From NCBI GenBank assembly GCA_964595565.1, contig CAZQQX010000001.1, positions 8,074 through 72,073 of the forward strand: a stretch of 64,000 nucleotides of DNA, written 5' to 3'. This document shows positions 1 to 64,000 of the stretch, piece after piece. The notes below the pieces were generated by a model. That model saw only the letters and a program-made list of their open reading frames with translations, made no database searches and had not been told where the DNA came from. The DNA comes from an uncultured Actinomycetota bacterium. GTDB lineage: Bacteria > Actinomycetota > Humimicrobiia > Humimicrobiales > Humimicrobiaceae. A program made the position numbers and the translations under genes. The first letter of the stretch is position 1. Every line of letters begins with the position of its first letter.

Positions 1-2
1 AA

Positions 3-251
3 AATCCCGGGCCCGTGTTTTTAACCAGGGACTGTGTTATATATAATTTTTCTTACCTGTCAGAGGGAAAGCATATCAGGTTAAAACTCAAGCAAGATGG
101 GATAATAATAGATGCAATGTTATTCGGAGCGGATGAAAGGATAAAAGAAAAAATATTAAAAAACAATAAAATCAGTATTTTATATAGAATTGAGGAAAAT
201 AACCGGGGGAATTTTGGAACTATAAGGCTTGTTATTATTGACTTATTTTAG
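3..251 (+). CDS. recJ: ssDNA-specific exonuclease RecJ, C-terminal fragment (5' end outside window)
   Basis: The frame is open from the window edge: NPGPVF...EGKHIRLKL...DAMLFG...YRIEEN...IRLVIIDL, typical of the RecJ C-terminal OB region. It lies directly upstream of relA. Confidence 0.7.
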   Translation, partial: NPGPVFLTRDCVIYNFSYLSEGKHIRLKLKQDGIIIDAMLFGADERIKEKILKNNKISILYRIEENNRGNFGTIRLVIIDLF

Positions 252-310
252 AGAATTAGAAAATGTTTTATAATAATGTTTATAAATTTAAATAATTAAT
301 AAAAATTTCG

Positions 311-2527
311 GTGAAAATGGGCTTAAAAGTAAATAGCAAATCAAAAAATATAAATACGGACCTCATATATAAGAAATTAATAAACAGGATAAAATCTTAT
401 AATCCTGATGTGGATGAGGAGCTGCTGAATAAGGCCTACCAGACGTCAAAGAAATATCATAAGAACCAGTACAGGAAATCAGGTGAACCTTACATAGTTC
501 ATCCGCTTGAGGTTGCGGGAATACTTGCTGATATTGAACTGGACCAGGTTTCTATTGTTTCAGCAATTTTACACGATGTTATAGAGGATACGGATTACAG
601 CCTGGAAATGGCCAGAAAGGAATTTGGACAGAAAATTGCCAATATCATAAACGGGGTAACAAAATTAGATAAAATTGTTTTTGACAGCAAGGAAGAACAG
701 CAGGTAAACAATATAAGAAAAATGATAATTGCTATGTCTGAAGATGTCAGGATAATACTTGTAAAGCTTGCCGACCGCCTTCACAATATGAGAACACTGC
801 ATTTTCTGGATGAAGAGAAGAGAAAGAAAAATTCTATAGAAACCCTTGAAGTCTATGCTCCTATCGCTCACAGGCTTGGTATTTACCAGATAAAATCAGA
901 GCTGGAGGATTTGAGTTTTGAATATCTTTATCCAAGGGAATATTTAAAAATAAAAAATATGTTTGATGAAAAGCTGGAAGAGAGAAAGCTGCTTATAAAA
1001 GAGGCCATAAAGATAGTAAATAAAAAGTTAAAAGAGGTAAATATCTCTGTGGACATAAGCGGAAGAATAAAAACTTATTACAGCGTATATAATAAAATTA
1101 CCAGGCAGAATAGAAAGTTTGAAGATATATACGATATAATAGCAATAAGGATTATAGTTAATGATGTAAAGAGCTGCTATGCAGTGCTGGGAATAATACA
1201 CTCATTGTGGAAACCGGTTCCGGGAAGGTTCAAAGATTTTATCGCAAATCCCAAGTTTAACATGTACCAATCTCTTCATACCACAGTCATGGGTTTAAAG
1301 GGTAAACCTATTGAGATACAGATAAGAACTTTTGAAATGCATAAATTTGCAGAGTATGGTATTGCGGCCCATTATAAGTATAAGGAAGGCAATATAAAAA
1401 AGTTGAGCGATTTTGATAAAAGGGTTGCATGGATAAGGCAACTGCTGGACTGGCAGAAAGAGCTGAAGGACCCCCGTGACTATATGGAGTCTCTGAAACT
1501 TGATTTATTTGAAGAAGAAGTTTTTGTGTTTACCCCTAAGGGAAAAGTTATAAATCTACCGAGGGGAGCCACTACTATAGACTTTGCCTATCAGATACAT
1601 ACCGATATCGGGCATAATATCATAGGTGCAAAGATAAATGGCAGGATGGTTCCCATAGAAACCATTCTTGAGAATGGTGATATAGTGGAAATAATTGTAT
1701 CAAGAAATAAGAAAGGTCCCAGCAGGGACTGGCTTAATATAGTAAAAACTTCCCGGGCGCGAAATAAAATAAAACAATGGTTCAGCAAAGAGCAAAGACA
1801 GGAAACATATAATGCAGGCAGAGATATAATGTTGAAGGTTTTAAGGAAGAACAGCCTTTCTTTCAAGAGTGTCCCCATGGAAGTTTTTGATGAAGTTGCG
1901 GGGGAAATGAACTTCGAAAAGGTGGACAGTCTTTTCAGGAACATTGGTTCACGCAGAGTGTCGGCACATCAGGTTTTTACCAGAATAGTAAAGAAACTGA
2001 ATCAGAAAGAAACAGAGAAAGAATTAACCATTGAAGACATTCACAGGAAAGAACTGCAGGGAAAGGAAAGTACAGGGATAAGGGTCAGGGGAATGGAAAA
2101 AGTACTGGTGACCATAGCAAAATGCTGTAATCCTGTGCCGGGAGATAAGATAGTAGGATACATAACAAGAGGAAAGGGTATCTCTGTCCACAGGGCTGAC
2201 TGCACAAATATAAGCACCCTGATGAATATCGAAAAGCAAAGATTTATAGAAGTTGAATGGGATAAGAAAGCTCCATATAAATTTAATTCCGAAATACAGA
2301 TTGAAGCGCTTGACAGGACTAAATTGCTTCGTGACATAACAAATGTTATTAGTGAATATGATTTAAATATAGTAAGTGCCAACACTCTGAGGGTTAATAA
2401 AAGCGGACATATCAAATTCAGGTTTTTAATAGAGATTAATAATAAATATATATTAAAAGATGTTATTAATAACCTGAAACAGGTAGATTCAGTTTATGAC
2501 GCTTACAGGGTTTTGCCCAGAAAGTAG
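311..2527 (+). CDS. relA: Bifunctional (p)ppGpp synthetase/hydrolase (long RSH)
   Basis: RKSGEPYIVHP, LHDVIEDT (HD hydrolase), KLADRLHNMRTL, GRFKDFIANPKFNMYQSLHT, TGS domain (VFVFTPKG) and a C-terminal ACT/RRM region. Confidence 0.97.
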   Translation: MKMGLKVNSKSKNINTDLIYKKLINRIKSYNPDVDEELLNKAYQTSKKYHKNQYRKSGEPYIVHPLEVAGILADIELDQVSIVSAILHDVIEDTDYSLEMARKEFGQKIANIINGVTKLDKIVFDSKEEQQVNNIRKMIIAMSEDVRIILVKLADRLHNMRTLHFLDEEKRKKNSIETLEVYAPIAHRLGIYQIKSELEDLSFEYLYPREYLKIKNMFDEKLEERKLLIKEAIKIVNKKLKEVNISVDISGRIKTYYSVYNKITRQNRKFEDIYDIIAIRIIVNDVKSCYAVLGIIHSLWKPVPGRFKDFIANPKFNMYQSLHTTVMGLKGKPIEIQIRTFEMHKFAEYGIAAHYKYKEGNIKKLSDFDKRVAWIRQLLDWQKELKDPRDYMESLKLDLFEEEVFVFTPKGKVINLPRGATTIDFAYQIHTDIGHNIIGAKINGRMVPIETILENGDIVEIIVSRNKKGPSRDWLNIVKTSRARNKIKQWFSKEQRQETYNAGRDIMLKVLRKNSLSFKSVPMEVFDEVAGEMNFEKVDSLFRNIGSRRVSAHQVFTRIVKKLNQKETEKELTIEDIHRKELQGKESTGIRVRGMEKVLVTIAKCCNPVPGDKIVGYITRGKGISVHRADCTNISTLMNIEKQRFIEVEWDKKAPYKFNSEIQIEALDRTKLLRDITNVISEYDLNIVSANTLRVNKSGHIKFRFLIEINNKYILKDVINNLKQVDSVYDAYRVLPRK

Positions 2528-2536
2528 AAAGTTGCA

Positions 2537-3172
2537 TTGATTTTAAAAAGATTGGAGTTAGGGGTTTTAAAAGCTAACTGTTATATTTTATCACTGGATT
2601 CTGCAAATGTGATAGTAGACCCGGGCGGAGATTTTGAAACTATAAAAAAAAATCTTAACTATTACAATATAAAACCTGATTTTATATTAAATACCCACGG
2701 TCATTGCGATCATATTGGAGCCGTTGATGATATAATTGGATATTACAATATTCCTTTTTACATACATGAGTTTGAGGAACAAATTATAACAGACCCCGGG
2801 AAGAATCTTTCTTCATTTTTTGGAAGAAATGAATTATCATTAAAAACTTATGATTTAATAAAAGATTCGGATTATAAGTATTTTAAGAATCTGGGTATTG
2901 AAATTATAAATGTCCCGGGTCATACGCCCGGAAGTGTAATGTTTAAAATAGATAATTTTCTTTTAACCGGAGATTTAATTTTTAGAGGCGCAGTGGGAAG
3001 GATAGATTTACCGGGAGGAGATATACGGCAGATAAGAGATTCACTAAGAAAATTAAAAAAAATGGACGGGAGTCTGACAATATATCCGGGTCATGGCGAA
3101 GAAAGTACTATTGAATACGAAATAAAAACAAATTATTATCTTAAGGATAAGTTTTTAGGTGAAAAAAATTAA
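2537..3172 (+). CDS. MBL-fold metallo-hydrolase (glyoxalase II/YcbL-like)
   Basis: THGHCDHIG (HxHxDH), PGHTPGS, TGDLIF and PGHG motifs. It occupies the usual position between relA and hisS. Confidence 0.9.
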   Translation: MILKRLELGVLKANCYILSLDSANVIVDPGGDFETIKKNLNYYNIKPDFILNTHGHCDHIGAVDDIIGYYNIPFYIHEFEEQIITDPGKNLSSFFGRNELSLKTYDLIKDSDYKYFKNLGIEIINVPGHTPGSVMFKIDNFLLTGDLIFRGAVGRIDLPGGDIRQIRDSLRKLKKMDGSLTIYPGHGEESTIEYEIKTNYYLKDKFLGEKN

Positions 3173-3203
3173 AAATGAAATATTATTAAAAAGGTGATTT
3201 ATT

Positions 3204-4475
3204 TTGAAAATAAATTCTCCAAGAGGAACGGCAGATTTATATGGTGAGGATATAGATTACAGAAACTTTGTTATAGATACTGCCCGCCGGGTATTTAAGG
3301 TTTTTAACTATAAAGAAATAATAACTCCTGCTTTTGAATATACCTGGGTATTCAGTAGAAGCATAGGAGAAGTTACCGACATTGTTCAGAAGGAAATGTA
3401 TACGTTCCAGGATAAGAAGGGAAGGTCACTGACTCTGAGACCTGAAGGGACGGCATCTATAGCCAGAGCTGTAATAGAAAATAAAATGTTATTTGAAAAT
3501 CTTCCGTTAAAGGTCTTTTATATAGGTAATATGTTCAGGTATGAAAGGCCCCAGAAGGGCAGAATGAGAGAATTCTGGCAGCTGGGAGTAGAATCTATTG
3601 GAACCGATGACCCGCTTATAGATGCAGAGGTTATATGGATTTTGAATTCTTTTTTTGAGAAACTGGGATTTAAGAAGCTGGTACTCAAAATAAATAGTAT
3701 AGGATGCAGTGAATGCAGGGAAAAATTTCTTTTTGAGTTCAGAAAATATCTGAAGCCGGAGGTAGGTAAACTGTGCGCTGACTGTCAGAAGAGGTTTGGA
3801 AAGAATGCCCTCAGGATATTTGATTGTAAGAAAAGTGGCTGCAGGAGCGTATTAAAGAAAGCACCTTCAATTTTTTCTTATTTATGTCCTGGATGCAGGA
3901 AGAATTTTGAGGAGGTTTTAAAATATCTGGAAGCTCTTGATATAAATTACAGGATTGACCAGAGCCTTGTCCGGGGTTTTGACTATTACACAAGAACAAT
4001 TTTTGAAATAATATCAGAGGACCTCAAGAGTGCCCAGAATGCCCTGGGCGGTGGAGGAAGATATGATAATCTACTGAAACAGCTGGGTGGGCCGGATTTA
4101 CCGGCAACAGGGTTTGCAGTTGGAATTGACCGGACAATTATGCTGATGAAACAGCTAAATTTAAAGATTAAGAAAAATGAAGAAAAGGCAAGAATTTATT
4201 TAATAGCCATGGATAAGAATTGCAAACTTTATTCTTTAGATATTTTAAGGTATCTGAGGGAAGAGAAATTTCTATGCGATATAAATTTTAATAAACGAAG
4301 TTTGAAGAAAGAGATAAAATGGGCTGGCGAGAATGATTATGATTTTATTCTCATAATTGGAGAAGATGAAATTAAAAACGGCTCTATTACTATAAAAGAT
4401 ATTAAAAAATACAGGCAATACCAGGTTAACTGGGAGAATGAAAAGGAAAAAATAAAAAAGATTATAGGAGCTTGA
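3204..4475 (+). CDS. hisS: Histidine--tRNA ligase
   Basis: PRGT, LTLRPEGTAS, FRYERPQKGRMREFWQLG, LVRGFDYYT and GGGRYDNL motifs; TTG start. Confidence 0.97.
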   Translation: MKINSPRGTADLYGEDIDYRNFVIDTARRVFKVFNYKEIITPAFEYTWVFSRSIGEVTDIVQKEMYTFQDKKGRSLTLRPEGTASIARAVIENKMLFENLPLKVFYIGNMFRYERPQKGRMREFWQLGVESIGTDDPLIDAEVIWILNSFFEKLGFKKLVLKINSIGCSECREKFLFEFRKYLKPEVGKLCADCQKRFGKNALRIFDCKKSGCRSVLKKAPSIFSYLCPGCRKNFEEVLKYLEALDINYRIDQSLVRGFDYYTRTIFEIISEDLKSAQNALGGGGRYDNLLKQLGGPDLPATGFAVGIDRTIMLMKQLNLKIKKNEEKARIYLIAMDKNCKLYSLDILRYLREEKFLCDINFNKRSLKKEIKWAGENDYDFILIIGEDEIKNGSITIKDIKKYRQYQVNWENEKEKIKKIIGA

Positions 4476-6274
4476 TTATGGTTAATTCTGTATTCAGTAC
4501 AGGCATGAGAACAGACCTGTGCGGAGAAATAGATAAAGAGTATGAAGGTGGAAAAGTTACTTTAAGCGGCTGGGTTAATAAAAGAAGGGACCACGGAAAG
4601 TTAATATTTGTAGACTTAAGAGATTTTTCAGGAGTGGTTCAGCTGATTTTTGATTCTAAAATAAATAATAATTCTTATTTGATGGCTAGGGAAATAAGGA
4701 ATGAGTATGTCATTAAAGTAACCGGTAAAGTTAGAATGAGGTCAAAAGATACGGTTAACATTTCTATATCAACAGGTGAAATAGAAATAGTTGTAGAGGA
4801 TGTAACTATTTTTAGCAGGTCAAAAACACCTCCCTTTATGATTGAAGATAGGAATAAAGTAGAAGAAAATGTCAGGCTGGAGTACAGATATATTGATTTA
4901 AGAGCAAAAAAAATGCAGGAGAATATAAGACTGAGGCACAAAATAACTGCTGCTACACGTGATTATTTTAATTCCAGGGGATTTTTGGAAATAGAAACCC
5001 CTGTACTGGGAAAAAGCACTCCTGAAGGAGCGCGGGATTTTCTGGTACCTTCGAGATTGAATCCCGGCAAGTTTTATGCTTTACCCCAGTCCCCGCAGCT
5101 ATTTAAACAGATACTTATGTTTTCTGGTTTTGACAGGTGTTACCAGATTGCAAGATGTTTCAGGGATGAAGATTTAAGGGCGGACAGGCAGCCTGAATTC
5201 ACGCAGATAGATTTAGAGATGACTTTTGTAGAGGTGGAAGACGTAATAAGGATGATAGAAGGTTTATTTAATTATTTATTCAAAACGGTATTTGGAAAAG
5301 AAATAGAACCTTATTTTAAAAGAATAACATGGAAAAATAGTATGGAAATTTATGGGACAGATAAGCCCGATTTAAGATTTGGCCTTAATATAAAAGATAT
5401 CTCAGAAATATTTAAAAAAAGTGGCCTGAAGATTTTCAGTAAAACGTTAAAAAATAATGACGGCTTCATAAAAGGTATAGTAATTGATGACTGTTCTGCT
5501 CTTACCAGAAAGGATATTGATGATATTGTAGAGATGGCAAAAAAGAGCGGGGCAGGAGGGCTGATATGGATTAAAATTGGCAAAAATCTGGATTTCCAGT
5601 CACCGATAGCAAAGTTTCTTTCTGAAAAAGAAAAAAAAGATTTAATTAAAACTTTAAGCTTAAAGGAAAATAATCTACTACTGATAGTCGCTGATAAATA
5701 CATGGTTACATGCAGGAGTCTCGGTATTATAAGAAATCATGTTGCACATAAGCTAAAATTAGTGGATGAAGACAGGTTCAATTTTATATGGGTTTATGAC
5801 TTTCCACTATTTGAATGGGACGATAGAGAGAATAGGATAAGTCCCGTTCATCATCCATTTACAAAACCCGATGATAATACAGCAGGTTATCTTGATAAAG
5901 ACCCTTTAAAAGTGAAATCGGAAGCCTATGATATCGTATTAAACGGGGAAGAAATAGGAGGGGGCTCTATAAGAATAAATGATACGAATTTACAGAAAAA
6001 GATTTTTAAAATACTTCAGATAGATGAAAACAGAGTGGAGGAGAATTTCGGGTTTTTTGTCAGGGCAATGGAACACGGTATTCCGCCACATGGAGGTATT
6101 GCCCTGGGAATGGACAGGCTGGTTATGCTTTTGGGAAAACTTGACAGCATCAGGGAGGTTATAGCGTTTCCCAAGACGCAGTCAGCAGTATGCATGCTTA
6201 CAGGTTCACCTTCTGTTGTCAGCGAGGAACAGCTAAGAGAAGTTCATATTAACATTATGGAGGAAGAAAAATAA
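4472..6274 (+). CDS. aspS: Aspartate--tRNA ligase (bacterial type, GAD domain; possibly Asp/Asn non-discriminating)
   Basis: RRDHGKLIFVDLRD, STPEGARDFLVPSR, LPQSPQLFKQ, CFRDEDLRADRQPEFTQID and PPHGGIALG motifs. Confidence 0.97.
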   Translation: MIMVNSVFSTGMRTDLCGEIDKEYEGGKVTLSGWVNKRRDHGKLIFVDLRDFSGVVQLIFDSKINNNSYLMAREIRNEYVIKVTGKVRMRSKDTVNISISTGEIEIVVEDVTIFSRSKTPPFMIEDRNKVEENVRLEYRYIDLRAKKMQENIRLRHKITAATRDYFNSRGFLEIETPVLGKSTPEGARDFLVPSRLNPGKFYALPQSPQLFKQILMFSGFDRCYQIARCFRDEDLRADRQPEFTQIDLEMTFVEVEDVIRMIEGLFNYLFKTVFGKEIEPYFKRITWKNSMEIYGTDKPDLRFGLNIKDISEIFKKSGLKIFSKTLKNNDGFIKGIVIDDCSALTRKDIDDIVEMAKKSGAGGLIWIKIGKNLDFQSPIAKFLSEKEKKDLIKTLSLKENNLLLIVADKYMVTCRSLGIIRNHVAHKLKLVDEDRFNFIWVYDFPLFEWDDRENRISPVHHPFTKPDDNTAGYLDKDPLKVKSEAYDIVLNGEEIGGGSIRINDTNLQKKIFKILQIDENRVEENFGFFVRAMEHGIPPHGGIALGMDRLVMLLGKLDSIREVIAFPKTQSAVCMLTGSPSVVSEEQLREVHINIMEEEK

Positions 6275-6312
6275 AGAAAATAAGTATAGCTGTAGTGTTA
6301 ATTTGTGATTTA

Positions 6313-6341
6313 TTGAATAAACTTTTTAATTATGATAACAT
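6313..6341 (+). promoter_or_regulatory. sigma70/sigmaA-type promoter of the 6S RNA
   Basis: TTGAAT (6313-6318), 17-nt spacer, then TGn-TAACAT (6333-6341). The predicted start at ~6347 coincides with the 5' end of the 6S stem. Confidence 0.7.
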
Positions 6342-6346
6342 CATGC

Positions 6347-6535
6347 CGGGTACTCTGTTTATTTCGTAACTAAAGTTTAATTTTTGTGCCAACAAATTTA
6401 CATTGGAAGCCCGGGCTTTGATTGTAGCATAAATGCCCGCTTTAAGCGGGACTTATAAAACAGTCAGGAGGGCATCCACCTGCAGAGCGCAGGGCGCAAA
6501 AAACTTCCTGTAGTTACGAGTAAATGGAGTATCCG
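6347..6535 (+). ncRNA. ssrS: 6S RNA
   Basis: 189-nt rod. The 5' CGGGTACTC pairs with 3' GAGTATCCG, TTTATTTCGTAACTA with TAGTTACGAGTAAA, AAGTTT with AAACTT, and TTTTTGTGCC with GGCGCAAAAA. There is a central A-rich bubble and the GAGGGCATCCACCTG motif typical of Firmicutes-type 6S. The position downstream of aspS is a known 6S locus. Confidence 0.85.
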
Positions 6536-6582
6536 TTTTGTTTAAAATATTGATAGTTTCTGAGTTTTAAAATTTAATTCTT

Positions 6583-9267
6583 ATGGATGTAAGAGAAACT
6601 TTTATAGAATATTTTGAAAAAAAAGGCCATATGGTATTAGCATCCTCGGGCCTTATACCGCATAACGACAGGAGTGTACTCCTGACTACGGCAGGGATGC
6701 AGCAGTTTAAACCATACTTTCTTGGTATAAAAAACCCACCTTCAAAAAGAATTACCACAGTTCAGAAATGTTTCAGAACCAGTGATATAGACAGTGTTGG
6801 TTACACAGATAAACATCTTACTTTTTTTGAAATGCTGGGTAATTTTTCTTTTGGTGATTATTTTAAAAAGGAAGCGATAAATTATTCTCTTGATTTTCTT
6901 TTAAATGAATTAAAAATTCCTGCAGACAGGTTAAAAGTAGCAGTTTTTAAGGGGAACAAAGATATACCTGCTGATTTAGAATCGGTTAAATACTGGAAAG
7001 AGTCCGGAATAACCGGTGATAAAATATACAGGTTCGGTAAGGATGACAACTTCTGGGGTCCTGCAGGAGATACCGGACCCTGTGGTCCCTGTTCAGAGAT
7101 ATATTATGATTTCGGGGAGGAATATGGCTGTGGTAAAAAAACCTGCAGTCCTAAATGTGACTGTAATAGATTTCTTGAAATCTGGAATCTTGTTTTTACA
7201 CAGTATAATTATGACGGTAAAAATTATAAAGAGCTCCCGCAAAAAAATATAGATACCGGCATGGGACTGGAAAGAATTATGGCTGTTCTTGAGGGAGTTC
7301 CTTCTGTTTTTAAAACATCTTTATTTGTAGAAATAATAAGAAAAATAGAAGAATTATCTGATAAAAACAGCAGGGTAAACAAACCGGAATTTGATAGAAG
7401 CCTGAGAATAATAGCGGATCACATAAGGGCCATATATTTCTTAATTTCTGATGGAGTGGTACCTTCAAATGAGAAGAGAGGCTATATTCTGAGGAGGATA
7501 ATAAGAAGATGTATCAGGTTCGGCAGATTGATAGGAATAAATGATTATTTTTTAAATGATATAGGTGAAGTAGTTATAAATAAGTATTCAAAATGGTATC
7601 CGGAACTTCTGGAGAAAAAAAATTTTTCTTTTAAAATGGTAAGTGATGAAGAAAAGAGATTTACAAGAACCTTAAAGGAGGGTAATAAGGTTTTAATCCA
7701 GAAAGTTAAGGAAATAAAGAAAGCCAAAGGAAAATACATCAATCCCGGTGATGCGTTCAGGTTATATGATACATACGGGTTTCCGGTTGAGCTTACAGGA
7801 GAAATATTATCTGAGAATAAAATAAAAATTGATTTAAATAAATTTAACCGGTATTTAAAAGAGCATACAAAAAAATCAAAGAGTAAGGGTTCGTCCGGCG
7901 TTAAATTGAATAAAGACATAGAGCTATATGGCCCTTTAAGTAAAGAGATGAAAGTAGAATTTTTAGGATATAACAGGAGTAACCTCAGTACCGTAATTGA
8001 AAAAATAATAAAAACTGACGGTGACGGCAACAAAAAATTTGCTTCACAGCTAATTGAGGCCGAGGAAGGTGAAATAATTTTAAGGGAGACTCCCTTTTAC
8101 GGAGAAATGGGGGGGCAGGTCGGTGATAGGGGCAGTATAAGAAAAGATAATAATATATTTAAGGTTACAGGCTGTTTTATACCTGTAGAGGGGATTTATA
8201 CTCATAAAGGTAGTATTAAAAAAGGTAAATTGAAAGTGGGAGATGGAATAATAGCAGAGGTTGATAGTAAATTCAAAAAAAATGTAAGCAGAAACCATAC
8301 CGCAACCCATATTCTTCACTGGGCCCTGAAAAGCATATATGGTAATGAAGTAAAACAGGCCGGTTCTTTTGTTGGAGAAGATAGATTTAGATTTGATTAT
8401 TCCATCTACAATGCCCCATCAGAAAGCGATATTAAAAAAATAGAAGCCATGGTAAATGAAAAGATACAGAAAGATGAACCTGTAAGGTGTTATGAGACTA
8501 CCAGGGAATATGCAGGGGAGATAGGCGCGATAGCCTTATTTGATGAAAAATATGGAAGGTTTGTAAGGGTGGTTGAAATAAATAATTACAGCAGGGAGCT
8601 CTGCGGGGGCATTCATGTAGGAAGGACCGGTGAAATCGGTTTATTTAAGATTATTTCTGATTCAGGTACGGGGGCCAATTTAAGAAGAATAGAGGCACTG
8701 ACCGGCATACACGCTTACAGATATCTTGAGAAAAAAGACGAGATACTGAATAAAATTTCGGCCGGTCTTGAAGTTAAAGATAGCCGGATACCGGAAGCTA
8801 TTGAAAAGTTGAAAGATAACATAAAGAAAAGGGAAAATGAGTTATTATTGCTTAAAATGAAAGTTGCAAAAAGGGAAATAATAAAAAAGTCAGGATTCAA
8901 GCCTTCGGATACCGGTTTAAAGATAATTGATTATGATTTTTCAGACTCTGATTTATTATACGATATGGAGATAAGTGGTATAGGAAAAGTAGGAGACTGG
9001 ATCATAGATTATTTCAAGGGATTAAATACTTTTTTAATTTTTGGAAGCAGAGTGGATAATAAATCTGTTTTAATACTAAATTCAACAGCAGATCTGTCAG
9101 CCAGAGGAGTAGACTGCGGTAAAATTGCCGGCGAGATTGGTAAACAGTTGGAAGGTGGCGGAGGAGGAAAGCCTAAGTATGCACAGATGGGTTTTTCCGA
9201 TAGGAATACAGGAAAAGCCATCAAGCTGGTAAGGGACAGAGTTCTGGGCATATTAAAAGATAAATAA
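6583..9267 (+). CDS. alaS: Alanine--tRNA ligase
   Basis: LLTTAGMQQFK, HLTFFEMLGNFSFGDYFK, IDTGMGLERI, editing domain HTATH...ELCGGIH and C-terminal GGGGGKP. Confidence 0.97.
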   Translation: MDVRETFIEYFEKKGHMVLASSGLIPHNDRSVLLTTAGMQQFKPYFLGIKNPPSKRITTVQKCFRTSDIDSVGYTDKHLTFFEMLGNFSFGDYFKKEAINYSLDFLLNELKIPADRLKVAVFKGNKDIPADLESVKYWKESGITGDKIYRFGKDDNFWGPAGDTGPCGPCSEIYYDFGEEYGCGKKTCSPKCDCNRFLEIWNLVFTQYNYDGKNYKELPQKNIDTGMGLERIMAVLEGVPSVFKTSLFVEIIRKIEELSDKNSRVNKPEFDRSLRIIADHIRAIYFLISDGVVPSNEKRGYILRRIIRRCIRFGRLIGINDYFLNDIGEVVINKYSKWYPELLEKKNFSFKMVSDEEKRFTRTLKEGNKVLIQKVKEIKKAKGKYINPGDAFRLYDTYGFPVELTGEILSENKIKIDLNKFNRYLKEHTKKSKSKGSSGVKLNKDIELYGPLSKEMKVEFLGYNRSNLSTVIEKIIKTDGDGNKKFASQLIEAEEGEIILRETPFYGEMGGQVGDRGSIRKDNNIFKVTGCFIPVEGIYTHKGSIKKGKLKVGDGIIAEVDSKFKKNVSRNHTATHILHWALKSIYGNEVKQAGSFVGEDRFRFDYSIYNAPSESDIKKIEAMVNEKIQKDEPVRCYETTREYAGEIGAIALFDEKYGRFVRVVEINNYSRELCGGIHVGRTGEIGLFKIISDSGTGANLRRIEALTGIHAYRYLEKKDEILNKISAGLEVKDSRIPEAIEKLKDNIKKRENELLLLKMKVAKREIIKKSGFKPSDTGLKIIDYDFSDSDLLYDMEISGIGKVGDWIIDYFKGLNTFLIFGSRVDNKSVLILNSTADLSARGVDCGKIAGEIGKQLEGGGGGKPKYAQMGFSDRNTGKAIKLVRDRVLGILKDK

Positions 9268-9272
9268 AAAAT

Positions 9273-9671
9273 ATGAGAATCCTTGGACTGGATATTGGAG
9301 ATAAGAGAATAGGTGTTGCCGTATCAGATGAAATGGAGATTCTATCAACACCCCTTGAAGTGATAGAAAATGATGAAAAAATAGAAGAAGAGCTTAAAGA
9401 AGTTATAAATAAATACAATATAAAGAAAATAATTGTGGGGATACCGTATACACTTAAAGGTGAAGTCGGGAGCCAGGCTAAAAAGGTTATTAGTTTTATT
9501 GAAAATGTAGTGGTAAAAATGGGAATTGAAATTGATTATATTGATGAGAGGTACACCACAAAAATACCGTTAAGAAATTTTAATAAATATAATAAAAATA
9601 ATAAAAAAAAACAGATTGATAAATACTCGGCGTGTATAATACTTGAGGATTATCTGAGCAGAAATAAATAG
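9273..9671 (+). CDS. ruvX: Pre-16S rRNA nuclease / Holliday junction resolvase-like YqgF
   Basis: ILGLDIGDKRIGVAVSD, DERYTT and IDKYSACIILEDYL; alaS-ruvX-mltG synteny. Confidence 0.93.
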   Translation: MRILGLDIGDKRIGVAVSDEMEILSTPLEVIENDEKIEEELKEVINKYNIKKIIVGIPYTLKGEVGSQAKKVISFIENVVVKMGIEIDYIDERYTTKIPLRNFNKYNKNNKKKQIDKYSACIILEDYLSRNK

Positions 9672-9725
9672 GATAACAGGTAAAAAATATTAAGTGCAGT
9701 GAATAAAAGTGGGATTAAATAAAAA

Positions 9726-10751
9726 ATGGATATAAAAAACAGAAATAAGAAAATTTTTATATTTATTCCGGTGGTTATATTTTTATTTATATTATCAGTT
9801 ATGGCTGTGTCCTGTAATTTTTTTAATACCGTGGAAGATAGTGAGCCACCGTCTGGGGTAGATGTTGAATTTGAGATAAAGGAAGGAATGACCTTAAAGG
9901 AAATAGCTTCACTTCTGGAAGAAAAAAATATAGTAGACAATGCTTTCTTATTTAGATTATTTGTTGAACAGAGGGGAGAGGAGAAAAGCCTGATACCGGG
10001 AATTTATGTGATGAAGACAGGTTCTGAATATGAAGAAGTGCTAAACGGGATAACCGCAGGTACGCCGGTAGTAACTTATAAGTTAACCATTCCGGAAGGT
10101 TATATGGTAGAGCAAATAATAGACAGAGTAGCCGGGGAAATACCCTTTATAGAATATGAAGAACTGGAACGGGTAAAAGATATAAGCAATTATAATTATG
10201 ATTATTTGAAAGAAGCCACCAGCCTGGAGGGGTTTCTGTTTCCCAAGACATACGAAATAACTCTAGATTATTCTGCAAAGGATGTTATTGAAATGATGCT
10301 CGCCCAGTATCAGGTGGAGACGGTTAGCCTTGATTACACTTATGCGGCAGAGAAGGGCCTATCAAATTATGACGTTTTGAAGATAGCTTCGATGATTGAA
10401 AGAGAAGCTTATGTTCCCGAAGAAAGAGCTTTAATTTCTGCGGTTATTCATAACAGGCTTGACATAGATATGAAACTGGATATAGATGCTATTCTCTGTT
10501 ATTACCTTGATAAATGGGATGAAGGTTTAACCGAGGAGGATAAAAAAGTTGACTCGCCCTATAATACATATATGTATTCCGGCCTACCGCCCACTCCCAT
10601 CTGTAATCCGGGTGTTGCATCAATTGAAGCGGCATTAAATCCTGCTGATGTTGACTACTTATATTTTGTGGTGACTGACAGCGAAAAGCATATTCATTCC
10701 TTTGCATCAACCCTACAGGAACATGAAAAAAATAGAAGCAACGCAAAATAA
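9726..10751 (+). CDS. mltG: Endolytic transglycosylase MltG
   Basis: TIPEG, LEGFLFPKTY, IASMIERE (catalytic Glu), SPYNTY, GLPPTPICNPG and YLYFV motifs. Confidence 0.93.
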   Translation: MDIKNRNKKIFIFIPVVIFLFILSVMAVSCNFFNTVEDSEPPSGVDVEFEIKEGMTLKEIASLLEEKNIVDNAFLFRLFVEQRGEEKSLIPGIYVMKTGSEYEEVLNGITAGTPVVTYKLTIPEGYMVEQIIDRVAGEIPFIEYEELERVKDISNYNYDYLKEATSLEGFLFPKTYEITLDYSAKDVIEMMLAQYQVETVSLDYTYAAEKGLSNYDVLKIASMIEREAYVPEERALISAVIHNRLDIDMKLDIDAILCYYLDKWDEGLTEEDKKVDSPYNTYMYSGLPPTPICNPGVASIEAALNPADVDYLYFVVTDSEKHIHSFASTLQEHEKNRSNAK

Positions 10752-11370
10752 TTTATTAAAGCCCTGTCTGAAAGAAATAAAATTATTAGATAGCCTGTTT
10801 AAAAAAGCTCAACAGGAAAAAATCCCCGTAGTTGATAAGGATGCGGGAAGGTTTCTGGAAATAATCTGCCTGATTGGAAAACCGGAAAATATCCTTGAAA
10901 TTGGCTGCGGTATTGGATTTTCATCCTACTTTATAATAAAAAATTTAAAGGGAGGAAATTACACCGGCATAGACCTTAATAAGGAAAGATTAGAAAAAGC
11001 CGAGAAATTCATAAAAGGCAAATTTCCTGAAAAAAAATGCAAATTTTTGGCAGGCAATGCATTAAAGATTATTCCGGAAATTAAACATAAATTTGATATG
11101 GTTTTTATAGATGGGGCAAAATATGAATATCTTTCTTATCTTAAAGTTGTGGAGGGTAAACTTAATTCAGGAGCATTGATTATTGCAGATAATATATTTT
11201 ACGGGGGCCGGATATTTAAAAGAAAGGTAAACGGTCATGACTATAATAGTGTTAATGGCATAAAGGAATATATAAAATATATAAACGGAAACAAATATTT
11301 TGAAAGCTATTTTTTTGATACAGGTGATGGTATATCAGTTACAAAATTTCTGAGGGATTATTTTAAATAA
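10723..11370 (+). CDS. SAM-dependent O-methyltransferase (TrmR/YrrM-like, tRNA 5-hydroxyuridine methyltransferase)
   Basis: ILEIGCGIGFS, FDMVFIDGAK, IIADN and GDGISV motifs. It follows mltG and precedes a U32 protein, as in the Bacillus yrrL-yrrM-yrrN/O order. The start was moved from 10702 to the ATG at 10723, which has an AGGA upstream. Confidence 0.75.
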   Translation: MKKIEATQNNLLKPCLKEIKLLDSLFKKAQQEKIPVVDKDAGRFLEIICLIGKPENILEIGCGIGFSSYFIIKNLKGGNYTGIDLNKERLEKAEKFIKGKFPEKKCKFLAGNALKIIPEIKHKFDMVFIDGAKYEYLSYLKVVEGKLNSGALIIADNIFYGGRIFKRKVNGHDYNSVNGIKEYIKYINGNKYFESYFFDTGDGISVTKFLRDYFK

Positions 11371-11373
11371 AAA

Positions 11374-12603
11374 ATGTTAAGAGATAAAAAAATACCCGAA
11401 CTTCTGGTTCCCGCCAATAATTTAAATATATTAAAATATGCGGTTAATTATGGTGCCGATGCTGTTTATGTTGGGGGTAAGAAGTTAAATTTAAGAAGCA
11501 TCAGAGGGAATTTTACAGTTGAGGAATTAAAAAGGGGAGTAAGTTATGCCCACGAGCATGGAGTAAAAGTATATTTTACTCTTAATTCAATAATAAGTGA
11601 AAGTGAAATTACCGGGGCCGAAAAGTATTTGAAAAGAATAAAGGATATTGATATTGACGGAATTATAGTAGCTGATTTTGGAGCTCTGGAGCTTGTGCGT
11701 AAAATTTTACCCGGGAAAAAGATACATATGAGCACCCAGGTTAATTTAAATAACCGCCTGGCAGTAAAATTTTTTGAAAAAATAGGGGTGGAAAGAGTAA
11801 ATCTTGCAAGAGAAATAAGTTTTTCGGATTTAAATAAAATTATAAAAGAAACAAATATTGAGCTGGAGATATTCATACACGGAGCATTGTGCATATCCTA
11901 TTCAGGTAGATGCATGCTTAGCAAGTATATGACAGGTCGGGATGCAAATAAGGGAAGATGTGCCCAGAGCTGCAGGTGGAAATATTATTTAATGGAAGAA
12001 GAAAGACCAAATATGCTTTTTCCCATAGAACAGTATAAAGAAGGGACGTTTATTTATAATTCAAGGGATCTGTGCCTTCTGGGCAGATTAAAGGAGCTTG
12101 TGGATACCGGAGTCAGCGCATTTAAGATAGAGGGAAGGATGAAAACAGAAAACTATGTAAGTGTGACAACATGGGTGTACAGAAAGGCGCTTGATTATGT
12201 AAAACAGGGAATTCTTGATAATGATAAAATATCTTATTTAAAAAATGAGCTTGAAAAGTGCTCCCACAGGAATTTTACCCAGGGATTCATGTTCCTGAAA
12301 GAAAGAAGTGAACTTGAAGATAATGATAATGTTGGCTATATAAAAAAATATAGATTTATAGGTGTATACCATGATTATAGTGAAAAGTATGATGGGCCAA
12401 TCATAAAGGTAAAAAATCAGTTTGTTAAGGGCGAAACAATTGATGTGCTGCAACCCTGCAGGGAACCTTTAAAATTCAGTGTAAAAAAAATATTATTGGT
12501 GGCCGATGAAAGGGAAGTAAAATGCGCGAATCCTAATGACCTGGTAATAATTTGCGGGCCTGGAAGGTTGCATCCCTTTTCAATTTTTAGAATTAAAGCA
12601 TGA
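11374..12603 (+). CDS. Peptidase U32 family Fe-S protein (TrhP-like tRNA hydroxylation protein)
   Basis: PELLVPA, GADAVYVG, HGALCISYSGRCMLS, NKGRCAQSCRWKY, RDLCL and FKIEGRMK motifs. Confidence 0.85.
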   Translation: MLRDKKIPELLVPANNLNILKYAVNYGADAVYVGGKKLNLRSIRGNFTVEELKRGVSYAHEHGVKVYFTLNSIISESEITGAEKYLKRIKDIDIDGIIVADFGALELVRKILPGKKIHMSTQVNLNNRLAVKFFEKIGVERVNLAREISFSDLNKIIKETNIELEIFIHGALCISYSGRCMLSKYMTGRDANKGRCAQSCRWKYYLMEEERPNMLFPIEQYKEGTFIYNSRDLCLLGRLKELVDTGVSAFKIEGRMKTENYVSVTTWVYRKALDYVKQGILDNDKISYLKNELEKCSHRNFTQGFMFLKERSELEDNDNVGYIKKYRFIGVYHDYSEKYDGPIIKVKNQFVKGETIDVLQPCREPLKFSVKKILLVADEREVKCANPNDLVIICGPGRLHPFSIFRIKA

Positions 12604-12674
12604 ATTATTTTTATTTTTGTTTTTACAGGTTTCATGTTTTAAAAATACAATAAAATTAATATAAATCTAAGAAG

Positions 12675-12703
12675 TTGAAAATATAAAAATTTTTTAGTAT
12701 TAT
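12675..12703 (+). promoter_or_regulatory. sigmaA-type promoter upstream of acyP-aroE-pilT-pilC
   Basis: TTGAAA-N17-TATTAT, 25 nt upstream of the acyP ATG. The AT-rich context raises the chance of a random match. Confidence 0.5.
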
Positions 12704-12727
12704 TATTATAAATAAATTAAAAGATAT

Positions 12728-13012
12728 ATGACTGAAAATATTAAAACATATAGGGCGGTACTGTCAGGAAGGGTTCAGGGTGTGGGATTCAGGTTCTATG
12801 TGGAGTCAGCAGCAGAAAGATATAATATTAAGGGTTATGTAAAAAATACAATTGAGGGTAGAGTGGAAACGGTATGCCAGGGAAGAGAAAAAGACCTGAA
12901 GATATTCATGGATAAAATAAAAAATGGGCCTTCTTTATCTTATGTAAATGAAGTAAAAATTGAAGAAATTAATGATAGCAGGGAATATAGTATATTTGAA
13001 ATAAAATATTAG
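12728..13012 (+). CDS. acyP: Acylphosphatase
   Basis: SGRVQGVGFRF and GYVKN motifs; 94 aa. Confidence 0.93.
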   Translation: MTENIKTYRAVLSGRVQGVGFRFYVESAAERYNIKGYVKNTIEGRVETVCQGREKDLKIFMDKIKNGPSLSYVNEVKIEEINDSREYSIFEIKY

Positions 13013-13057
13013 AACAGTAAATGTAACAATTTAACATAGTAAAAATGTGGTTTAAAA

Positions 13058-13942
13058 ATGATTGGTGCTAAAACAAGTGTGGTAGCTTTAATAGGGAACC
13101 CGGTGGGGCACAGCCACTCTCCGGCAATACAGAATTTTTTTATAAAAAAATATTCTATGGATGCTGTCTATCTTGCATTTGAATTTAGTGAAAAAAATTT
13201 AAAAAAAGCATTTAATGGTGCAGAGAAGCTGGGGTTTGCGGGCTTAAATGTAACCATGCCCTATAAGGAAAAAATATCGGGCATGGTTGATAAAAAAGAC
13301 AGTATAGCCCGGGTAACAAATTCGGTTAACACGGTAAAGTTTGATAAAAAAAAAGAAATTTCAAACGGCTTTAATACTGATGTGATGGGGTTTTTAAAAC
13401 CGCTGGATAAAAAGAATTTTAACTGGACAGAAAGCCGTTGCCTTGTGATAGGGGCAGGTGGTGCCGCAAGGAGTGTCATATATGGTATGGTGTTAAAGAA
13501 AGTAAAGAAAATATGGGTGCATAACAGAACAAAAGAAAAGGTAAGAAAAATAATAAAAGATTTTAAAACCCATCCTGATAATTTGATAGAGCCTCTTGAT
13601 AGCATTAATGAGCCGGGGGGGAAAGTTGATGACGCTGACTTAATTGTTAACTGCACGCCTATTGGAATGAATATAGAATCTTACCGGAATTTTATGCCGG
13701 TACCAGAAAAGTGTAATTTAAAAGATAAATTTATCTTTGATATGGTTTATGACCCTGTGGAAACGCTTTTAATAAAAAAAGCCATAAGGGAAGGGGCAGA
13801 GGTTATAAGTGGAATTGATTTATTGGTGAACCAGGCTGGGTTATCTTTTGAAATATGGTTCGGGATATTACCTGAAGATAACTGTATAGAGGATATAAAA
13901 AACAGGATTTTAATGGACATATCAAAAAAAAGATTAAAATAA
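13058..13942 (+). CDS. aroE: Shikimate dehydrogenase
   Basis: GNPVGHSHSP, GLNVTMPYK, SVNTV, NTDVMG, GAGGAARS, NCTPIGM and DMVYDP motifs. Confidence 0.95.
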   Translation: MIGAKTSVVALIGNPVGHSHSPAIQNFFIKKYSMDAVYLAFEFSEKNLKKAFNGAEKLGFAGLNVTMPYKEKISGMVDKKDSIARVTNSVNTVKFDKKKEISNGFNTDVMGFLKPLDKKNFNWTESRCLVIGAGGAARSVIYGMVLKKVKKIWVHNRTKEKVRKIIKDFKTHPDNLIEPLDSINEPGGKVDDADLIVNCTPIGMNIESYRNFMPVPEKCNLKDKFIFDMVYDPVETLLIKKAIREGAEVISGIDLLVNQAGLSFEIWFGILPEDNCIEDIKNRILMDISKKRLK

Positions 13943-14016
13943 TAAGATATTAACAAATTAAAAAAATAATATAAAATAAATAGAACACAATAAAAAGAAA
14001 AATAGATGGAGATAAG

Positions 14017-15075
14017 ATGAACATCAATGATATTTTACTTGAGGCCATAAATGTAAATGCATCGGATGTACATATTGTATGTGTCCTCCCCCCTATATTC
14101 AGGGTACATGGAAATCTGGTAAAGTTAGAAAAATTTGGAGATATTACTCCTGAACTGGCAGAAAAAATGTTAATCAGGATATTAAATGAAGAACAAATTA
14201 AAAGGTTAAGGGAAGGGCTGTCTGTTGATTTCTCTCATACTATATCGGGCTATGGGAGATTCAGATGCAGTTATTATTATCAGAGAAACACACTTGCAGC
14301 TGCTTTTAGATACATATCAAGAGTAATTCCATCTGTTGAAGAACTCGGTTTACCCCTTCAGATTAAAGAATTTGCAAAATATCCGCGGGGTCTCGTGCTG
14401 GTTACGGGCCCCACCGGTTGCGGTAAGTCAACGACACTTGCGTCCATAATTGAGATAATAAATCAAAACAGGTCTGAAAATATAATAACCGTTGAAGACC
14501 CTATAGAGTATCTGTTTACACATAAAAAAAGTATAATATCCCAGAGAGAAATATTGGCGGATGCTCATTCATTCGCAGATGCCCTTAAATATGTTTTGAG
14601 GGAAGACCCGGATGTTATAATGGTGGGAGAGATGAGGGACCTGGAGACAATATCAAGCACTCTTACTGCTGCAGAAACCGGGCACCTTGTTTTTTCTACC
14701 CTTCATACCCAGGACGCGCCCCAGACCATTGATAGGATAATAGATGTATTTCCAACTCATCAGCAAAGGCAGGTAAGGGCACAGCTTGCCGGAACTTTAA
14801 AGGCAGTACTGGTGCAACAGTTATTAACTACAAGAGAAGGTGATGGAAGGGTGCCTGCAACAGAGCTTATGTTCGTTAACGATGCCATAAAAAATATGAT
14901 AAGAGAAGTAAAGGTGCATCAGATTTATTCATCAATACAGGCGAGCGGCAGGAGGGGTATGATGACCATGGATATGTCGCTGGTGAACCTCTATAAGGCA
15001 GGAAAGATTTCAGAGGAAACGGCGCTGGAAAAGGCACACAGCGTAGAAGAGGTAAGAAGAATGATTAATGGCTGA
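14017..15075 (+). CDS. pilT: Type IV pilus retraction ATPase PilT
   Basis: Walker A GPTGCGKSTT, TVEDPIEY, LREDPDVIMVGEMRD, TGHLVFSTLHT and the PilT signature AIKNMIRE. It lacks the long N-terminal domains of PilB. Confidence 0.93.
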   Translation: MNINDILLEAINVNASDVHIVCVLPPIFRVHGNLVKLEKFGDITPELAEKMLIRILNEEQIKRLREGLSVDFSHTISGYGRFRCSYYYQRNTLAAAFRYISRVIPSVEELGLPLQIKEFAKYPRGLVLVTGPTGCGKSTTLASIIEIINQNRSENIITVEDPIEYLFTHKKSIISQREILADAHSFADALKYVLREDPDVIMVGEMRDLETISSTLTAAETGHLVFSTLHTQDAPQTIDRIIDVFPTHQQRQVRAQLAGTLKAVLVQQLLTTREGDGRVPATELMFVNDAIKNMIREVKVHQIYSSIQASGRRGMMTMDMSLVNLYKAGKISEETALEKAHSVEEVRRMING

Positions 15076-15110
15076 TTGTTTTTGAGAGTCAATAAAAGAG
15101 GGTTTTAATT

Positions 15111-16340
15111 ATGACAGTATACAATTATACGGTTAGGGATTTAAAAGGTGAGTCAATTAAGGGTTTTATAGATGCCGAAACACAGGATGTTGTTGAATCA
15201 AAGCTAAAGGACATGGGCTATTTTATAATCAATATTGATAAAGCAAAAGAAGAGAAAAAGCTCAAATTAAAAGGCTCTTCAGAAGGTTTTAGTTTTTTTA
15301 ATCGTATAAAAATAAGAGATATGGTTATTTTCACCAGGCAGTTTTCTACTCTTATTTCTTCGGGGATGTCCTTGCTTGAATCGCTTATTGTTCTTGAAAG
15401 GCAAACCGCGAATCTTAAGTTAAAAAAAATAATTTCAGAAATAAGGGTATACGTGGAATCGGGCCATTCACTATCAGAATCAATGGAAAACCACCCTAAA
15501 GTTTTTAGCAGGTTATATGTAAGTCTGATAAGGGCAGGCGAGGCGGGAGGCGTGCTTGATAGGACCATGAATGACCTGGCAAATTTCCTTGAAAGAGAAG
15601 AGGAATTGAGATTAACCATAAGAAATAAAACAGCTTATCCAAAATTTATTCTGGTTTTTGCTGCAATTATATCTATTGTGATGATAGTATTTCTGGTTCC
15701 TACTTTTGAAGGTATATATGAAGAGCTGGGAGCAGAGCTTCCGGGAATTACAAAAGCGGTTATGGCAGTAGGCGGGTTATTTAAAAATATATATTTTTAC
15801 CTTATTCTGGTAGTTGTTGTATTTGGTGGAAGATATTTATTTAAAAAATTCGTAAGTTCAAAAAAGGGAAGACACATAATGGATAGTGTAAAAATTAATT
15901 TGCCGAAATTTGGTGACCTCTTTAGAAAAATGTCGCTGGCAAGATTTGCGAGACATTTTGGGATATTGCTTGCCACCGGGGTTCCAATATTAAATTCACT
16001 GGAAATTGCCAAGGGAGTTGCGGACAATGTTATTATTGATGAAGCACTTGAAGAAATAAGGACCAGTATAAGAGAAGGGGAAAATATTTCTGATCCCATG
16101 TCAGGCATATCTATTTTCCCTGATATGATGGTACAGATGATAGGGGTGGGGGAAAGGACCGGTACGCTGGATAGCATTTCAAGTAAAATTGCGGATTTTT
16201 ATGATAACGAAGTGGCAAATACCATAGATATGCTGGTAACAGTGCTGGAACCCCTGATGCTTTTGTTTGTAGCGGGGTTTATAGGTATAATTGTAATATC
16301 AATGTATCTTCCGATGTTTAATATATACCAGGCAATGTAA
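15111..16340 (+). CDS. pilC: Type IV pilus platform protein PilC (GspF family)
   Basis: FTRQFSTLISSG, AGEAGG and GERTG...LEP motifs; two GspF repeats and three TM segments. Confidence 0.93.
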   Translation: MTVYNYTVRDLKGESIKGFIDAETQDVVESKLKDMGYFIINIDKAKEEKKLKLKGSSEGFSFFNRIKIRDMVIFTRQFSTLISSGMSLLESLIVLERQTANLKLKKIISEIRVYVESGHSLSESMENHPKVFSRLYVSLIRAGEAGGVLDRTMNDLANFLEREEELRLTIRNKTAYPKFILVFAAIISIVMIVFLVPTFEGIYEELGAELPGITKAVMAVGGLFKNIYFYLILVVVVFGGRYLFKKFVSSKKGRHIMDSVKINLPKFGDLFRKMSLARFARHFGILLATGVPILNSLEIAKGVADNVIIDEALEEIRTSIREGENISDPMSGISIFPDMMVQMIGVGERTGTLDSISSKIADFYDNEVANTIDMLVTVLEPLMLLFVAGFIGIIVISMYLPMFNIYQAM

Positions 16341-16383
16341 AATTAATAAAACATTTTTTTAATGGCATTATTCAGATTTAATC

Positions 16384-17193
16384 ATGGAAAAATTAAAATC
16401 AAAAAATTATGATACGGACAATATATTAAGGTTAAGAAATCTTACTGTGGAAGAATTAATAAAGATATATAAAAATACAGGCAGTTCTGAAATATTGAAT
16501 ATAATACTTGAAAAAACAAAGAAGCTTGCCTATAAGGTTGTTTCTGATTTTAAAATTAATTACTGTGATAGGAAAGACATAAGGCAGGTTGCGCTAACCG
16601 GTCTTGTAATAGCCATAAACAGGTTCAATACAGGTGTGGATACCAGGTTCTCCACTTTTGCCGTTAACTATATAAAAGGCGAAATACTTCACTTCATAAG
16701 AGATAACCGCCTGGTAAAAAGCCCACGGTGGTTGTGGAAGCTAAATAAAATATTCACCGAATATGTTAAAAAATATGAAAATCAAAATAATAGTTACCCT
16801 ACCATAGAGGAAATTTCAGAAGGAATAAATATACCGGTAGAAGGAGTAAATGAATTCTTAAAAGCCAGAGAGGCAGCCTTTTACAATAACAGGAAAATAA
16901 ATGATTGCGCCGGGGGTAACGGTAATAAAGCAGAAGATAATTTAAGTTATGATAGGAGCCTTATAAGGTCAAAGGAGTATAAAAGTTTTGACCTGGTAAT
17001 GGAAGATAAAATAATATTATGGGATGCCATAGACAGGCTGCATAAATTAAACAAAAAAATACTGGTTCTAAGTTATTTCCTGGGATTCAGCCAGGAGGAA
17101 ATAGGTAAGAAAATAGGAATTTCGCAGAAATCGGTTTCCAGAAAACTAAAAGAGAGTATAAAGCAGCTAAAAGAATACTTCGCGTGCAACTAA
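16384..17193 (+). CDS. Group 3 sigma factor, SigB/SigF/SigG-like
   Basis: Region 2: DIRQVALTGLVIAINRFN...RFSTFAVNYIKGEILHFIRD. Region 3: YPTIEEISEGINI. Region 4: SQEEIGKKIGISQKSVSR. Confidence 0.85.
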   Translation: MEKLKSKNYDTDNILRLRNLTVEELIKIYKNTGSSEILNIILEKTKKLAYKVVSDFKINYCDRKDIRQVALTGLVIAINRFNTGVDTRFSTFAVNYIKGEILHFIRDNRLVKSPRWLWKLNKIFTEYVKKYENQNNSYPTIEEISEGINIPVEGVNEFLKAREAAFYNNRKINDCAGGNGNKAEDNLSYDRSLIRSKEYKSFDLVMEDKIILWDAIDRLHKLNKKILVLSYFLGFSQEEIGKKIGISQKSVSRKLKESIKQLKEYFACN

Positions 17194-17249
17194 TTTTTTT
17201 GCCCCGAATTTAAAGATTTACCGGATACCCGATAAATATTTAATTATTA

Positions 17250-17278
17250 TTGACAAATATGTATGAAATAAATATTAT
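17250..17278 (+). promoter_or_regulatory. sigmaA-type promoter upstream of the major pilin
   Basis: TTGACA (17250-17255)-N17-TATTAT (17273-17278). Confidence 0.6.
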
Positions 17279-17385
17279 TGTATAATAAATAATTTTATAA
17301 TTTTATATTTTATTATATAATAATTAAATATAATTTTTAATTAATATATAATTTTCTATATTTAGGAATATAAATATAAATAAAT

Positions 17386-17410
17386 GTCTAAAAATTTTAT
17401 TTAAGGGTAT
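17386..17410 (+). promoter_or_regulatory. SigB-type promoter upstream of the major pilin
   Basis: GTCTAA (17386-17391)-N13-GGGTAT (17405-17410), one mismatch from the Bacillus SigB consensus GTTTAA-N12-14-GGGWAW, 55 nt before the pilin ATG. Confidence 0.55.
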
Positions 17411-17465
17411 AATAATATAATGAATAATAAAAAAATAATTTTCTATCAAATAAAGGAGGTAAGAA

Positions 17466-17876
17466 ATGAAGTGGTTATACAGGCATATGCATAAGGATGA
17501 GAAAGGATTCACACTTGTTGAACTTATGATAGTAATCATAATACTGGCAATCCTTACTGCAATTGCTGTACCGAGCTACATGGTATTAAGAAACAGGGCA
17601 AGGATAGCAGCAGCTCAGAGCGAATTAAAGAATATCGCCACTGCTCTGGAGATGCACTACGCGGATAAGGAAGCTTATCCGGCAACTACCTTTGCGGCAC
17701 TGGTGACAGCACTTGAAGGTGGTGCATATATGGATCCGGTACCTCCAACCGACCCATGGGATACTGGCTATGTATACACATTAGCTGCTGGTTCTTATAC
17801 CCTGGAAAGCTATGGACCGGATAAAGCGGACGCCGGTGATGACGATATAGAAATAATAGATGGGCAGCTGCAATAA
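17466..17876 (+). CDS. pilA: Major type IV pilin with GspG-like C-terminus
   Basis: Class III signal KDEKG/FTLVELMIV with Glu5; C-terminal DPWDTGYVY...SYGPDK..GDDDI as in the T2SS GspG family. Strong SD (GGAGGT), with its own promoter and terminator. Confidence 0.85.
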   Translation: MKWLYRHMHKDEKGFTLVELMIVIIILAILTAIAVPSYMVLRNRARIAAAQSELKNIATALEMHYADKEAYPATTFAALVTALEGGAYMDPVPPTDPWDTGYVYTLAAGSYTLESYGPDKADAGDDDIEIIDGQLQ

Positions 17877-17926
17877 TAGTGGCGATATAATACAAATTAT
17901 ATCGGAGTAAAAATAATATAAAAAAA

Positions 17927-17970
17927 TAAATTAAGAGGTAGTTATTAAGACTGCCTCTTAATTTATTTAA
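17927..17970 (+). terminator. Intrinsic terminator after the major pilin
   Basis: TAAATTAAGAGGTAG / CTGCCTCTTAATTTA stem followed by a T-rich tract. An A-tract upstream means it could be bidirectional. Confidence 0.8.
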
Positions 17971-17993
17971 ATTTCAGGTCAATATTTTAATTT

Positions 17994-18022
17994 TTGACTA
18001 AAGAAAAATACCATGTTATTAT
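17994..18022 (+). promoter_or_regulatory. sigmaA-type promoter for pilD-pilMNOP-aroCKB
   Basis: TTGACT-N17-TATTAT with an extended -10 TG at 18014-18015, just downstream of the pilin terminator. Confidence 0.6.
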
Positions 18023-18187
18023 TAAAAGATAAAAAAAATTATATAAATTTATATTATTAAAATATTAAAGTTATACAGGAAAAATAATTTTTTAAAATTA
18101 TTATTCAATTATAATAAATATAGCAATATAATAGAAAAAATATAAATTTACCGATTGTAAAAAAACTGTAATAAAGTAATAAGCAAA

Positions 18188-18949
18188 ATGGAAATATATA
18201 AAGTATTTTTATATATAATATTTATTACATGCGGCCTTACTGCAGGCAGCTTTCTTGGAGTTGTTGCATACAGGCTTCCCCGTAAAATATCTATAATAAA
18301 GCCGCGTTCATTTTGCCCCCATTGCAGAAAAGAGATTCCTTTTTATGATAATATTCCTGTAATTTCCTATATTATGCTCAGGGGAAGATGCAGGTTCTGT
18401 AAGAATAAGATACCGGTAAATACACTATTAATAGAATTAATAACCGCAATAGTATTTGTATTAAATTATATTTTTTTTGGTTTATCCGTAAAAACAATAA
18501 GCGGGATTATTCTATGCATCGTTCTGATAGTAATATCTTTTATTGACATTGAATTTCAAATAATACCAAATGCGATAATACTTCCATTTACCATTGTGGG
18601 GCTGGCATTAAGCGTTTTTTTAAATTTAGAAAGATGGTGGATGCCTCTTGCATTCGGTGCCGGGGCTTTTTTGTTTATGCTTATAATTCACCTTATAATT
18701 CCCCGGGGAATGGGAATGGGTGATGTCAAGTTAAGTCTTATGGCAGGAGTGTTTCTGGTAAGGGATGTGATACCGGCACTGTTTCTGGGGTTTCTGACAG
18801 GTGCATTGTATGGTGTATTGCTGGTTATCGCAAGAAAAAGGAAATTAAAACAGCTAGTAGCATTCGGGCCCTTTATTTCACTGGGAAGTATAATTGCTTT
18901 ATTTTGGGGTAATAATATTTTAAAATGGTATGTAAGTTTTTTAAAATAA
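18188..18949 (+). CDS. pilD: Prepilin peptidase / N-methyltransferase
   Basis: PRSFCPHC...GRCRFC zinc motifs, FIDIE and GMGMGDVKL catalytic Asp residues, and AFGPF. Confidence 0.95.
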   Translation: MEIYKVFLYIIFITCGLTAGSFLGVVAYRLPRKISIIKPRSFCPHCRKEIPFYDNIPVISYIMLRGRCRFCKNKIPVNTLLIELITAIVFVLNYIFFGLSVKTISGIILCIVLIVISFIDIEFQIIPNAIILPFTIVGLALSVFLNLERWWMPLAFGAGAFLFMLIIHLIIPRGMGMGDVKLSLMAGVFLVRDVIPALFLGFLTGALYGVLLVIARKRKLKQLVAFGPFISLGSIIALFWGNNILKWYVSFLK

Positions 18950-18956
18950 AAAGAGA

Positions 18957-20126
18957 GTGATTAAAATGCTGGCAGTAGGATTAAATTTAAGTTCATCAAG
19001 ATTAAGTATTGTTGAGCTTTTAAAATCAAGAAATGGCTTTACTATTGCGAATATGGCAAGAGAAGAGATACCACCGGACTGTATGGTCAAAGGGGAAGTT
19101 CAGGATGCACAAATTCTTTCAAACAGTTTAAAGGAAGTCTGGAGAAAAAATAAGATTTCTGACAGGAAAGTCTTCATCGGAATTGCAAACCAGAAAGTGA
19201 TTGCAAAAGAAATCCGGATACCGGTTATAAATGACGATGAAATAAAGAATTCCATACAATACCAGATCAGTGATTTTATTCCCATACCCAGGAATAATAT
19301 TTTATATGATTATTACGTGGTTGAAAAAGGAGAGGACCATTCAAGAATAATGCTGGTAGGGGCGATGAAGAGCATGATAAATGATGTGGTTTCAAGTTTT
19401 AAAAAGGCCGGTCTGCTCGCACAGGCTATTGATTTAAACTGCTTTGCATTATACAGGACGGTAAACTATATAAAAGGAATTGAAAAAGATAAAGATGTAA
19501 AGAACAAGCATACAGCTTTTTGTGTCGCGAACCTTGGAGTGGAAATTTCAATAATAGAGATGATACAGGACTATAACTTAAAATATCCGAGATTTACGTC
19601 TACTTCTATAGGAAGCTTTACTAATGAGATTTCAAAGGAAACAAAAAAAGATGATAAATATTGCGGGGAAGTATTATCAAAATTTGATTTCAAATCCCTG
19701 CTGTTAAAGAAAAACGAACCAGAAAAGAAGAAGAAAGAAACCGGAGATTCTTTCATTAAACCTGAAGAAAAAGAGAGTAAAAATTCCGGTAAAGATAAAG
19801 TTAAAGATGAGCCTGACAGCGATAAAGTGAAAGAAATAATAAAAAGCACCACGGATAGGTTTATAGGGGAAATTAAATTATCGGTGGAACACTTCTTACA
19901 GGAAAATCCCAAATCAAGTGTGGGGAAAATTATTTTAACCGGTGAATATATAAGAAATATTGATAAATATATAGAACAGGAAATAGAATATAAAGTTGAA
20001 ATGTTAAATATAAACGATTATTTTCCATTAAAAAATATTAAAATAGCTGCGGGTTATAGTGAAGACGGGGGTTACATGCTTGACCCGGTAGCTATAGGCA
20101 TGGCATTAAGGGGCTTAAATCAATGA
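18957..20126 (+). CDS. pilM: Type IV pilus assembly protein PilM
   Basis: Actin-like N-terminus (VGLNLSSSRLSIVE), IQYQISDFIPIP, IILTG and C-terminal VAIGMALRG; first gene of an M-N-O series. Confidence 0.85.
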   Translation: MIKMLAVGLNLSSSRLSIVELLKSRNGFTIANMAREEIPPDCMVKGEVQDAQILSNSLKEVWRKNKISDRKVFIGIANQKVIAKEIRIPVINDDEIKNSIQYQISDFIPIPRNNILYDYYVVEKGEDHSRIMLVGAMKSMINDVVSSFKKAGLLAQAIDLNCFALYRTVNYIKGIEKDKDVKNKHTAFCVANLGVEISIIEMIQDYNLKYPRFTSTSIGSFTNEISKETKKDDKYCGEVLSKFDFKSLLLKKNEPEKKKKETGDSFIKPEEKESKNSGKDKVKDEPDSDKVKEIIKSTTDRFIGEIKLSVEHFLQENPKSSVGKIILTGEYIRNIDKYIEQEIEYKVEMLNINDYFPLKNIKIAAGYSEDGGYMLDPVAIGMALRGLNQ

Positions 20127-20824
20127 AAACTATAAACCTCCTTCCAAAGGAAGAGAGAGTTAGAGATGTAAAAAGTATAATGCTTGGCGCGGTGATGGTA
20201 ATATTAATAATATTATTAATAGCAGCGGCCGGCTTTTCCTTTATAATTTACAACGTTAACCGCGGTCTAACACCGGAGCTGGAAAATTACGAAAGAGTAA
20301 ATATGCAGCTAAATAATTATATAAATAAATTACAGGCCTATACCAGTTTTAAAGAAGAAGTAAACAAGAAAGCTAAAGTTATAGAATATTTAAAGGCCAG
20401 GGAAATATTATGGTCGGACATACTTTATGATTTTGGAGAAAATATGCCGGAAAATGCTTATATTGATTATATGGAGGGTGACAGTGAGAGGTTTTATTCG
20501 TTAATTTCCAGCCTTGAAGAGGGTGAAGTTGAAGAGATAAATAAAGTATTATTATTTACAATTTCGGGAAATGCGCTTGATTACAAAGATGTTACGAGAT
20601 TACTGGTTTATTTAAGAAATATGGAAAATATAGGAGAAGTATGGATTAACAATATCAGTAAGGATTATGTAACAAGCTCCAATTTGGATGTATTATCTTT
20701 TAATATCAGCGCATATCTTGACATAGGGCCATATATAGAAGAACTGGGTCTGGATGAAGTTGAAAAAGAAGAGACCGGCGACGAAGAAATACTGGACCAG
20801 GAACTGGAGATGCTGAATCAGTAA
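20123..20824 (+). CDS. pilN: Type IV pilus assembly protein PilN
   Basis: N-terminal INLLP motif, a TM helix, a coiled coil and WSDIL. Confidence 0.85.
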   Translation: MKTINLLPKEERVRDVKSIMLGAVMVILIILLIAAAGFSFIIYNVNRGLTPELENYERVNMQLNNYINKLQAYTSFKEEVNKKAKVIEYLKAREILWSDILYDFGENMPENAYIDYMEGDSERFYSLISSLEEGEVEEINKVLLFTISGNALDYKDVTRLLVYLRNMENIGEVWINNISKDYVTSSNLDVLSFNISAYLDIGPYIEELGLDEVEKEETGDEEILDQELEMLNQ

Positions 20825-20860
20825 ATGTAGATAAATTAATAAATATTTTTTTATATTAAT

Positions 20861-21400
20861 ATGAATATTAAAATTAAAATAATTATAATAATAGCAATTT
20901 TTCTGGTGATTGTTTTACTTACGGTACTGGTTCTTGTTCCCAATCTGACTGCAAGTATTAAAAACAATGCTTCTATTGAAAGAGAAAAAGAAGAAAATAA
21001 AGCATTGATGGAGAATTTGAACAATCTTATTCTGGTAAGGGATGAATATCATTTAATGAATGCAGAATACCAGAAGTATTCATTACAACTCCCGACAGGC
21101 GGCGATAACAGTATTTTTACCAATGAGATTTATGATATTGCCAGTTACTCAGATGTGGATATTTACTCTATTAATTATTCAGAAAAAACTGTAAGTGAGG
21201 AAGAAGAAAAAATGGGCCTGGTTATAACTGAGGCCGATTTAATTATAGATGGTTCTTATTATGATATATTAAACTTCATAAACACGGTTGAAAAAATTCC
21301 GAGGATAGCAAAGGTCAATAAAATAATAATTCAATCTACGGGTAGCGAGTATGAATATTTGAGCGCCAATATAAGAATTGAATTGTATTATAAAAAATAA
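20861..21400 (+). CDS. pilO: Type IV pilus assembly protein PilO
   Basis: N-terminal TM, coiled coil, QLP and GSYYDILNFINTVEKIPRI motifs. Confidence 0.85.
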   Translation: MNIKIKIIIIIAIFLVIVLLTVLVLVPNLTASIKNNASIEREKEENKALMENLNNLILVRDEYHLMNAEYQKYSLQLPTGGDNSIFTNEIYDIASYSDVDIYSINYSEKTVSEEEEKMGLVITEADLIIDGSYYDILNFINTVEKIPRIAKVNKIIIQSTGSEYEYLSANIRIELYYKK

Positions 21401-21411
21401 ATTAAAAAAAT

Positions 21412-21951
21412 ATGATATTTAAAAAAAGTAAAAAAATAATTCCATCAAAGAGTTTTAACGTTAAGGATATTATAATTGCAGCCGGCTTTATAACGGTCTT
21501 TATTATTATGTCCATATCTGTTTATGGATGTTCTGTCATTAATCTCATGAGTAAAGACTATAGCGACGCAAAAGAGGAACCGGTTCTGCCAGAAGTTGAA
21601 ATAGATGAAAGCGAAGTTGAAGAAATTAAAAAGGGGGAAGAAGATATAAAGAAAGGCTATGTTATTGAAAGCGAAATCAAACTAATTGATGATTCAATAA
21701 GAGACCCATTTAAACCATTTTATATAGTAGAAGAAGAGGAAAAAGAAAATATTATTACACTGGAGAGAATCTTTAGCAAAGATGGGGTTGAATATGCCGA
21801 AATAAATTTTAATGAATATATTTATAATTTGAAAGAGTCTGATACTCTATCAGATGTTTATTTAATCAAGGCAATAAATATAAACTCGTTGGTATTATTA
21901 AAGGGAGACGAAATAATAACCCTGTATATCGGAATTCCGGTATACGACTGA
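21412..21951 (+). CDS. PilP-like putative lipoprotein
   Basis: Lipobox-like SVYGC after a hydrophobic stretch, acidic linker, RDPFKPF motif and beta-rich C-terminus. It sits immediately after pilO. Confidence 0.55.
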   Translation: MIFKKSKKIIPSKSFNVKDIIIAAGFITVFIIMSISVYGCSVINLMSKDYSDAKEEPVLPEVEIDESEVEEIKKGEEDIKKGYVIESEIKLIDDSIRDPFKPFYIVEEEEKENIITLERIFSKDGVEYAEINFNEYIYNLKESDTLSDVYLIKAININSLVLLKGDEIITLYIGIPVYD

Positions 21952-21967
21952 AAAAGGTGTTTAAAAT

Positions 21968-23143
21968 TTGAGATTTCTAACAGCCGGTGAGTCTCACGGA
22001 AAATATCTTACAGGAATTATAGATGAATATCCTTCAGGTGTTGAAATTGATGTAGATTTATTAAACAGAGAGCTTCACAGAAGACAGAGCGGTTTTGGAA
22101 GAGGCGGAAGGATGTCCATAGAAGATGACACCATAGAGATAATTTCCGGAGTAAGGAAAGGTAAAACTACTGGTTCCCCGGTATCTTTTATTATAGCAAA
22201 CAGGGACTGGGATAACTGGAAAGAGATAATGGATACAGGTCCACGGGGTAAAGAAAGGGACAGGGGTGGAGATAAATTATTGAATCCCAGGCCGGGACAT
22301 GCAGATTTAAATGGTTATATAAAATACAGGCTTGATGATATAAGAGATGTAATAGAGAGAAGCAGTGCAAGAGAGACAGCGGCAAGAGTGGCCGTGGGTT
22401 GTTTTGCCAGGATAATCTTAAAATTGCTTGGAATAAGTATATTCAGTTATGTATATCAGATAGGAAATATTGTATTGGGGAACAGAGTAAAAGAAGGAAG
22501 AATAAATGAGAGCACGCTAAAAGAAATTGAATCATCAGAAGTCAGGTGCCCCGATAAAGAAATTAGTTTAAAAATGAAGGAAGAAATAACCAGAGTAATC
22601 AAAAATGGCGACAGCATTGGAGGAAAATTCAGGGTCATTGCCACAGGGATACCTCCGGGTCTTGGCTCATATGAGCAATGGGATAAAAGGATTGACTCAA
22701 GGATAGCGGGTTTGTTTATGAGCATACCTGCAGTAAAAGCTATTGAAATCGGGGACGGGTTTATGGCACCATATATAACCGGGATTAATTTCCATGATAA
22801 AATTTACTATAAAAAAGGTACCGGTTTTTATAGAAAAACAAACAGAGCCGGAGGGATAGAGGGAGGAATAACAAACGGGGAATCGGTTGTTATAGGGGTA
22901 AGTATGAAGCCGGTACCCACCACATCTAAAGGTCCTGGCACGGTTAATATAAAAACAAAAAAAGCCTCAGCAAGCCTTAAAGAAAGGTCGGATGTCTGTG
23001 TGGTTCCGGCTGCTTCAGTGATTGGCGAATCAATGTTATCCATAGTGATTTTAAATGAAATACAGGAAAAGTTTGGTAAGGATAATATAGATGAAATTTT
23101 AGAAAATTATAAAAACTATAAAAAATATATTGGAAAAATTTAA
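21968..23143 (+). CDS. aroC: Chorismate synthase
   Basis: TAGESHG, PRPGHAD, ERSSARETAARVA, GGIEGGITNG and MKPVPT motifs. Confidence 0.97.
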   Translation: MRFLTAGESHGKYLTGIIDEYPSGVEIDVDLLNRELHRRQSGFGRGGRMSIEDDTIEIISGVRKGKTTGSPVSFIIANRDWDNWKEIMDTGPRGKERDRGGDKLLNPRPGHADLNGYIKYRLDDIRDVIERSSARETAARVAVGCFARIILKLLGISIFSYVYQIGNIVLGNRVKEGRINESTLKEIESSEVRCPDKEISLKMKEEITRVIKNGDSIGGKFRVIATGIPPGLGSYEQWDKRIDSRIAGLFMSIPAVKAIEIGDGFMAPYITGINFHDKIYYKKGTGFYRKTNRAGGIEGGITNGESVVIGVSMKPVPTTSKGPGTVNIKTKKASASLKERSDVCVVPAASVIGESMLSIVILNEIQEKFGKDNIDEILENYKNYKKYIGKI

Positions 23144-23149
23144 CATGAT

Positions 23150-23662
23150 ATGGATTACAAGAACATATCTCTTATAGGTTTTATGGGTTCCGGTAAAACT
23201 ACGCTGGGAAGAATACTGGCAGCGGAAAAAAATTTTTTGTTTATTGACCTGGATAGAATAATTGAGTTAGAGGAAAATAAAAGAATAAAAGATATATTTA
23301 AAATATATGGAGAGGATTATTTCAGAAATTTAGAGTCAGAAGTAATAAAAAAAATATATATAAACAAAAATTGCATTTTTGCCTGTGGGGGCGGAGTTGT
23401 AAACAGAAGCAAAAATATGGGAATAATAAGGAGGAACAGCCTGGTAATTTATTTAAGCGTTTCTCCTGAAAATGTTTTTAAGCGTTTAAAAAATACAGGA
23501 GATAGACCTCTTATTGAAGTAGAAAACAGGGAAGAGGCTATAAGAAATCTGGCCGGTAAAAGAGATAAGCTTTACAGAAAATATGCAGATATAATTATAA
23601 ATAATGACCGGGATGAACCTGCCGGGGCTTCGGGGCGAATATTAAACCTGCTTAACTCCTGA
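23150..23662 (+). CDS. aroK: Shikimate kinase
   Basis: GFMGSGKTT, FRNLE, CGGGVV and RPL motifs. Confidence 0.95.
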   Translation: MDYKNISLIGFMGSGKTTLGRILAAEKNFLFIDLDRIIELEENKRIKDIFKIYGEDYFRNLESEVIKKIYINKNCIFACGGGVVNRSKNMGIIRRNSLVIYLSVSPENVFKRLKNTGDRPLIEVENREEAIRNLAGKRDKLYRKYADIIINNDRDEPAGASGRILNLLNS

Positions 23663-23700
23663 GTAACCTTAAAATAAATATGTGGATAACCAAAAAGTAA

Positions 23701-24810
23701 ATGAAAATAGTTAAAGTTAAAACAATTTTAAAAAAGTACCCTGTATATACAGACACTGTTTTTAAAGATTTTTTACCGGAACTGATAAAAAAAAGGTTTG
23801 AAGATTGCGAAAAAATCCTCCTTGTAACCAACGATAAAATATATGGAATTTATAAAAAAACCATAAAAGATTCTCTCGGAGGATGCGGGCTTCCGAGTGA
23901 GATTGCAATAATAAGGGATGGCGAAGAATTTAAAAGCCAGGAAAGTGTTGATTACCTGTATGGAAGCCTTATCGACTTTAATGTACACAGAAATGATGTT
24001 GTCGTTTCATTTGGAGGAGGAGTAATAGGTGATATAGCGGGATTTGCAGCTGCTACATTTCACAGGGGAATTAAGTTTATCCAGTGCCCCACAACTATAA
24101 TAGGGCAGGTTGACAGTAGCATAGGCGGAAAAGTGGGTGTTAATTATAGTAATATAAAAAATATAATCGGAAGTTTCTATCAACCTGATGCAGTTGTTAT
24201 TGACCCGGAATTCATATATACACTTGATGAAGACCAGATAATAAACGGGCTGGGTGAAATAGTAAAATACGGGATAGTATTTGATAAAGAAATACTGGAA
24301 AAACTGGAAGGAAATGTATGCAGTGATGATAGAGATAGATTATTTAAACTTGTTAAGAAAAAAGTATTCAGGGATATTATATACAGGTGCTGTTATATAA
24401 AAGCAAAGGTAATTGAGAAAGATGAATTTGATACCGGCTACAGAAATTTATTAAATTTTGGGCATACAATAGGTCACAGTATAGAAAATGTCTTCAATCT
24501 TAAAGATATAAACCATGGTAAGGCTGTTAGTATCGGAATGATAATAGCAATGGATATATCAATTTCACTTGGTCTGTTAAAAAAAGAATTTAAAGACAGA
24601 ATAATAGAATTGTATAAAAAGCTAAAACTACCCTTCAGATTGCCGGAGATAAATCTGGCTAAAATTATTGATGTAATAAAATATGATAAGAAATTTAAGT
24701 CTTCCAAGAATAAATTTGTTCTTCTTAAAGGTCTAAACAAACCTGTTTTCTATTATAACCTCAGTAAGGGTACAATTGTTGATAATATAAAAAAAAGTAT
24801 GTATAATTAA
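23701..24810 (+). CDS. aroB: 3-dehydroquinate synthase
   Basis: GGGVIGD, PTTIIGQVDSSIGGKVGVN, LNFGHTIGHSIE and HGKAV motifs. Confidence 0.95.
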   Translation: MKIVKVKTILKKYPVYTDTVFKDFLPELIKKRFEDCEKILLVTNDKIYGIYKKTIKDSLGGCGLPSEIAIIRDGEEFKSQESVDYLYGSLIDFNVHRNDVVVSFGGGVIGDIAGFAAATFHRGIKFIQCPTTIIGQVDSSIGGKVGVNYSNIKNIIGSFYQPDAVVIDPEFIYTLDEDQIINGLGEIVKYGIVFDKEILEKLEGNVCSDDRDRLFKLVKKKVFRDIIYRCCYIKAKVIEKDEFDTGYRNLLNFGHTIGHSIENVFNLKDINHGKAVSIGMIIAMDISISLGLLKKEFKDRIIELYKKLKLPFRLPEINLAKIIDVIKYDKKFKSSKNKFVLLKGLNKPVFYYNLSKGTIVDNIKKSMYN

Positions 24811-24930
24811 ATAGAAATATATATAAGGAATATATCAAATATATTATTAATAGTTGAGCAGAGACTGAATTTTATACTAATTTTATTAATATACCGGGTT
24901 TGTAAATTTTTATTATAGGAAAAAGAAAAA

Positions 24931-25362
24931 ATGAAAAGAATTATTATAATTAACGGACCTAATTTAAATTTGCTGGGTGAAAGAGAAGAAGAAATATATG
25001 GAGAAAAAAGTTTCAATGATGTAGAAAGAGAGCTTGACGAAGTTGTAAAAGGAAAAGCAGAACTCCTGTATTTCCAGTCCAATCATGAAGGAGAGATTAT
25101 AGATAAAATTCATGAGTGTATGGGTAGTATAGACTGTATTATTATAAACCCCGGAGCATTAACCCACTATAGCTATGGTATTTATGATGCCATAGTGGCG
25201 AGTAAAATCAGAACCATAGAAGTGCATATATCAAATATATTCAGAAGAGAAGATTGGAGAGGAAAGTCTGTTGTATCTCCTGCTGCATCGGGTATTATAA
25301 TCGGGCTGGGTATGGATGTATACAGAATAGCGGTTGAATATATAATTAATTATAATGATTGA
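24931..25362 (+). CDS. aroQ: Type II 3-dehydroquinate dehydratase
   Basis: NGPNLNLLGERE..IYG, QSNHEG, NPGALTHYS and EVHISN motifs. Confidence 0.95.
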   Translation: MKRIIIINGPNLNLLGEREEEIYGEKSFNDVERELDEVVKGKAELLYFQSNHEGEIIDKIHECMGSIDCIIINPGALTHYSYGIYDAIVASKIRTIEVHISNIFRREDWRGKSVVSPAASGIIIGLGMDVYRIAVEYIINYND

Positions 25363-25374
25363 TAAAAAAGTAAA

Positions 25375-26697
25375 ATGTTAAGCAGATATTTAAAGGTTAT
25401 TAAAAAATATATAAATAAGGAATTAAATTTAAAACAGGAAGATGGCTTTAGCCTTGTGGAGGTGATAGTAGCTTTTTTTATAATGTCTATTATAACTGTC
25501 GTGCTGGTAAGGGGAACTATGATCGCGGTTGATACTATAAAAGTAAATAAAGCAAAAACTAAAGCTTTAGCGGTTGCCAGTGAAAAAATGGAGCTCATAA
25601 GGGCAATGGATTATGAAGGCATTGAGCTTACATCCGTAAATCCTGACTGGGGTGAGGATAACCCTGCGCTTATTGAAGATGGTTATGGTATAAGCTATGA
25701 AGTCAGTGAAGTTTATGTAAGTGGAAGTAGCTATAAGCAGATAAAGTTATCTATCTCAAAAGATCCGATGAATACAGCGATAAATGTAATTACACAGATT
25801 TATCCCCTGGCAGGGGGCGGGGAAGGAACAAACCCGGGCGACACTACACCGCCTGAGGCACCGACCGGGCTGGTAGCTACAGCAACCGGCTCATACAGTA
25901 TAGACCTTGACTGGGATGACAACACAGAGCCAGACCTGGCAGGATATAAAGTATACAGGGATACTGTAAGCGGATTTACACCCGATGGCGGTAATTTTGT
26001 AGCAGATGCGACTTCAAGTTTGTATTCTGATACTGGACTAACTGCCACAACAACGTATTATTACAGAGTAACAGCAGTGGATAACAGCAGTAATGAGTCA
26101 GACCCATCTATTCAGGCAGACGCTACGACATTATCAGGAAGTGACACTACACCGCCTGAGGCACCGACCGGGCTGGTAGCTACAGCAACCGGCTCATACA
26201 GTATAGACCTTGACTGGGATGACAACACAGAGCCAGACCTGGCAGGATATAAAGTATACAGGGATACTGTAAGCGGATTTACACCCGATGGCGGTAATTT
26301 TGTAGCAGATGCGACTTCAAGTTTGTATTCTGATACTGGACTAACTGCCACAACAACGTATTATTACAGAGTAACAGCAGTGGATAACAGCAGTAATGAG
26401 TCAGACCCATCTATTCAGGCAGACGCTACGACATTATTAGAATATACTTATATAAGTTTACCGTTTGAGCATGATGGGGCAGGAGAATATTATTGGAAAT
26501 CAGACGGGTTTTCAACTGACCCGGGGGATTGGGCAAGCTATGTGAACTCATGGAGCCTAGACATTCTTGAGATTAACGGGGTAAATTATACCAATAAGTG
26601 GAAGGCACAACATGATATACCGCCAGAAAGTGACGGTTACTGGTATATTTATTATAAAGCAAGTTCTAAGAATGGTCATATAGAAATTGGTCCATAG
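25375..26697 (+). CDS. Minor pilin (PilV/GspI-like) with two Fn3 domains and a C-terminal CBM64-like module
   Basis: Class III signal QEDG/FSLVEVIV; PilV-like helix KAKTKALAVASEKMELIR; two DTTPPEAPTGL...WDDNTEPDLAGYKVYR...YYYRVTAVD Fn3 repeats; C-terminal LPFEHDGAGEYYWK...DW..YVNSW...DGYWYI module. Confidence 0.8.
   Translation: MLSRYLKVIKKYINKELNLKQEDGFSLVEVIVAFFIMSIITVVLVRGTMIAVDTIKVNKAKTKALAVASEKMELIRAMDYEGIELTSVNPDWGEDNPALIEDGYGISYEVSEVYVSGSSYKQIKLSISKDPMNTAINVITQIYPLAGGGEGTNPGDTTPPEAPTGLVATATGSYSIDLDWDDNTEPDLAGYKVYRDTVSGFTPDGGNFVADATSSLYSDTGLTATTTYYYRVTAVDNSSNESDPSIQADATTLSGSDTTPPEAPTGLVATATGSYSIDLDWDDNTEPDLAGYKVYRDTVSGFTPDGGNFVADATSSLYSDTGLTATTTYYYRVTAVDNSSNESDPSIQADATTLLEYTYISLPFEHDGAGEYYWKSDGFSTDPGDWASYVNSWSLDILEINGVNYTNKWKAQHDIPPESDGYWYIYYKASSKNGHIEIGP
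25840..26437 (+). repeat. Perfect tandem duplication, 2 x 295 bp (period 303 bp = 101 codons)
   Basis: 25840-26134 and 26143-26437 read identical base for base by eye; each encodes one Fn3 domain. Confidence 0.9.
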
Positions 26698-26806
26698 GGT
26701 AATGGTATTTAAATTAATTTATATAAGAATTATTTTTGGAGTTTGGGTAAATGAAAGAAGTTATAATTATATAAATAGTTTAATAAAAATATAAGAGATA
26801 AACTAA

Positions 26807-27388
26807 ATGATTAAGTTACGAGGAAAAATTTTTAAAAAGATAACAGATAATAAGGGTTTTACAATGATTGAGATGCTTCTGGTAGTTCTTCTTATTGTCG
26901 TTATTGTAAGCATGGTTTCGGCTACATATCTCCTATCGGGAAATACATCAAGAGATATTGTTGATATAACCACTTCAATGATAGACTCAAGGGTTGTTAT
27001 ATACAGATTGACCAAAGACTTAAGGGAATCATCTGATATAACTCAGGCATATGCAGACAGTATAATTTTTACAAGCAACGTTGATGATGATGGGGATGAT
27101 GAGGTAGTAAATTACTATTTAACAGCTGTAGGTAGTTATTATGAACTTTACAGGAAAATAGATACAGAGCCTGCTAAATTTGTAGCCACCAATATAATTG
27201 ATAATAACCTATTTACTTATTATACAGATATAGGAACTCCAGAAGGAGGAGTTGTCACTCCTGTTAGTGCAGAAGAGTTAGGAAATATAAAATTAATTGG
27301 AATTGAACTGAAAATTGACCAGAGCGGAGGAGATACCCAGAGAAAAATGGAACTTGAAACTGTTGTTTCTCTGAGAAATAGAATATAA
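26807..27388 (+). CDS. Minor pilin (PilW/GspJ-like)
   Basis: Class III signal DNKG/FTMIEMLLVV with Glu5; RLTKDLRES helix; C-terminal TVVSLRN. Confidence 0.8.
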   Translation: MIKLRGKIFKKITDNKGFTMIEMLLVVLLIVVIVSMVSATYLLSGNTSRDIVDITTSMIDSRVVIYRLTKDLRESSDITQAYADSIIFTSNVDDDGDDEVVNYYLTAVGSYYELYRKIDTEPAKFVATNIIDNNLFTYYTDIGTPEGGVVTPVSAEELGNIKLIGIELKIDQSGGDTQRKMELETVVSLRNRI

Positions 27389-27414
27389 ATTATTTTTTAT
27401 ATAATATTTTTAAA

Positions 27415-29040
27415 GTGATTAAAATGATAAAAGTAATATTAAATTTAAAAAAAGAAAAAAGAGGCAATATAACCATACTTATTTTAATAATGGGTTTTGC
27501 AGTAATATTGCTGACCACTGCTATGGTTGGATATATTTTTCGTGACATTAACTATGTTGAACTTGACAGGAAAAAATTAAGGGCACTAAATATCGCAGAG
27601 GCAGGCATATCAAACATGTTTTTGAATATTGAAAAACATTATACCGAAGAAGATGTTACTTTACCCTCAAGTCCCTATACCGGAGAAATAATTGATAATG
27701 GTAATTCAGAGGGAACTTTTACTGTTGAATATGACTCACAGTCTGATGGGGACTTGACTATATACAATGTTACTTCTACAGGTGTTGACAAAGATGGTAT
27801 GGAAAGAATGGTAAGAGTAAAAATAAATGTTTTAAATCCAGGTCCCGCTCTTGACATTTATGACTATGTATATACAGCGACATCAGCTACTACCAGCGGG
27901 GACTTCAAGACTGTAGATGGGCCTTTTTATACTGATGGAGATCTAAATATTACCGCAGGTTCCGGTATATCCCAGGACCAGAGCGAAGGGCCAATAATTG
28001 TAAAAGGTGACTTATATATAAGTGGAGATGCAGTTAGTGTAAAGCAGGAATTTCTATCAGTAGGTGGAAATGTGGTAATGGGAGGCAGCGGAAAGATACT
28101 GGGTGGCCAGGTTAACATAGCAGGCAGCCTTACCATGTCCGGAGGGACTTATATAGACGAGGGGCTGGTAAGCCCGATGATTGTAATGGGTGATATTGAT
28201 ATGAGCAGCGGCAGCCCCCGTATAGGAGAATCGGGGGAAGACCTTATTCTATCATGTAACGGGACAATAAACCCCTGGCCTCCAAATTCATGGGCCCCGA
28301 TATACGCCACCAGGGATGACAGTCTGACATATACATTTGTTGACCCTCAGTATGATGTTAGTAGTCTTATTGATGAATACTATTCTGAAGTTCAGGACTC
28401 TGCAGATCCTATTAATGGAAATCTTACACTGAGTGATGAAAACGTACCTTATAACTATGAAGATACATATGGAAACAGTCTCAGTTTTGAGAAAGAGGGA
28501 GATGACTATGTACTGGAAATTAATGGAAATATAATTGTAGATGGTAATTTACAGATTGGAATTGAAGAGTGGTGGATTCCTGAATTAAGCGGTCCCAGCA
28601 CCAATGAAATATATTACAGGGGTAAAGGAATTATATATACCACCGGAAATATCAAGACAGTTACCACGCTCTGGCCCGACCCCCTGGAAGATTTTCCTGA
28701 AAGTACTCTCCTGGTGCTGGTATCAAATGGGACTATTGAATCATATGTATGGAGAGAATATGATTATATTGTCGCAAGTAATATTAATGACCAGCCCCCG
28801 CTTATGTATATGGTAGGGATTGCAAAAGGCAATATAAAAATAGCGGGAGGGGGAGGAAATGCAGCCATTGTAAAGGGTACGTTGATTACTGGTGGCCTTC
28901 TTGATGCTGATTATTATAATGCCAAAATTTATTACCAGCAGGGAATTAAAGATAGTTTACCTCCCGAGCTTCCCAGCAGTGATCCGGGTGGAGGGGAAAT
29001 AGTCATTACCAGAGCAGAATGGCAGGAAGCAATTAATTAA
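27415..29040 (+). CDS. Minor pilin (PilX/GspK-like) with glycine-rich beta-solenoid-like region
   Basis: KKEKRG/NITILILIMG (no Glu5, as in PilX/GspK); ALNIAEAGI PilX-N motif; VTSTG; repeated xxxxGDLxIxG units; C-terminal WQE. Confidence 0.75.
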   Translation: MIKMIKVILNLKKEKRGNITILILIMGFAVILLTTAMVGYIFRDINYVELDRKKLRALNIAEAGISNMFLNIEKHYTEEDVTLPSSPYTGEIIDNGNSEGTFTVEYDSQSDGDLTIYNVTSTGVDKDGMERMVRVKINVLNPGPALDIYDYVYTATSATTSGDFKTVDGPFYTDGDLNITAGSGISQDQSEGPIIVKGDLYISGDAVSVKQEFLSVGGNVVMGGSGKILGGQVNIAGSLTMSGGTYIDEGLVSPMIVMGDIDMSSGSPRIGESGEDLILSCNGTINPWPPNSWAPIYATRDDSLTYTFVDPQYDVSSLIDEYYSEVQDSADPINGNLTLSDENVPYNYEDTYGNSLSFEKEGDDYVLEINGNIIVDGNLQIGIEEWWIPELSGPSTNEIYYRGKGIIYTTGNIKTVTTLWPDPLEDFPESTLLVLVSNGTIESYVWREYDYIVASNINDQPPLMYMVGIAKGNIKIAGGGGNAAIVKGTLITGGLLDADYYNAKIYYQQGIKDSLPPELPSSDPGGGEIVITRAEWQEAIN

Positions 29041-29082
29041 AATATTAAACAGGTTTGGTTTTACGGGAAATTTCGGTATAAA

Positions 29083-30201
29083 TTGACTGATTTATTTAAA
29101 TCAAGAATTGAAAACATAAAAAATATCTTAAGCAGTGAAAATCTTTCAAATCTTCTTATTTTAAGTGATGAAAACATTTATTATTTGACCGGGTTTTATG
29201 GAAAAAACTCGGGTAGTTTATTACTTATAACTGATAATAAATTACACCTTATTACTAATTTCCTTTATCTTGAACAGGCAAAAAAATCCATTGATAACGA
29301 CAGTTTAAATATTGTGTTTTACCGCAGGGATAGATTTAAAAAGCTTTTAGAAATACTTGAAGGTTATAATTTTGAGTCTGTTAACCTGGAGGGCAAAAAT
29401 ATCAGTTTTAAAGACGGATTGAATCTCGGAAAGATGTTATCCCGGCAGAATAAGGAATTCAAAATTAAAGACGGTCTGGTTGAGAAATTAAGAATTATTA
29501 AAGATGAAGTAGAGATTTCTAAAATAAAAAATGCCTGCAAAATTACCGATAATGCCTTTAATAAAATACTGGATTATGGCGCTAAAAAGGTTGAGAGCCT
29601 TTCCGAAGTCGAACTATCCTTTAGTCTGGAAGAATTAATGGTAAAAAATAATTCAATAGGAAAGTCATTTGATATAATTGTTGCCTATGATAAAAATTCT
29701 TCAATGCCTCATTACTCACCACAAAAAATAAAGGTAAAAGACGGTATCGTGCTGATGGATTTTGGCTGCAGGTATACAAATTACTGTTCGGATATGACAA
29801 GAACTATTTTTACCAGAAATAATAAAATTTGTAATGAATTTAAAAAAATATATGATATAGTTTTAGAGGCGCAGTATAAGGCAATAAAATTTTGCAGGGA
29901 AGGAATTACCTGCAGGGAGCTTGACAGCACGGCAAGGAACTTTATAAGCTCAAAGGGTTATGGTAATAATTTTGGTCACGGCCTGGGACATGGCGTTGGT
30001 CTTGAAATACATGAAGAGCCGATAGTAAATCCGGAAAGCAATACAGTCTTAAAAGAAAATATGATTATAACCGTAGAGCCGGGCATCTATATAGAAGATT
30101 TTGGCGGTGTGAGGATAGAAGACATGTTGCTTGTAAAAAAGAACGCTTGCGAAGTTTTATATGGTTCAACAAAAGAGTTTTTTATAATGGCTGATTTTTA
30201 A
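29083..30201 (+). CDS. Xaa-Pro aminopeptidase (M24B)
   Basis: DFGCRYTNYCSDMTRT, FGHGLGHGVGLEIHE, TVEPGIY and GVRIED motifs; aroQ-pepP-efp-nusB synteny. Confidence 0.92.
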   Translation: MTDLFKSRIENIKNILSSENLSNLLILSDENIYYLTGFYGKNSGSLLLITDNKLHLITNFLYLEQAKKSIDNDSLNIVFYRRDRFKKLLEILEGYNFESVNLEGKNISFKDGLNLGKMLSRQNKEFKIKDGLVEKLRIIKDEVEISKIKNACKITDNAFNKILDYGAKKVESLSEVELSFSLEELMVKNNSIGKSFDIIVAYDKNSSMPHYSPQKIKVKDGIVLMDFGCRYTNYCSDMTRTIFTRNNKICNEFKKIYDIVLEAQYKAIKFCREGITCRELDSTARNFISSKGYGNNFGHGLGHGVGLEIHEEPIVNPESNTVLKENMIITVEPGIYIEDFGGVRIEDMLLVKKNACEVLYGSTKEFFIMADF

Positions 30202-30295
30202 ATGTTCCGGAGTATAGGAAATAACAAATAGGGTGTTATCAAAATAAAAGAAGGAAACATTTAAAAAAATAAGAAATTTGTAAGGATGCTGATTA

Positions 30296-30856
30296 ATGAT
30301 AAGTACCGGTGACTTTAAGAATGGAATGACAATACTGTATGAAGAACAGCTGTACAAAATATTGTATTTCCAGCATGTAAAACCCGGCAAAGGCGGTGCT
30401 TTTGTCAGGACAAAATTAAAGGACTTAAACACCGGTGCTATTATAGATAAGACATTCAGAGCCGGGGAGAAAATGGAGCAGGCCATACTGGAAAACAAAA
30501 AAATGCAGTATCTCTACAGGGATGAATTCTATAATTTTATGGACACCAGAAACTATGAGCAGGCCCAGCTGGGAGAAAAATTGCTGGAAGAACAAAAAGA
30601 TTATTTACTTGAAAATATGGAAATCACGGTCGTATTTTACAGGGGCAAACCCATTTCAGTTGAACTTCCAATTTCTATAGAAGCAAGAGTTATAAGAACG
30701 GAGGCAGGTGTAAAAGGGGATACAGTAAGTACAACCTTTAAACCTGCAGAAATTGAAACCGGAGCGAAAGTTATGGTCCCGCTCTTTATAAATAACGGAG
30801 ACATAATAAAGATTGATACCAGAACAGGAGAATATATAATCAGGGTAAGTGGATAA
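30296..30856 (+). CDS. efp: Elongation factor P
   Basis: HVKPGKGGAFVRTKL, GVKGDT and VPLFINNGD..KIDTRTGEY motifs. Confidence 0.97.
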   Translation: MISTGDFKNGMTILYEEQLYKILYFQHVKPGKGGAFVRTKLKDLNTGAIIDKTFRAGEKMEQAILENKKMQYLYRDEFYNFMDTRNYEQAQLGEKLLEEQKDYLLENMEITVVFYRGKPISVELPISIEARVIRTEAGVKGDTVSTTFKPAEIETGAKVMVPLFINNGDIIKIDTRTGEYIIRVSG

Positions 30857-31307
30857 AAACCAGAATATTTTTTATGATATGCTTAAAATACCAAGAAGAA
30901 AAAGCAGAATTAACGCCGTAATATTATTATATCAGAGGGATTTACTGGGAAAAGATATAGATAAAATAATAGAAAATAATTTAATTTCAGGCAGAAAATA
31001 TGATAATTTTACTTTAAAACTTTCAAGGGGAGTAGAAAAAAATAAAAAGAATATAGATAACATGATTAAAAAAGTTGTAGAGAACTGGACTCTTGAAAGG
31101 ATAGCAATAATTGATAGGAATATTTTAAGAGTGGCCATATATGAAATGTTTTATGAAGAGGATATTCCTCTGAAAGTTTCGGTAGACGAAGCAATTGAAA
31201 TTGCTAAAACTATGGGCCAAAAAGAGGATACTCCTAAATTTGTAAATGGTGTTCTTGGAAAGATTTTAAGCAATATAAACAAAACCGGAATTAAGCCCGC
31301 AGATTAA
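30849..31307 (+). CDS. nusB: Transcription antitermination factor NusB
   Basis: RRKSR, WTLERIAIIDRNILR, EAIEIAK and FVNGVL motifs. Confidence 0.93.
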   Translation: MDKNQNIFYDMLKIPRRKSRINAVILLYQRDLLGKDIDKIIENNLISGRKYDNFTLKLSRGVEKNKKNIDNMIKKVVENWTLERIAIIDRNILRVAIYEMFYEEDIPLKVSVDEAIEIAKTMGQKEDTPKFVNGVLGKILSNINKTGIKPAD

Positions 31308-31350
31308 TTATATTTTATTTTTTTTATACTTTATTATACTTTATAAATAT

Positions 31351-32265
31351 ATGTTTTCACCCGGTAAAAATAATAATTCTTATGATAATGATATGGTTTA
31401 TCCTGAATTTTTATTAAAGGAGATAAACGATAGCTTAAAATACTATGCAGGTAAATACAGGAAAATACCCTATATTTTAAGAAGAGCAATTGAATACAGC
31501 ATAAAGAATGGAGGGAAAAGGCTAAGGCCAATTCTGTGCCTGATGGTTGCAAAAAGTCTGGGTAAGGATTATAGGATGCTGCTCCCAACAGCCTGCGCCA
31601 TTGAATTTATACATACTTATTCGTTAATCCACGATGATTTGCCTTCTATAGACAACGATGATTTTAGAAGGGGCAAACCTTCATGCCATAAAAAATTTGG
31701 TGAAGACATAGCTATACTTACCGGGGACACTTTGTTTGCGGAAGCATTCAACATTATTTTAAAATATCAGCTGGCTGATGACAGGATAAAAATGAGAGTT
31801 TTAAAAGAAATATCGGATGCCACGGGTGCTGATGGAATGGCCGGGGGTCAGGTAGTGGATGTTTATTTTACAGGGAAGAAAATAAGTAAGAAAAAGCTTG
31901 AATATATGCACAGGAATAAAACAGGAAAACTAATAACAGCCTCGGTCCGGTGCGGGGCTATTCTATGTGGAGTTAGCGAAAATTATCTTAATAAATTTAC
32001 CGAGTATTCAGATAATCTGGGGCTTGCTTTTCAGATAACCGATGACCTTATTGATGTAACTTCCAATAAAAATTTAGCCGGAAAGACAGTTGGAAAGGAT
32101 AAATTACAGGAAAAAAATACTTTTCCTGCTATATGGGGCATTGAAAAATCAAAGAAAATCGCACAGGAAAAAATAAATAAAGCTATTTCTATAGTAGAAA
32201 GTATGAGCATAGATTATGAATGGCTGGTCAGGATAGCAAACTTTATAATTTCAAGAAAGGCATAA
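31351..32265 (+). CDS. ispA: Farnesyl/geranylgeranyl diphosphate synthase
   Basis: GGKRLRP, IHTYSLIHDDLPSIDNDDFRRGKP, GQVVD and FQITDDL motifs. Confidence 0.93.
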   Translation: MFSPGKNNNSYDNDMVYPEFLLKEINDSLKYYAGKYRKIPYILRRAIEYSIKNGGKRLRPILCLMVAKSLGKDYRMLLPTACAIEFIHTYSLIHDDLPSIDNDDFRRGKPSCHKKFGEDIAILTGDTLFAEAFNIILKYQLADDRIKMRVLKEISDATGADGMAGGQVVDVYFTGKKISKKKLEYMHRNKTGKLITASVRCGAILCGVSENYLNKFTEYSDNLGLAFQITDDLIDVTSNKNLAGKTVGKDKLQEKNTFPAIWGIEKSKKIAQEKINKAISIVESMSIDYEWLVRIANFIISRKA

Positions 32266-33089
32266 AGAATATAAAGAAAAACGATAAGAAAGAAATAATA
32301 AAAATTTTGCTGGATAAAAAATTAGTTCTTTCCGAGAAAAAAGCCCGGGCACTAATAATGGCTGGAAAGGTAAAGGTTAATGGGAGTATTATTGAAAAGC
32401 CCGGAACACTTGTAGAAAAAGATTCTGCCGTAGAGATAATACCGGAAGATTTATATGTATCCAGGGGAGGTATAAAGTTAGAGGGCGCCTTTAAGGATTT
32501 TGGTCTTGATGCAAAAGGTAAAAAAGCTGTTGACATAGGTTCTTCAACCGGTGGATTTACTGATTTTTTATTAAAAAGCGGAGCTGAAAAAGTAACCTGC
32601 ATTGATGTTGGATACGGCCAGCTATCCTGGAAACTTAGAAAATCTCCTGATGTAATTGTTTATGAAAGAACAAATATAAGAAATCTTAATATAGAAAAAC
32701 TACCCTATAGATCGGACATTACTGTTGTTGATGTTTCTTTTATTTCCATAAAGAATATTTTTAAAAAAATTCTTGATTTAACCATACCCGGTGGAGAAAT
32801 ATTGCTTCTTGTGAAACCGCAATTTGAATTAAAAAGAGAAGAAGTTGAAAATAAGGGTGTTATAAAAGATAAAAATCTGCATTTTAAAGCATTGAAAGAA
32901 GTAACGGAATATATTAAAAAATTACCCGTTAAAGTAAAAAACTTTTCTTTTTCTAAAATAAAAGGTACAAAAGGCAACATAGAATTCTGGATTTTTTTAA
33001 TAAAATTACATAAAGAAACTAAATATATTCCAAATTATGATAAAATAATTAGGTGTGTGGTTGGAGAAGCGCATTTTTATTATAATTAA
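32220..33089 (+). CDS. tlyA: TlyA family rRNA 2'-O-methyltransferase (S4 + FtsJ domains)
   Basis: YVSRGGIKL, DIGSSTGGFTD, DVGYGQL, LVKPQFE and GNIEF motifs. The exact start is uncertain because it overlaps ispA. Confidence 0.92.
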   Translation: MAGQDSKLYNFKKGIKNIKKNDKKEIIKILLDKKLVLSEKKARALIMAGKVKVNGSIIEKPGTLVEKDSAVEIIPEDLYVSRGGIKLEGAFKDFGLDAKGKKAVDIGSSTGGFTDFLLKSGAEKVTCIDVGYGQLSWKLRKSPDVIVYERTNIRNLNIEKLPYRSDITVVDVSFISIKNIFKKILDLTIPGGEILLLVKPQFELKREEVENKGVIKDKNLHFKALKEVTEYIKKLPVKVKNFSFSKIKGTKGNIEFWIFLIKLHKETKYIPNYDKIIRCVVGEAHFYYN

Positions 33090-33120
33090 CTTTAACTTAA
33101 CCAAAAAAATATAAAATTGA

Positions 33121-34005
33121 TTGGAAAAAATGAAAAATATTGGCATAGTTTCTAATAACGAAAGTACAGAAGCAGCAGAAGTAGCTAAAAAAATATACGA
33201 TTATATAAATAAAAAAGGAAAGGGAATAACCCCTCTTTTGATAGAAGGGGACAGGGTATCCAGTAAATATTCGCTGCCGTCAGTTTCAGGGGAAAATTTT
33301 ATTGATAAAAGTGAACTAATAATATCGGTCGGTGGAGATGGAACTTTTCTAAGAGCTTCAAGGTATGCAATCAGGAGAGGGACCCCCGTGTTAGGAGTTA
33401 ATGCAGGGAACCTGGGTTTTTTGACTGTAGTGGATACCTGCAATATGTATAATGCCATAAATAAAGTATTAAAGAATGAATATGAAATAGAAGAAAGAAT
33501 GCTCCTTGAGGGAAGGTTTTACAGGAACAAAAAAGCGGTTAGAAACACAGGACTTCCGGAACTAGCAATAAATGAATTTGCAATAAACAGGTCTATTCTG
33601 GGTAAAATAATAAGATTTGAAATTATGGTAAATGAAATATCAATAAAAGAATTCGGGTCTGATGGATTGATTATTTCTACGCCTACGGGCTCTACAGGAT
33701 ATTCGCTTTCAGCAGGAGGCCCTATAGTTGAACCAAAAAGCGAGATTTTAATTATTACCCCTATATGTCCTCACACTCTGTTAAATAGAAGCATCATTTT
33801 AAACCCTGAAAATAAAATAGAAATAATAACCAGTTCAAGGAACCCGGAAGATAGTGTAAGCGTAGACGGAAGAACAATACCTTTTAAAATAGAATCTGAT
33901 TATATATTTGAGGTAAAAAAGTCAAAGTTGAAATTAAAATCTATAACATTTAACAGAAATATTTTCTTTAAAGTTTTCAGGGAAAAGTTTATTGAGAGAA
34001 TTTAA
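33121..34005 (+). CDS. nadK: NAD(+) kinase
   Basis: GGDGTFL, GNLGFL, NE, DGLIISTPTGSTGYSLSAGGP and PICPH motifs. Confidence 0.95.
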   Translation: MEKMKNIGIVSNNESTEAAEVAKKIYDYINKKGKGITPLLIEGDRVSSKYSLPSVSGENFIDKSELIISVGGDGTFLRASRYAIRRGTPVLGVNAGNLGFLTVVDTCNMYNAINKVLKNEYEIEERMLLEGRFYRNKKAVRNTGLPELAINEFAINRSILGKIIRFEIMVNEISIKEFGSDGLIISTPTGSTGYSLSAGGPIVEPKSEILIITPICPHTLLNRSIILNPENKIEIITSSRNPEDSVSVDGRTIPFKIESDYIFEVKKSKLKLKSITFNRNIFFKVFREKFIERI

Positions 34006-34028
34006 TCAGGGGATACTTGTATTAAAAT

Positions 34029-35798
34029 ATGCTTAAGGAATTACAGGTAAGAAACTTCGCCATAATAGACGATGTCAGAATAAGGTTTCAAAAAGGTTTA
34101 AATGTTTTGACCGGTGAAACCGGTGCCGGTAAAACTCTAATAATTGAAGCAATTAATCTATTGATTGGTGAGCGTTCGGATGCTGATTTAATACGGGATG
34201 GCGAGGATAGACTGATGGTTCAGGGGTATTTTGACTTTAAAAGCAGCATTCTGGCTGCAAATTTCTTGTTATCGGAAAAATTTATTGAAAATGAAAAGGA
34301 ATGTGATGATGTAGTTATAACCAGGGAAGTGAACAGGGATGGGAAAAATAGAGCGTTTATCAATGGAATCTTTACCAGAGTTGGTAATTTAAAAAAATTG
34401 GGTGAATTTTTTATTGATATTCATGGACAGCACGACCACCAGTATTTGCTTGATTATAGTACGCATCTGGAAATAATTGACAGTTTCGGAGGTGACAGAA
34501 TATCGGTTGCAAAAAAAAATTATTCTAAAAGCCTGGAAGAATATTCTCTAAGAGAAAATGAATTAAAAAAACTCAAGGAACTAAATAAAGTTAAAGAAGA
34601 GAGTTTAAAAGATTTAAATTACAAATATGAAGAGATTACAAAATTAAATATTAAACAGGATGAAGAAAAGATTTTAGAAAATGAAGCAAGGGTTTTAAAA
34701 AATTATGAAAAAATTTATCTTTTAGCTTCGGATATAAAAAAAATTATAGATGGTGAAAATTCTGATGCGTCTTCCCTGAGTGGAAATTTAGCTGTTATAA
34801 ACAGGAATATAGAAGAACTTTCTGAAATAGATAATAAATTCAAAGATTTTAACCATAATTTGTTATCCATAATAGACACTATTGATGAGATTAACCATTT
34901 TATCGGAAGTTATATTGCAGAGTTTAATTTTAGCAACGATAAACTGGACAGCATACAGGAAAGGCTGTTTAAATTATCGGAAATAAAGAAAAAATATAAT
35001 ATGGACTTAAATTCTATAAATGAATATGCGAAAAAATTAAAGGATGAGATTGATAGTTATGAGAACCTGGATGCGGAGATTGATAAAAAGCAGATAGATT
35101 ATAATGAAGCTAAAGATTCTATGGTAAAAAATGCTCTTAAATTAAGTGAATTAAGAAAAGAAATAATGATGGATTTAAAAGATAATATAAGCTATGAAAT
35201 GGCCGGTCTTGGTTTTAAATCCGTGTCTTTTGTTCCACAGCACAGGTATATTGAAATCAGTGATGGGATTGAAATAGAAAACAAAAAAATAAAATTTACC
35301 AGAAGTGGAATAGATTATATAGAATTTTTGATATCACTTAATGTTGGCGAAACTGAAAAACCACTAAAGAAAATAGCTTCCGGCGGAGAGATATCAAGAA
35401 TCATGCTTGCCCTTAAGTCGGTAATCAGCTCTATTGACAGGATAACAACCATGATATTTGATGAAATAGATGCAGGTATAGGAGGTACAATATCACTGGT
35501 GGTGGGTGAAAAATTATTCAGAATTTCCAGAAATTGCCAGGTAATAGTAATTACTCATCTTGCACAGATTGCATGTTTTTCGGATGTACATTATTTTATT
35601 GATAAATTTATAAAAAATGACAGAACCGGGATAAAAATAAGAAAATTAGATTTAGATTCCAGGGTAAAAGAAATCTCGCGTATGATGAGCGGATTAAGCG
35701 ATAGCAATATAGCGGCAATGCATGCAGAAGAGCTGATAGAGAAATGTAATTCTATAAAGAATGAACTTATAGAAAGAAAGATAAAGATTGAAAACTAA
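34029..35798 (+). CDS. recN: DNA repair protein RecN
   Basis: [32 protein letters not shown] and THLAQIA motifs. Confidence 0.96.
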
Positions 35799-37392
35799 AT
35801 TTATTTTTATTACAGGAGGAGTTTTATCATCACTCGGGAAAGGCATCTGCGCTGCCTCTCTCGGGAGGTTGCTAAAATCAAGGGGTTACAGTGTCACAAT
35901 ACAGAAATTTGACCCTTATATAAATATAGACCCCGGAACAATGAACCCGGTGCAGCACGGCGAAGTATTCGTAACCGGCGATGGTGGAGAAACCGACCTT
36001 GACCTTGGCCATTATGAAAGATTTATTGATGAAGATTTATCAAAGTATAATAATTTTACATCAGGGAAAATTTATAAGAATGTACTTGATAATGAAAGAA
36101 AGGGAAAATTTTTAGGAGCCACCGTTCAGGTTATTCCTCATGTAACGGATGAAATAAAAGAATGTGTAAGAAAAACATTATTACGGAGAAAAACTGATAT
36201 AGTTATTACAGAAATAGGCGGTACCGTTGGCGACATAGAGAGTTTACCTTTTCTTGAAGCAATAAGACAGTTTAAAAAAGATGTGGGTAAGGAAAATGTT
36301 CTCTATATTCATGTTACTTACATACCATATTTAAAAACAACAGAAGAATTAAAATCAAAGCCCACACAGCATAGCGTAAAAGAGCTGAGGAGCATAGGAA
36401 TTCAGCCCGATATAATAATCTGTAGAAGTGAAAAAAATTTATCCAGTGATATAAAAAAGAAAATAAGCCTTTTTTGTGATATAGAGGTAGAAGACACAAT
36501 CCAGGCAATTGATGTAAAGCATCTTTATGACGTACCGCTGATGCTCCAGGAAGAAAAGCTTGATTCAAGGGTTCTTGCCAAATTGAACTTAAAAGAAAAA
36601 ACATCCGACCTTGACGGATGGAAAAAAATAGTGGACACAATCCATCATCTAAAAGGAAAAGTAGAAATAGGAATAGTGGGTAAATATATAAATTTGAAAG
36701 ATGCTTATATAAGTATTGTGGAGTCTCTAAATCACGGTGGGTACTATTTTAAGAAAAATGTTAATTTAAACTGGATAAGTTCTGAATCAATAGAAAAAGG
36801 TGAACCGGAGAAAAACATTTTATTTAATATGGACGGGATACTGGTTCCCTATGGTTTTGGTCTGAGGGGAATAAATGGTAAGATTAATGCTATAAAATAT
36901 GCCAGAGAAGGTGGGGTTCCCTTTTTTGGGATATGCCTTGGAATGCAATGTGCGGTTATTGAATTTGCAAGGAATGTACTGGGTTTGAAAGATGCAGATA
37001 GTACCGAGTTTAACCTTGATACTGCCGATCCGGTAATTGACATGATGGATAACCAGAAGAAGATAAAAGATATTGGCGGAACCATGAGGCTCGGAAACTA
37101 CAGGTGCAGGTTGAAGGCCGGCTCGAAAGCTTACAGTGCTTATAAAGAGAAGGTAATTTGTGAAAGGCACAGGCACAGATATGAATTTAATAATGCCTAC
37201 AGGGAGGCAATTGAACAGGCCGGAATGGTAGTAACCGGGGTAAATCCGGATTCAAACTTAGTAGAAATTGTTGAAATAAAAGACCACCCGTGGTTCGTTG
37301 CGGTTCAATTTCATCCAGAATTCAGGTCAAGACCGGATAAACCACATCCTTTGTTCCGTGATTTCATAGGTGCTTCAATAAAACACCGATAA
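35788..37392 (+). CDS. pyrG: CTP synthase
   Basis: [48 protein letters not shown] and QFHPEF motifs. Confidence 0.97.
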
Positions 37393-37448
37393 CTCTAATT
37401 AATCATTTTAAGTTTATAAAAAAATGCCGGGAAGATAGAAACAGGGTT

Positions 37449-38177
37449 ATGTTTATTAAAAATACAAAAATCAGAAGATTGCTTATTTTAATTAATGGAA
37501 TTTTATTGCTGATAATTATTTTATTTTCACCACTCGCATACTATATTTTTAATTTAAATTATTATAAAGAATTGTATAAGAAGAATGGCGTATTTAATAT
37601 TTTAAATAACAGAGATGTAATGGATATCTCGGTAGAAATCTTTGATTTTTTTAAATACAAAAGAGAATTAGATTATAAGGACCATAACCCCGGGGTAATG
37701 TACGCAGATGAAGGCAGGGAAGAAATACTTTTATTCACAGAGAATGAAATAAGCCATTTATATGATGTAAGAAAGTTGCTAAAAAAAATTTTTATTTTAT
37801 ATTATTCAAGCCTGGCTTTATTTATTATTTTTTTATTGTTACTTATAAGAAAGAATATGGCTGATTTCATACATGACATCGGTCTTATTTTTACAGTATC
37901 ATCCATTTTAATTTTTACATCCATTATCTTTTTTTATCTATCTTCAAAAAACTTTCCTGCATTGTTTGATGTTTTCCATAAGATTTTTTTCCCTGAAGGG
38001 AATTACTCTTTCTATGAAGGGTCTCTTTTGATAACTATTTTCCCATCGGGATTCTTTTACGATTTTTTTATAAGGCTTGTATGGTGTTCTGGTATAATAT
38101 CTTCTATAGTTTTAATTACGGGTATATTAATTATTTTTATTTACAGGTTTATAAAAAAAAAGAAATTTTCTGATTGA
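37449..38177 (+). CDS. DUF1461/TIGR01906 membrane protein, lipoprotein intramolecular transacylase (Lit)-like
   Basis: Four TM segments; EISHLYDVRKL and FDVFHKIFF..N (two conserved His); SLLITIFPSGFF. Confidence 0.75.
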   Translation: MFIKNTKIRRLLILINGILLLIIILFSPLAYYIFNLNYYKELYKKNGVFNILNNRDVMDISVEIFDFFKYKRELDYKDHNPGVMYADEGREEILLFTENEISHLYDVRKLLKKIFILYYSSLALFIIFLLLLIRKNMADFIHDIGLIFTVSSILIFTSIIFFYLSSKNFPALFDVFHKIFFPEGNYSFYEGSLLITIFPSGFFYDFFIRLVWCSGIISSIVLITGILIIFIYRFIKKKKFSD

Positions 38178-38220
38178 ATTTCTTGAAAAAAATTAATTTT
38201 TTAAAAAAAAGCAGGTTATT

Positions 38221-39354
38221 ATGGTTAATAAAGAAAGACTGTTTAAGATTTTTTTCGAGCTTTTGAGAATAAAAAGCCCATCAAAGAATGAAAAAGAAGT
38301 TCTTGAGTATATAAAGAATAAGCTGACAGGTCTGGGTCTGGAAATTACTATTGATGATTGCGGTAAAAAGTTCGGAAGTAACGCGGGCAATATAATTGCA
38401 TTATACAGGTCAAAAAATCCCTCTGGAAGTGTTCCTGTATTCCTTGCAGGGCATATTGATACTGTAGGTGTAAATGGTGACATTATTCCTTCGATAATGG
38501 ATGGGAAAGTTTTTAATAAAAATAAGGATTGCATACTTGGAGGCGATGACAAAGTCGCTGCAGCTGCAATAATTGAAGCCCTTTATCTTATAGAAGAAAA
38601 TAACATAGCAACAGGTGATATTTATGTTGTTTTTACTATTTCGGAAGAAATAGGGCTTCTTGGCTCCAAAAATATGAATATAAACCTTGTCAGAGCAAAG
38701 TACGGGTTTTCTTTTGATGGTGACGGAGATATAGGGACAATAATAAATAGCGGGCCATACCAGAATTCAATTAATGTAAGCTACAGAGGTAAATCAGCTC
38801 ATGCCGGAGTTGAACCGGAAAAGGGGATTAATTCCATTAAAGCTGCTTCCATAGCAATCTGTAATATGGATTTAGGGAGGATTGATAAACATAGCACATC
38901 CAATGTAGGTAAAATAGAAGGAGGAACAGCACGGAATATTGTAGCTGAAAATACAAGTCTGGAGATAGAAGCAAGGAGTTTAGAATTATCCAGACTGGAA
39001 AAAATAACCGGCGGGATTGTTGAAAGCCTGGAAAAAGGCTCACGGGAAACCCGGGCTGATTTGAACTATGAGGTTTTGAGAGAATATGATGGGTTCGTAG
39101 TTTCAGAAAATGAAGTTCCGGTTGTAGTCTCAAAAAAAGTAATAAAAGAAATGGGGATTAAACCAGAGATAGTGTCCTCAGGCGGGGGTAGTGATGTAAA
39201 CATTTTCAACTCTAAAGGCAGGATATCGATAAATTTGAGCAGCGGAATGGAAAATATACATACTAATAAAGAATTTGTAAAAGTTGATGAATTAATAAAA
39301 CTGGTAAATTTAATTGTGGGAATCTGTAAATTTCCCATAAAAGAACAGGATTAA
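38221..39354 (+). CDS. M20 family peptidase (peptidase T-like, YqjE type)
   Basis: AGHIDTV, LGGDDK, SEEIGL, AHAGVEPEKGINSI, GGGSD and HT motifs. Confidence 0.88.
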   Translation: MVNKERLFKIFFELLRIKSPSKNEKEVLEYIKNKLTGLGLEITIDDCGKKFGSNAGNIIALYRSKNPSGSVPVFLAGHIDTVGVNGDIIPSIMDGKVFNKNKDCILGGDDKVAAAAIIEALYLIEENNIATGDIYVVFTISEEIGLLGSKNMNINLVRAKYGFSFDGDGDIGTIINSGPYQNSINVSYRGKSAHAGVEPEKGINSIKAASIAICNMDLGRIDKHSTSNVGKIEGGTARNIVAENTSLEIEARSLELSRLEKITGGIVESLEKGSRETRADLNYEVLREYDGFVVSENEVPVVVSKKVIKEMGIKPEIVSSGGGSDVNIFNSKGRISINLSSGMENIHTNKEFVKVDELIKLVNLIVGICKFPIKEQD

Positions 39355-39358
39355 TAAA

Positions 39359-39931
39359 ATGGAAAAAGAACTTTACGAACATAAGATAAGCTCTGAATTA
39401 ATATTTAAAGGAGAGATATTAAATCTATACCTTGATAAAGTAATACTTCCCAACAAAAAGATTGCTACCAGGGAGAAGGTCTCACATCCGGGAGCAGTCG
39501 GGGTGGTGCCATTTGATAGTGAAGGTAAAATAATGCTTGTAAAACAATACAGGTACCCGGTTGAAGAAGTTTTGATGGAGATACCTGCAGGTAAGATAGA
39601 TGAAGATGAAGCTCCGGTTGAATGTGCAAAAAGGGAATTAAAAGAAGAAATAGGTGCTACAGGAGGAGAGCTGATACACCTGATATCATTCTATTCTTCG
39701 CCCGGTTTCTGTGATGAAAATATGCACCTGTATCTGGCCATAAACTTTAGCAGGGGGAAGAATCATCTTGATGATGATGAATTTTTGAAGGTTATTGAAT
39801 TAAAAATGAGAGATGCAATATCCTTTATAAAAAGCGGGGAGCTAAAGGATGCAAAAACAATAATAGGGATACTGACGGCTCAAAACTATTTAATAAAAAA
39901 TAGAATAAGTTATGGAAAAAACAGAAAATAG
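39359..39931 (+). CDS. nudF: ADP-ribose pyrophosphatase (Nudix)
   Basis: HPGAV, KQYRYP, Nudix box EIPAGKID...AKRELKEEIG, SPGF and DAKT. Confidence 0.88.
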   Translation: MEKELYEHKISSELIFKGEILNLYLDKVILPNKKIATREKVSHPGAVGVVPFDSEGKIMLVKQYRYPVEEVLMEIPAGKIDEDEAPVECAKRELKEEIGATGGELIHLISFYSSPGFCDENMHLYLAINFSRGKNHLDDDEFLKVIELKMRDAISFIKSGELKDAKTIIGILTAQNYLIKNRISYGKNRK

Positions 39932-40832
39932 AGAACTGGATAGTTATATATTTAAGTTTAAGGATTATCTCAAGTTTGAAAAGCTGATGTTGCCCAATAC
40001 GATAGATTCTTATTTAAGAGACCTGGATAAATTTTTAATCTTCTTAAAAAAAAATCATATTGATAATTTTTGTAGATTATCTAAAGACCAGATACTTGAT
40101 TTTATGCAGGGATTGTATGAAAGTCAGTCAGAGTCATCTATCTCAAGGATACTGTCAACACTCAGGAATTTCTATAAATTTTTACTAATAGAGAAAGTGT
40201 GCAGTAAAAATTTCTGGACCGAGATAAGCAATCCACTTAAGCCAAGAAAAATCCCCGAAGTTTTAAATATTGAAGAAGTAGAAAAATTTCTTGAAAGTAT
40301 ATCCTATAATACAAAATTGGGTTTAAGAGACAGAGCAATGTTTGAGCTTCTTTATTCATGCGGTCTCAGGGTAAGCGAGATTATAAACCTGAAAATGCAG
40401 AATATTGACTTTGAAGAGGAGTTACTATTTTTTAAAGGAAAGGGTAACAAAGAAAGAATAGTGCCCGTGGGGGAAAAAGCCATAAAATTTTTAAAAAGAT
40501 ATATAACCACGGATAGTAATTTATCAGATTATAAAATAAGAATAGATTATATTTTTACAAACAGGAGTGGCAGGAAATTAACCAGACAGGGTTTCTGGAA
40601 GATATTAAAAAAGTATGCCAGGAAAATAAATATTAAAAAAAATTTATACCCGCATATCTTCAGGCACAGTTTTGCAACCCATATGATTCAGAGAGGTGCT
40701 GATTTGAGAATTGTGCAGGAGTTACTGGGCCACAGCAGTATTTCCACAACCGAGATATATACGAATCTTGACAGAGAATATATAAAAGAGGTTTATTTTA
40801 AGTATCATCCGAGAGAAAAGAGCTTAAAATAA
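39912..40832 (+). CDS. xerD: Site-specific tyrosine recombinase XerD
   Basis: RDRAMFELLYSCGLRVSE, KGKGNKERIVP, LTRQGFWK, HIFRHSFATH, LLGHSSISTTEIY; nudF-xerD synteny. Confidence 0.9.
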   Translation: MEKTENRELDSYIFKFKDYLKFEKLMLPNTIDSYLRDLDKFLIFLKKNHIDNFCRLSKDQILDFMQGLYESQSESSISRILSTLRNFYKFLLIEKVCSKNFWTEISNPLKPRKIPEVLNIEEVEKFLESISYNTKLGLRDRAMFELLYSCGLRVSEIINLKMQNIDFEEELLFFKGKGNKERIVPVGEKAIKFLKRYITTDSNLSDYKIRIDYIFTNRSGRKLTRQGFWKILKKYARKINIKKNLYPHIFRHSFATHMIQRGADLRIVQELLGHSSISTTEIYTNLDREYIKEVYFKYHPREKSLK

Positions 40833-40916
40833 TATTTTTATAATTAAATATTATAAGTTATTCATATATAACAGAAAAGCAGCATATATATTTTGCAAAT
40901 TTGATATTTTCTGATA

Positions 40917-40925
40917 TGGTATAAT
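40917..40925 (+). promoter_or_regulatory. Extended -10 promoter for the M50-trpS-scpA-scpB unit
   Basis: Perfect TGnTATAAT 24 nt upstream of the ATG at 40950. Confidence 0.55.
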
Positions 40926-40949
40926 GTCAAAAATTAGAAGAATTTTTGT

Positions 40950-41666
40950 ATGGAAAATTTAGGCCAATCAATAATAAATTTTTTAAGGCAGCTGGTTGTC
41001 TGGGCTCCGGGACTGATAATGGGTGTAGTTTTTCATGAATATGCGCATGGATTTATAGCATATAAAAGCGGTGACCCCACTGCTAAAAATATGGGGAGGC
41101 TCACTTTAAATCCCGTTGCCCATATTGATCTATTCGGAAGCATATTGCTACCATTGTTATTAATTCTTTTTAATTCAAGTATAATATTCGGGTATGCAAA
41201 GCCTGTGCCCATAAACCCGTCATACTTCAGGAACTACAGAAAAGGATTACGCTATACATCACTTGCGGGACCTGCATCAAATTTGATTTTCGCATTTGCA
41301 GTGGGTCTTATATATGGACTTTTTTTTTACATATTTTATAAATTTAGCGGTGCCGTCGTAAATCCGGAAAGCATTGGATACAGGGCTTTTGACCTTGTGA
41401 ATTCAATTTTTCAAAGTGCTATCTATATAAATGTATTCCTGGCTATTTTTAACTTTATACCCATACCGCCGCTTGATGGTTCAAAAATACTCGCTTCATT
41501 TTTGCCCGGTGAAGCAATGTATAAGTACCTGAGTATCGGAAGGTTTGGATTTATTTTTATATTTATATTAATATTTCTTGGTGGAAGAATATTCTGGACT
41601 ATTATATCCCCTGTATTTAATTTTATTTATAATATTTGTGTATGGTGGCAGTATTTTATTTATTAG
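40950..41666 (+). CDS. Site-2 protease family (M50) membrane metalloprotease
   Basis: HEYAH, GDPTAK..GRLTLNP..HID, AGPASN and FNFIPIPPLDGS motifs. Confidence 0.93.
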   Translation: MENLGQSIINFLRQLVVWAPGLIMGVVFHEYAHGFIAYKSGDPTAKNMGRLTLNPVAHIDLFGSILLPLLLILFNSSIIFGYAKPVPINPSYFRNYRKGLRYTSLAGPASNLIFAFAVGLIYGLFFYIFYKFSGAVVNPESIGYRAFDLVNSIFQSAIYINVFLAIFNFIPIPPLDGSKILASFLPGEAMYKYLSIGRFGFIFIFILIFLGGRIFWTIISPVFNFIYNICVWWQYFIY

Positions 41667-41698
41667 ATTATTGGTATTTCAAGAAACAGGAGTTTTAA

Positions 41699-42679
41699 AT
41701 GAAAAAGAAAATGCTTACAGGTTTCAGGCCGACTGGAAAGTTACATCTCGGTCATCTGCATGGAAATATCAGCAATATGATTAAACATCAAAAGGATTAT
41801 GAAAATTTTTTCTTTCTGGTAGACTGGCATGCTTTATCCACCGAATATCACGATCCCAGAAACATTAAATCAGATTTAATTGAATGCGTAGTTGACCTTG
41901 TTTCCCTGGGAATAGACCCCGGACATACCCATATTTACAGACAGTCAGATATACCGCAGATAGCAGAACTGACTCTTTATTTTTCAATGATTTCCCCTTT
42001 ATCATGGCTTGAACGCTGCCCCACTTATAAGGAACAGATGAATGAATTAAAATCCAGAGATATATCAACTCTTGGTTTCCTGTCATATCCGGTTCTTATG
42101 GCTGCAGATATTCTTATAGTAAATTCTGATATAATCCCTGTTGGAGAAGACCAGCTGCCCCATCTTGAAATTACAAGGGAAATTGCACGCAGATTTAATC
42201 ATCTATATGGAAAATATTTCACAGAACCGAGAGAGATGTTATCAAGAGCTGCAAGGGTTCCAGGAACAGATGGAAGGAAAATGTCCAAGAGCTATAACAA
42301 TGCAATATTTTTATCCGATGATTTTAATACTATAAAGCGTAAAATTAATATGATGATAACTGACCCCGAAAGAGTGCACCGTAATGACCCCGGGCATCCT
42401 GAAGTCTGTAACATATTTAGCTTTTATAAAATATATATGGGGGAGAAAATAAAAGAAATTGAGGACAGATGTAAAAATGGAGAAATAGGATGTACTGATT
42501 GTAAGAAGGAAATTTCTGAAATTATATATGAGTCCCTTGGAAATTATCGCGAAAAAAGAAATAAAATAAAAAAGGATATGAATTATATATATAATATACT
42601 GGAAGAAGGCAAGAAATACGTTGGAGAAATTGCTGAAAAAACTATTTCTGATGTAAGAAAAAAGATGGGTATAGATTAG
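41699..42679 (+). CDS. trpS: Tryptophan--tRNA ligase
   Basis: TGFRPTGKLHLGH (HIGH-like), YPVLMAADIL, PVGEDQ..HLE and KMSKS motifs. Confidence 0.96.
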   Translation: MKKKMLTGFRPTGKLHLGHLHGNISNMIKHQKDYENFFFLVDWHALSTEYHDPRNIKSDLIECVVDLVSLGIDPGHTHIYRQSDIPQIAELTLYFSMISPLSWLERCPTYKEQMNELKSRDISTLGFLSYPVLMAADILIVNSDIIPVGEDQLPHLEITREIARRFNHLYGKYFTEPREMLSRAARVPGTDGRKMSKSYNNAIFLSDDFNTIKRKINMMITDPERVHRNDPGHPEVCNIFSFYKIYMGEKIKEIEDRCKNGEIGCTDCKKEISEIIYESLGNYREKRNKIKKDMNYIYNILEEGKKYVGEIAEKTISDVRKKMGID

Positions 42680-42680
42680 A

Positions 42681-43427
42681 TTGGAAGATTGCATAGAAAG
42701 TAAGGAATATTTAATAGAATATAATAAGTTCAGGGGCCCCATATCACTTCTTCTGGAAATGGTCCAGAAGAAAAAGGAAAATATTTATGAAATCAGTTTA
42801 AGTGACGTTATAAAAGATTTTATAAATTATATTAAAACAAATAATAATATACTTATTGACACTCTCTCAGGGTTTATTTATATAGCATCTATTTTAATTG
42901 AAATAAAGTCAAGGTCCCTGATACCCTCCAAAAGGAAGACTTCCGGTGAAGAGGAAGATAAATTAAAGACGGATATTTTAAAGAGCAGAGAGGAAGAGTA
43001 TAGAGTATTTAAAAAAATATCAAATTATTTTAGAAGTCTTTACGAAAAAGAGTCCCTGTATTATATAAGAGAAGCTCCTTTAGAAGAAAAGTTTTTAAAA
43101 ATATTGCCCGATTTTACCGGAGATATAAGTCTGGATAAAATAATAGGGACTGCTTCAACAGTTATAAAATACAGCGAGGAGAAATTAAGACTGGAGGATT
43201 ATTACAATCACAGTTCTAATATGAGTATATTTGATGAAATGAATAGAATAAGAGAAATGCTGCATGAGAAGGAAAATATAACCTTCAGGGAGATTTCATC
43301 TAAATATAAGAGAGTTATTGAAAAGATAATAAGTTTTCTTTCAATACTTGAACTCTATAAAAAGGGAGTAATCGACATTATACAATTTGAAAATTTTGGA
43401 AGTATCATAATAAAAAGATTAAAATAA
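42681..43427 (+). CDS. scpA: Segregation and condensation protein A
   Basis: FRGPISLLLEMV, IEIKSRSLIP, FLSILEL and Q.ENFG motifs; followed by scpB. Confidence 0.88.
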   Translation: MEDCIESKEYLIEYNKFRGPISLLLEMVQKKKENIYEISLSDVIKDFINYIKTNNNILIDTLSGFIYIASILIEIKSRSLIPSKRKTSGEEEDKLKTDILKSREEEYRVFKKISNYFRSLYEKESLYYIREAPLEEKFLKILPDFTGDISLDKIIGTASTVIKYSEEKLRLEDYYNHSSNMSIFDEMNRIREMLHEKENITFREISSKYKRVIEKIISFLSILELYKKGVIDIIQFENFGSIIIKRLK

Positions 43428-43456
43428 TTAAGGAAGATTAAGATACATTAATATTA

Positions 43457-44029
43457 TTGTTTTTAAAATATGAAATGAATAATTACATAAAAAATAAAAA
43501 TAAAGACCGGAGCAAAGACAATTTGTGGCTGAAAACATGCGTGGAAGGAATATTGTTTATTTCTGAAGGAATTGTAAAACCGGGGGAAATAACTTCAATA
43601 ATGGGCATAACTGAAAAAAAATTGAACGAAATAGTGGACCTGCTGGAGTCTGAATATATAAATGAAAATAGAGGATTTATAATCAAAAGAGTTTCAGGTG
43701 GTTTCAGATTATATTCCAATCCTTCAATAAGTGAGGTACTGAAAAATTTTGTAAAATCAAATATAAGAACATATCTATCGCAGGCTGCTCTTGAGACACT
43801 CTCCATTATTTGTTATAAACAGCCTGTTACGAGAACCCAGATTGCAGAAATAAGAGGAGTCAGGGCGGACAGTGTCATATTAACTCTTCTGGATAAAGGT
43901 CTCATAAAGGAAGCAGGAAGGCTCAAGGAGCCGGGCAATCCAATAACCTATAAGATAACTGATAGATTTTTAGAACTTATTGGACTTGAAAGTATAAAGG
44001 AACTCCCCCCATTAAAAGATTTCAGTTAA
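43457..44029 (+). CDS. scpB: Segregation and condensation protein B
   Basis: EGILFIS, LSQAALETLSIICYKQPVTR, IRGV, YKITDRFL and ELP motifs. The real start may be the ATG at 43472. Confidence 0.92.
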   Translation: MFLKYEMNNYIKNKNKDRSKDNLWLKTCVEGILFISEGIVKPGEITSIMGITEKKLNEIVDLLESEYINENRGFIIKRVSGGFRLYSNPSISEVLKNFVKSNIRTYLSQAALETLSIICYKQPVTRTQIAEIRGVRADSVILTLLDKGLIKEAGRLKEPGNPITYKITDRFLELIGLESIKELPPLKDFS

Positions 44030-44058
44030 TTTGAATTAATTTTAAGGTAAGATTAATA

Positions 44059-46527
44059 ATGTCTGTGTTTAAAAAGATAAACCACCCGGCAATCCTGTCA
44101 GTGGTGTTATTATTTAGTTTATTCTTCATCACATTAAATTCCTGTAAAATCAACAGCCGGAATGTTAATAATAAAATAGATGAAAAGATTGACGGGGATT
44201 TTTTAGAAGAAGAAATATTTTCAGGAACCCCACAAGCAACCCCTGTGAGCACCCTTAAAATATCGGGTCAGGCAATAGATGTTGATGTAAGCGGGAATTA
44301 TGCTTATCTTACAAATGACCTTGGATATTTATATGTTATTGATATAAAAAGTAAAAACAACCCTGTAATAACCGGAATATGCAGGGACGTAGATTCTGCA
44401 AATATCGTTATTGTAAGGGGCGATTATGCTTATATTTCGTTTACAAAAATAGTTTTTGATGATGATAATAATTACTCCAGCGAATGCGGCTTTTATATAG
44501 TAGATATAAGCGATAAAGAAAATCCCTTACCTGCAGGTAGATATACTGAAGAAGATAAACATAAAAAATCAGCATACGGGTTATTTATTGAAAGAGATTA
44601 TGCCTATATGGTAACTTCATCTGAAGATGAAAAAAAGAATTCAGGCAGCCTTGAAATAGTAGATATCTCAATAAAAGAAAATCCGGAATTAGTAAGCAAA
44701 TATGATATAGATGGGTTACCCGTGAACTTATGGGTAAAAGATAATGTGGCCTTTTTAAATGTTAATTATTATGATTATGATAAACAGGATTATACAGGTG
44801 AAAGTAAAATTCTGGCAGTTAATTTAAAGGATAAAGAAAGTCCCGGGCTTTCCGGTTCCTGCAAAGTTTCTTCCAACTCATGGGGTATGTATGTAATCGG
44901 GGATTATGCCTGCGTCTCAAGCTGGAAATGGGATAAAAATACTGAAAAATATGATAATAGCATATTCCAGATTGTTGACATAAAAAATCCTTCCAGCCCG
45001 GAACTTCTCGGAAAATGTGAAGTTCCCGGTGGGGCATGGGAGATGGACTCCGTAAGTAATTACATTTATGTGTCAGACCTATCGGGTGGGGTATATATTA
45101 TAGATATAAGTGATAAAGAAAATCCTGTTATTATTCATGATTTAGGTACCGGCGGTACTTCATATGACATTACTATAAAAGGAAATTATGGTTATATCGC
45201 TGGCGGTTTTGAGGGTATGGAAATAGTAAGGCTTTCAGGGCAATCCGGAGTGACAGAAGAAGATAAATTTTATACTGGCAATGAACGGGATATAAATTTA
45301 CATCCTGTTCCTGTTATTGAAGTTTTCGGAGACACTTTTGAGGGAGAATATTTTCAGGTAAGAAATCCTGTATATTTTTCTGCAGTTAAGACCGCTGACA
45401 CTGAGGGAGATAACTTATCTTACAGCTGGATGATTGATAACGATGAATGTTCAAAAGAAGAGTCATTTTATTATTATTTTGACGAGCCGGGAGAATATGA
45501 AATAAAACTTGTTGTATCCGACGGGTCAGAGAGTGTCGAGACATCGGAGACCATAATGATTACCGGGATAAATGTACCTGTAATCCGTAGTATAAAACAT
45601 AACTTTGAAGTTGAGGTTGAATATAATTTGATAAACATGAGTGCTAAAAATCTAAATGATATTGAGTGCTTTATGAGAATTCCACAAACATATTATCCTT
45701 TTCAGATAATAAATGATTATATACCCGATTATTCCGGTACCGGTGAATTGCTTGATAACAACTGGAATTTATTATTACATTTTAAATATGAAGATAGTCT
45801 TGCTCAAAATGAGAGCCTGACTGCATCCACAATAATAGACATAACTTCTTATGAATTTAAATATGAAAATATCAGGGGCAGTGTTCTGTCCTATGATAAT
45901 GAAGACGAAGATTTCAAAAAATATACAATTGATGACTTATTTATAGATTCATACAGTACTGAAATCAGGCATGCTGCAGAATCATTAACCGCGAATGAAA
46001 CAGATCAGGTTAAAAAAGCTGAAATTATTTATAATTTTGTAACTGGAACTTTAAGTTATAATTACGATAGAGCCGAAAATGAAGATTACCAGTTCTTTTA
46101 CGCGTCTGAAATACTAAAAAGAAAAACTGGTGTATGTTCTGATTACGCGATTCTTTTTACAGCACTGCTGAGGGCGTCAGGTATACCTTCAAGGCTTGTT
46201 GCCGGGATTCCTGTATATACAGCCTTATACGAGAGAGAAAAAGAAATAAATATGGGCCATGCATGGGTTGAAATTAAGTTCCCCGGTTACGGATGGATTC
46301 CGGTTGATATCACGCCTGAAGCAAAATTTATGCACCCGAATTATTATTTGAATATTGCAATGGAAAAAGGCTCGGGTTACTTATACGAAAACAAAACAAT
46401 GGACCCGGGAAGTTATTATTACGATGGATTTCTGTTTTCCTGGGATGGCGATAAAATGCCCCTTACGGAACAGCAATTTAATTTCAGGGTAAGGGAACTT
46501 GATGTTGAAGATATAAAACTTGATTAA
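44059..46527 (+). CDS. Putative lipoprotein: LVIVD repeats + PKD domain + transglutaminase-like catalytic domain
   Basis: Lipobox-like TLNSC; repeated VxGNYAY...LxIVDISDxENP units; YSWMID...YYFDEPGEYEIKLVVSDG (PKD); GVCSDYA...HAWVE...WIPVDIT (Cys-His-Asp triad). Confidence 0.8.
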   Translation: MSVFKKINHPAILSVVLLFSLFFITLNSCKINSRNVNNKIDEKIDGDFLEEEIFSGTPQATPVSTLKISGQAIDVDVSGNYAYLTNDLGYLYVIDIKSKNNPVITGICRDVDSANIVIVRGDYAYISFTKIVFDDDNNYSSECGFYIVDISDKENPLPAGRYTEEDKHKKSAYGLFIERDYAYMVTSSEDEKKNSGSLEIVDISIKENPELVSKYDIDGLPVNLWVKDNVAFLNVNYYDYDKQDYTGESKILAVNLKDKESPGLSGSCKVSSNSWGMYVIGDYACVSSWKWDKNTEKYDNSIFQIVDIKNPSSPELLGKCEVPGGAWEMDSVSNYIYVSDLSGGVYIIDISDKENPVIIHDLGTGGTSYDITIKGNYGYIAGGFEGMEIVRLSGQSGVTEEDKFYTGNERDINLHPVPVIEVFGDTFEGEYFQVRNPVYFSAVKTADTEGDNLSYSWMIDNDECSKEESFYYYFDEPGEYEIKLVVSDGSESVETSETIMITGINVPVIRSIKHNFEVEVEYNLINMSAKNLNDIECFMRIPQTYYPFQIINDYIPDYSGTGELLDNNWNLLLHFKYEDSLAQNESLTASTIIDITSYEFKYENIRGSVLSYDNEDEDFKKYTIDDLFIDSYSTEIRHAAESLTANETDQVKKAEIIYNFVTGTLSYNYDRAENEDYQFFYASEILKRKTGVCSDYAILFTALLRASGIPSRLVAGIPVYTALYEREKEINMGHAWVEIKFPGYGWIPVDITPEAKFMHPNYYLNIAMEKGSGYLYENKTMDPGSYYYDGFLFSWDGDKMPLTEQQFNFRVRELDVEDIKLD

Positions 46528-46658
46528 CTAAATTCCGGATAGATAAAATCTGGCAGAAAAATGGGGCTTTATATTAATCTAAATTATTAAAAAGATTTAT
46601 TTATAATTTTAATTTGTTATTATTAAAATAAGATTTTTAAAAAAATAAAATATAAATT

Positions 46659-48509
46659 ATGATTGGGGGAAAATTGGAAAAAAAGAATAATCTTGAAAAA
46701 ATAGCAAAACTCATAAGATACTTTATTTTAACTTCAACCACCAGGGCCGGATCCGGGCACCCGTCTTCTTCTCTGTCCGCTGTGGAGTTAATGACAGCCT
46801 TATTTTTTGATGATTTCTTTAAATTCAGGGTAAATGAACCGGACTATGTGAATAATGACAGGTTAATTTTTTCTAAAGGTCATGCATCCCCTCTATTGTA
46901 TTCTTTATGGGCAGCTGCCGGTGCTGTAACCGAGGATGAAATTCTTACCCTCAGGAAATTTGGAAGCAAGTTTGAAGGGCACCCCACGCCTTTTTTCCCG
47001 TATTCTGAGGCAGCAACGGGTTCACTCGGCCAGGGTCTTTCTGTTGGGGTTGGCGTTTCAATAAATGCTAAATACATAGACAAATTACCTTATTATACAT
47101 ATGTACTGGTAGGGGACAGCGAGATGGCCGAAGGTTCACAGTGGGAAGCAATTCAGATTGCATCCTATTATAAACTTGACAATCTTGTGGGTATTTTAGA
47201 TGTAAATAGATTGGGGCAGAGAGGCCAGACCATGTATGGATGGGATACGGTGGCTTATGAAAAAAGGATTTCTTCTTTCGGATGGGAAACTATAAGAATA
47301 GATGGGCATGATTTTAAAGAGATTTCAGCTGCTTATAAGTATGCCCTTAAAGTTAAAGGAAAACCCACTATGATAATAGCAAAAACAATAAAGGGTAAAG
47401 GAGTAAGCCTTATTGAAGATAAAGATGGATGGCATGGTAGACCACTCCCCCAGGATAAACTTGAAAAAACATTAAATGAGTTAGGGAGCATTGACAGGGA
47501 TGTAAAGGGTATTATAGCAGAACCGGCACAATGTGAAGGGAACAGAGAAAAAATAAAAAATTACACCGGAATTGATATAGGCAGGGACAGTATGTCAACC
47601 AGGAAAGCTTACGGAATCGGTCTGGTAAATATTTTTAAAAAGTTCTCCGATATAGTTGTTCTGGATGCTGAAGTTAGTAACTCAACTTATTCTGAAATAT
47701 TTAAAGAAAAATTTCCGGATAGATTTTTTGAAATGTATATAGCCGAACAGAATATGATAGGTACTGCAATTGGGCTATCAACAAGGGGTAAAATCCCATT
47801 TGTATCAACATTTGCAGCCTTTTTGACCAGAGCCGCTGACCAGATAAGAATGAGCGGGTACTCAAATACCAATATAAAATTTATTGGCTCACATTCAGGG
47901 GTATCAATTGGTGAAGACGGACCATCACAGATGGGTCTGGAAGATATTGCACTATTCAGGGCTCAACTTAATAGCGTTGTGCTGTATCCGGCAGATGCAG
48001 TATCCACAGAAAAATTATTAGAAAGAGCGGCAGAACACTATGGTAACGTATATATAAGAACAACCAGAATGGATACCCCTGTTATTTATAACAGCACAGA
48101 GGATTTTAAAATTGGTGGAAGTAAAGTATTAAAAGAAAGCAGAAATGACGTTGCCACTATATGTGCCGGGGGAATAACACTGCACGAGGCACTTAAAGCT
48201 TATGAGGAATTAAAAAAAGAGAATATATTAATAAGAGTGATTGATATTTACAGTATTAAACCAATAGATGAGAAGGTGATTATAAAAGCGCAGGAAGAAA
48301 CAGGGTTGATAATAACTGTTGAAGACCATTACCAGGGAGGAGGTCTGGGTGAAGCGGTAAAAAGCGCTTCATCAGAAAAGAGCCCGGTTCATATTCTTGC
48401 TGTAAGAAAAATACCAAGAAGTGGAAAGCCATATGAATTACTTGATTTTGAAGAAATATCAAGCAAGGCAATAATAAATAAAGTAAAAGAAATAAAATTT
48501 AAAAAATAA
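46659..48509 (+). CDS. tkt: Transketolase (short, ~615 aa single-chain type)
   Basis: GHPSSSLS, SKGHAS, EGHP, ATGSLGQG, TPP motif GDSE...N, EMYIAEQNM and GEDGPSQMGLED. The start may be the TTG at 46674. Confidence 0.92.
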   Translation: MIGGKLEKKNNLEKIAKLIRYFILTSTTRAGSGHPSSSLSAVELMTALFFDDFFKFRVNEPDYVNNDRLIFSKGHASPLLYSLWAAAGAVTEDEILTLRKFGSKFEGHPTPFFPYSEAATGSLGQGLSVGVGVSINAKYIDKLPYYTYVLVGDSEMAEGSQWEAIQIASYYKLDNLVGILDVNRLGQRGQTMYGWDTVAYEKRISSFGWETIRIDGHDFKEISAAYKYALKVKGKPTMIIAKTIKGKGVSLIEDKDGWHGRPLPQDKLEKTLNELGSIDRDVKGIIAEPAQCEGNREKIKNYTGIDIGRDSMSTRKAYGIGLVNIFKKFSDIVVLDAEVSNSTYSEIFKEKFPDRFFEMYIAEQNMIGTAIGLSTRGKIPFVSTFAAFLTRAADQIRMSGYSNTNIKFIGSHSGVSIGEDGPSQMGLEDIALFRAQLNSVVLYPADAVSTEKLLERAAEHYGNVYIRTTRMDTPVIYNSTEDFKIGGSKVLKESRNDVATICAGGITLHEALKAYEELKKENILIRVIDIYSIKPIDEKVIIKAQEETGLIITVEDHYQGGGLGEAVKSASSEKSPVHILAVRKIPRSGKPYELLDFEEISSKAIINKVKEIKFKK

Positions 48510-48536
48510 AAATAATTTAGTAGGAGGTATGTTAAG

Positions 48537-49370
48537 ATTAAAATTTTCATTGATTCGGGAAAAATTGAAGAAATAAAGAGAGCTAAATCTTATGGATTGC
48601 TGGATGGAGTCACAACTAACCCATCATTAATAAAAAAAGCTGTAGAGGCCGAAAAAACCAGTGGCAATGCTGTTAATATGGAAAATTATATTAAAGAAAT
48701 GCTGACAGTTGCACGTGGACTTCCGGTAAGTCTTGAGGTAATAAGTACAGGTTTTAAAGAAATGGTTGAGGAAGGTAAGAAAATTTATAAAATCTTTAAC
48801 CCTGTGGGTGGGAATGTATACGTAAAAATTCCTGTAAGTCCTTCTTTTGAAGAAGGCAGTGAAAACAGTTTTGATGGGATAAAGGCAATAAAAGAATTAT
48901 CAGAGTCCGGAATTCCTGTAAATTGCACCCTTGTTTTTACTCCCGAGCAGGCAATGTTAGCTGCAAAAGCAGGTGCTAAATTTGTAAGCCCATTTGCTGG
49001 CAGAGTTGATGATTTTATCAGGTCCCGGAATAATATTCAATTCACAAAGTCAGATTATTTCTTTTATTACGGCATGGAAAAAAATGAAAGACTTCTGGAA
49101 GATAATGGTATTGTTTCAGGTATTGATCTTGTTGAACAGATAGTAACAGTTTTTAGAAATTATGACATAAAAGATACAAAAGTCCTGGCAGCAAGTATCC
49201 GGAACCCGAGACAGCTTAGGGAAGCTGCGCTTGTTGGAGCAGATATAGCCACTATTCCCATGGATGTAATGGAAAAAACAGTTACACATTATAAAACCAT
49301 GGAAGGAATGAAAAAATTTGTTGAGGACGTAATTACAGAATATTCAGGACTGTTAAAAAATAGCCTGTGA
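48537..49370 (+). CDS. tal: Transaldolase (small TalC/FSA-like subfamily), probable ATT start
   Basis: IKIFIDSG...GLLDGVTTNPSLI, Schiff-base VYVKIP, TAL-type SLEV and SPFAGR, LAASIR. The conserved N-terminal strand lies upstream of the ORF-track start (48597). AGGAGG lies 9 nt before the ATT at 48537, and there is an in-frame TAA at 48513. Confidence 0.85.
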   Translation: MKIFIDSGKIEEIKRAKSYGLLDGVTTNPSLIKKAVEAEKTSGNAVNMENYIKEMLTVARGLPVSLEVISTGFKEMVEEGKKIYKIFNPVGGNVYVKIPVSPSFEEGSENSFDGIKAIKELSESGIPVNCTLVFTPEQAMLAAKAGAKFVSPFAGRVDDFIRSRNNIQFTKSDYFFYYGMEKNERLLEDNGIVSGIDLVEQIVTVFRNYDIKDTKVLAASIRNPRQLREAALVGADIATIPMDVMEKTVTHYKTMEGMKKFVEDVITEYSGLLKNSL

Positions 49371-49522
49371 GCCGCAGTAAAATATTTATAAAAATATTGC
49401 AATAATTGTTAAAGTTATGGTAGCATAATATATTAATATTTTTATAATAATAATAAGCAATAATTAAAATAATATTATAAGCATAAAATTATGTAATAAT
49501 ATAGTAAGTAAATTATATAGTA

Positions 49523-52117
49523 ATGAGTTTAGATTATTCTTTATACATAATATTGCTAGCTGCGGGAATTATAGTATCAGTTTTATTTTCTGTTTTACTG
49601 ATAAGAAATAGGAATATAGATACCTTAAGTTACGAATTACTGGTAATTACTGGTTGCATATTATGGATTATTGCAGAAATTCATATTGTTTTAAATCCTT
49701 CATTTTATCCGAAATCTATATGGAATATACTAAAATATTCTACTGTAACTATTATCCCTGTATCTTATTTATTGACCATAATAAATAAGACAAATTACAG
49801 GAGCTGGATTACACTTAAAAGAACTATAATATTATTTACAATACCTGTTTTAACTATTTTTTTTATAGCGACCAATAACTTTCACTATTTATTCTGGAGA
49901 AATTTAGCATTGCAGGAAACCAGCAGAGTTAACTTACTGGTATGTGAGGCCGGTATTTTATTCCCAGTGTGGGTAATTTTTTTGTATATAATTATGTTTT
50001 TGACTTACTTTTTTATACTCCGGATAATGATAAAAAAAATGGGCTTTCTGAACCTGAACACATTGAGGGTAGCACTCGTACTGTTAATCCCGTTTGCTAC
50101 CCATTTACTTTATATTATGAGAGTAAAGCCTTTTGATGTTTTTGATATAACATCAGTGGCACTAACCGCAAGTATATTATTAATAATATTTAGATTTACA
50201 AGGTGGGGGATATTTGATTTTTTACCAATTGCTAAGGATATAATAATAGATGACATAAAAGATAACATTGTTGTTATTGATAATAAAAATTGTATTTTAT
50301 ACCTCAATAAATCAGCAATAGACCTGTTTAAATTAAAGAATAAAAATAACAGAGGAAAAAATATAAATAGAATGCTTCCTGCTTATTCTAAATATTTTGA
50401 TAATATTGATTATTCTGATTCCAGAATAAATAAAAATATAATTATTTTTAAAAATAAAATTAAGCGGTATTTTAAAATGACCGTTTATAATATTAACTGC
50501 AGCATTTCAAAAACGCCGTGCAGGATAATCATACTTTATGATATTACAGAACAGAAAAGAATCAATAAATCATTAAACCACAGAATAAAGTTTGAAAACC
50601 TTATAACGAAATTATCAACAAATTTTATAAAAATTCTATCATCTGAAATTGATAATGAAATCAGAAACACTCTTAAAAAAGTAGGGGAATTTACGGGGGC
50701 CGACAGAAGTTATATCTATATTTTTAATGACAGAAAAAGCAGGGCTTTTAGAACTTATGAATGGTGCGGCAAAAATACCGTGCCAAAACCCGGTGTGATA
50801 GAAATAAAAATATTTAAAAAATACTCATTATGGTGGATGGAAAAAATAAATAATTTTGACAGTGTAAACATACAGGATACTTCAGAAGTTAAGCTTAAAA
50901 TAAAAGAAGAAAAAGAGATAATAAAACCTTCCGGGGTTAAATCGATATTAATTCTTCCTCTTATTCACAACAGTAATATTAAAGGATTTCTTGGATTTGA
51001 ATCAATAAAAAATATAAAAAGGTGGACGAACAATGATATAACTCTTCTGAAACTGCTGGCAGAAATTCTGGCAAGTGTTCTGGAACACGAAAAAACAGAA
51101 GAAGAAATTAAAATATTATCCCTGAGGGATAAGTTGACCGGTCTGTACAGTAGGAGTTATTTTGAGGAAGAGCTGAAAAGGCTCGATACAAAAAGGCAGC
51201 TCCCTTTAAGTTTTATAATAGGAGATGTTAATGGGTTAAAACTCATAAATGATGCATTCGGTCCAAAGGAAGGTGACAGGCTATTGATAAAAATGGCCGG
51301 TACAATAAAGAAATGCTGCAGAAAAGAAGATATAATATCCAGGTGGGGAGGTGATGAGTTTTCAATTTTACTTCCCAAAACCAGTGATAAGGATTCCGAG
51401 GAAATATTAAATAGAATAAGAAAGACATGCGCTGGAACAAAAAATAAAAAAGTACCGGTGAGTATCTCCCTCGGAACGGCTACCAAAAAAACTTATAAAA
51501 CCAGTATAGTGCCTGTAATAAAAGAAGCAGAAGATAGCATGTACCGGAGAAAACTGCTTGAAAGAAATAGTATTTCAAGTTCAATAATTTCATCACTTGA
51601 AAGAACCCTCCGGGAAAAAAGTTATGAAACTGAAGAGCATGCCTTAAGAATGAAAGACCTGGCAATAAGATTGGGCCGTTCAATTAATCTAAAGGAAAAT
51701 AAATTGACTGAGCTATCTTTACTCTCAACTCTACATGATATTGGAAAAATTGCTATAACTGACGAAATTTTATTAAAAAAAGGAAAACTAAATGATGAAG
51801 AGTGGAAAATAATAAAAAAACACCCTGAAATAGGGTATAATATCTGTAAATCTTCACCACAGCTTATTTCTGTGGCAGAAGCGGTATTGTGCCATCATGA
51901 ATGGTGGAACGGAACAGGTTATCCCAAAGGGTTAAAAGAGAAAGAAATTCCTCTTAATTCAAGAATAATTTCAATAGTGGACGCTTATGATGTAATGACA
52001 CACGACAGGTCATATAAAAAAGCCATAAGCAGAGATGACGCTATAGCAGAATTGAAAAGATGTGTCGGGACTCAGTTTGACCCTGAACTGGTAGAAATGT
52101 TTATAAATGTTTTATAA
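49523..52117 (+). CDS. Membrane-bound c-di-GMP enzyme: HisKA_7TM-like + PAS + GAF + GGDEF + HD-GYP
   Basis: About seven N-terminal TM helices; IVVID...YLNKSA (PAS); GADRSYIY...YEWC...GFLGF (GAF); DKLTGL, DVNGLKLIND, RWGGDEF; LHDIGK, HHEWWNGTGYP and IVDAYDVM. Confidence 0.88.
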   Translation: MSLDYSLYIILLAAGIIVSVLFSVLLIRNRNIDTLSYELLVITGCILWIIAEIHIVLNPSFYPKSIWNILKYSTVTIIPVSYLLTIINKTNYRSWITLKRTIILFTIPVLTIFFIATNNFHYLFWRNLALQETSRVNLLVCEAGILFPVWVIFLYIIMFLTYFFILRIMIKKMGFLNLNTLRVALVLLIPFATHLLYIMRVKPFDVFDITSVALTASILLIIFRFTRWGIFDFLPIAKDIIIDDIKDNIVVIDNKNCILYLNKSAIDLFKLKNKNNRGKNINRMLPAYSKYFDNIDYSDSRINKNIIIFKNKIKRYFKMTVYNINCSISKTPCRIIILYDITEQKRINKSLNHRIKFENLITKLSTNFIKILSSEIDNEIRNTLKKVGEFTGADRSYIYIFNDRKSRAFRTYEWCGKNTVPKPGVIEIKIFKKYSLWWMEKINNFDSVNIQDTSEVKLKIKEEKEIIKPSGVKSILILPLIHNSNIKGFLGFESIKNIKRWTNNDITLLKLLAEILASVLEHEKTEEEIKILSLRDKLTGLYSRSYFEEELKRLDTKRQLPLSFIIGDVNGLKLINDAFGPKEGDRLLIKMAGTIKKCCRKEDIISRWGGDEFSILLPKTSDKDSEEILNRIRKTCAGTKNKKVPVSISLGTATKKTYKTSIVPVIKEAEDSMYRRKLLERNSISSSIISSLERTLREKSYETEEHALRMKDLAIRLGRSINLKENKLTELSLLSTLHDIGKIAITDEILLKKGKLNDEEWKIIKKHPEIGYNICKSSPQLISVAEAVLCHHEWWNGTGYPKGLKEKEIPLNSRIISIVDAYDVMTHDRSYKKAISRDDAIAELKRCVGTQFDPELVEMFINVL

Positions 52118-52159
52118 TAATTATTATCAAATATAAACATTTAAATAAAAAAAATTTAT

Positions 52160-52897
52160 ATGAATAATATACTCCTGGATGTTTCTTACATAATATCAAT
52201 TATAATAGAAGTAGTATTACCTTTTGTTCTTGGCTTTTTTATCTGGAAGAAATACAGGGTTTCATGGTCAATATTTTTTCTGGGAATGGTATTCTTTTTA
52301 ATATCTCTTACAAGATTGCCTCTAAACAATTATATTAATTCATTAATCCTGGATAATTTTGTAGGAGACACGGCTGTAATGCTTGCAGGTCTATTTATGT
52401 CATTAACCGCAGGTTTATTTGAAGAAGGGGTAAGAATAATAGTATTTGGTTTGATTATAAAACAAAAAAATTACCAGAAAGGAATCATGTACGGAATTGG
52501 TCATGGTGGGGGTGAATCAGCAATCCTGGTCGGTATGTCACTTCTGGCGAGCTTTTTAGCCTATAAATTTTTTCCTGGTTCCCTGCCCGGTTCTACACTG
52601 GCACAACTTACAAATATTGACTGGTATATGCCTTTAATTGGAGCTCTGGAAAGAATCTTTGCTATTTTTATCCAGATTTCATTATCAGTCCTGGTTATAA
52701 ACGCTTTTATAAGAAGAAAAAAATACTTTATATTGATAGCAATATCATATCATGTACTGGTGGATTTTGTTTCTGTTTACACCAATTATATATACGGGGT
52801 TATAACGGCTGAAATATTGATACTTATTTTTGCAGTTATAAGTATAATAATAATTTATGTTCTAAAACCAAAAAAAGAAAAACAGACAACAGGCTAA
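52160..52897 (+). CDS. YhfC family intramembrane glutamic-type protease
   Basis: AGLFEEGVR, GIGHGGGE, ERIFA and a C-terminal His; multi-TM. Confidence 0.82.
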   Translation: MNNILLDVSYIISIIIEVVLPFVLGFFIWKKYRVSWSIFFLGMVFFLISLTRLPLNNYINSLILDNFVGDTAVMLAGLFMSLTAGLFEEGVRIIVFGLIIKQKNYQKGIMYGIGHGGGESAILVGMSLLASFLAYKFFPGSLPGSTLAQLTNIDWYMPLIGALERIFAIFIQISLSVLVINAFIRRKKYFILIAISYHVLVDFVSVYTNYIYGVITAEILILIFAVISIIIIYVLKPKKEKQTTG

Positions 52898-52936
52898 TAA
52901 CAGCTCATTAATTATCAGGTATTTCATTAAACAGGT

Positions 52937-53000
52937 AAATAAAAACCCCGAGTTATCTTTCATCATAGCAAGCGCCTTAGACTACTTAACATCTCGGGGT
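52937..53000 (-). terminator. Terminator-like 3' hairpin of the ncRNA
   Basis: 8-bp GC-rich stem (52945-52952 / 52993-53000), extended by G-U pairs and followed by a U-tract on the minus strand only. Confidence 0.6.
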
Positions 53001-53106
53001 CATCCTCAGAACTTTTCTCAGGGACTTTTCAAATTATTAACCTGTAATTAAATTCTTTCAAATTTAATCTCAAGTTATTTCTGAAAGTTGCCTCCTGTTC
53101 TGAGAT
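52937..53106 (-). ncRNA. Unassigned structured small RNA (~170 nt)
   Basis: It has its own promoter. It folds as a long rod (CUCAGAAC/GUUCUGAG, CAGG/CCUG, ACUUUCAGA/UUUGAAAAGU, UAACUUG/CAGGUUA, GAUUAAAUUU-GAAA-GAAUUUAAUU), followed by ACCCCGAG...CUCGGGGU-UUUUUAUUU. There is no credible ORF. Confidence 0.65.
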
Positions 53107-53112
53107 ATAAAA

Positions 53113-53141
53113 AAGATACCAAAATAAAAAAATGTTGTCAA
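53113..53141 (-). promoter_or_regulatory. sigmaA-type promoter of the minus-strand ncRNA
   Basis: On the minus strand: TTGACA (53141-53136)-N17-TATCTT (53118-53113), with an extended -10 TG. Confidence 0.7.
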
Positions 53142-53374
53142 TAGATTGGATATAAAATTTTATAAAATTTTGAAAAAATATTTTATTTTATAAATATATT
53201 TAATTTTTATGCTTAATAAATTTGAAATCTATAGTAAAATAATAAAAATAACTAAAAATAAAATTTTAATTTTTAAGTTATTATTCACAAATTGTATTAA
53301 TTTTAATATATTATTGGGATATTTTTAAATAATTTATGTAAACATCAGTATTATAATTTTAATAACGTTTAAAA

Positions 53375-54496
53375 ATGAAAAATATTAAAAAAATAGCAGT
53401 AATAGGACTCGGCCTCATAGGTGGCTCACTGGCCTTATCTTTAAAAAGCGTCAATAAAGATTTTGTTATAAGCGGTTATGACATTAAAGGGGAGTCAATG
53501 AATATAGCCAGATATAGAAATATAATTGATATTATCGCCGGAAGCTATAAAGAAGCAGTCAATAATGCAGAACTTATAATAATAGCAACACCTATCAGTA
53601 ATATAGTTGAAGTGATGAATAATATAAAAAATTATTTGAAAAAGGGAGCAATTGTTACTGATGTCGGGAGCGCAAAAGAAAAGATAGTAAGTAAAGCCAG
53701 TGAGATATTGCCGGAAGACGTGGTTTTTATAGGTGGTCATCCAATGGCCGGTTCGGAAAATGAAGGCATTCTGAGTGCCACCGGGGATTTATTTAAAAAT
53801 GTATTTTATATCCTTACTCCTACGGATACTACCATATCAGAGGCTCTGGTTACATTGCATTCAATCCTTACTAAAATCGGTGCAAAAGTAATCTCTATAG
53901 ACCCGAAAGAGCACGATGAAAATGTTGCTTTGATCAGCCACCTCCCACATGTCCTTTCAACAAACCTGGTTAATATGATAGATGATAAACAGGAAAACAT
54001 GAAAAATCTGTTTAAATTATGTGCCGGTGGTTTTAGAGATATGACAAGAATCGCAGCGGCAAATATAAAGATGTGGCTCGATATAAGCCTGGAAAATAAA
54101 GACAAACTTATAAAATCTATAGAAGACTATACAGAATATTTAAAGGAATTCAGAGATTACCTTAAGAATAATGATTCAGAATCAATAAAAAATCATTATC
54201 TTAAAGCTCAAAAAGCGAGGATCAACCTGCCAAAATATATAGAAAAAGACATATCAAATCTCTATGAGCTAAGAGTGTCCATAGCTGACAAAGCGGGAGT
54301 TTTAAGTGAAATAACAAGAGCTATAAGTTCACACGGTATTAATATCGAGGATATTTCCATTTTTCATTCAACAGAATTTAGCAGCGGTGGAATACTTAAA
54401 ATTCTGGTTCAGGGTGAAGATGCGGGGCAGATATCTAAAGATGCAATAGAAAAAGAAGGTTATGAAGTTAGTGTAAAAAAGGTTCTTGGCGAGTAA
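53375..54496 (+). CDS. tyrA: Prephenate dehydrogenase with C-terminal ACT domain
   Basis: GLGLIGGSLA, TDVGSAK, GGHPMAGSE, EHD..VALISHLPH, GGFRDMTRIA and ACT (DKAGVL..I...GINIEDI). Confidence 0.93.
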   Translation: MKNIKKIAVIGLGLIGGSLALSLKSVNKDFVISGYDIKGESMNIARYRNIIDIIAGSYKEAVNNAELIIIATPISNIVEVMNNIKNYLKKGAIVTDVGSAKEKIVSKASEILPEDVVFIGGHPMAGSENEGILSATGDLFKNVFYILTPTDTTISEALVTLHSILTKIGAKVISIDPKEHDENVALISHLPHVLSTNLVNMIDDKQENMKNLFKLCAGGFRDMTRIAAANIKMWLDISLENKDKLIKSIEDYTEYLKEFRDYLKNNDSESIKNHYLKAQKARINLPKYIEKDISNLYELRVSIADKAGVLSEITRAISSHGINIEDISIFHSTEFSSGGILKILVQGEDAGQISKDAIEKEGYEVSVKKVLGE

Positions 54497-54498
54497 AA

Positions 54499-55785
54499 AT
54501 GGAAATACGCAGAGCGAACAGCCTTAAAGGTGAAATAAAAATTCCCGGAGATAAATCGATTTCTCACAGAAGCATAATTATATCTTCTATGATAAATGAT
54601 ACGGTTGTAATTGAAAATTTTCTTTTCTGTGATGACTGCATAAGAACCCTGGATATTTTAAAAATAATAGGTGTAAGAATCGAAAAAATAAATGGCAATT
54701 TAATAGTTTATGGAAAAGGGATTAAAAGCTTCAGGGAGCCTGACCGGATACTGGATGTCGGGAACTCGGGAACAACCATAAGATTGATGAGCGGTGTTTT
54801 ATCAGCAACTAATTTTATGTCCATATTAAACGGAGATAAATCAATAAATAACAGGCCCATGGATAGAATAATAGAGCCACTTTCCGAAATGCGCGCAAAA
54901 ATTTATGGGAGAGAGAACAATTCTAAGGCTCCTCTGGTAATATTCGGGAGCACTCATTTAGAAGGAAAAAGATTTGAACTCCAGGTTCCAAGCGCCCAGG
55001 TTAAATCATGTATATTGCTTGCTGCTCTTAATGCAGAAGGCGCTACAGAAATAATCTCGCCCCATATATCAAGGGACCATACAGAAAAGATGCTCGATTA
55101 TCTGGGTGCAAATATAAATTACAATAGCAATTATGTAAAATTAATACCTGGCAATAAGCTAAGTGGAAGGAGAATATATATACCCGGGGACATTTCTTCA
55201 GCTGCTTATTTTATAGTTGCCACAATGATATTAAAAAATTCGCATACATTAATAAGGGATGTGGGTATAAACCCCACAAGAAGCTGTATACTAGAAGTGC
55301 TCGGAAGGATGGGCGGTAAAGTAATAATGACCAATAAAAGAATATTAAATAATGAACCTGTGGCAGATATTGAAACTTTTTCCAGTAAATTAAAATCAAT
55401 AAAAATAGAAAAAGGAAAAATACCGCTCCTGATTGACGAAATACCGATATTATGTGTCGCTGCGGCTTTTGCTGACGGGAAAACAGTTATAAGGGGAGCA
55501 CAGGAGTTAAGATATAAAGAGAGTGACAGGATAAAATCTATAGTATCCCAGTTTAACAGGTTAGGGGTCAACATAAGGGAAGAAAAAGATGGGATGATAA
55601 TAGATGGAAACAATGATTTTCAGGCAGGTGAGGGGACTGTTAATAGCTATGGTGACCATAGAATTGCCATGTCTCTTTCAATACTAGGTTTACGCTCAAA
55701 AGGTAGTGTGTCTATACTTGGTTCAGATTGCATAAATACATCTTTCCCCGGTTTCAAGTATAATATAAAAAAAATAATTAGTTAA
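54499..55785 (+). CDS. aroA: 3-phosphoshikimate 1-carboxyvinyltransferase (EPSP synthase)
   Basis: PGDKSISHR, GNSGTTIRL, SAQVKS, SRDHTE, PGDISSAAY, LRYKESDRI and GDHRIAM motifs. Confidence 0.97.
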   Translation: MEIRRANSLKGEIKIPGDKSISHRSIIISSMINDTVVIENFLFCDDCIRTLDILKIIGVRIEKINGNLIVYGKGIKSFREPDRILDVGNSGTTIRLMSGVLSATNFMSILNGDKSINNRPMDRIIEPLSEMRAKIYGRENNSKAPLVIFGSTHLEGKRFELQVPSAQVKSCILLAALNAEGATEIISPHISRDHTEKMLDYLGANINYNSNYVKLIPGNKLSGRRIYIPGDISSAAYFIVATMILKNSHTLIRDVGINPTRSCILEVLGRMGGKVIMTNKRILNNEPVADIETFSSKLKSIKIEKGKIPLLIDEIPILCVAAAFADGKTVIRGAQELRYKESDRIKSIVSQFNRLGVNIREEKDGMIIDGNNDFQAGEGTVNSYGDHRIAMSLSILGLRSKGSVSILGSDCINTSFPGFKYNIKKIIS

Positions 55786-55829
55786 AATCTTCAATTATTA
55801 AAAAATTTTAGTTTAAATGATAATTACTG

Positions 55830-56528
55830 ATGTGTAAAAATGTTATCACAATTGATGGCCCGGCCGGATGCGGGAAGAGTACGGTTTCCAAGATTTTAGC
55901 ACGGGAGTTAAAATTTAAATATATTGATACAGGTGCGATGTATAGAGCCATAACTCTTATTGCTATTAAGAATAAAGTGGATTACAACGATGAAAAATCT
56001 ATCCTTGAACTTGCAAAAAGCTTAAATCTTGAAATAGACAGTAATCCATCTGATGAGTATAAATATACAGTGGTAAGGATAAACGGAAAGGATTTTACAG
56101 GTGAAATCAGAAGCAGGGAAGTAGGCGAGAATGTTTCAATCGTATCAAAACTTTCAGGAGTAAGAAAATATCTTGTAAGCCTGCAGAGGAAATTTATAAA
56201 GGGAGGCAGAGCTGTACTTGAAGGAAGAGACACCGGGAGTGTTGTCTGCCCGGATGCAATATTAAAAATATTCCTCACAGCCAGTCTTGAAGAGAGGATA
56301 AAAAGAAGGGACCTTCAGATAAAAAAGGGCGGGCAGAAAATAAAAAAGAATACGATAAAGAAAGAAATTACAGCAAGGGATAAAATTGACAGCAGCAGAA
56401 AGGACAGCCCGCTTGTAATGCCGAAAAATGGAATTCTTATTGATACTACAAATTTATCAATAAGGGAGGTTGTAGATAAAATCAAGGAATTGTATTATGA
56501 GAGGTCAAAAGTTAAAATTAAGCCATAA
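55830..56528 (+). CDS. cmk: Cytidylate kinase
   Basis: IDGPAGCGKST, DTGAMYRA, EGRDTG, RDKIDSSR and IDTT motifs. Confidence 0.96.
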   Translation: MCKNVITIDGPAGCGKSTVSKILARELKFKYIDTGAMYRAITLIAIKNKVDYNDEKSILELAKSLNLEIDSNPSDEYKYTVVRINGKDFTGEIRSREVGENVSIVSKLSGVRKYLVSLQRKFIKGGRAVLEGRDTGSVVCPDAILKIFLTASLEERIKRRDLQIKKGGQKIKKNTIKKEITARDKIDSSRKDSPLVMPKNGILIDTTNLSIREVVDKIKELYYERSKVKIKP

Positions 56529-57156
56529 TAAATTTTATTTATTTTTTTATGACATATTAAGATTTACCATAAGGGTAATATTTAAAATACTCTACAGAGT
56601 TGAAGCAATAGACATAAACAAAGCGCCGAAAAAGGGAAGAATTATAATATGCTCAAATCATATTAGTTATGTCGACCCGCTGATAATCGGTGGTTTTATA
56701 CCAAGATGTATATATTTTATGGCAAAAAATGAATTATACGGCAACAGGCTTATATCTTCTCTTGTGACTTACCTGAATGCTTTTCCTGTAAAACGCAATA
56801 CCTTTGACAGAAATGCATTCAAAACTTCTTTAGAGATTTTAAAAAACGATAATGCCCTGGGTTTGTTCCCTGAGGGTACCAGGTCAACAGACGGCATTTT
56901 AAGAAAGGGCAAAAAAGGAATAGGCTTTATTTCCGTAAACAGCAGGACTTCCATTTTGCCTGTAGCTCTGAGTGGAACAAATATGATAATTCAAAAACCA
57001 CATAAAAGATTATTTTTTCCTAAAATAAAAATAATTGTTGGAGATTTAATAAATATAGACGAAATACTAAAAAATTACAGCAAGAAAGAAGCTATGCATG
57101 TTGTTGTAAATAAATTAATGGAGGAAATAGGAAGAATTTACAGCAAAATAAAATAA
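56497..57156 (+). CDS. plsC: 1-acyl-sn-glycerol-3-phosphate acyltransferase
   Basis: NHISYVD (HxxxxD), FMAK and FPEGTRS motifs. Confidence 0.92.
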   Translation: MRGQKLKLSHNKFYLFFYDILRFTIRVIFKILYRVEAIDINKAPKKGRIIICSNHISYVDPLIIGGFIPRCIYFMAKNELYGNRLISSLVTYLNAFPVKRNTFDRNAFKTSLEILKNDNALGLFPEGTRSTDGILRKGKKGIGFISVNSRTSILPVALSGTNMIIQKPHKRLFFPKIKIIVGDLINIDEILKNYSKKEAMHVVVNKLMEEIGRIYSKIK

Positions 57157-57190
57157 AAAATTATTATTACTAAAAAAGTTACAGGTAAAT

Positions 57191-58069
57191 ATGGAAATAA
57201 AAATTGCAGAGTATTCGGGTTATTGTTTTGGGGTGAAGAGAGCTCTAAAATTAACCATGGAAGCAATTGAAAAAAACGGTAATAAAAATAAAAAAATTTT
57301 TACTATTGGCTCAATCATACATAACCCAGGAGTAAAAGAAGAACTGTCAAAGAAAGGCCTTATATCGGTCAATAAAGTTGAAGAAATAGGTAATAAAAGC
57401 ATTTTTATTATAAGGTCCCATGGAATGGCTCCTTATTTAATAAATAAAATAAGAAAAGAGAAGGAAGCAGAAATTGTTGATACCACATGTCCCTTTGTAA
57501 AAAAAGTACAATCAAAGGCCGGGCTGCTTTCAAAGAATGGTTATTTTGTAGTTATTATTGGTAATAAAGACCACCCGGAAGTTCTGGGAATAAAAGGTTG
57601 TATACTAAATAAAAAATATGCTGTAATAGAAAGTGAGGAAGATGCTGAAAAATTGAGGTGCAGAAAAAAAATTGGAGTGGTTATTCAAACAACCCAAACA
57701 AAGGAAAAACTTTTTGTTATCGTCAATAAATTACTTGATAAAACAGGAGAGTTGTTAATAAACAATACCATCTGTGACACAACAGGAAAGATGCAGCTAT
57801 CTACAAGAAAACTTGCTGGAGAAGTTGATATAATGATTATAGTAGGCGGGAGGCAGAGTGCCAATACCAGGCACCTAAAGGAAATATCAGAAAAAATTAA
57901 TGAATCCACCTATCATATTGAAAACTACAGGGAGGTTAAACCGGAATGGTTCATTAATAAAAAAAGAGCCGGTATAAGTGGTGGTGCGTCCACACCAATA
58001 AAAGATATAATTGATGTAAAAAAAGCTATTGAAGAGTTACAATATATCCAAAAAAATAAAAACCTGTAA
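57191..58069 (+). CDS. ispH: 4-hydroxy-3-methylbut-2-enyl diphosphate reductase
   Basis: GYCFGVKRA, IIHN, RSHG, DTTCPFV, HPEV, QTT, TICDTT, SANT and GASTP motifs. Confidence 0.95.
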   Translation: MEIKIAEYSGYCFGVKRALKLTMEAIEKNGNKNKKIFTIGSIIHNPGVKEELSKKGLISVNKVEEIGNKSIFIIRSHGMAPYLINKIRKEKEAEIVDTTCPFVKKVQSKAGLLSKNGYFVVIIGNKDHPEVLGIKGCILNKKYAVIESEEDAEKLRCRKKIGVVIQTTQTKEKLFVIVNKLLDKTGELLINNTICDTTGKMQLSTRKLAGEVDIMIIVGGRQSANTRHLKEISEKINESTYHIENYREVKPEWFINKKRAGISGGASTPIKDIIDVKKAIEELQYIQKNKNL

Positions 58070-59129
58070 AAATAACTGTATTTTTTGCTTCATCAGGCAA
58101 CTGCCCCCTGGCTTAAGAGATTCACTGTATATAAAAGATGATGATTATCTTCTTTCCTATATATACGGAAATTTTATAACCCTCACCAATTTAAACCAGG
58201 AAGATTTAAAAAGAATTGTTAAATACAGACTGGAGCCGCTCTATATCTCTGTACACAGCCTTGACGGGAATATAAGAGAAAACATTTTTGGAAATAAAAG
58301 AACCATGCGTGGTATTGAAAATCTCATATTCCTTGATAAAAACGGCATTAAAACAAATATTCAAATAGTTCTATGTCCGGGTATAAATGACGGTAAAGAC
58401 CTGGAAAATACACTTTTAGCACTTAATAATGATTATAAAAATATATTATCTACAGGTATAGTGCCAGTCGGGGTTACAAAGTATAATAAAAATAATAATT
58501 TGATATCCTATAATAAAAAAACTGCAGTTGAAATTATAAATTTTGTAAATAACATTAAAAAATATTATAAGTCATTTAAAAAAAATGATAATATCTATCT
58601 TTCTGATGAATTTTATATTATTAGTGAAATTGATTTTCCTCCGTACAATTATTATAAAAATTTTTATCAGATAGAAAACGGTATTGGAAAATCTACCTGC
58701 TTCTTGAAGCAGGTAGATGAATATATTAATAATAGAGGTTATACTTATGAAAAAAAATATAAAAAAGTATTAATAGTAACCTCAGAGTATGGCAAAGTAG
58801 TAATAAAAAAAGCTATTGATAAGCTGGAAGAAAGATATGGGACACTAAGACAGGATATGAAATTATTCTTAAAAATATTGGAAGTTAAAAATAAATTTCT
58901 CGGAGGTAATATTAAAGTAACGGGCATACTCAGCGGGGAAGATATAAAGACAAATTTGAAAAAAGAAGATATCAAAAAATATGACAGGGTGCTTATTCCA
59001 AAAAGCATTTTTAATCAGGACAATCTGACTATAGATAATTATAAAAAACTGGATCTGGAAAAAATTAACAAAAATATAAAAATAATACCCGAAGATGGAT
59101 ATAATTTTATAAAAGAAATATATTCTTAA
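58029..59129 (+). CDS. DUF512 family putative radical-SAM-like Fe-S protein (no PDZ domain)
   Basis: CKNNCIFCFIRQLP..LR.SLYIKDDDY.LS...GNFITLTN, QIVLCPGINDG, LSDEFY, QIENGIG and VTGIL motifs. Confidence 0.85.
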   Translation: MKSYNISKKIKTCKNNCIFCFIRQLPPGLRDSLYIKDDDYLLSYIYGNFITLTNLNQEDLKRIVKYRLEPLYISVHSLDGNIRENIFGNKRTMRGIENLIFLDKNGIKTNIQIVLCPGINDGKDLENTLLALNNDYKNILSTGIVPVGVTKYNKNNNLISYNKKTAVEIINFVNNIKKYYKSFKKNDNIYLSDEFYIISEIDFPPYNYYKNFYQIENGIGKSTCFLKQVDEYINNRGYTYEKKYKKVLIVTSEYGKVVIKKAIDKLEERYGTLRQDMKLFLKILEVKNKFLGGNIKVTGILSGEDIKTNLKKEDIKKYDRVLIPKSIFNQDNLTIDNYKKLDLEKINKNIKIIPEDGYNFIKEIYS

Positions 59130-59141
59130 GCCAGTAATGTT

Positions 59142-60491
59142 ATGAAGAAATTAAATGATAAAAATTTTATTGACCGCGATGCTAATAGTCCTAAAGTCGC
59201 AGTTGTGGGAAAACCAAATGCCGGAAAATCAACTTTGATAAACCGAATATGCAATAAAAGTGACGCTATCGTTGATAAGGAACCAATGATTACGAGGGAT
59301 AGAAAATATTATAAAACAGACTGGAATGGTAAAACATTCATCCTGTCAGATACAGGAGGGATTAATTTAAAATTAAAAGAGAATATAAATATACAGGTAT
59401 TTTTACAAACAAAAAAAGCTATAGATGAATCAAATATAATTATTTTTATGGTGGATTTAAAACAGCCTGTCTCTCCAGTTGATGAAGAAATAGCAGATAT
59501 GTTAAGGAAAACAAACAAAAAAATAATTTTTGTCGGAAATAAATACGATGATGAAAAAGAAGAGTTATTTATTGAAGATTATCTGAAATTCGGCTTTGGG
59601 TATCCTTTTAAGATATCGGCCCTACACGGTAAAAACATAGGGGACCTTTTAGATGAAGTGGTAAAAGAGCTTGGTTCAAATACGGAAAGCTCTAATAATT
59701 ATGATATAAATGATGTACCTGCTATTTCTATTCTGGGGAGGCCAAATGCAGGCAAATCAACACTATTTAATGTTATAATCAAAGACCAGAGAGCAATAGT
59801 AGATGAGGTTGGGGGAACTACCAGGGACAGTATTGACAGCATAGTAAAAATAGATGGGAAAAATTATAAATTTATAGATACAGCGGGCATAAGAAGAAAA
59901 AAGGGGAAATTAAAAAGTCTGGATTACTATAGCGATATAAGAACCAGAAAAGCAATAGAATATTCTGATATAAGTCTTATATTAATTGACTGTAGCAGAG
60001 AAATAGCAAATCAGGATGTAAAAATAGTTGATATGTGCATTCAAAAAGGGGTCAGCATATGTATTATTTTTAATAAAATTGACAGAGTTGATAGTGAAAC
60101 TCTGGACAGTATTATAAAAATGTTTGAGCTCAAACTGAGATTTGCAAGTTATATACCCTTTTTGAAAGTAAGCGCATTAAAAGAAAAGGGCATAAAAGAT
60201 ATTATTAAAATGGTAGATTTACTAGTTGCTGAAAGAAATAAAATAATATCCGATAATGAGCTAACAAATTATTTCAAAAAAATAGAGAGGGAAAATGAAG
60301 GTATTCACTTTAAAGGTAAAAAGTTTAAGATTAAATTTCTAAAACAAATCAAGGCGTCCCCTCCCTTTTTTCTGGTTTTCTCAAATATGGATGCAAGAAA
60401 AAGGGTTAATTTAATAAGATATATAGAAAACAACATACGAAGAGAATTTGGATTTAAGGGTACACCTTTATATTTTAAATTTAAATATTAA
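59142..60491 (+). CDS. der: Ribosome biogenesis GTPase Der (EngA)
   Basis: Two G domains (GKPNAGKS...TRD...DTGG; GRPNAGKS...TTRD...DTAG) and a KH-like C-terminus (FGFKGTP). Confidence 0.96.
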   Translation: MKKLNDKNFIDRDANSPKVAVVGKPNAGKSTLINRICNKSDAIVDKEPMITRDRKYYKTDWNGKTFILSDTGGINLKLKENINIQVFLQTKKAIDESNIIIFMVDLKQPVSPVDEEIADMLRKTNKKIIFVGNKYDDEKEELFIEDYLKFGFGYPFKISALHGKNIGDLLDEVVKELGSNTESSNNYDINDVPAISILGRPNAGKSTLFNVIIKDQRAIVDEVGGTTRDSIDSIVKIDGKNYKFIDTAGIRRKKGKLKSLDYYSDIRTRKAIEYSDISLILIDCSREIANQDVKIVDMCIQKGVSICIIFNKIDRVDSETLDSIIKMFELKLRFASYIPFLKVSALKEKGIKDIIKMVDLLVAERNKIISDNELTNYFKKIERENEGIHFKGKKFKIKFLKQIKASPPFFLVFSNMDARKRVNLIRYIENNIRREFGFKGTPLYFKFKY

Positions 60492-60531
60492 ATACTGGCT
60501 AAAGGGAATAAAGTAAAAACTTACAAATAAT

Positions 60532-61566
60532 ATGAAAAGAAAGATAAATATAACAGTAATAGGAGCAGGAAGCTGGGGTACAACTTTTTCGGTTATGCTT
60601 GCCAGAAAAGGATACAGAATTAATTTGTGGACAAGACGCAATATAACTTGTAATGAAATAAAAAATTCCAGAAAAAACACCGGGTATACGGGTGAATTAT
60701 ATATACACGAAAATGTAGTTCCGTTTACCGGCTATAAAAATGGGCCCGGTAGCCCGGATATAGTAGTTTTTGCGGTCCCATCGCATGTCCTGAGAGAAAC
60801 TATCATTAGATTTAATAATTATTTGAAAGAGAATATAAAAAATATAAAATGTATTCTTAATCTGGCAAAGGGACTGGAAATTGTTACAAATCTCAGGTTG
60901 TCGCTGACAATGGAAGAATGTCTGCCAGAAAATTTAAAATACAGAATTTGTGTTTTATCGGGTCCCAATATCGCCTCAGAAATAGCAATGGGACTGCCGG
61001 GCGTGTCGGCAATCGCATCAAATAATAAAGAATTACTTAAATATATGCAGCCGATATTATCAAGTGATAAATTCCGGATATACACAAATAACGATGTGAC
61101 TGGTGTAGAAATTGGTGGTGCGGTTAAAAATATAATAGCAATAGCTGCCGGTATTTCAGATGGTCTGGGTTACGGGGCGAATACCAAAGCTTCGATTATA
61201 ACCAGAGGATTACATGAGCTTACCAAATTTGGTGTTAAGCTTGGTGCAAATCCAGTAACTTTTTCAGGAGTAGCCGGAATGGGTGACCTTATAGCAACCT
61301 GTATAAGTAAAAAAAGTAGAAATAGAAACGTGGGTGAAAGGATAGCAGGGGGCGAGAAAGTTAGTGATATTTTAAAAAGCATGCATATGGTTGCTGAGGG
61401 AATAAATACCACAAAGGTAGTTTATGATATTGCTAAAAAAATAGACATAGAAGTTCCAATTACTGAATGTATCTATGAAATTATCTATAAAGGTCTTGAC
61501 CCGCTTAAATCAGTAAAAAAATTGATGACCAGAAAGTTTAAATCTGAGATTGAAGAAATTAATTAA
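60532..61566 (+). CDS. gpsA: NAD(P)H-dependent glycerol-3-phosphate dehydrogenase
   Basis: GAGSWGT, AKGLE, LSGPN.A.E, GGAVKNIIAIAAG, GDLIATC..SRN and AEG motifs. Confidence 0.96.
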   Translation: MKRKINITVIGAGSWGTTFSVMLARKGYRINLWTRRNITCNEIKNSRKNTGYTGELYIHENVVPFTGYKNGPGSPDIVVFAVPSHVLRETIIRFNNYLKENIKNIKCILNLAKGLEIVTNLRLSLTMEECLPENLKYRICVLSGPNIASEIAMGLPGVSAIASNNKELLKYMQPILSSDKFRIYTNNDVTGVEIGGAVKNIIAIAAGISDGLGYGANTKASIITRGLHELTKFGVKLGANPVTFSGVAGMGDLIATCISKKSRNRNVGERIAGGEKVSDILKSMHMVAEGINTTKVVYDIAKKIDIEVPITECIYEIIYKGLDPLKSVKKLMTRKFKSEIEEIN

Positions 61567-61575
61567 ACCTATAGC

Positions 61576-61604
61576 TTTACTATTTATTTGTATTATTTTA
61601 GAAT
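61576..61604 (+). promoter_or_regulatory. sigmaA-type promoter for tRNA-Pro
   Basis: TTTACT-N17-TAGAAT, with an alternative TATAAT at 61604-61609, just before the tRNA. Confidence 0.45.
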
Positions 61605-61617
61605 ATAATCAATAATA

Positions 61618-61695
61618 CGGGACGTGGCGCAGTTTGGCTAGCGCACCAGTATGGGGTACTGGGGGTCGGAGGTTCAAATCCTCTCGTCCCGACCA
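61618..61695 (+). tRNA. tRNA-Pro(GGG)
   Basis: Acceptor CGGGACG/CGTCCCG, D arm GCGC/GCGC, anticodon stem CCAGT/ACTGG with loop ATGGGGT, T arm GGAGG-TTCAAAT-CCTCT and encoded CCA. Confidence 0.97.
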
Positions 61696-61769
61696 TAAAA
61701 TTGAAAAAAATGATATAATAATTTAGTTAAATGGTTATCTGAAGAATCCAGTTATTTAAAATTAAAATT

Positions 61770-62180
61770 ATGGAATCAGAACATAAGAATAAAACAGAAT
61801 CTATAAGAGACAAAATAGTTGAGTATATTGAGGATATATCCAGCGACATACTTGAAGATATAAAAAAAATTCCTCCAGGAAAAAGCGTTTTAGTAATAAT
61901 AAAAGGGCCTAATATTGGAGACAGATTTTTTATAAATAAACCCCAGATTACAATTGGAAGAAACCCGGAATCTGATATATTTCTTGATGATGTGACAGTT
62001 TCCAGAAAACACGCCGTTATTTTTAGAACAGGGAATGATTTTAAAATAAAAGACTCCGGAAGTTTAAATGGAAGTTACATAAACGGTAAAATAATCGAGA
62101 GTTCGGTTTTAGAAAAAATGGACAGGATACAGATCGGAAAGTATGTATTTTTATTCTTTCAGACAGGTACTGAAAATTAA
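61770..62180 (+). CDS. FHA domain protein (GarA/OdhI-like)
   Basis: GPNIG.RF, TIGRNPESDIFLDDVTVSRKHA, DSGSLNGSYIN and IQIGKY motifs; followed by a MerR gene as in actinobacterial garA loci. Confidence 0.88.
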   Translation: MESEHKNKTESIRDKIVEYIEDISSDILEDIKKIPPGKSVLVIIKGPNIGDRFFINKPQITIGRNPESDIFLDDVTVSRKHAVIFRTGNDFKIKDSGSLNGSYINGKIIESSVLEKMDRIQIGKYVFLFFQTGTEN

Positions 62181-62192
62181 AATAAAAAATAA

Positions 62193-62933
62193 ATGAAAAC
62201 AGAATCTTCAAAAAAAAATACAGAAAAAAACTACCTTACAATAGGCAAGGTGGTTAAAAACTTAAAAAAAATATACCCAGATTTAAGCAATAGCAAGCTC
62301 AGATTTCTGGAATCAGAAGGTCTCATATCACCGGGAAGAGCACAGAACAAATACAGAATTTACCTTAAGGAAGATATAGAGAAAATAAATTATATTTTAA
62401 AAATGCAGAAAGACTACTACATGCCGCTTGATGTAATAAAGGAAAAGTTAAATTCAAGAGATTTTAAAAAGTTTATAAGTGAGAATGAACACTCAATAGA
62501 AAATCTCCAGCTTAAATTAGGAGAAGGTTATAGAGCTGATTATGAGTTCAAATCATACTCCGCAGGGGAAATGGGCAAGAAATTTAAATTGCCGGGAGGT
62601 TACATAGATGACCTGATAAATAATGATATCGTTGATTGGAAGGAAGAAAATGGTAAATATTTATTGAATGCCAATGACGCTGAAATTTTAAAACTGGTAA
62701 GTGACCTTTTAAAATACGGGATATACGTCAAGCACTTAAGATTGTTTGAAAACTTTGCAAATCGCCAATCTGCGTTTATACAGCAAATTATTTTACCTTT
62801 AATCATGTCCGGTAAAAAGGATTTACATAATAGAGCAAAAAAAACTGTCAGCAGGCTTGAAAGAATGCTCTGTGATTTTCAAGAACTTTTAGTAAAAGAC
62901 AAAAATAAGAAGTTTCTGGAAAAACATAAATGA
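62193..62933 (+). CDS. MerR family transcriptional regulator (Rv1828/FtsR-like)
   Basis: LTIGKV...YPDLSNSKLRFLESEGLISP.R...YRIY...YILKMQKDYYMPL.VIKE; second degenerate HTH; RHLR-like HLRLF. Confidence 0.85.
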   Translation: MKTESSKKNTEKNYLTIGKVVKNLKKIYPDLSNSKLRFLESEGLISPGRAQNKYRIYLKEDIEKINYILKMQKDYYMPLDVIKEKLNSRDFKKFISENEHSIENLQLKLGEGYRADYEFKSYSAGEMGKKFKLPGGYIDDLINNDIVDWKEENGKYLLNANDAEILKLVSDLLKYGIYVKHLRLFENFANRQSAFIQQIILPLIMSGKKDLHNRAKKTVSRLERMLCDFQELLVKDKNKKFLEKHK

Positions 62934-64000
62934 TAAATGTGGATAATCCGGTTTCATACCATAGAAAATCAGGCAATATATGCAAAAGGGTATTAGTATT
63001 TATTCTCTTCTTTTTAATCGGTTCTTTTTTTATTTTTTTAAATCCACCTGAAATTTACTGTAATCCTGATAGCGCAGCTTACGATACTGATATAAATATT
63101 AATGCCGAGTCAGCAGTTGTTGTTAACTATGATACAGGAGATATATTATGGGAAAAGAATTCTTCTCGCAGCTTATACCCCGCCAGTCTGACCAAAATGC
63201 TATCTTCAATCATTGCGATTGAAAATATTAAGGACTTTGACGAAATTACCAGAATATCAAAAAATGCTTCTGGCAGAAATCATTCTTCGTTTACATTTAA
63301 GACCGGGGACACTATAAGTCTAATGGACTTGCTTAAAGCTTCGCTTATAAGTTCCCACAACAACGCTATAATTGAACTGGCAGAATATTTATCGGGAAAT
63401 ACGGAAGATTTTGTTAGTTTAATGAATATTAAAGCCAGGGAGATTGGCGCATATAACTCAACATTTGAAAATACAAATGGTCTGGACGATACATTTCCAT
63501 ATCACAGGTCAACTGCCCTTGACCTGGCAAGAATAGCCTCATACTGCATGGATAATGATCTTTTCCGCGAGATAGTAAGCACCAGAGAAGATATCATTAA
63601 GAAAAATAATGAAGAAATTGGAATTACCAATACAAACACTCTTCTTAAAAATGATTATATAAAGGGAATTAAAACAGGTTACACGAATAATGCCGGATTC
63701 TGTGAGGCAATTTATTCAGATAAAGAAGACCTGAATCTTATAACTGTGGTTTTAAACAGCGAGACCGCGGAACAGAGGGATAATGATGTCTTAAAATTAT
63801 TAAACTGGGCCTACAATAATTTAGAATATACTAAAGTTGTTGACTCAAAAACCCCTTTTATATCAATAAGTACAGGCAAACCCACCAGTATTGATATAAA
63901 TCTTTACCCGGAAACTGACAGGGTATATCTTTTAAACATAAATAGCGATAAAGTAGATTTTAAAAATAGTATAAGTGAAAATATAACCGTACCCATTAAA
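62930..64000 (+). CDS. D-alanyl-D-alanine carboxypeptidase (peptidase S11), 3' end outside window
   Basis: Absent from the ORF track because it runs off the end. The ATG at 62930 overlaps the MerR stop (ATGA). It has a signal/TM segment, AESAVV...TG.ILWEKN, PASLTK (SxxK), SHN (SxN), NTNGL and IKTGYT (KTG). Confidence 0.9.
   Translation, partial: MINVDNPVSYHRKSGNICKRVLVFILFFLIGSFFIFLNPPEIYCNPDSAAYDTDININAESAVVVNYDTGDILWEKNSSRSLYPASLTKMLSSIIAIENIKDFDEITRISKNASGRNHSSFTFKTGDTISLMDLLKASLISSHNNAIIELAEYLSGNTEDFVSLMNIKAREIGAYNSTFENTNGLDDTFPYHRSTALDLARIASYCMDNDLFREIVSTREDIIKKNNEEIGITNTNTLLKNDYIKGIKTGYTNNAGFCEAIYSDKEDLNLITVVLNSETAEQRDNDVLKLLNWAYNNLEYTKVVDSKTPFISISTGKPTSIDINLYPETDRVYLLNINSDKVDFKNSISENITVPIK

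Follow-up and report, generated by a model that had tools for sequence, protein, structure and literature searches.

A stand-alone structured RNA with a GAAA tetraloop and a candidate 11-nt receptor in Hydromicrobium/Humimicrobiales-like Actinomycetota

A minus-strand gene at positions 53141-52937 of the window, by which we mean the whole 64-kb stretch of DNA analysed here, encodes an RNA of about 165 nt that represents a new family, so far restricted to Hydromicrobium/Humimicrobiales-like Actinomycetota. The window belongs to a genome from a salt-marsh metagenome. The gene stands alone, with a conserved sigma-70-type promoter, an intrinsic terminator and a discrete transcript that accumulates, and the secondary structure of its product (P1, the P2a/P2b/apical arm, and P3/P3a/P3b) is kept by compensatory mutation. 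Judging from its sequence, we tentatively favor a compactly folded and abundant RNA that would act in trans through a surface binding a protein or a small ligand. All coordinates given for the RNA and its parts are window positions on the minus strand unless a contig is named.

A stand-alone gene and its transcript

Promoter, transcript and intrinsic terminator were all located within the gene. The promoter consists of a -35 box, TTGACA (53136-53141), and an extended -10 box, TGgTATCTT (53113-53121), which reads TGRTATCTT in homologues; the spacer between them is 17 nt. This is the minus-strand promoter TTGACA-N17-TGnTATCTT of the original prediction, and it proved to be both present and conserved. 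It is the top promoter-like site of the region, matching 10 of 12 positions in addition to the extended TG. The match alone is weak proof because such sites are common in DNA of 33.5% G+C, and 17 were found in this AT-rich DNA where 12.2 were expected. The assignment gains weight from the -35 box, which is kept at a fixed offset, 37 nt 5' of GGAGGCAAC, in all but two truncated copies, and from an identity to the window copy (55-100%) that is higher than that of the adjacent spacer (34-69%, or 91% in the nearest relative, L007).

The transcript is predicted to begin at A53106, 7 nt past the -10 box, and to end within the U-tract UUUUUAUUU of the intrinsic terminator (52937-52945), so that it would cover 52942-53106; these ends were taken from contigs of the orthologue at locus L013. 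The covariance model of the RNA matches the window copy at 52940-53109 with 183 bits and finds one copy in the 64-kb window. A simple terminator scan did not list the terminator hairpin at 52942, which it missed because about 45 nt are enclosed. The gene is divergent from tyrA (53375-54496) and convergent with a YhfC-family gene (52160-52897), and every ORF of gene-like size in the 64-kb window lies on the plus strand, an arrangement that had been described correctly from the outset.

Transcription was evident in environmental RNA from orthologues 84-95% identical to the window copy, in the form of assembled contigs that carry no strand information and whose depth is the assembler's own measure. 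The window's exact variant was in no RNA run. The commonest orthologue, the L013 type, was found in metatranscriptomes of several studies. In L013, position 3773 is the last of the -10 box, the seventh following base is A3766 and the U-tract occupies 3604-3599. Contigs from RNA runs span 3599/3603 to 3766, thus stopping inside the U-tract, and the flanking intergenic DNA is essentially empty. Eight metatranscriptome runs gave contigs confined to the predicted interval from start to U-tract, as expected of the transcript that had been proposed. Depth over the RNA was 108-125 in run X24, 57-67 in X25 and 33-40 in X26, with intergenic flanks near 0 in all three, and it reached 1000-1900 in soil runs X30 and X32, where the flanks stood at 0-4. 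In these two soil runs, related variants cover 3601-3752 and sequencing adapters abut the fragments. Since coverage matches the predicted start and stop and the flanks are empty, the sharp ends argue for a discrete, very abundant RNA and not for DNA carry-over.

At least 40 homologues were found in MAGs and metagenomes of Hydromicrobium/Humimicrobiales-like Actinomycetota, and the genomes closest to the window are MAGs labelled Actinomycetota, Candidatus Hydromicrobium or Humimicrobiales. Species-representative genomes provided ten actinobacterial tyrA loci, and in eight the RNA lies upstream of tyrA on the opposite strand; the remaining two are L008, where genes are inserted, and L015, where the contig is truncated. 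The covariance model finds the RNA at L008 also, with two glycoside-hydrolase genes inserted between it and tyrA, and L034 is arranged likewise. A metagenome scan whose query was a 21-base pattern from the 3' part of the RNA only returned 25 loci, all with GGAGGCAAC 62-64 nt upstream and almost all with TTGACA at the same offset. As neither element was part of the search pattern, we count no chance matches among these loci. The covariance model (R1) also located the RNA beside distant tyrA relatives of 65-72% protein identity (L043, L046, L050-L054). The RNA is absent from the tyrA locus in a clade where rluB directly abuts tyrA (L044, L047-49). At L026 and L027, a diverged second copy (96 bits) is found at the previous operon boundary, convergent with rluB.

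Divergent placement from tyrA is nearly universal among the homologue loci. Strict adjacency is not required, since other genes part the RNA from tyrA at L034, L055 and L046 and leave the RNA intact. A role purely in trans does not account for the near-constant position on the tyrA side. Downstream, the convergent gene differs by locus and is of at least seven kinds, including yhfC, DXP synthase, GGDEF/HD-GYP, aminotransferase, NAD synthase, transaldolase and DsbH-like genes, and this variation excludes a specific cis or antisense target. For the same reason yhfC was rejected as an antisense partner. The downstream neighbor is convergent in all full-length copies, and none of them lies 5' of a gene as a regulatory leader. 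The RNA is thus an independent non-coding gene with no gene to control in cis, as had been proposed, with its own promoter and terminator and a convergent gene that varies. Two origins suggested at the same time did not fare as well. An orphan antitoxin is not supported, given the lack of any conserved ORF partner, nor is a mobile element, given the single copy in the window, the stable synteny and the absence of matches among 2.9 million viral contigs.

Secondary structure kept by compensatory mutation

The minus-strand RNA folds with -54.6 kcal/mol (z = -6.2), and 0 of 200 shuffles were as good. Folding of the plus strand yields only -38.9 kcal/mol over the same stretch, and 11 of the 59 predicted minus-strand pairs are G-U, for which reasons the structure was assigned to the minus strand. 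The fold has two domains. One is a rod some 100 nt long, with CUCAGAAC/GUUCUGAG as its closing stem and GAAA at its tip, and the other is the 3' (terminator) hairpin, closed by ACCCCGAG/CUCGGGGU and followed by UUUUUAUUU. The rod with its GAAA loop, the ACCCCGAG/CUCGGGGU stem around CUAAG...CUAUG and the U-tract had all been read from the sequence in the original prediction; each is present, and most are backed by covariation.

P1 pairs UCUCAGAAC (53097-53105) with GUUCUGAGG (53004-53012), with compensatory changes between the two strands in seven of nine pairs. The 5' core strand AGGAGGCAAC (53087-53096) holds GAGGCAAC (53094-53087), which is invariant in all 32 sequences, and the 3' core strand AGUCCCUGAGAAAA (53013-53026) has an invariant CCUG and an A-rich bulge, GAGAAAA. 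The P2 arm (53027-53086), made up of P2a, P2b and the apical hairpin, is variable in sequence and constant in length, and all three of its helices covary; GGAGGCAAC and CCCUGAG are 62-64 nt apart in all copies but L010, which has an insertion. The GAAA tetraloop (53056-53059) is invariant in 32 of 32 sequences even though the underlying stem varies. A side-branch insertion of 155 nt is tolerated at the arm only, away from the cores. In the terminator hairpin, the P3 stem is formed by ACCCCGAGA (52992-53000), after which come the weak pairs UGUU/GAUA, and by CUCGGGGU (52945-52952), and these strands also covary.

Two alignments were used to assess selection on this structure. In the first, of 24 non-identical sequences, 96.4% of cells pair and both partners have changed in 19 of 44 pairs. 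None of 500 shuffles reached any of the measures, and sliding the partners by 1-3 columns brought pairing to 32-54%. The second alignment held 32 sequences, including distant orthologues and second copies, and was fitted to the covariance model. It has compensatory double changes in 33 of 44 pairs, or in 35 of 48 when a four-pair extension of P3 is included, which bears out the predicted fold, and here again the shuffles reached none of the measures. Covariation is present in every helix save three invariant AGG/CCU pairs. Four of the eight P3 pairs covary once second copies and distant orthologues are added, and the terminator stem occurs as CCCCGAG/CUCGGGG, UCCCGAG/CUCGGGA and CUCCAAG/CUUGGAG. 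An alternative CCCUGAG/CUCGGGG pairing was considered as a switch and rejected, as the resemblance is gone in the second copy. When pseudoknots were sought with a naive all-against-all covariation scan, phylogenetic signal overwhelmed the result; the scan's sole yield was the covarying P3 extension pairs 125-172 and 127-170, which were confirmed afterwards. With L007 set aside, which is more than 90% identical to the window copy in every segment, identity to the window copy is 72-87% for the RNA and 70-78% for tyrA coding DNA, compared with the 34-69% of the adjacent spacer.

Conservation is concentrated in two invariant internal regions. One, at the foot of the arm, consists of GAGGCAAC facing CCUGAGAAAAG, and the other is an AGUA/RAAA loop above P3. 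The GAGAAAA bulge, seven purines long, is the only conserved unpaired run. The three AGG/CCU pairs, which may bury part of an AGGAGG, never vary across the alignment. In the second copy, AGGAGG becomes AUGAGG and only GAGGCAAC is invariant. Translation from AGGAGG was rejected, since L014 alone has a start codon suitably spaced from it and the second copy reads AUGAGG. A CsrA-type sponge with GGA motifs, another early suggestion, is at odds with a single conserved GGA-like site that lies inside the core, where several sites in loops would be expected.

The head-on position of orthologues and of the second copy at operon boundaries, in genomes that are otherwise co-directional, would suit a cis-antisense or insulator role, in which strong convergent transcription and hairpins would block or cleave read-through that comes from the plus-strand operon upstream and would enter tyrA, and the RNA itself would be incidental. 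We regard this as very improbable. The minus-strand-specific G-U pairs, the compensatory evolution, the invariant loops and the tetraloop-receptor pair described below indicate selection on the RNA itself, and the RNA is unchanged in L034, L055 and L046 despite the genes that lie between it and tyrA.

The GAAA tetraloop and its putative receptor

The 11-nt receptor for GAAA tetraloops is a CCUAAG/UAUGG internal loop with Watson-Crick flanks, in which C2:G10, U3, A4 and A8 are conserved (PMC2615604, PMC2275092). In the RNA described here, the covarying helices P3a and P3b flank an internal loop whose two strands read YCUAAR and UAUGR. The window copy has UCUAAG (52976-52981; canonical CCUAAG) as the 5' half, where CUA is invariant and the platform is AA or AC, and UAUGA (52963-52967; canonical UAUGG) as the 3' half, where A8 (52966) and G10 (52964) are invariant and U9 varies. 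Taken together, C2, U3, A4, A8 and G10, which make up the A-minor site and UA-handle, are the same in 32 of 32 sequences. Pair 1:11 covaries (C-G in 21 and U-A in 11), position 5 is A or C, both of which are natural platforms, pair 6:7 is G.U, A-U or A.C, and position 9, which is flipped out, varies. This is the pattern of tolerance reported for the motif (PMC2615604, PMC2275092). The cognate loop, GAAA and not merely GNRA, is present in the same RNA in all 32 sequences.

The bare receptor sequence was found four times in this AT-rich DNA against 10.7 expected and so is not rare by chance, for which reason the assignment rests on helical context and conservation. On these grounds CUAAG...CUAUG is assigned as the canonical 11-nt receptor for the apical GAAA loop. 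The original prediction had noted both the loop and the CUAAG...CUAUG element, and missed that the second would be the receptor for the first.

The receptor region also contains a nearly invariant AUG, from which a 34-codon ORF (52966-52862; MMKDNSGFLF...), hydrophobic in the window, could be translated, making the RNA a small-protein or dual-function mRNA or a type I toxin. However, this ORF crosses the terminator, it has 11 codons in L016 compared with 34 in the window, and the sequence past the U-tract is unrelated among homologues. The AUG is accounted for by the receptor's UAUGG, and we find a coding role hardly credible.

The matched loop and receptor, along with an arm of fixed length, point to a compact tertiary fold, as far as sequence can indicate. 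The feasibility of docking within one molecule was judged by helix counting alone. In the 3' hairpin the receptor lies some 20 levels up from the base, and in the arm the GAAA loop lies at about level 48. Loop and receptor would come level if the arm turned by about 180 degrees at its variable internal loop, beneath the apical hairpin, and without such a turn the contact would be between molecules. In the latter case the tetraloop of one molecule would dock into the receptor of another, giving homodimers or multimers. The very different heights of loop and receptor favor such self-assembly, given that docking within one molecule needs a sharp bend, and the constant arm length is compatible with either geometry. 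Against it, a bend at the internal loop under the apical hairpin could join loop and receptor in a single molecule. As a separate explanation, self-assembly seems to us decidedly unlikely, but it overlaps with the trans-acting RNA that we favor, because the assembly itself could be the binding platform.

Proposed function and relation to known RNAs

Invariant loops, the lack of a cis target and of an ORF, and contigs that stop at the terminator lead us to favor a folded, stand-alone RNA acting in trans. In the mechanism we propose, the fixed-length P2 arm would fold back, or reach a second molecule, and dock its GAAA loop into the receptor of the 3' hairpin. This clamp would set GAGGCAAC/CCUGAGAAAAG beside the AGUA/RAAA loop to give one recognition surface. 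The composite surface would bind a factor in trans, either a protein or possibly a small ligand, and the terminator stem would belong to the functional fold as well. On this view the RNA would function as a ribonucleoprotein or sensor, and would neither pair as an antisense RNA nor control a downstream gene. It is possible, though we are less confident of this, that the RNA is an orphan aptamer which holds a metabolite or second messenger between its invariant internal loops and acts in trans, or that it is a tetraloop-receptor multimer.

Should a ligand or protein prove to bind the invariant loops, the RNA would represent a new riboswitch-like or ribonucleoprotein class. If it is a sensor or assembly RNA, then an uncultured class of actinobacteria would have a highly expressed regulatory or structural RNA that was not known before. 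Were it merely a lineage-specific sRNA, it would still be a well-supported new family for Rfam. It marks the Humimicrobiia-like Actinomycetota, a lineage without described RNA biology, and reaches very high levels in soil and sediment metatranscriptomes. Covariance model R1 can be used to annotate it in MAGs. The RNA is also small enough for structure determination, with what appears to be a textbook GAAA/receptor clamp around two invariant loops.

The original prediction had included a trans-acting sRNA among its suggestions. The stand-alone gene agrees with this, but simple base pairing is less likely, as the conserved nucleotides lie in internal loops of what would be a fold locked by tertiary contacts, and an open seed does not contain them. 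A classical base-pairing sRNA would use the GAGAAAA bulge or GAGGCAAC to pair with mRNAs, perhaps of the tyrA-aroA operon, and its Rho-independent terminator, high expression and conserved place beside tyrA would be in keeping with such a role. The one conserved unpaired run, however, is purine only and without complementarity to ribosome-binding sites, the linker is variable, and a tetraloop-receptor pair, constant arm length and conserved internal loops are unusual for sRNAs of the seed type. A crude RNAduplex search against 57 gene starts of the window gave no specific match and a low rank for tyrA (-21.5 kcal/mol), but long spurious duplexes dominated it and it bears on the question in neither direction. 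Overall, we consider base pairing of this kind rather unlikely, and we retain the folded RNA with a binding surface as the preferred explanation.

No known family was recovered at the site. Rfam 15 (4227 covariance models) was searched both at the gathering threshold and permissively, with E up to 10. At the gathering threshold, the whole window gave only a 6S RNA (6349-6534; 97 bits) and a tRNA-Pro (61618), both elsewhere. With E up to 10, the window copy, a distant orthologue and the second copy gave unrelated noise of at most 23 bits and no recurring family, and the L010 insertion copy gave nothing meaningful, with RsmY noise of 13.6 bits in L010 only. These scans agree with the early view that the RNA is not 6S, SRP, tmRNA, RNase P, a T-box or a common riboswitch. 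Resemblances to several familiar elements were also considered and rejected as poor fits without Rfam support, namely RNase P CR-I (GAAAAGUCC), the SRP domain IV tetraloop, the hammerhead CUGANGA core, hairpin-ribozyme loops, the K-turn and T-box features. We found no paper that names an RNA motif of tyrA, yhfC or aroA, and the parts of the literature consulted under the lineage name consisted of general metagenomic surveys only.

The nearest architecture is that of GEMM (c-di-GMP-I, RF01051), in which the first of two adjacent hairpins has a GAAA loop and its neighbor an 11-nt receptor (PMC1950547). GEMM RNAs are located upstream of a gene in 297 of 309 cases, and a terminator is associated with the second hairpin (PMC1950547). 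The likeness is one of architecture only, a GNRA loop on the first hairpin, a receptor in the second and a terminator. The RNA described here has no match to RF01051 even with E up to 10, and its first hairpin is about 100 nt long, compared with about 40 nt in GEMM. Its linker is 5-6 variable nucleotides where GEMM has AAA, the conserved junction sequences differ, and the RNA is upstream of no gene. Because it fails the sequence model, the linker rule and the position 5' of a gene, it is not a member of GEMM.

The GEMM-like layout does suggest a riboswitch-like conditional terminator, a clamped two-hairpin aptamer with P3 as its expression platform, where a ligand would set the choice between a stop at 52942 and antisense transcription running into the convergent plus-strand operon, or would insulate tyrA against read-through from upstream. 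The location of the receptor within a terminator hairpin that is unusually long, enclosing about 45 nt, fits this scheme, as does a GGDEF/HD-GYP gene that is convergent, or one gene off, at many loci. But the convergent gene varies widely, P3 is strong (about eight G+C-rich pairs) and nearly invariant, and no conserved antiterminator pairing was found, the CCCUGAG/CCCCGAG resemblance being lost in the second copy. RNA-run contigs end at the U-tract without read-through, and no riboswitch model scores with E up to 10. We therefore think a conditional terminator somewhat improbable and continue to prefer an RNA that acts in trans.

The P4-P6 domain of group I introns has a GAAA loop on a long arm, an 11-nt receptor on a neighboring helix and an A-rich bulge. 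A GAAA arm, a putative canonical receptor and an invariant A-rich bulge adjoining a conserved G+C helix are found here also, and by analogy one may speculate that the bulge makes a contact like that in P4-P6. Unlike P4-P6, this is a free-standing RNA with a promoter and terminator, with no intron and no catalytic core. The Listeria RNAs SreA and SreB are bona fide SAM riboswitches upstream of genes which, once terminated, act in trans. They share with this RNA an aptamer-like fold that ends at a terminator and is freed as a small RNA, whereas here there is no recognized aptamer class and no downstream gene. For the multimers considered above, designed tectoRNAs and recently imaged RNA-only assemblies provide precedents.

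Like 6S RNA and Ms1, the RNA is abundant, rod-like and stand-alone, and an RNA that binds RNA polymerase in the manner of Ms1 had been one of the early suggestions. This is not supported, as there is no match to 6S RNA (RF00013) or other model at the site and no central, open-promoter-like bubble, and a canonical 6S gene lies at 6349-6534. The raiA, OLE and ROOL/GOLLD RNAs, whose function is unknown or only partly known, are similar in that they have their own transcription, a highly structured fold, invariant loop nucleotides, a lineage-restricted distribution and high abundance. All of these are in Rfam and none match, and the RNA described here is smaller, with another architecture and in another lineage. 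To our knowledge, few bacterial RNAs that stand alone have a real tertiary architecture (RNase P, SRP, 6S, tmRNA, OLE, raiA and ROOL/GOLLD), and every one of them has been instructive about RNA-protein machines or RNA-only assemblies. The RNA beside tyrA is a new family built from known motifs, and it is of a general kind that is known, the stand-alone structured bacterial RNA.

Transcriptional orientation and overlapping reading frames

All of the approximately 57 gene-sized open reading frames (ORFs) in the window (1-64000) are carried on the plus strand, and every minus-strand ORF of at least 120 amino acids lies inside a plus-strand gene. The structured RNA is the only evident minus-strand unit of the window and is thus transcribed head-on to everything around it. 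The window also holds a canonical, full-length 6S RNA gene (6349-6534, plus strand; RF00013, 97.4 bits), which is flanked by two plus-strand genes. This full-length match shows that the usual models for housekeeping RNAs can be applied to this lineage.

ORFs overlap the RNA gene in the window and at a homologous locus. In the window this is a 34-codon hydrophobic frame (MMKDNSGFLFTCLMKYLIINELLLACCLFFFFWF; window 52862-52966, minus strand) that starts at the AUG of the receptor, crosses the terminator and reaches the end of yhfC. The homologues do not conserve this frame, and it was judged spurious. At homologous locus L051, an ORF of 125 amino acids without a Pfam match was called on the strand opposite the RNA gene and overlaps it (3127-3504, plus strand); this call is probably an artefact that arose because the RNA is unannotated.

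Insertions, additional copies and self-folding contigs

At homologous locus L010, a 155-nt insertion (2905-3059, minus strand) interrupts the apical hairpin on its 5′ strand and has a G+C content of 48%, compared to approximately 35% in the host RNA. Four hairpins are predicted for this insertion, two of which contain GGGUCUUUAGCCC, and the GAAA loop and remaining fold of the RNA are left intact. The insertion had no Rfam match, contained no ORF, and was unique, with no further copy among the loci compared.

L026 (4115-4286) and L027 (679-849) carry, on the minus strand, a second copy that has diverged from the first (96 bits) and lies approximately 1.8 kb from it, where rluB is convergent and a gene for a 199-amino-acid membrane protein is divergent. 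The receptor of this copy is fully canonical (CCUAAG/UAUGG), and GAGGCAAC, GAAA and UCCUGAGAAAAG are retained as well. A truncated copy in L033 (2027-2162, plus strand) and L036 (1965-2100, minus strand) has an intact 5′ domain, but its 3′ domain ends after GAGAUGUUGAGUAGC, leaving it without the receptor. It also lacks the TTGACA box and has other surroundings than the full-length copies, being co-directional with its neighbours, between corrinoid-protein-like and iron-type alcohol dehydrogenase-like genes. This truncated form may represent a relic or a variant with different wiring.

Some metatranscriptome contigs are self-complementary fold-backs, among them contig 2 of run X24 (L013:3640-3758) and contigs of X25, X26 and X28. 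These map forward and then reverse on the same 24-30 bases, a pattern that suggests an artefact of assembly or of cDNA hairpin formation where the rod is strongly paired.

Neighbouring genes

In one sublineage (L055:3020-6801 and L034), the RNA is separated from tyrA by an insertion of two glycoside hydrolase genes of the GH130 and GH2 families, and in L046 this position is occupied by a 343-amino-acid gene whose family was not recognised. In the window, a gene encoding a 7TM-GAF-GGDEF-HD-GYP protein of 864 amino acids (49523-52117, plus strand) lies two genes upstream, and the convergent neighbour of the RNA encodes an HD-GYP or GGDEF protein in L009, L011, L020, L025 and L028. This proximity may be coincidental synteny; it is worth noting because the architecture of the RNA resembles that of GEMM, the c-di-GMP-I riboswitch.
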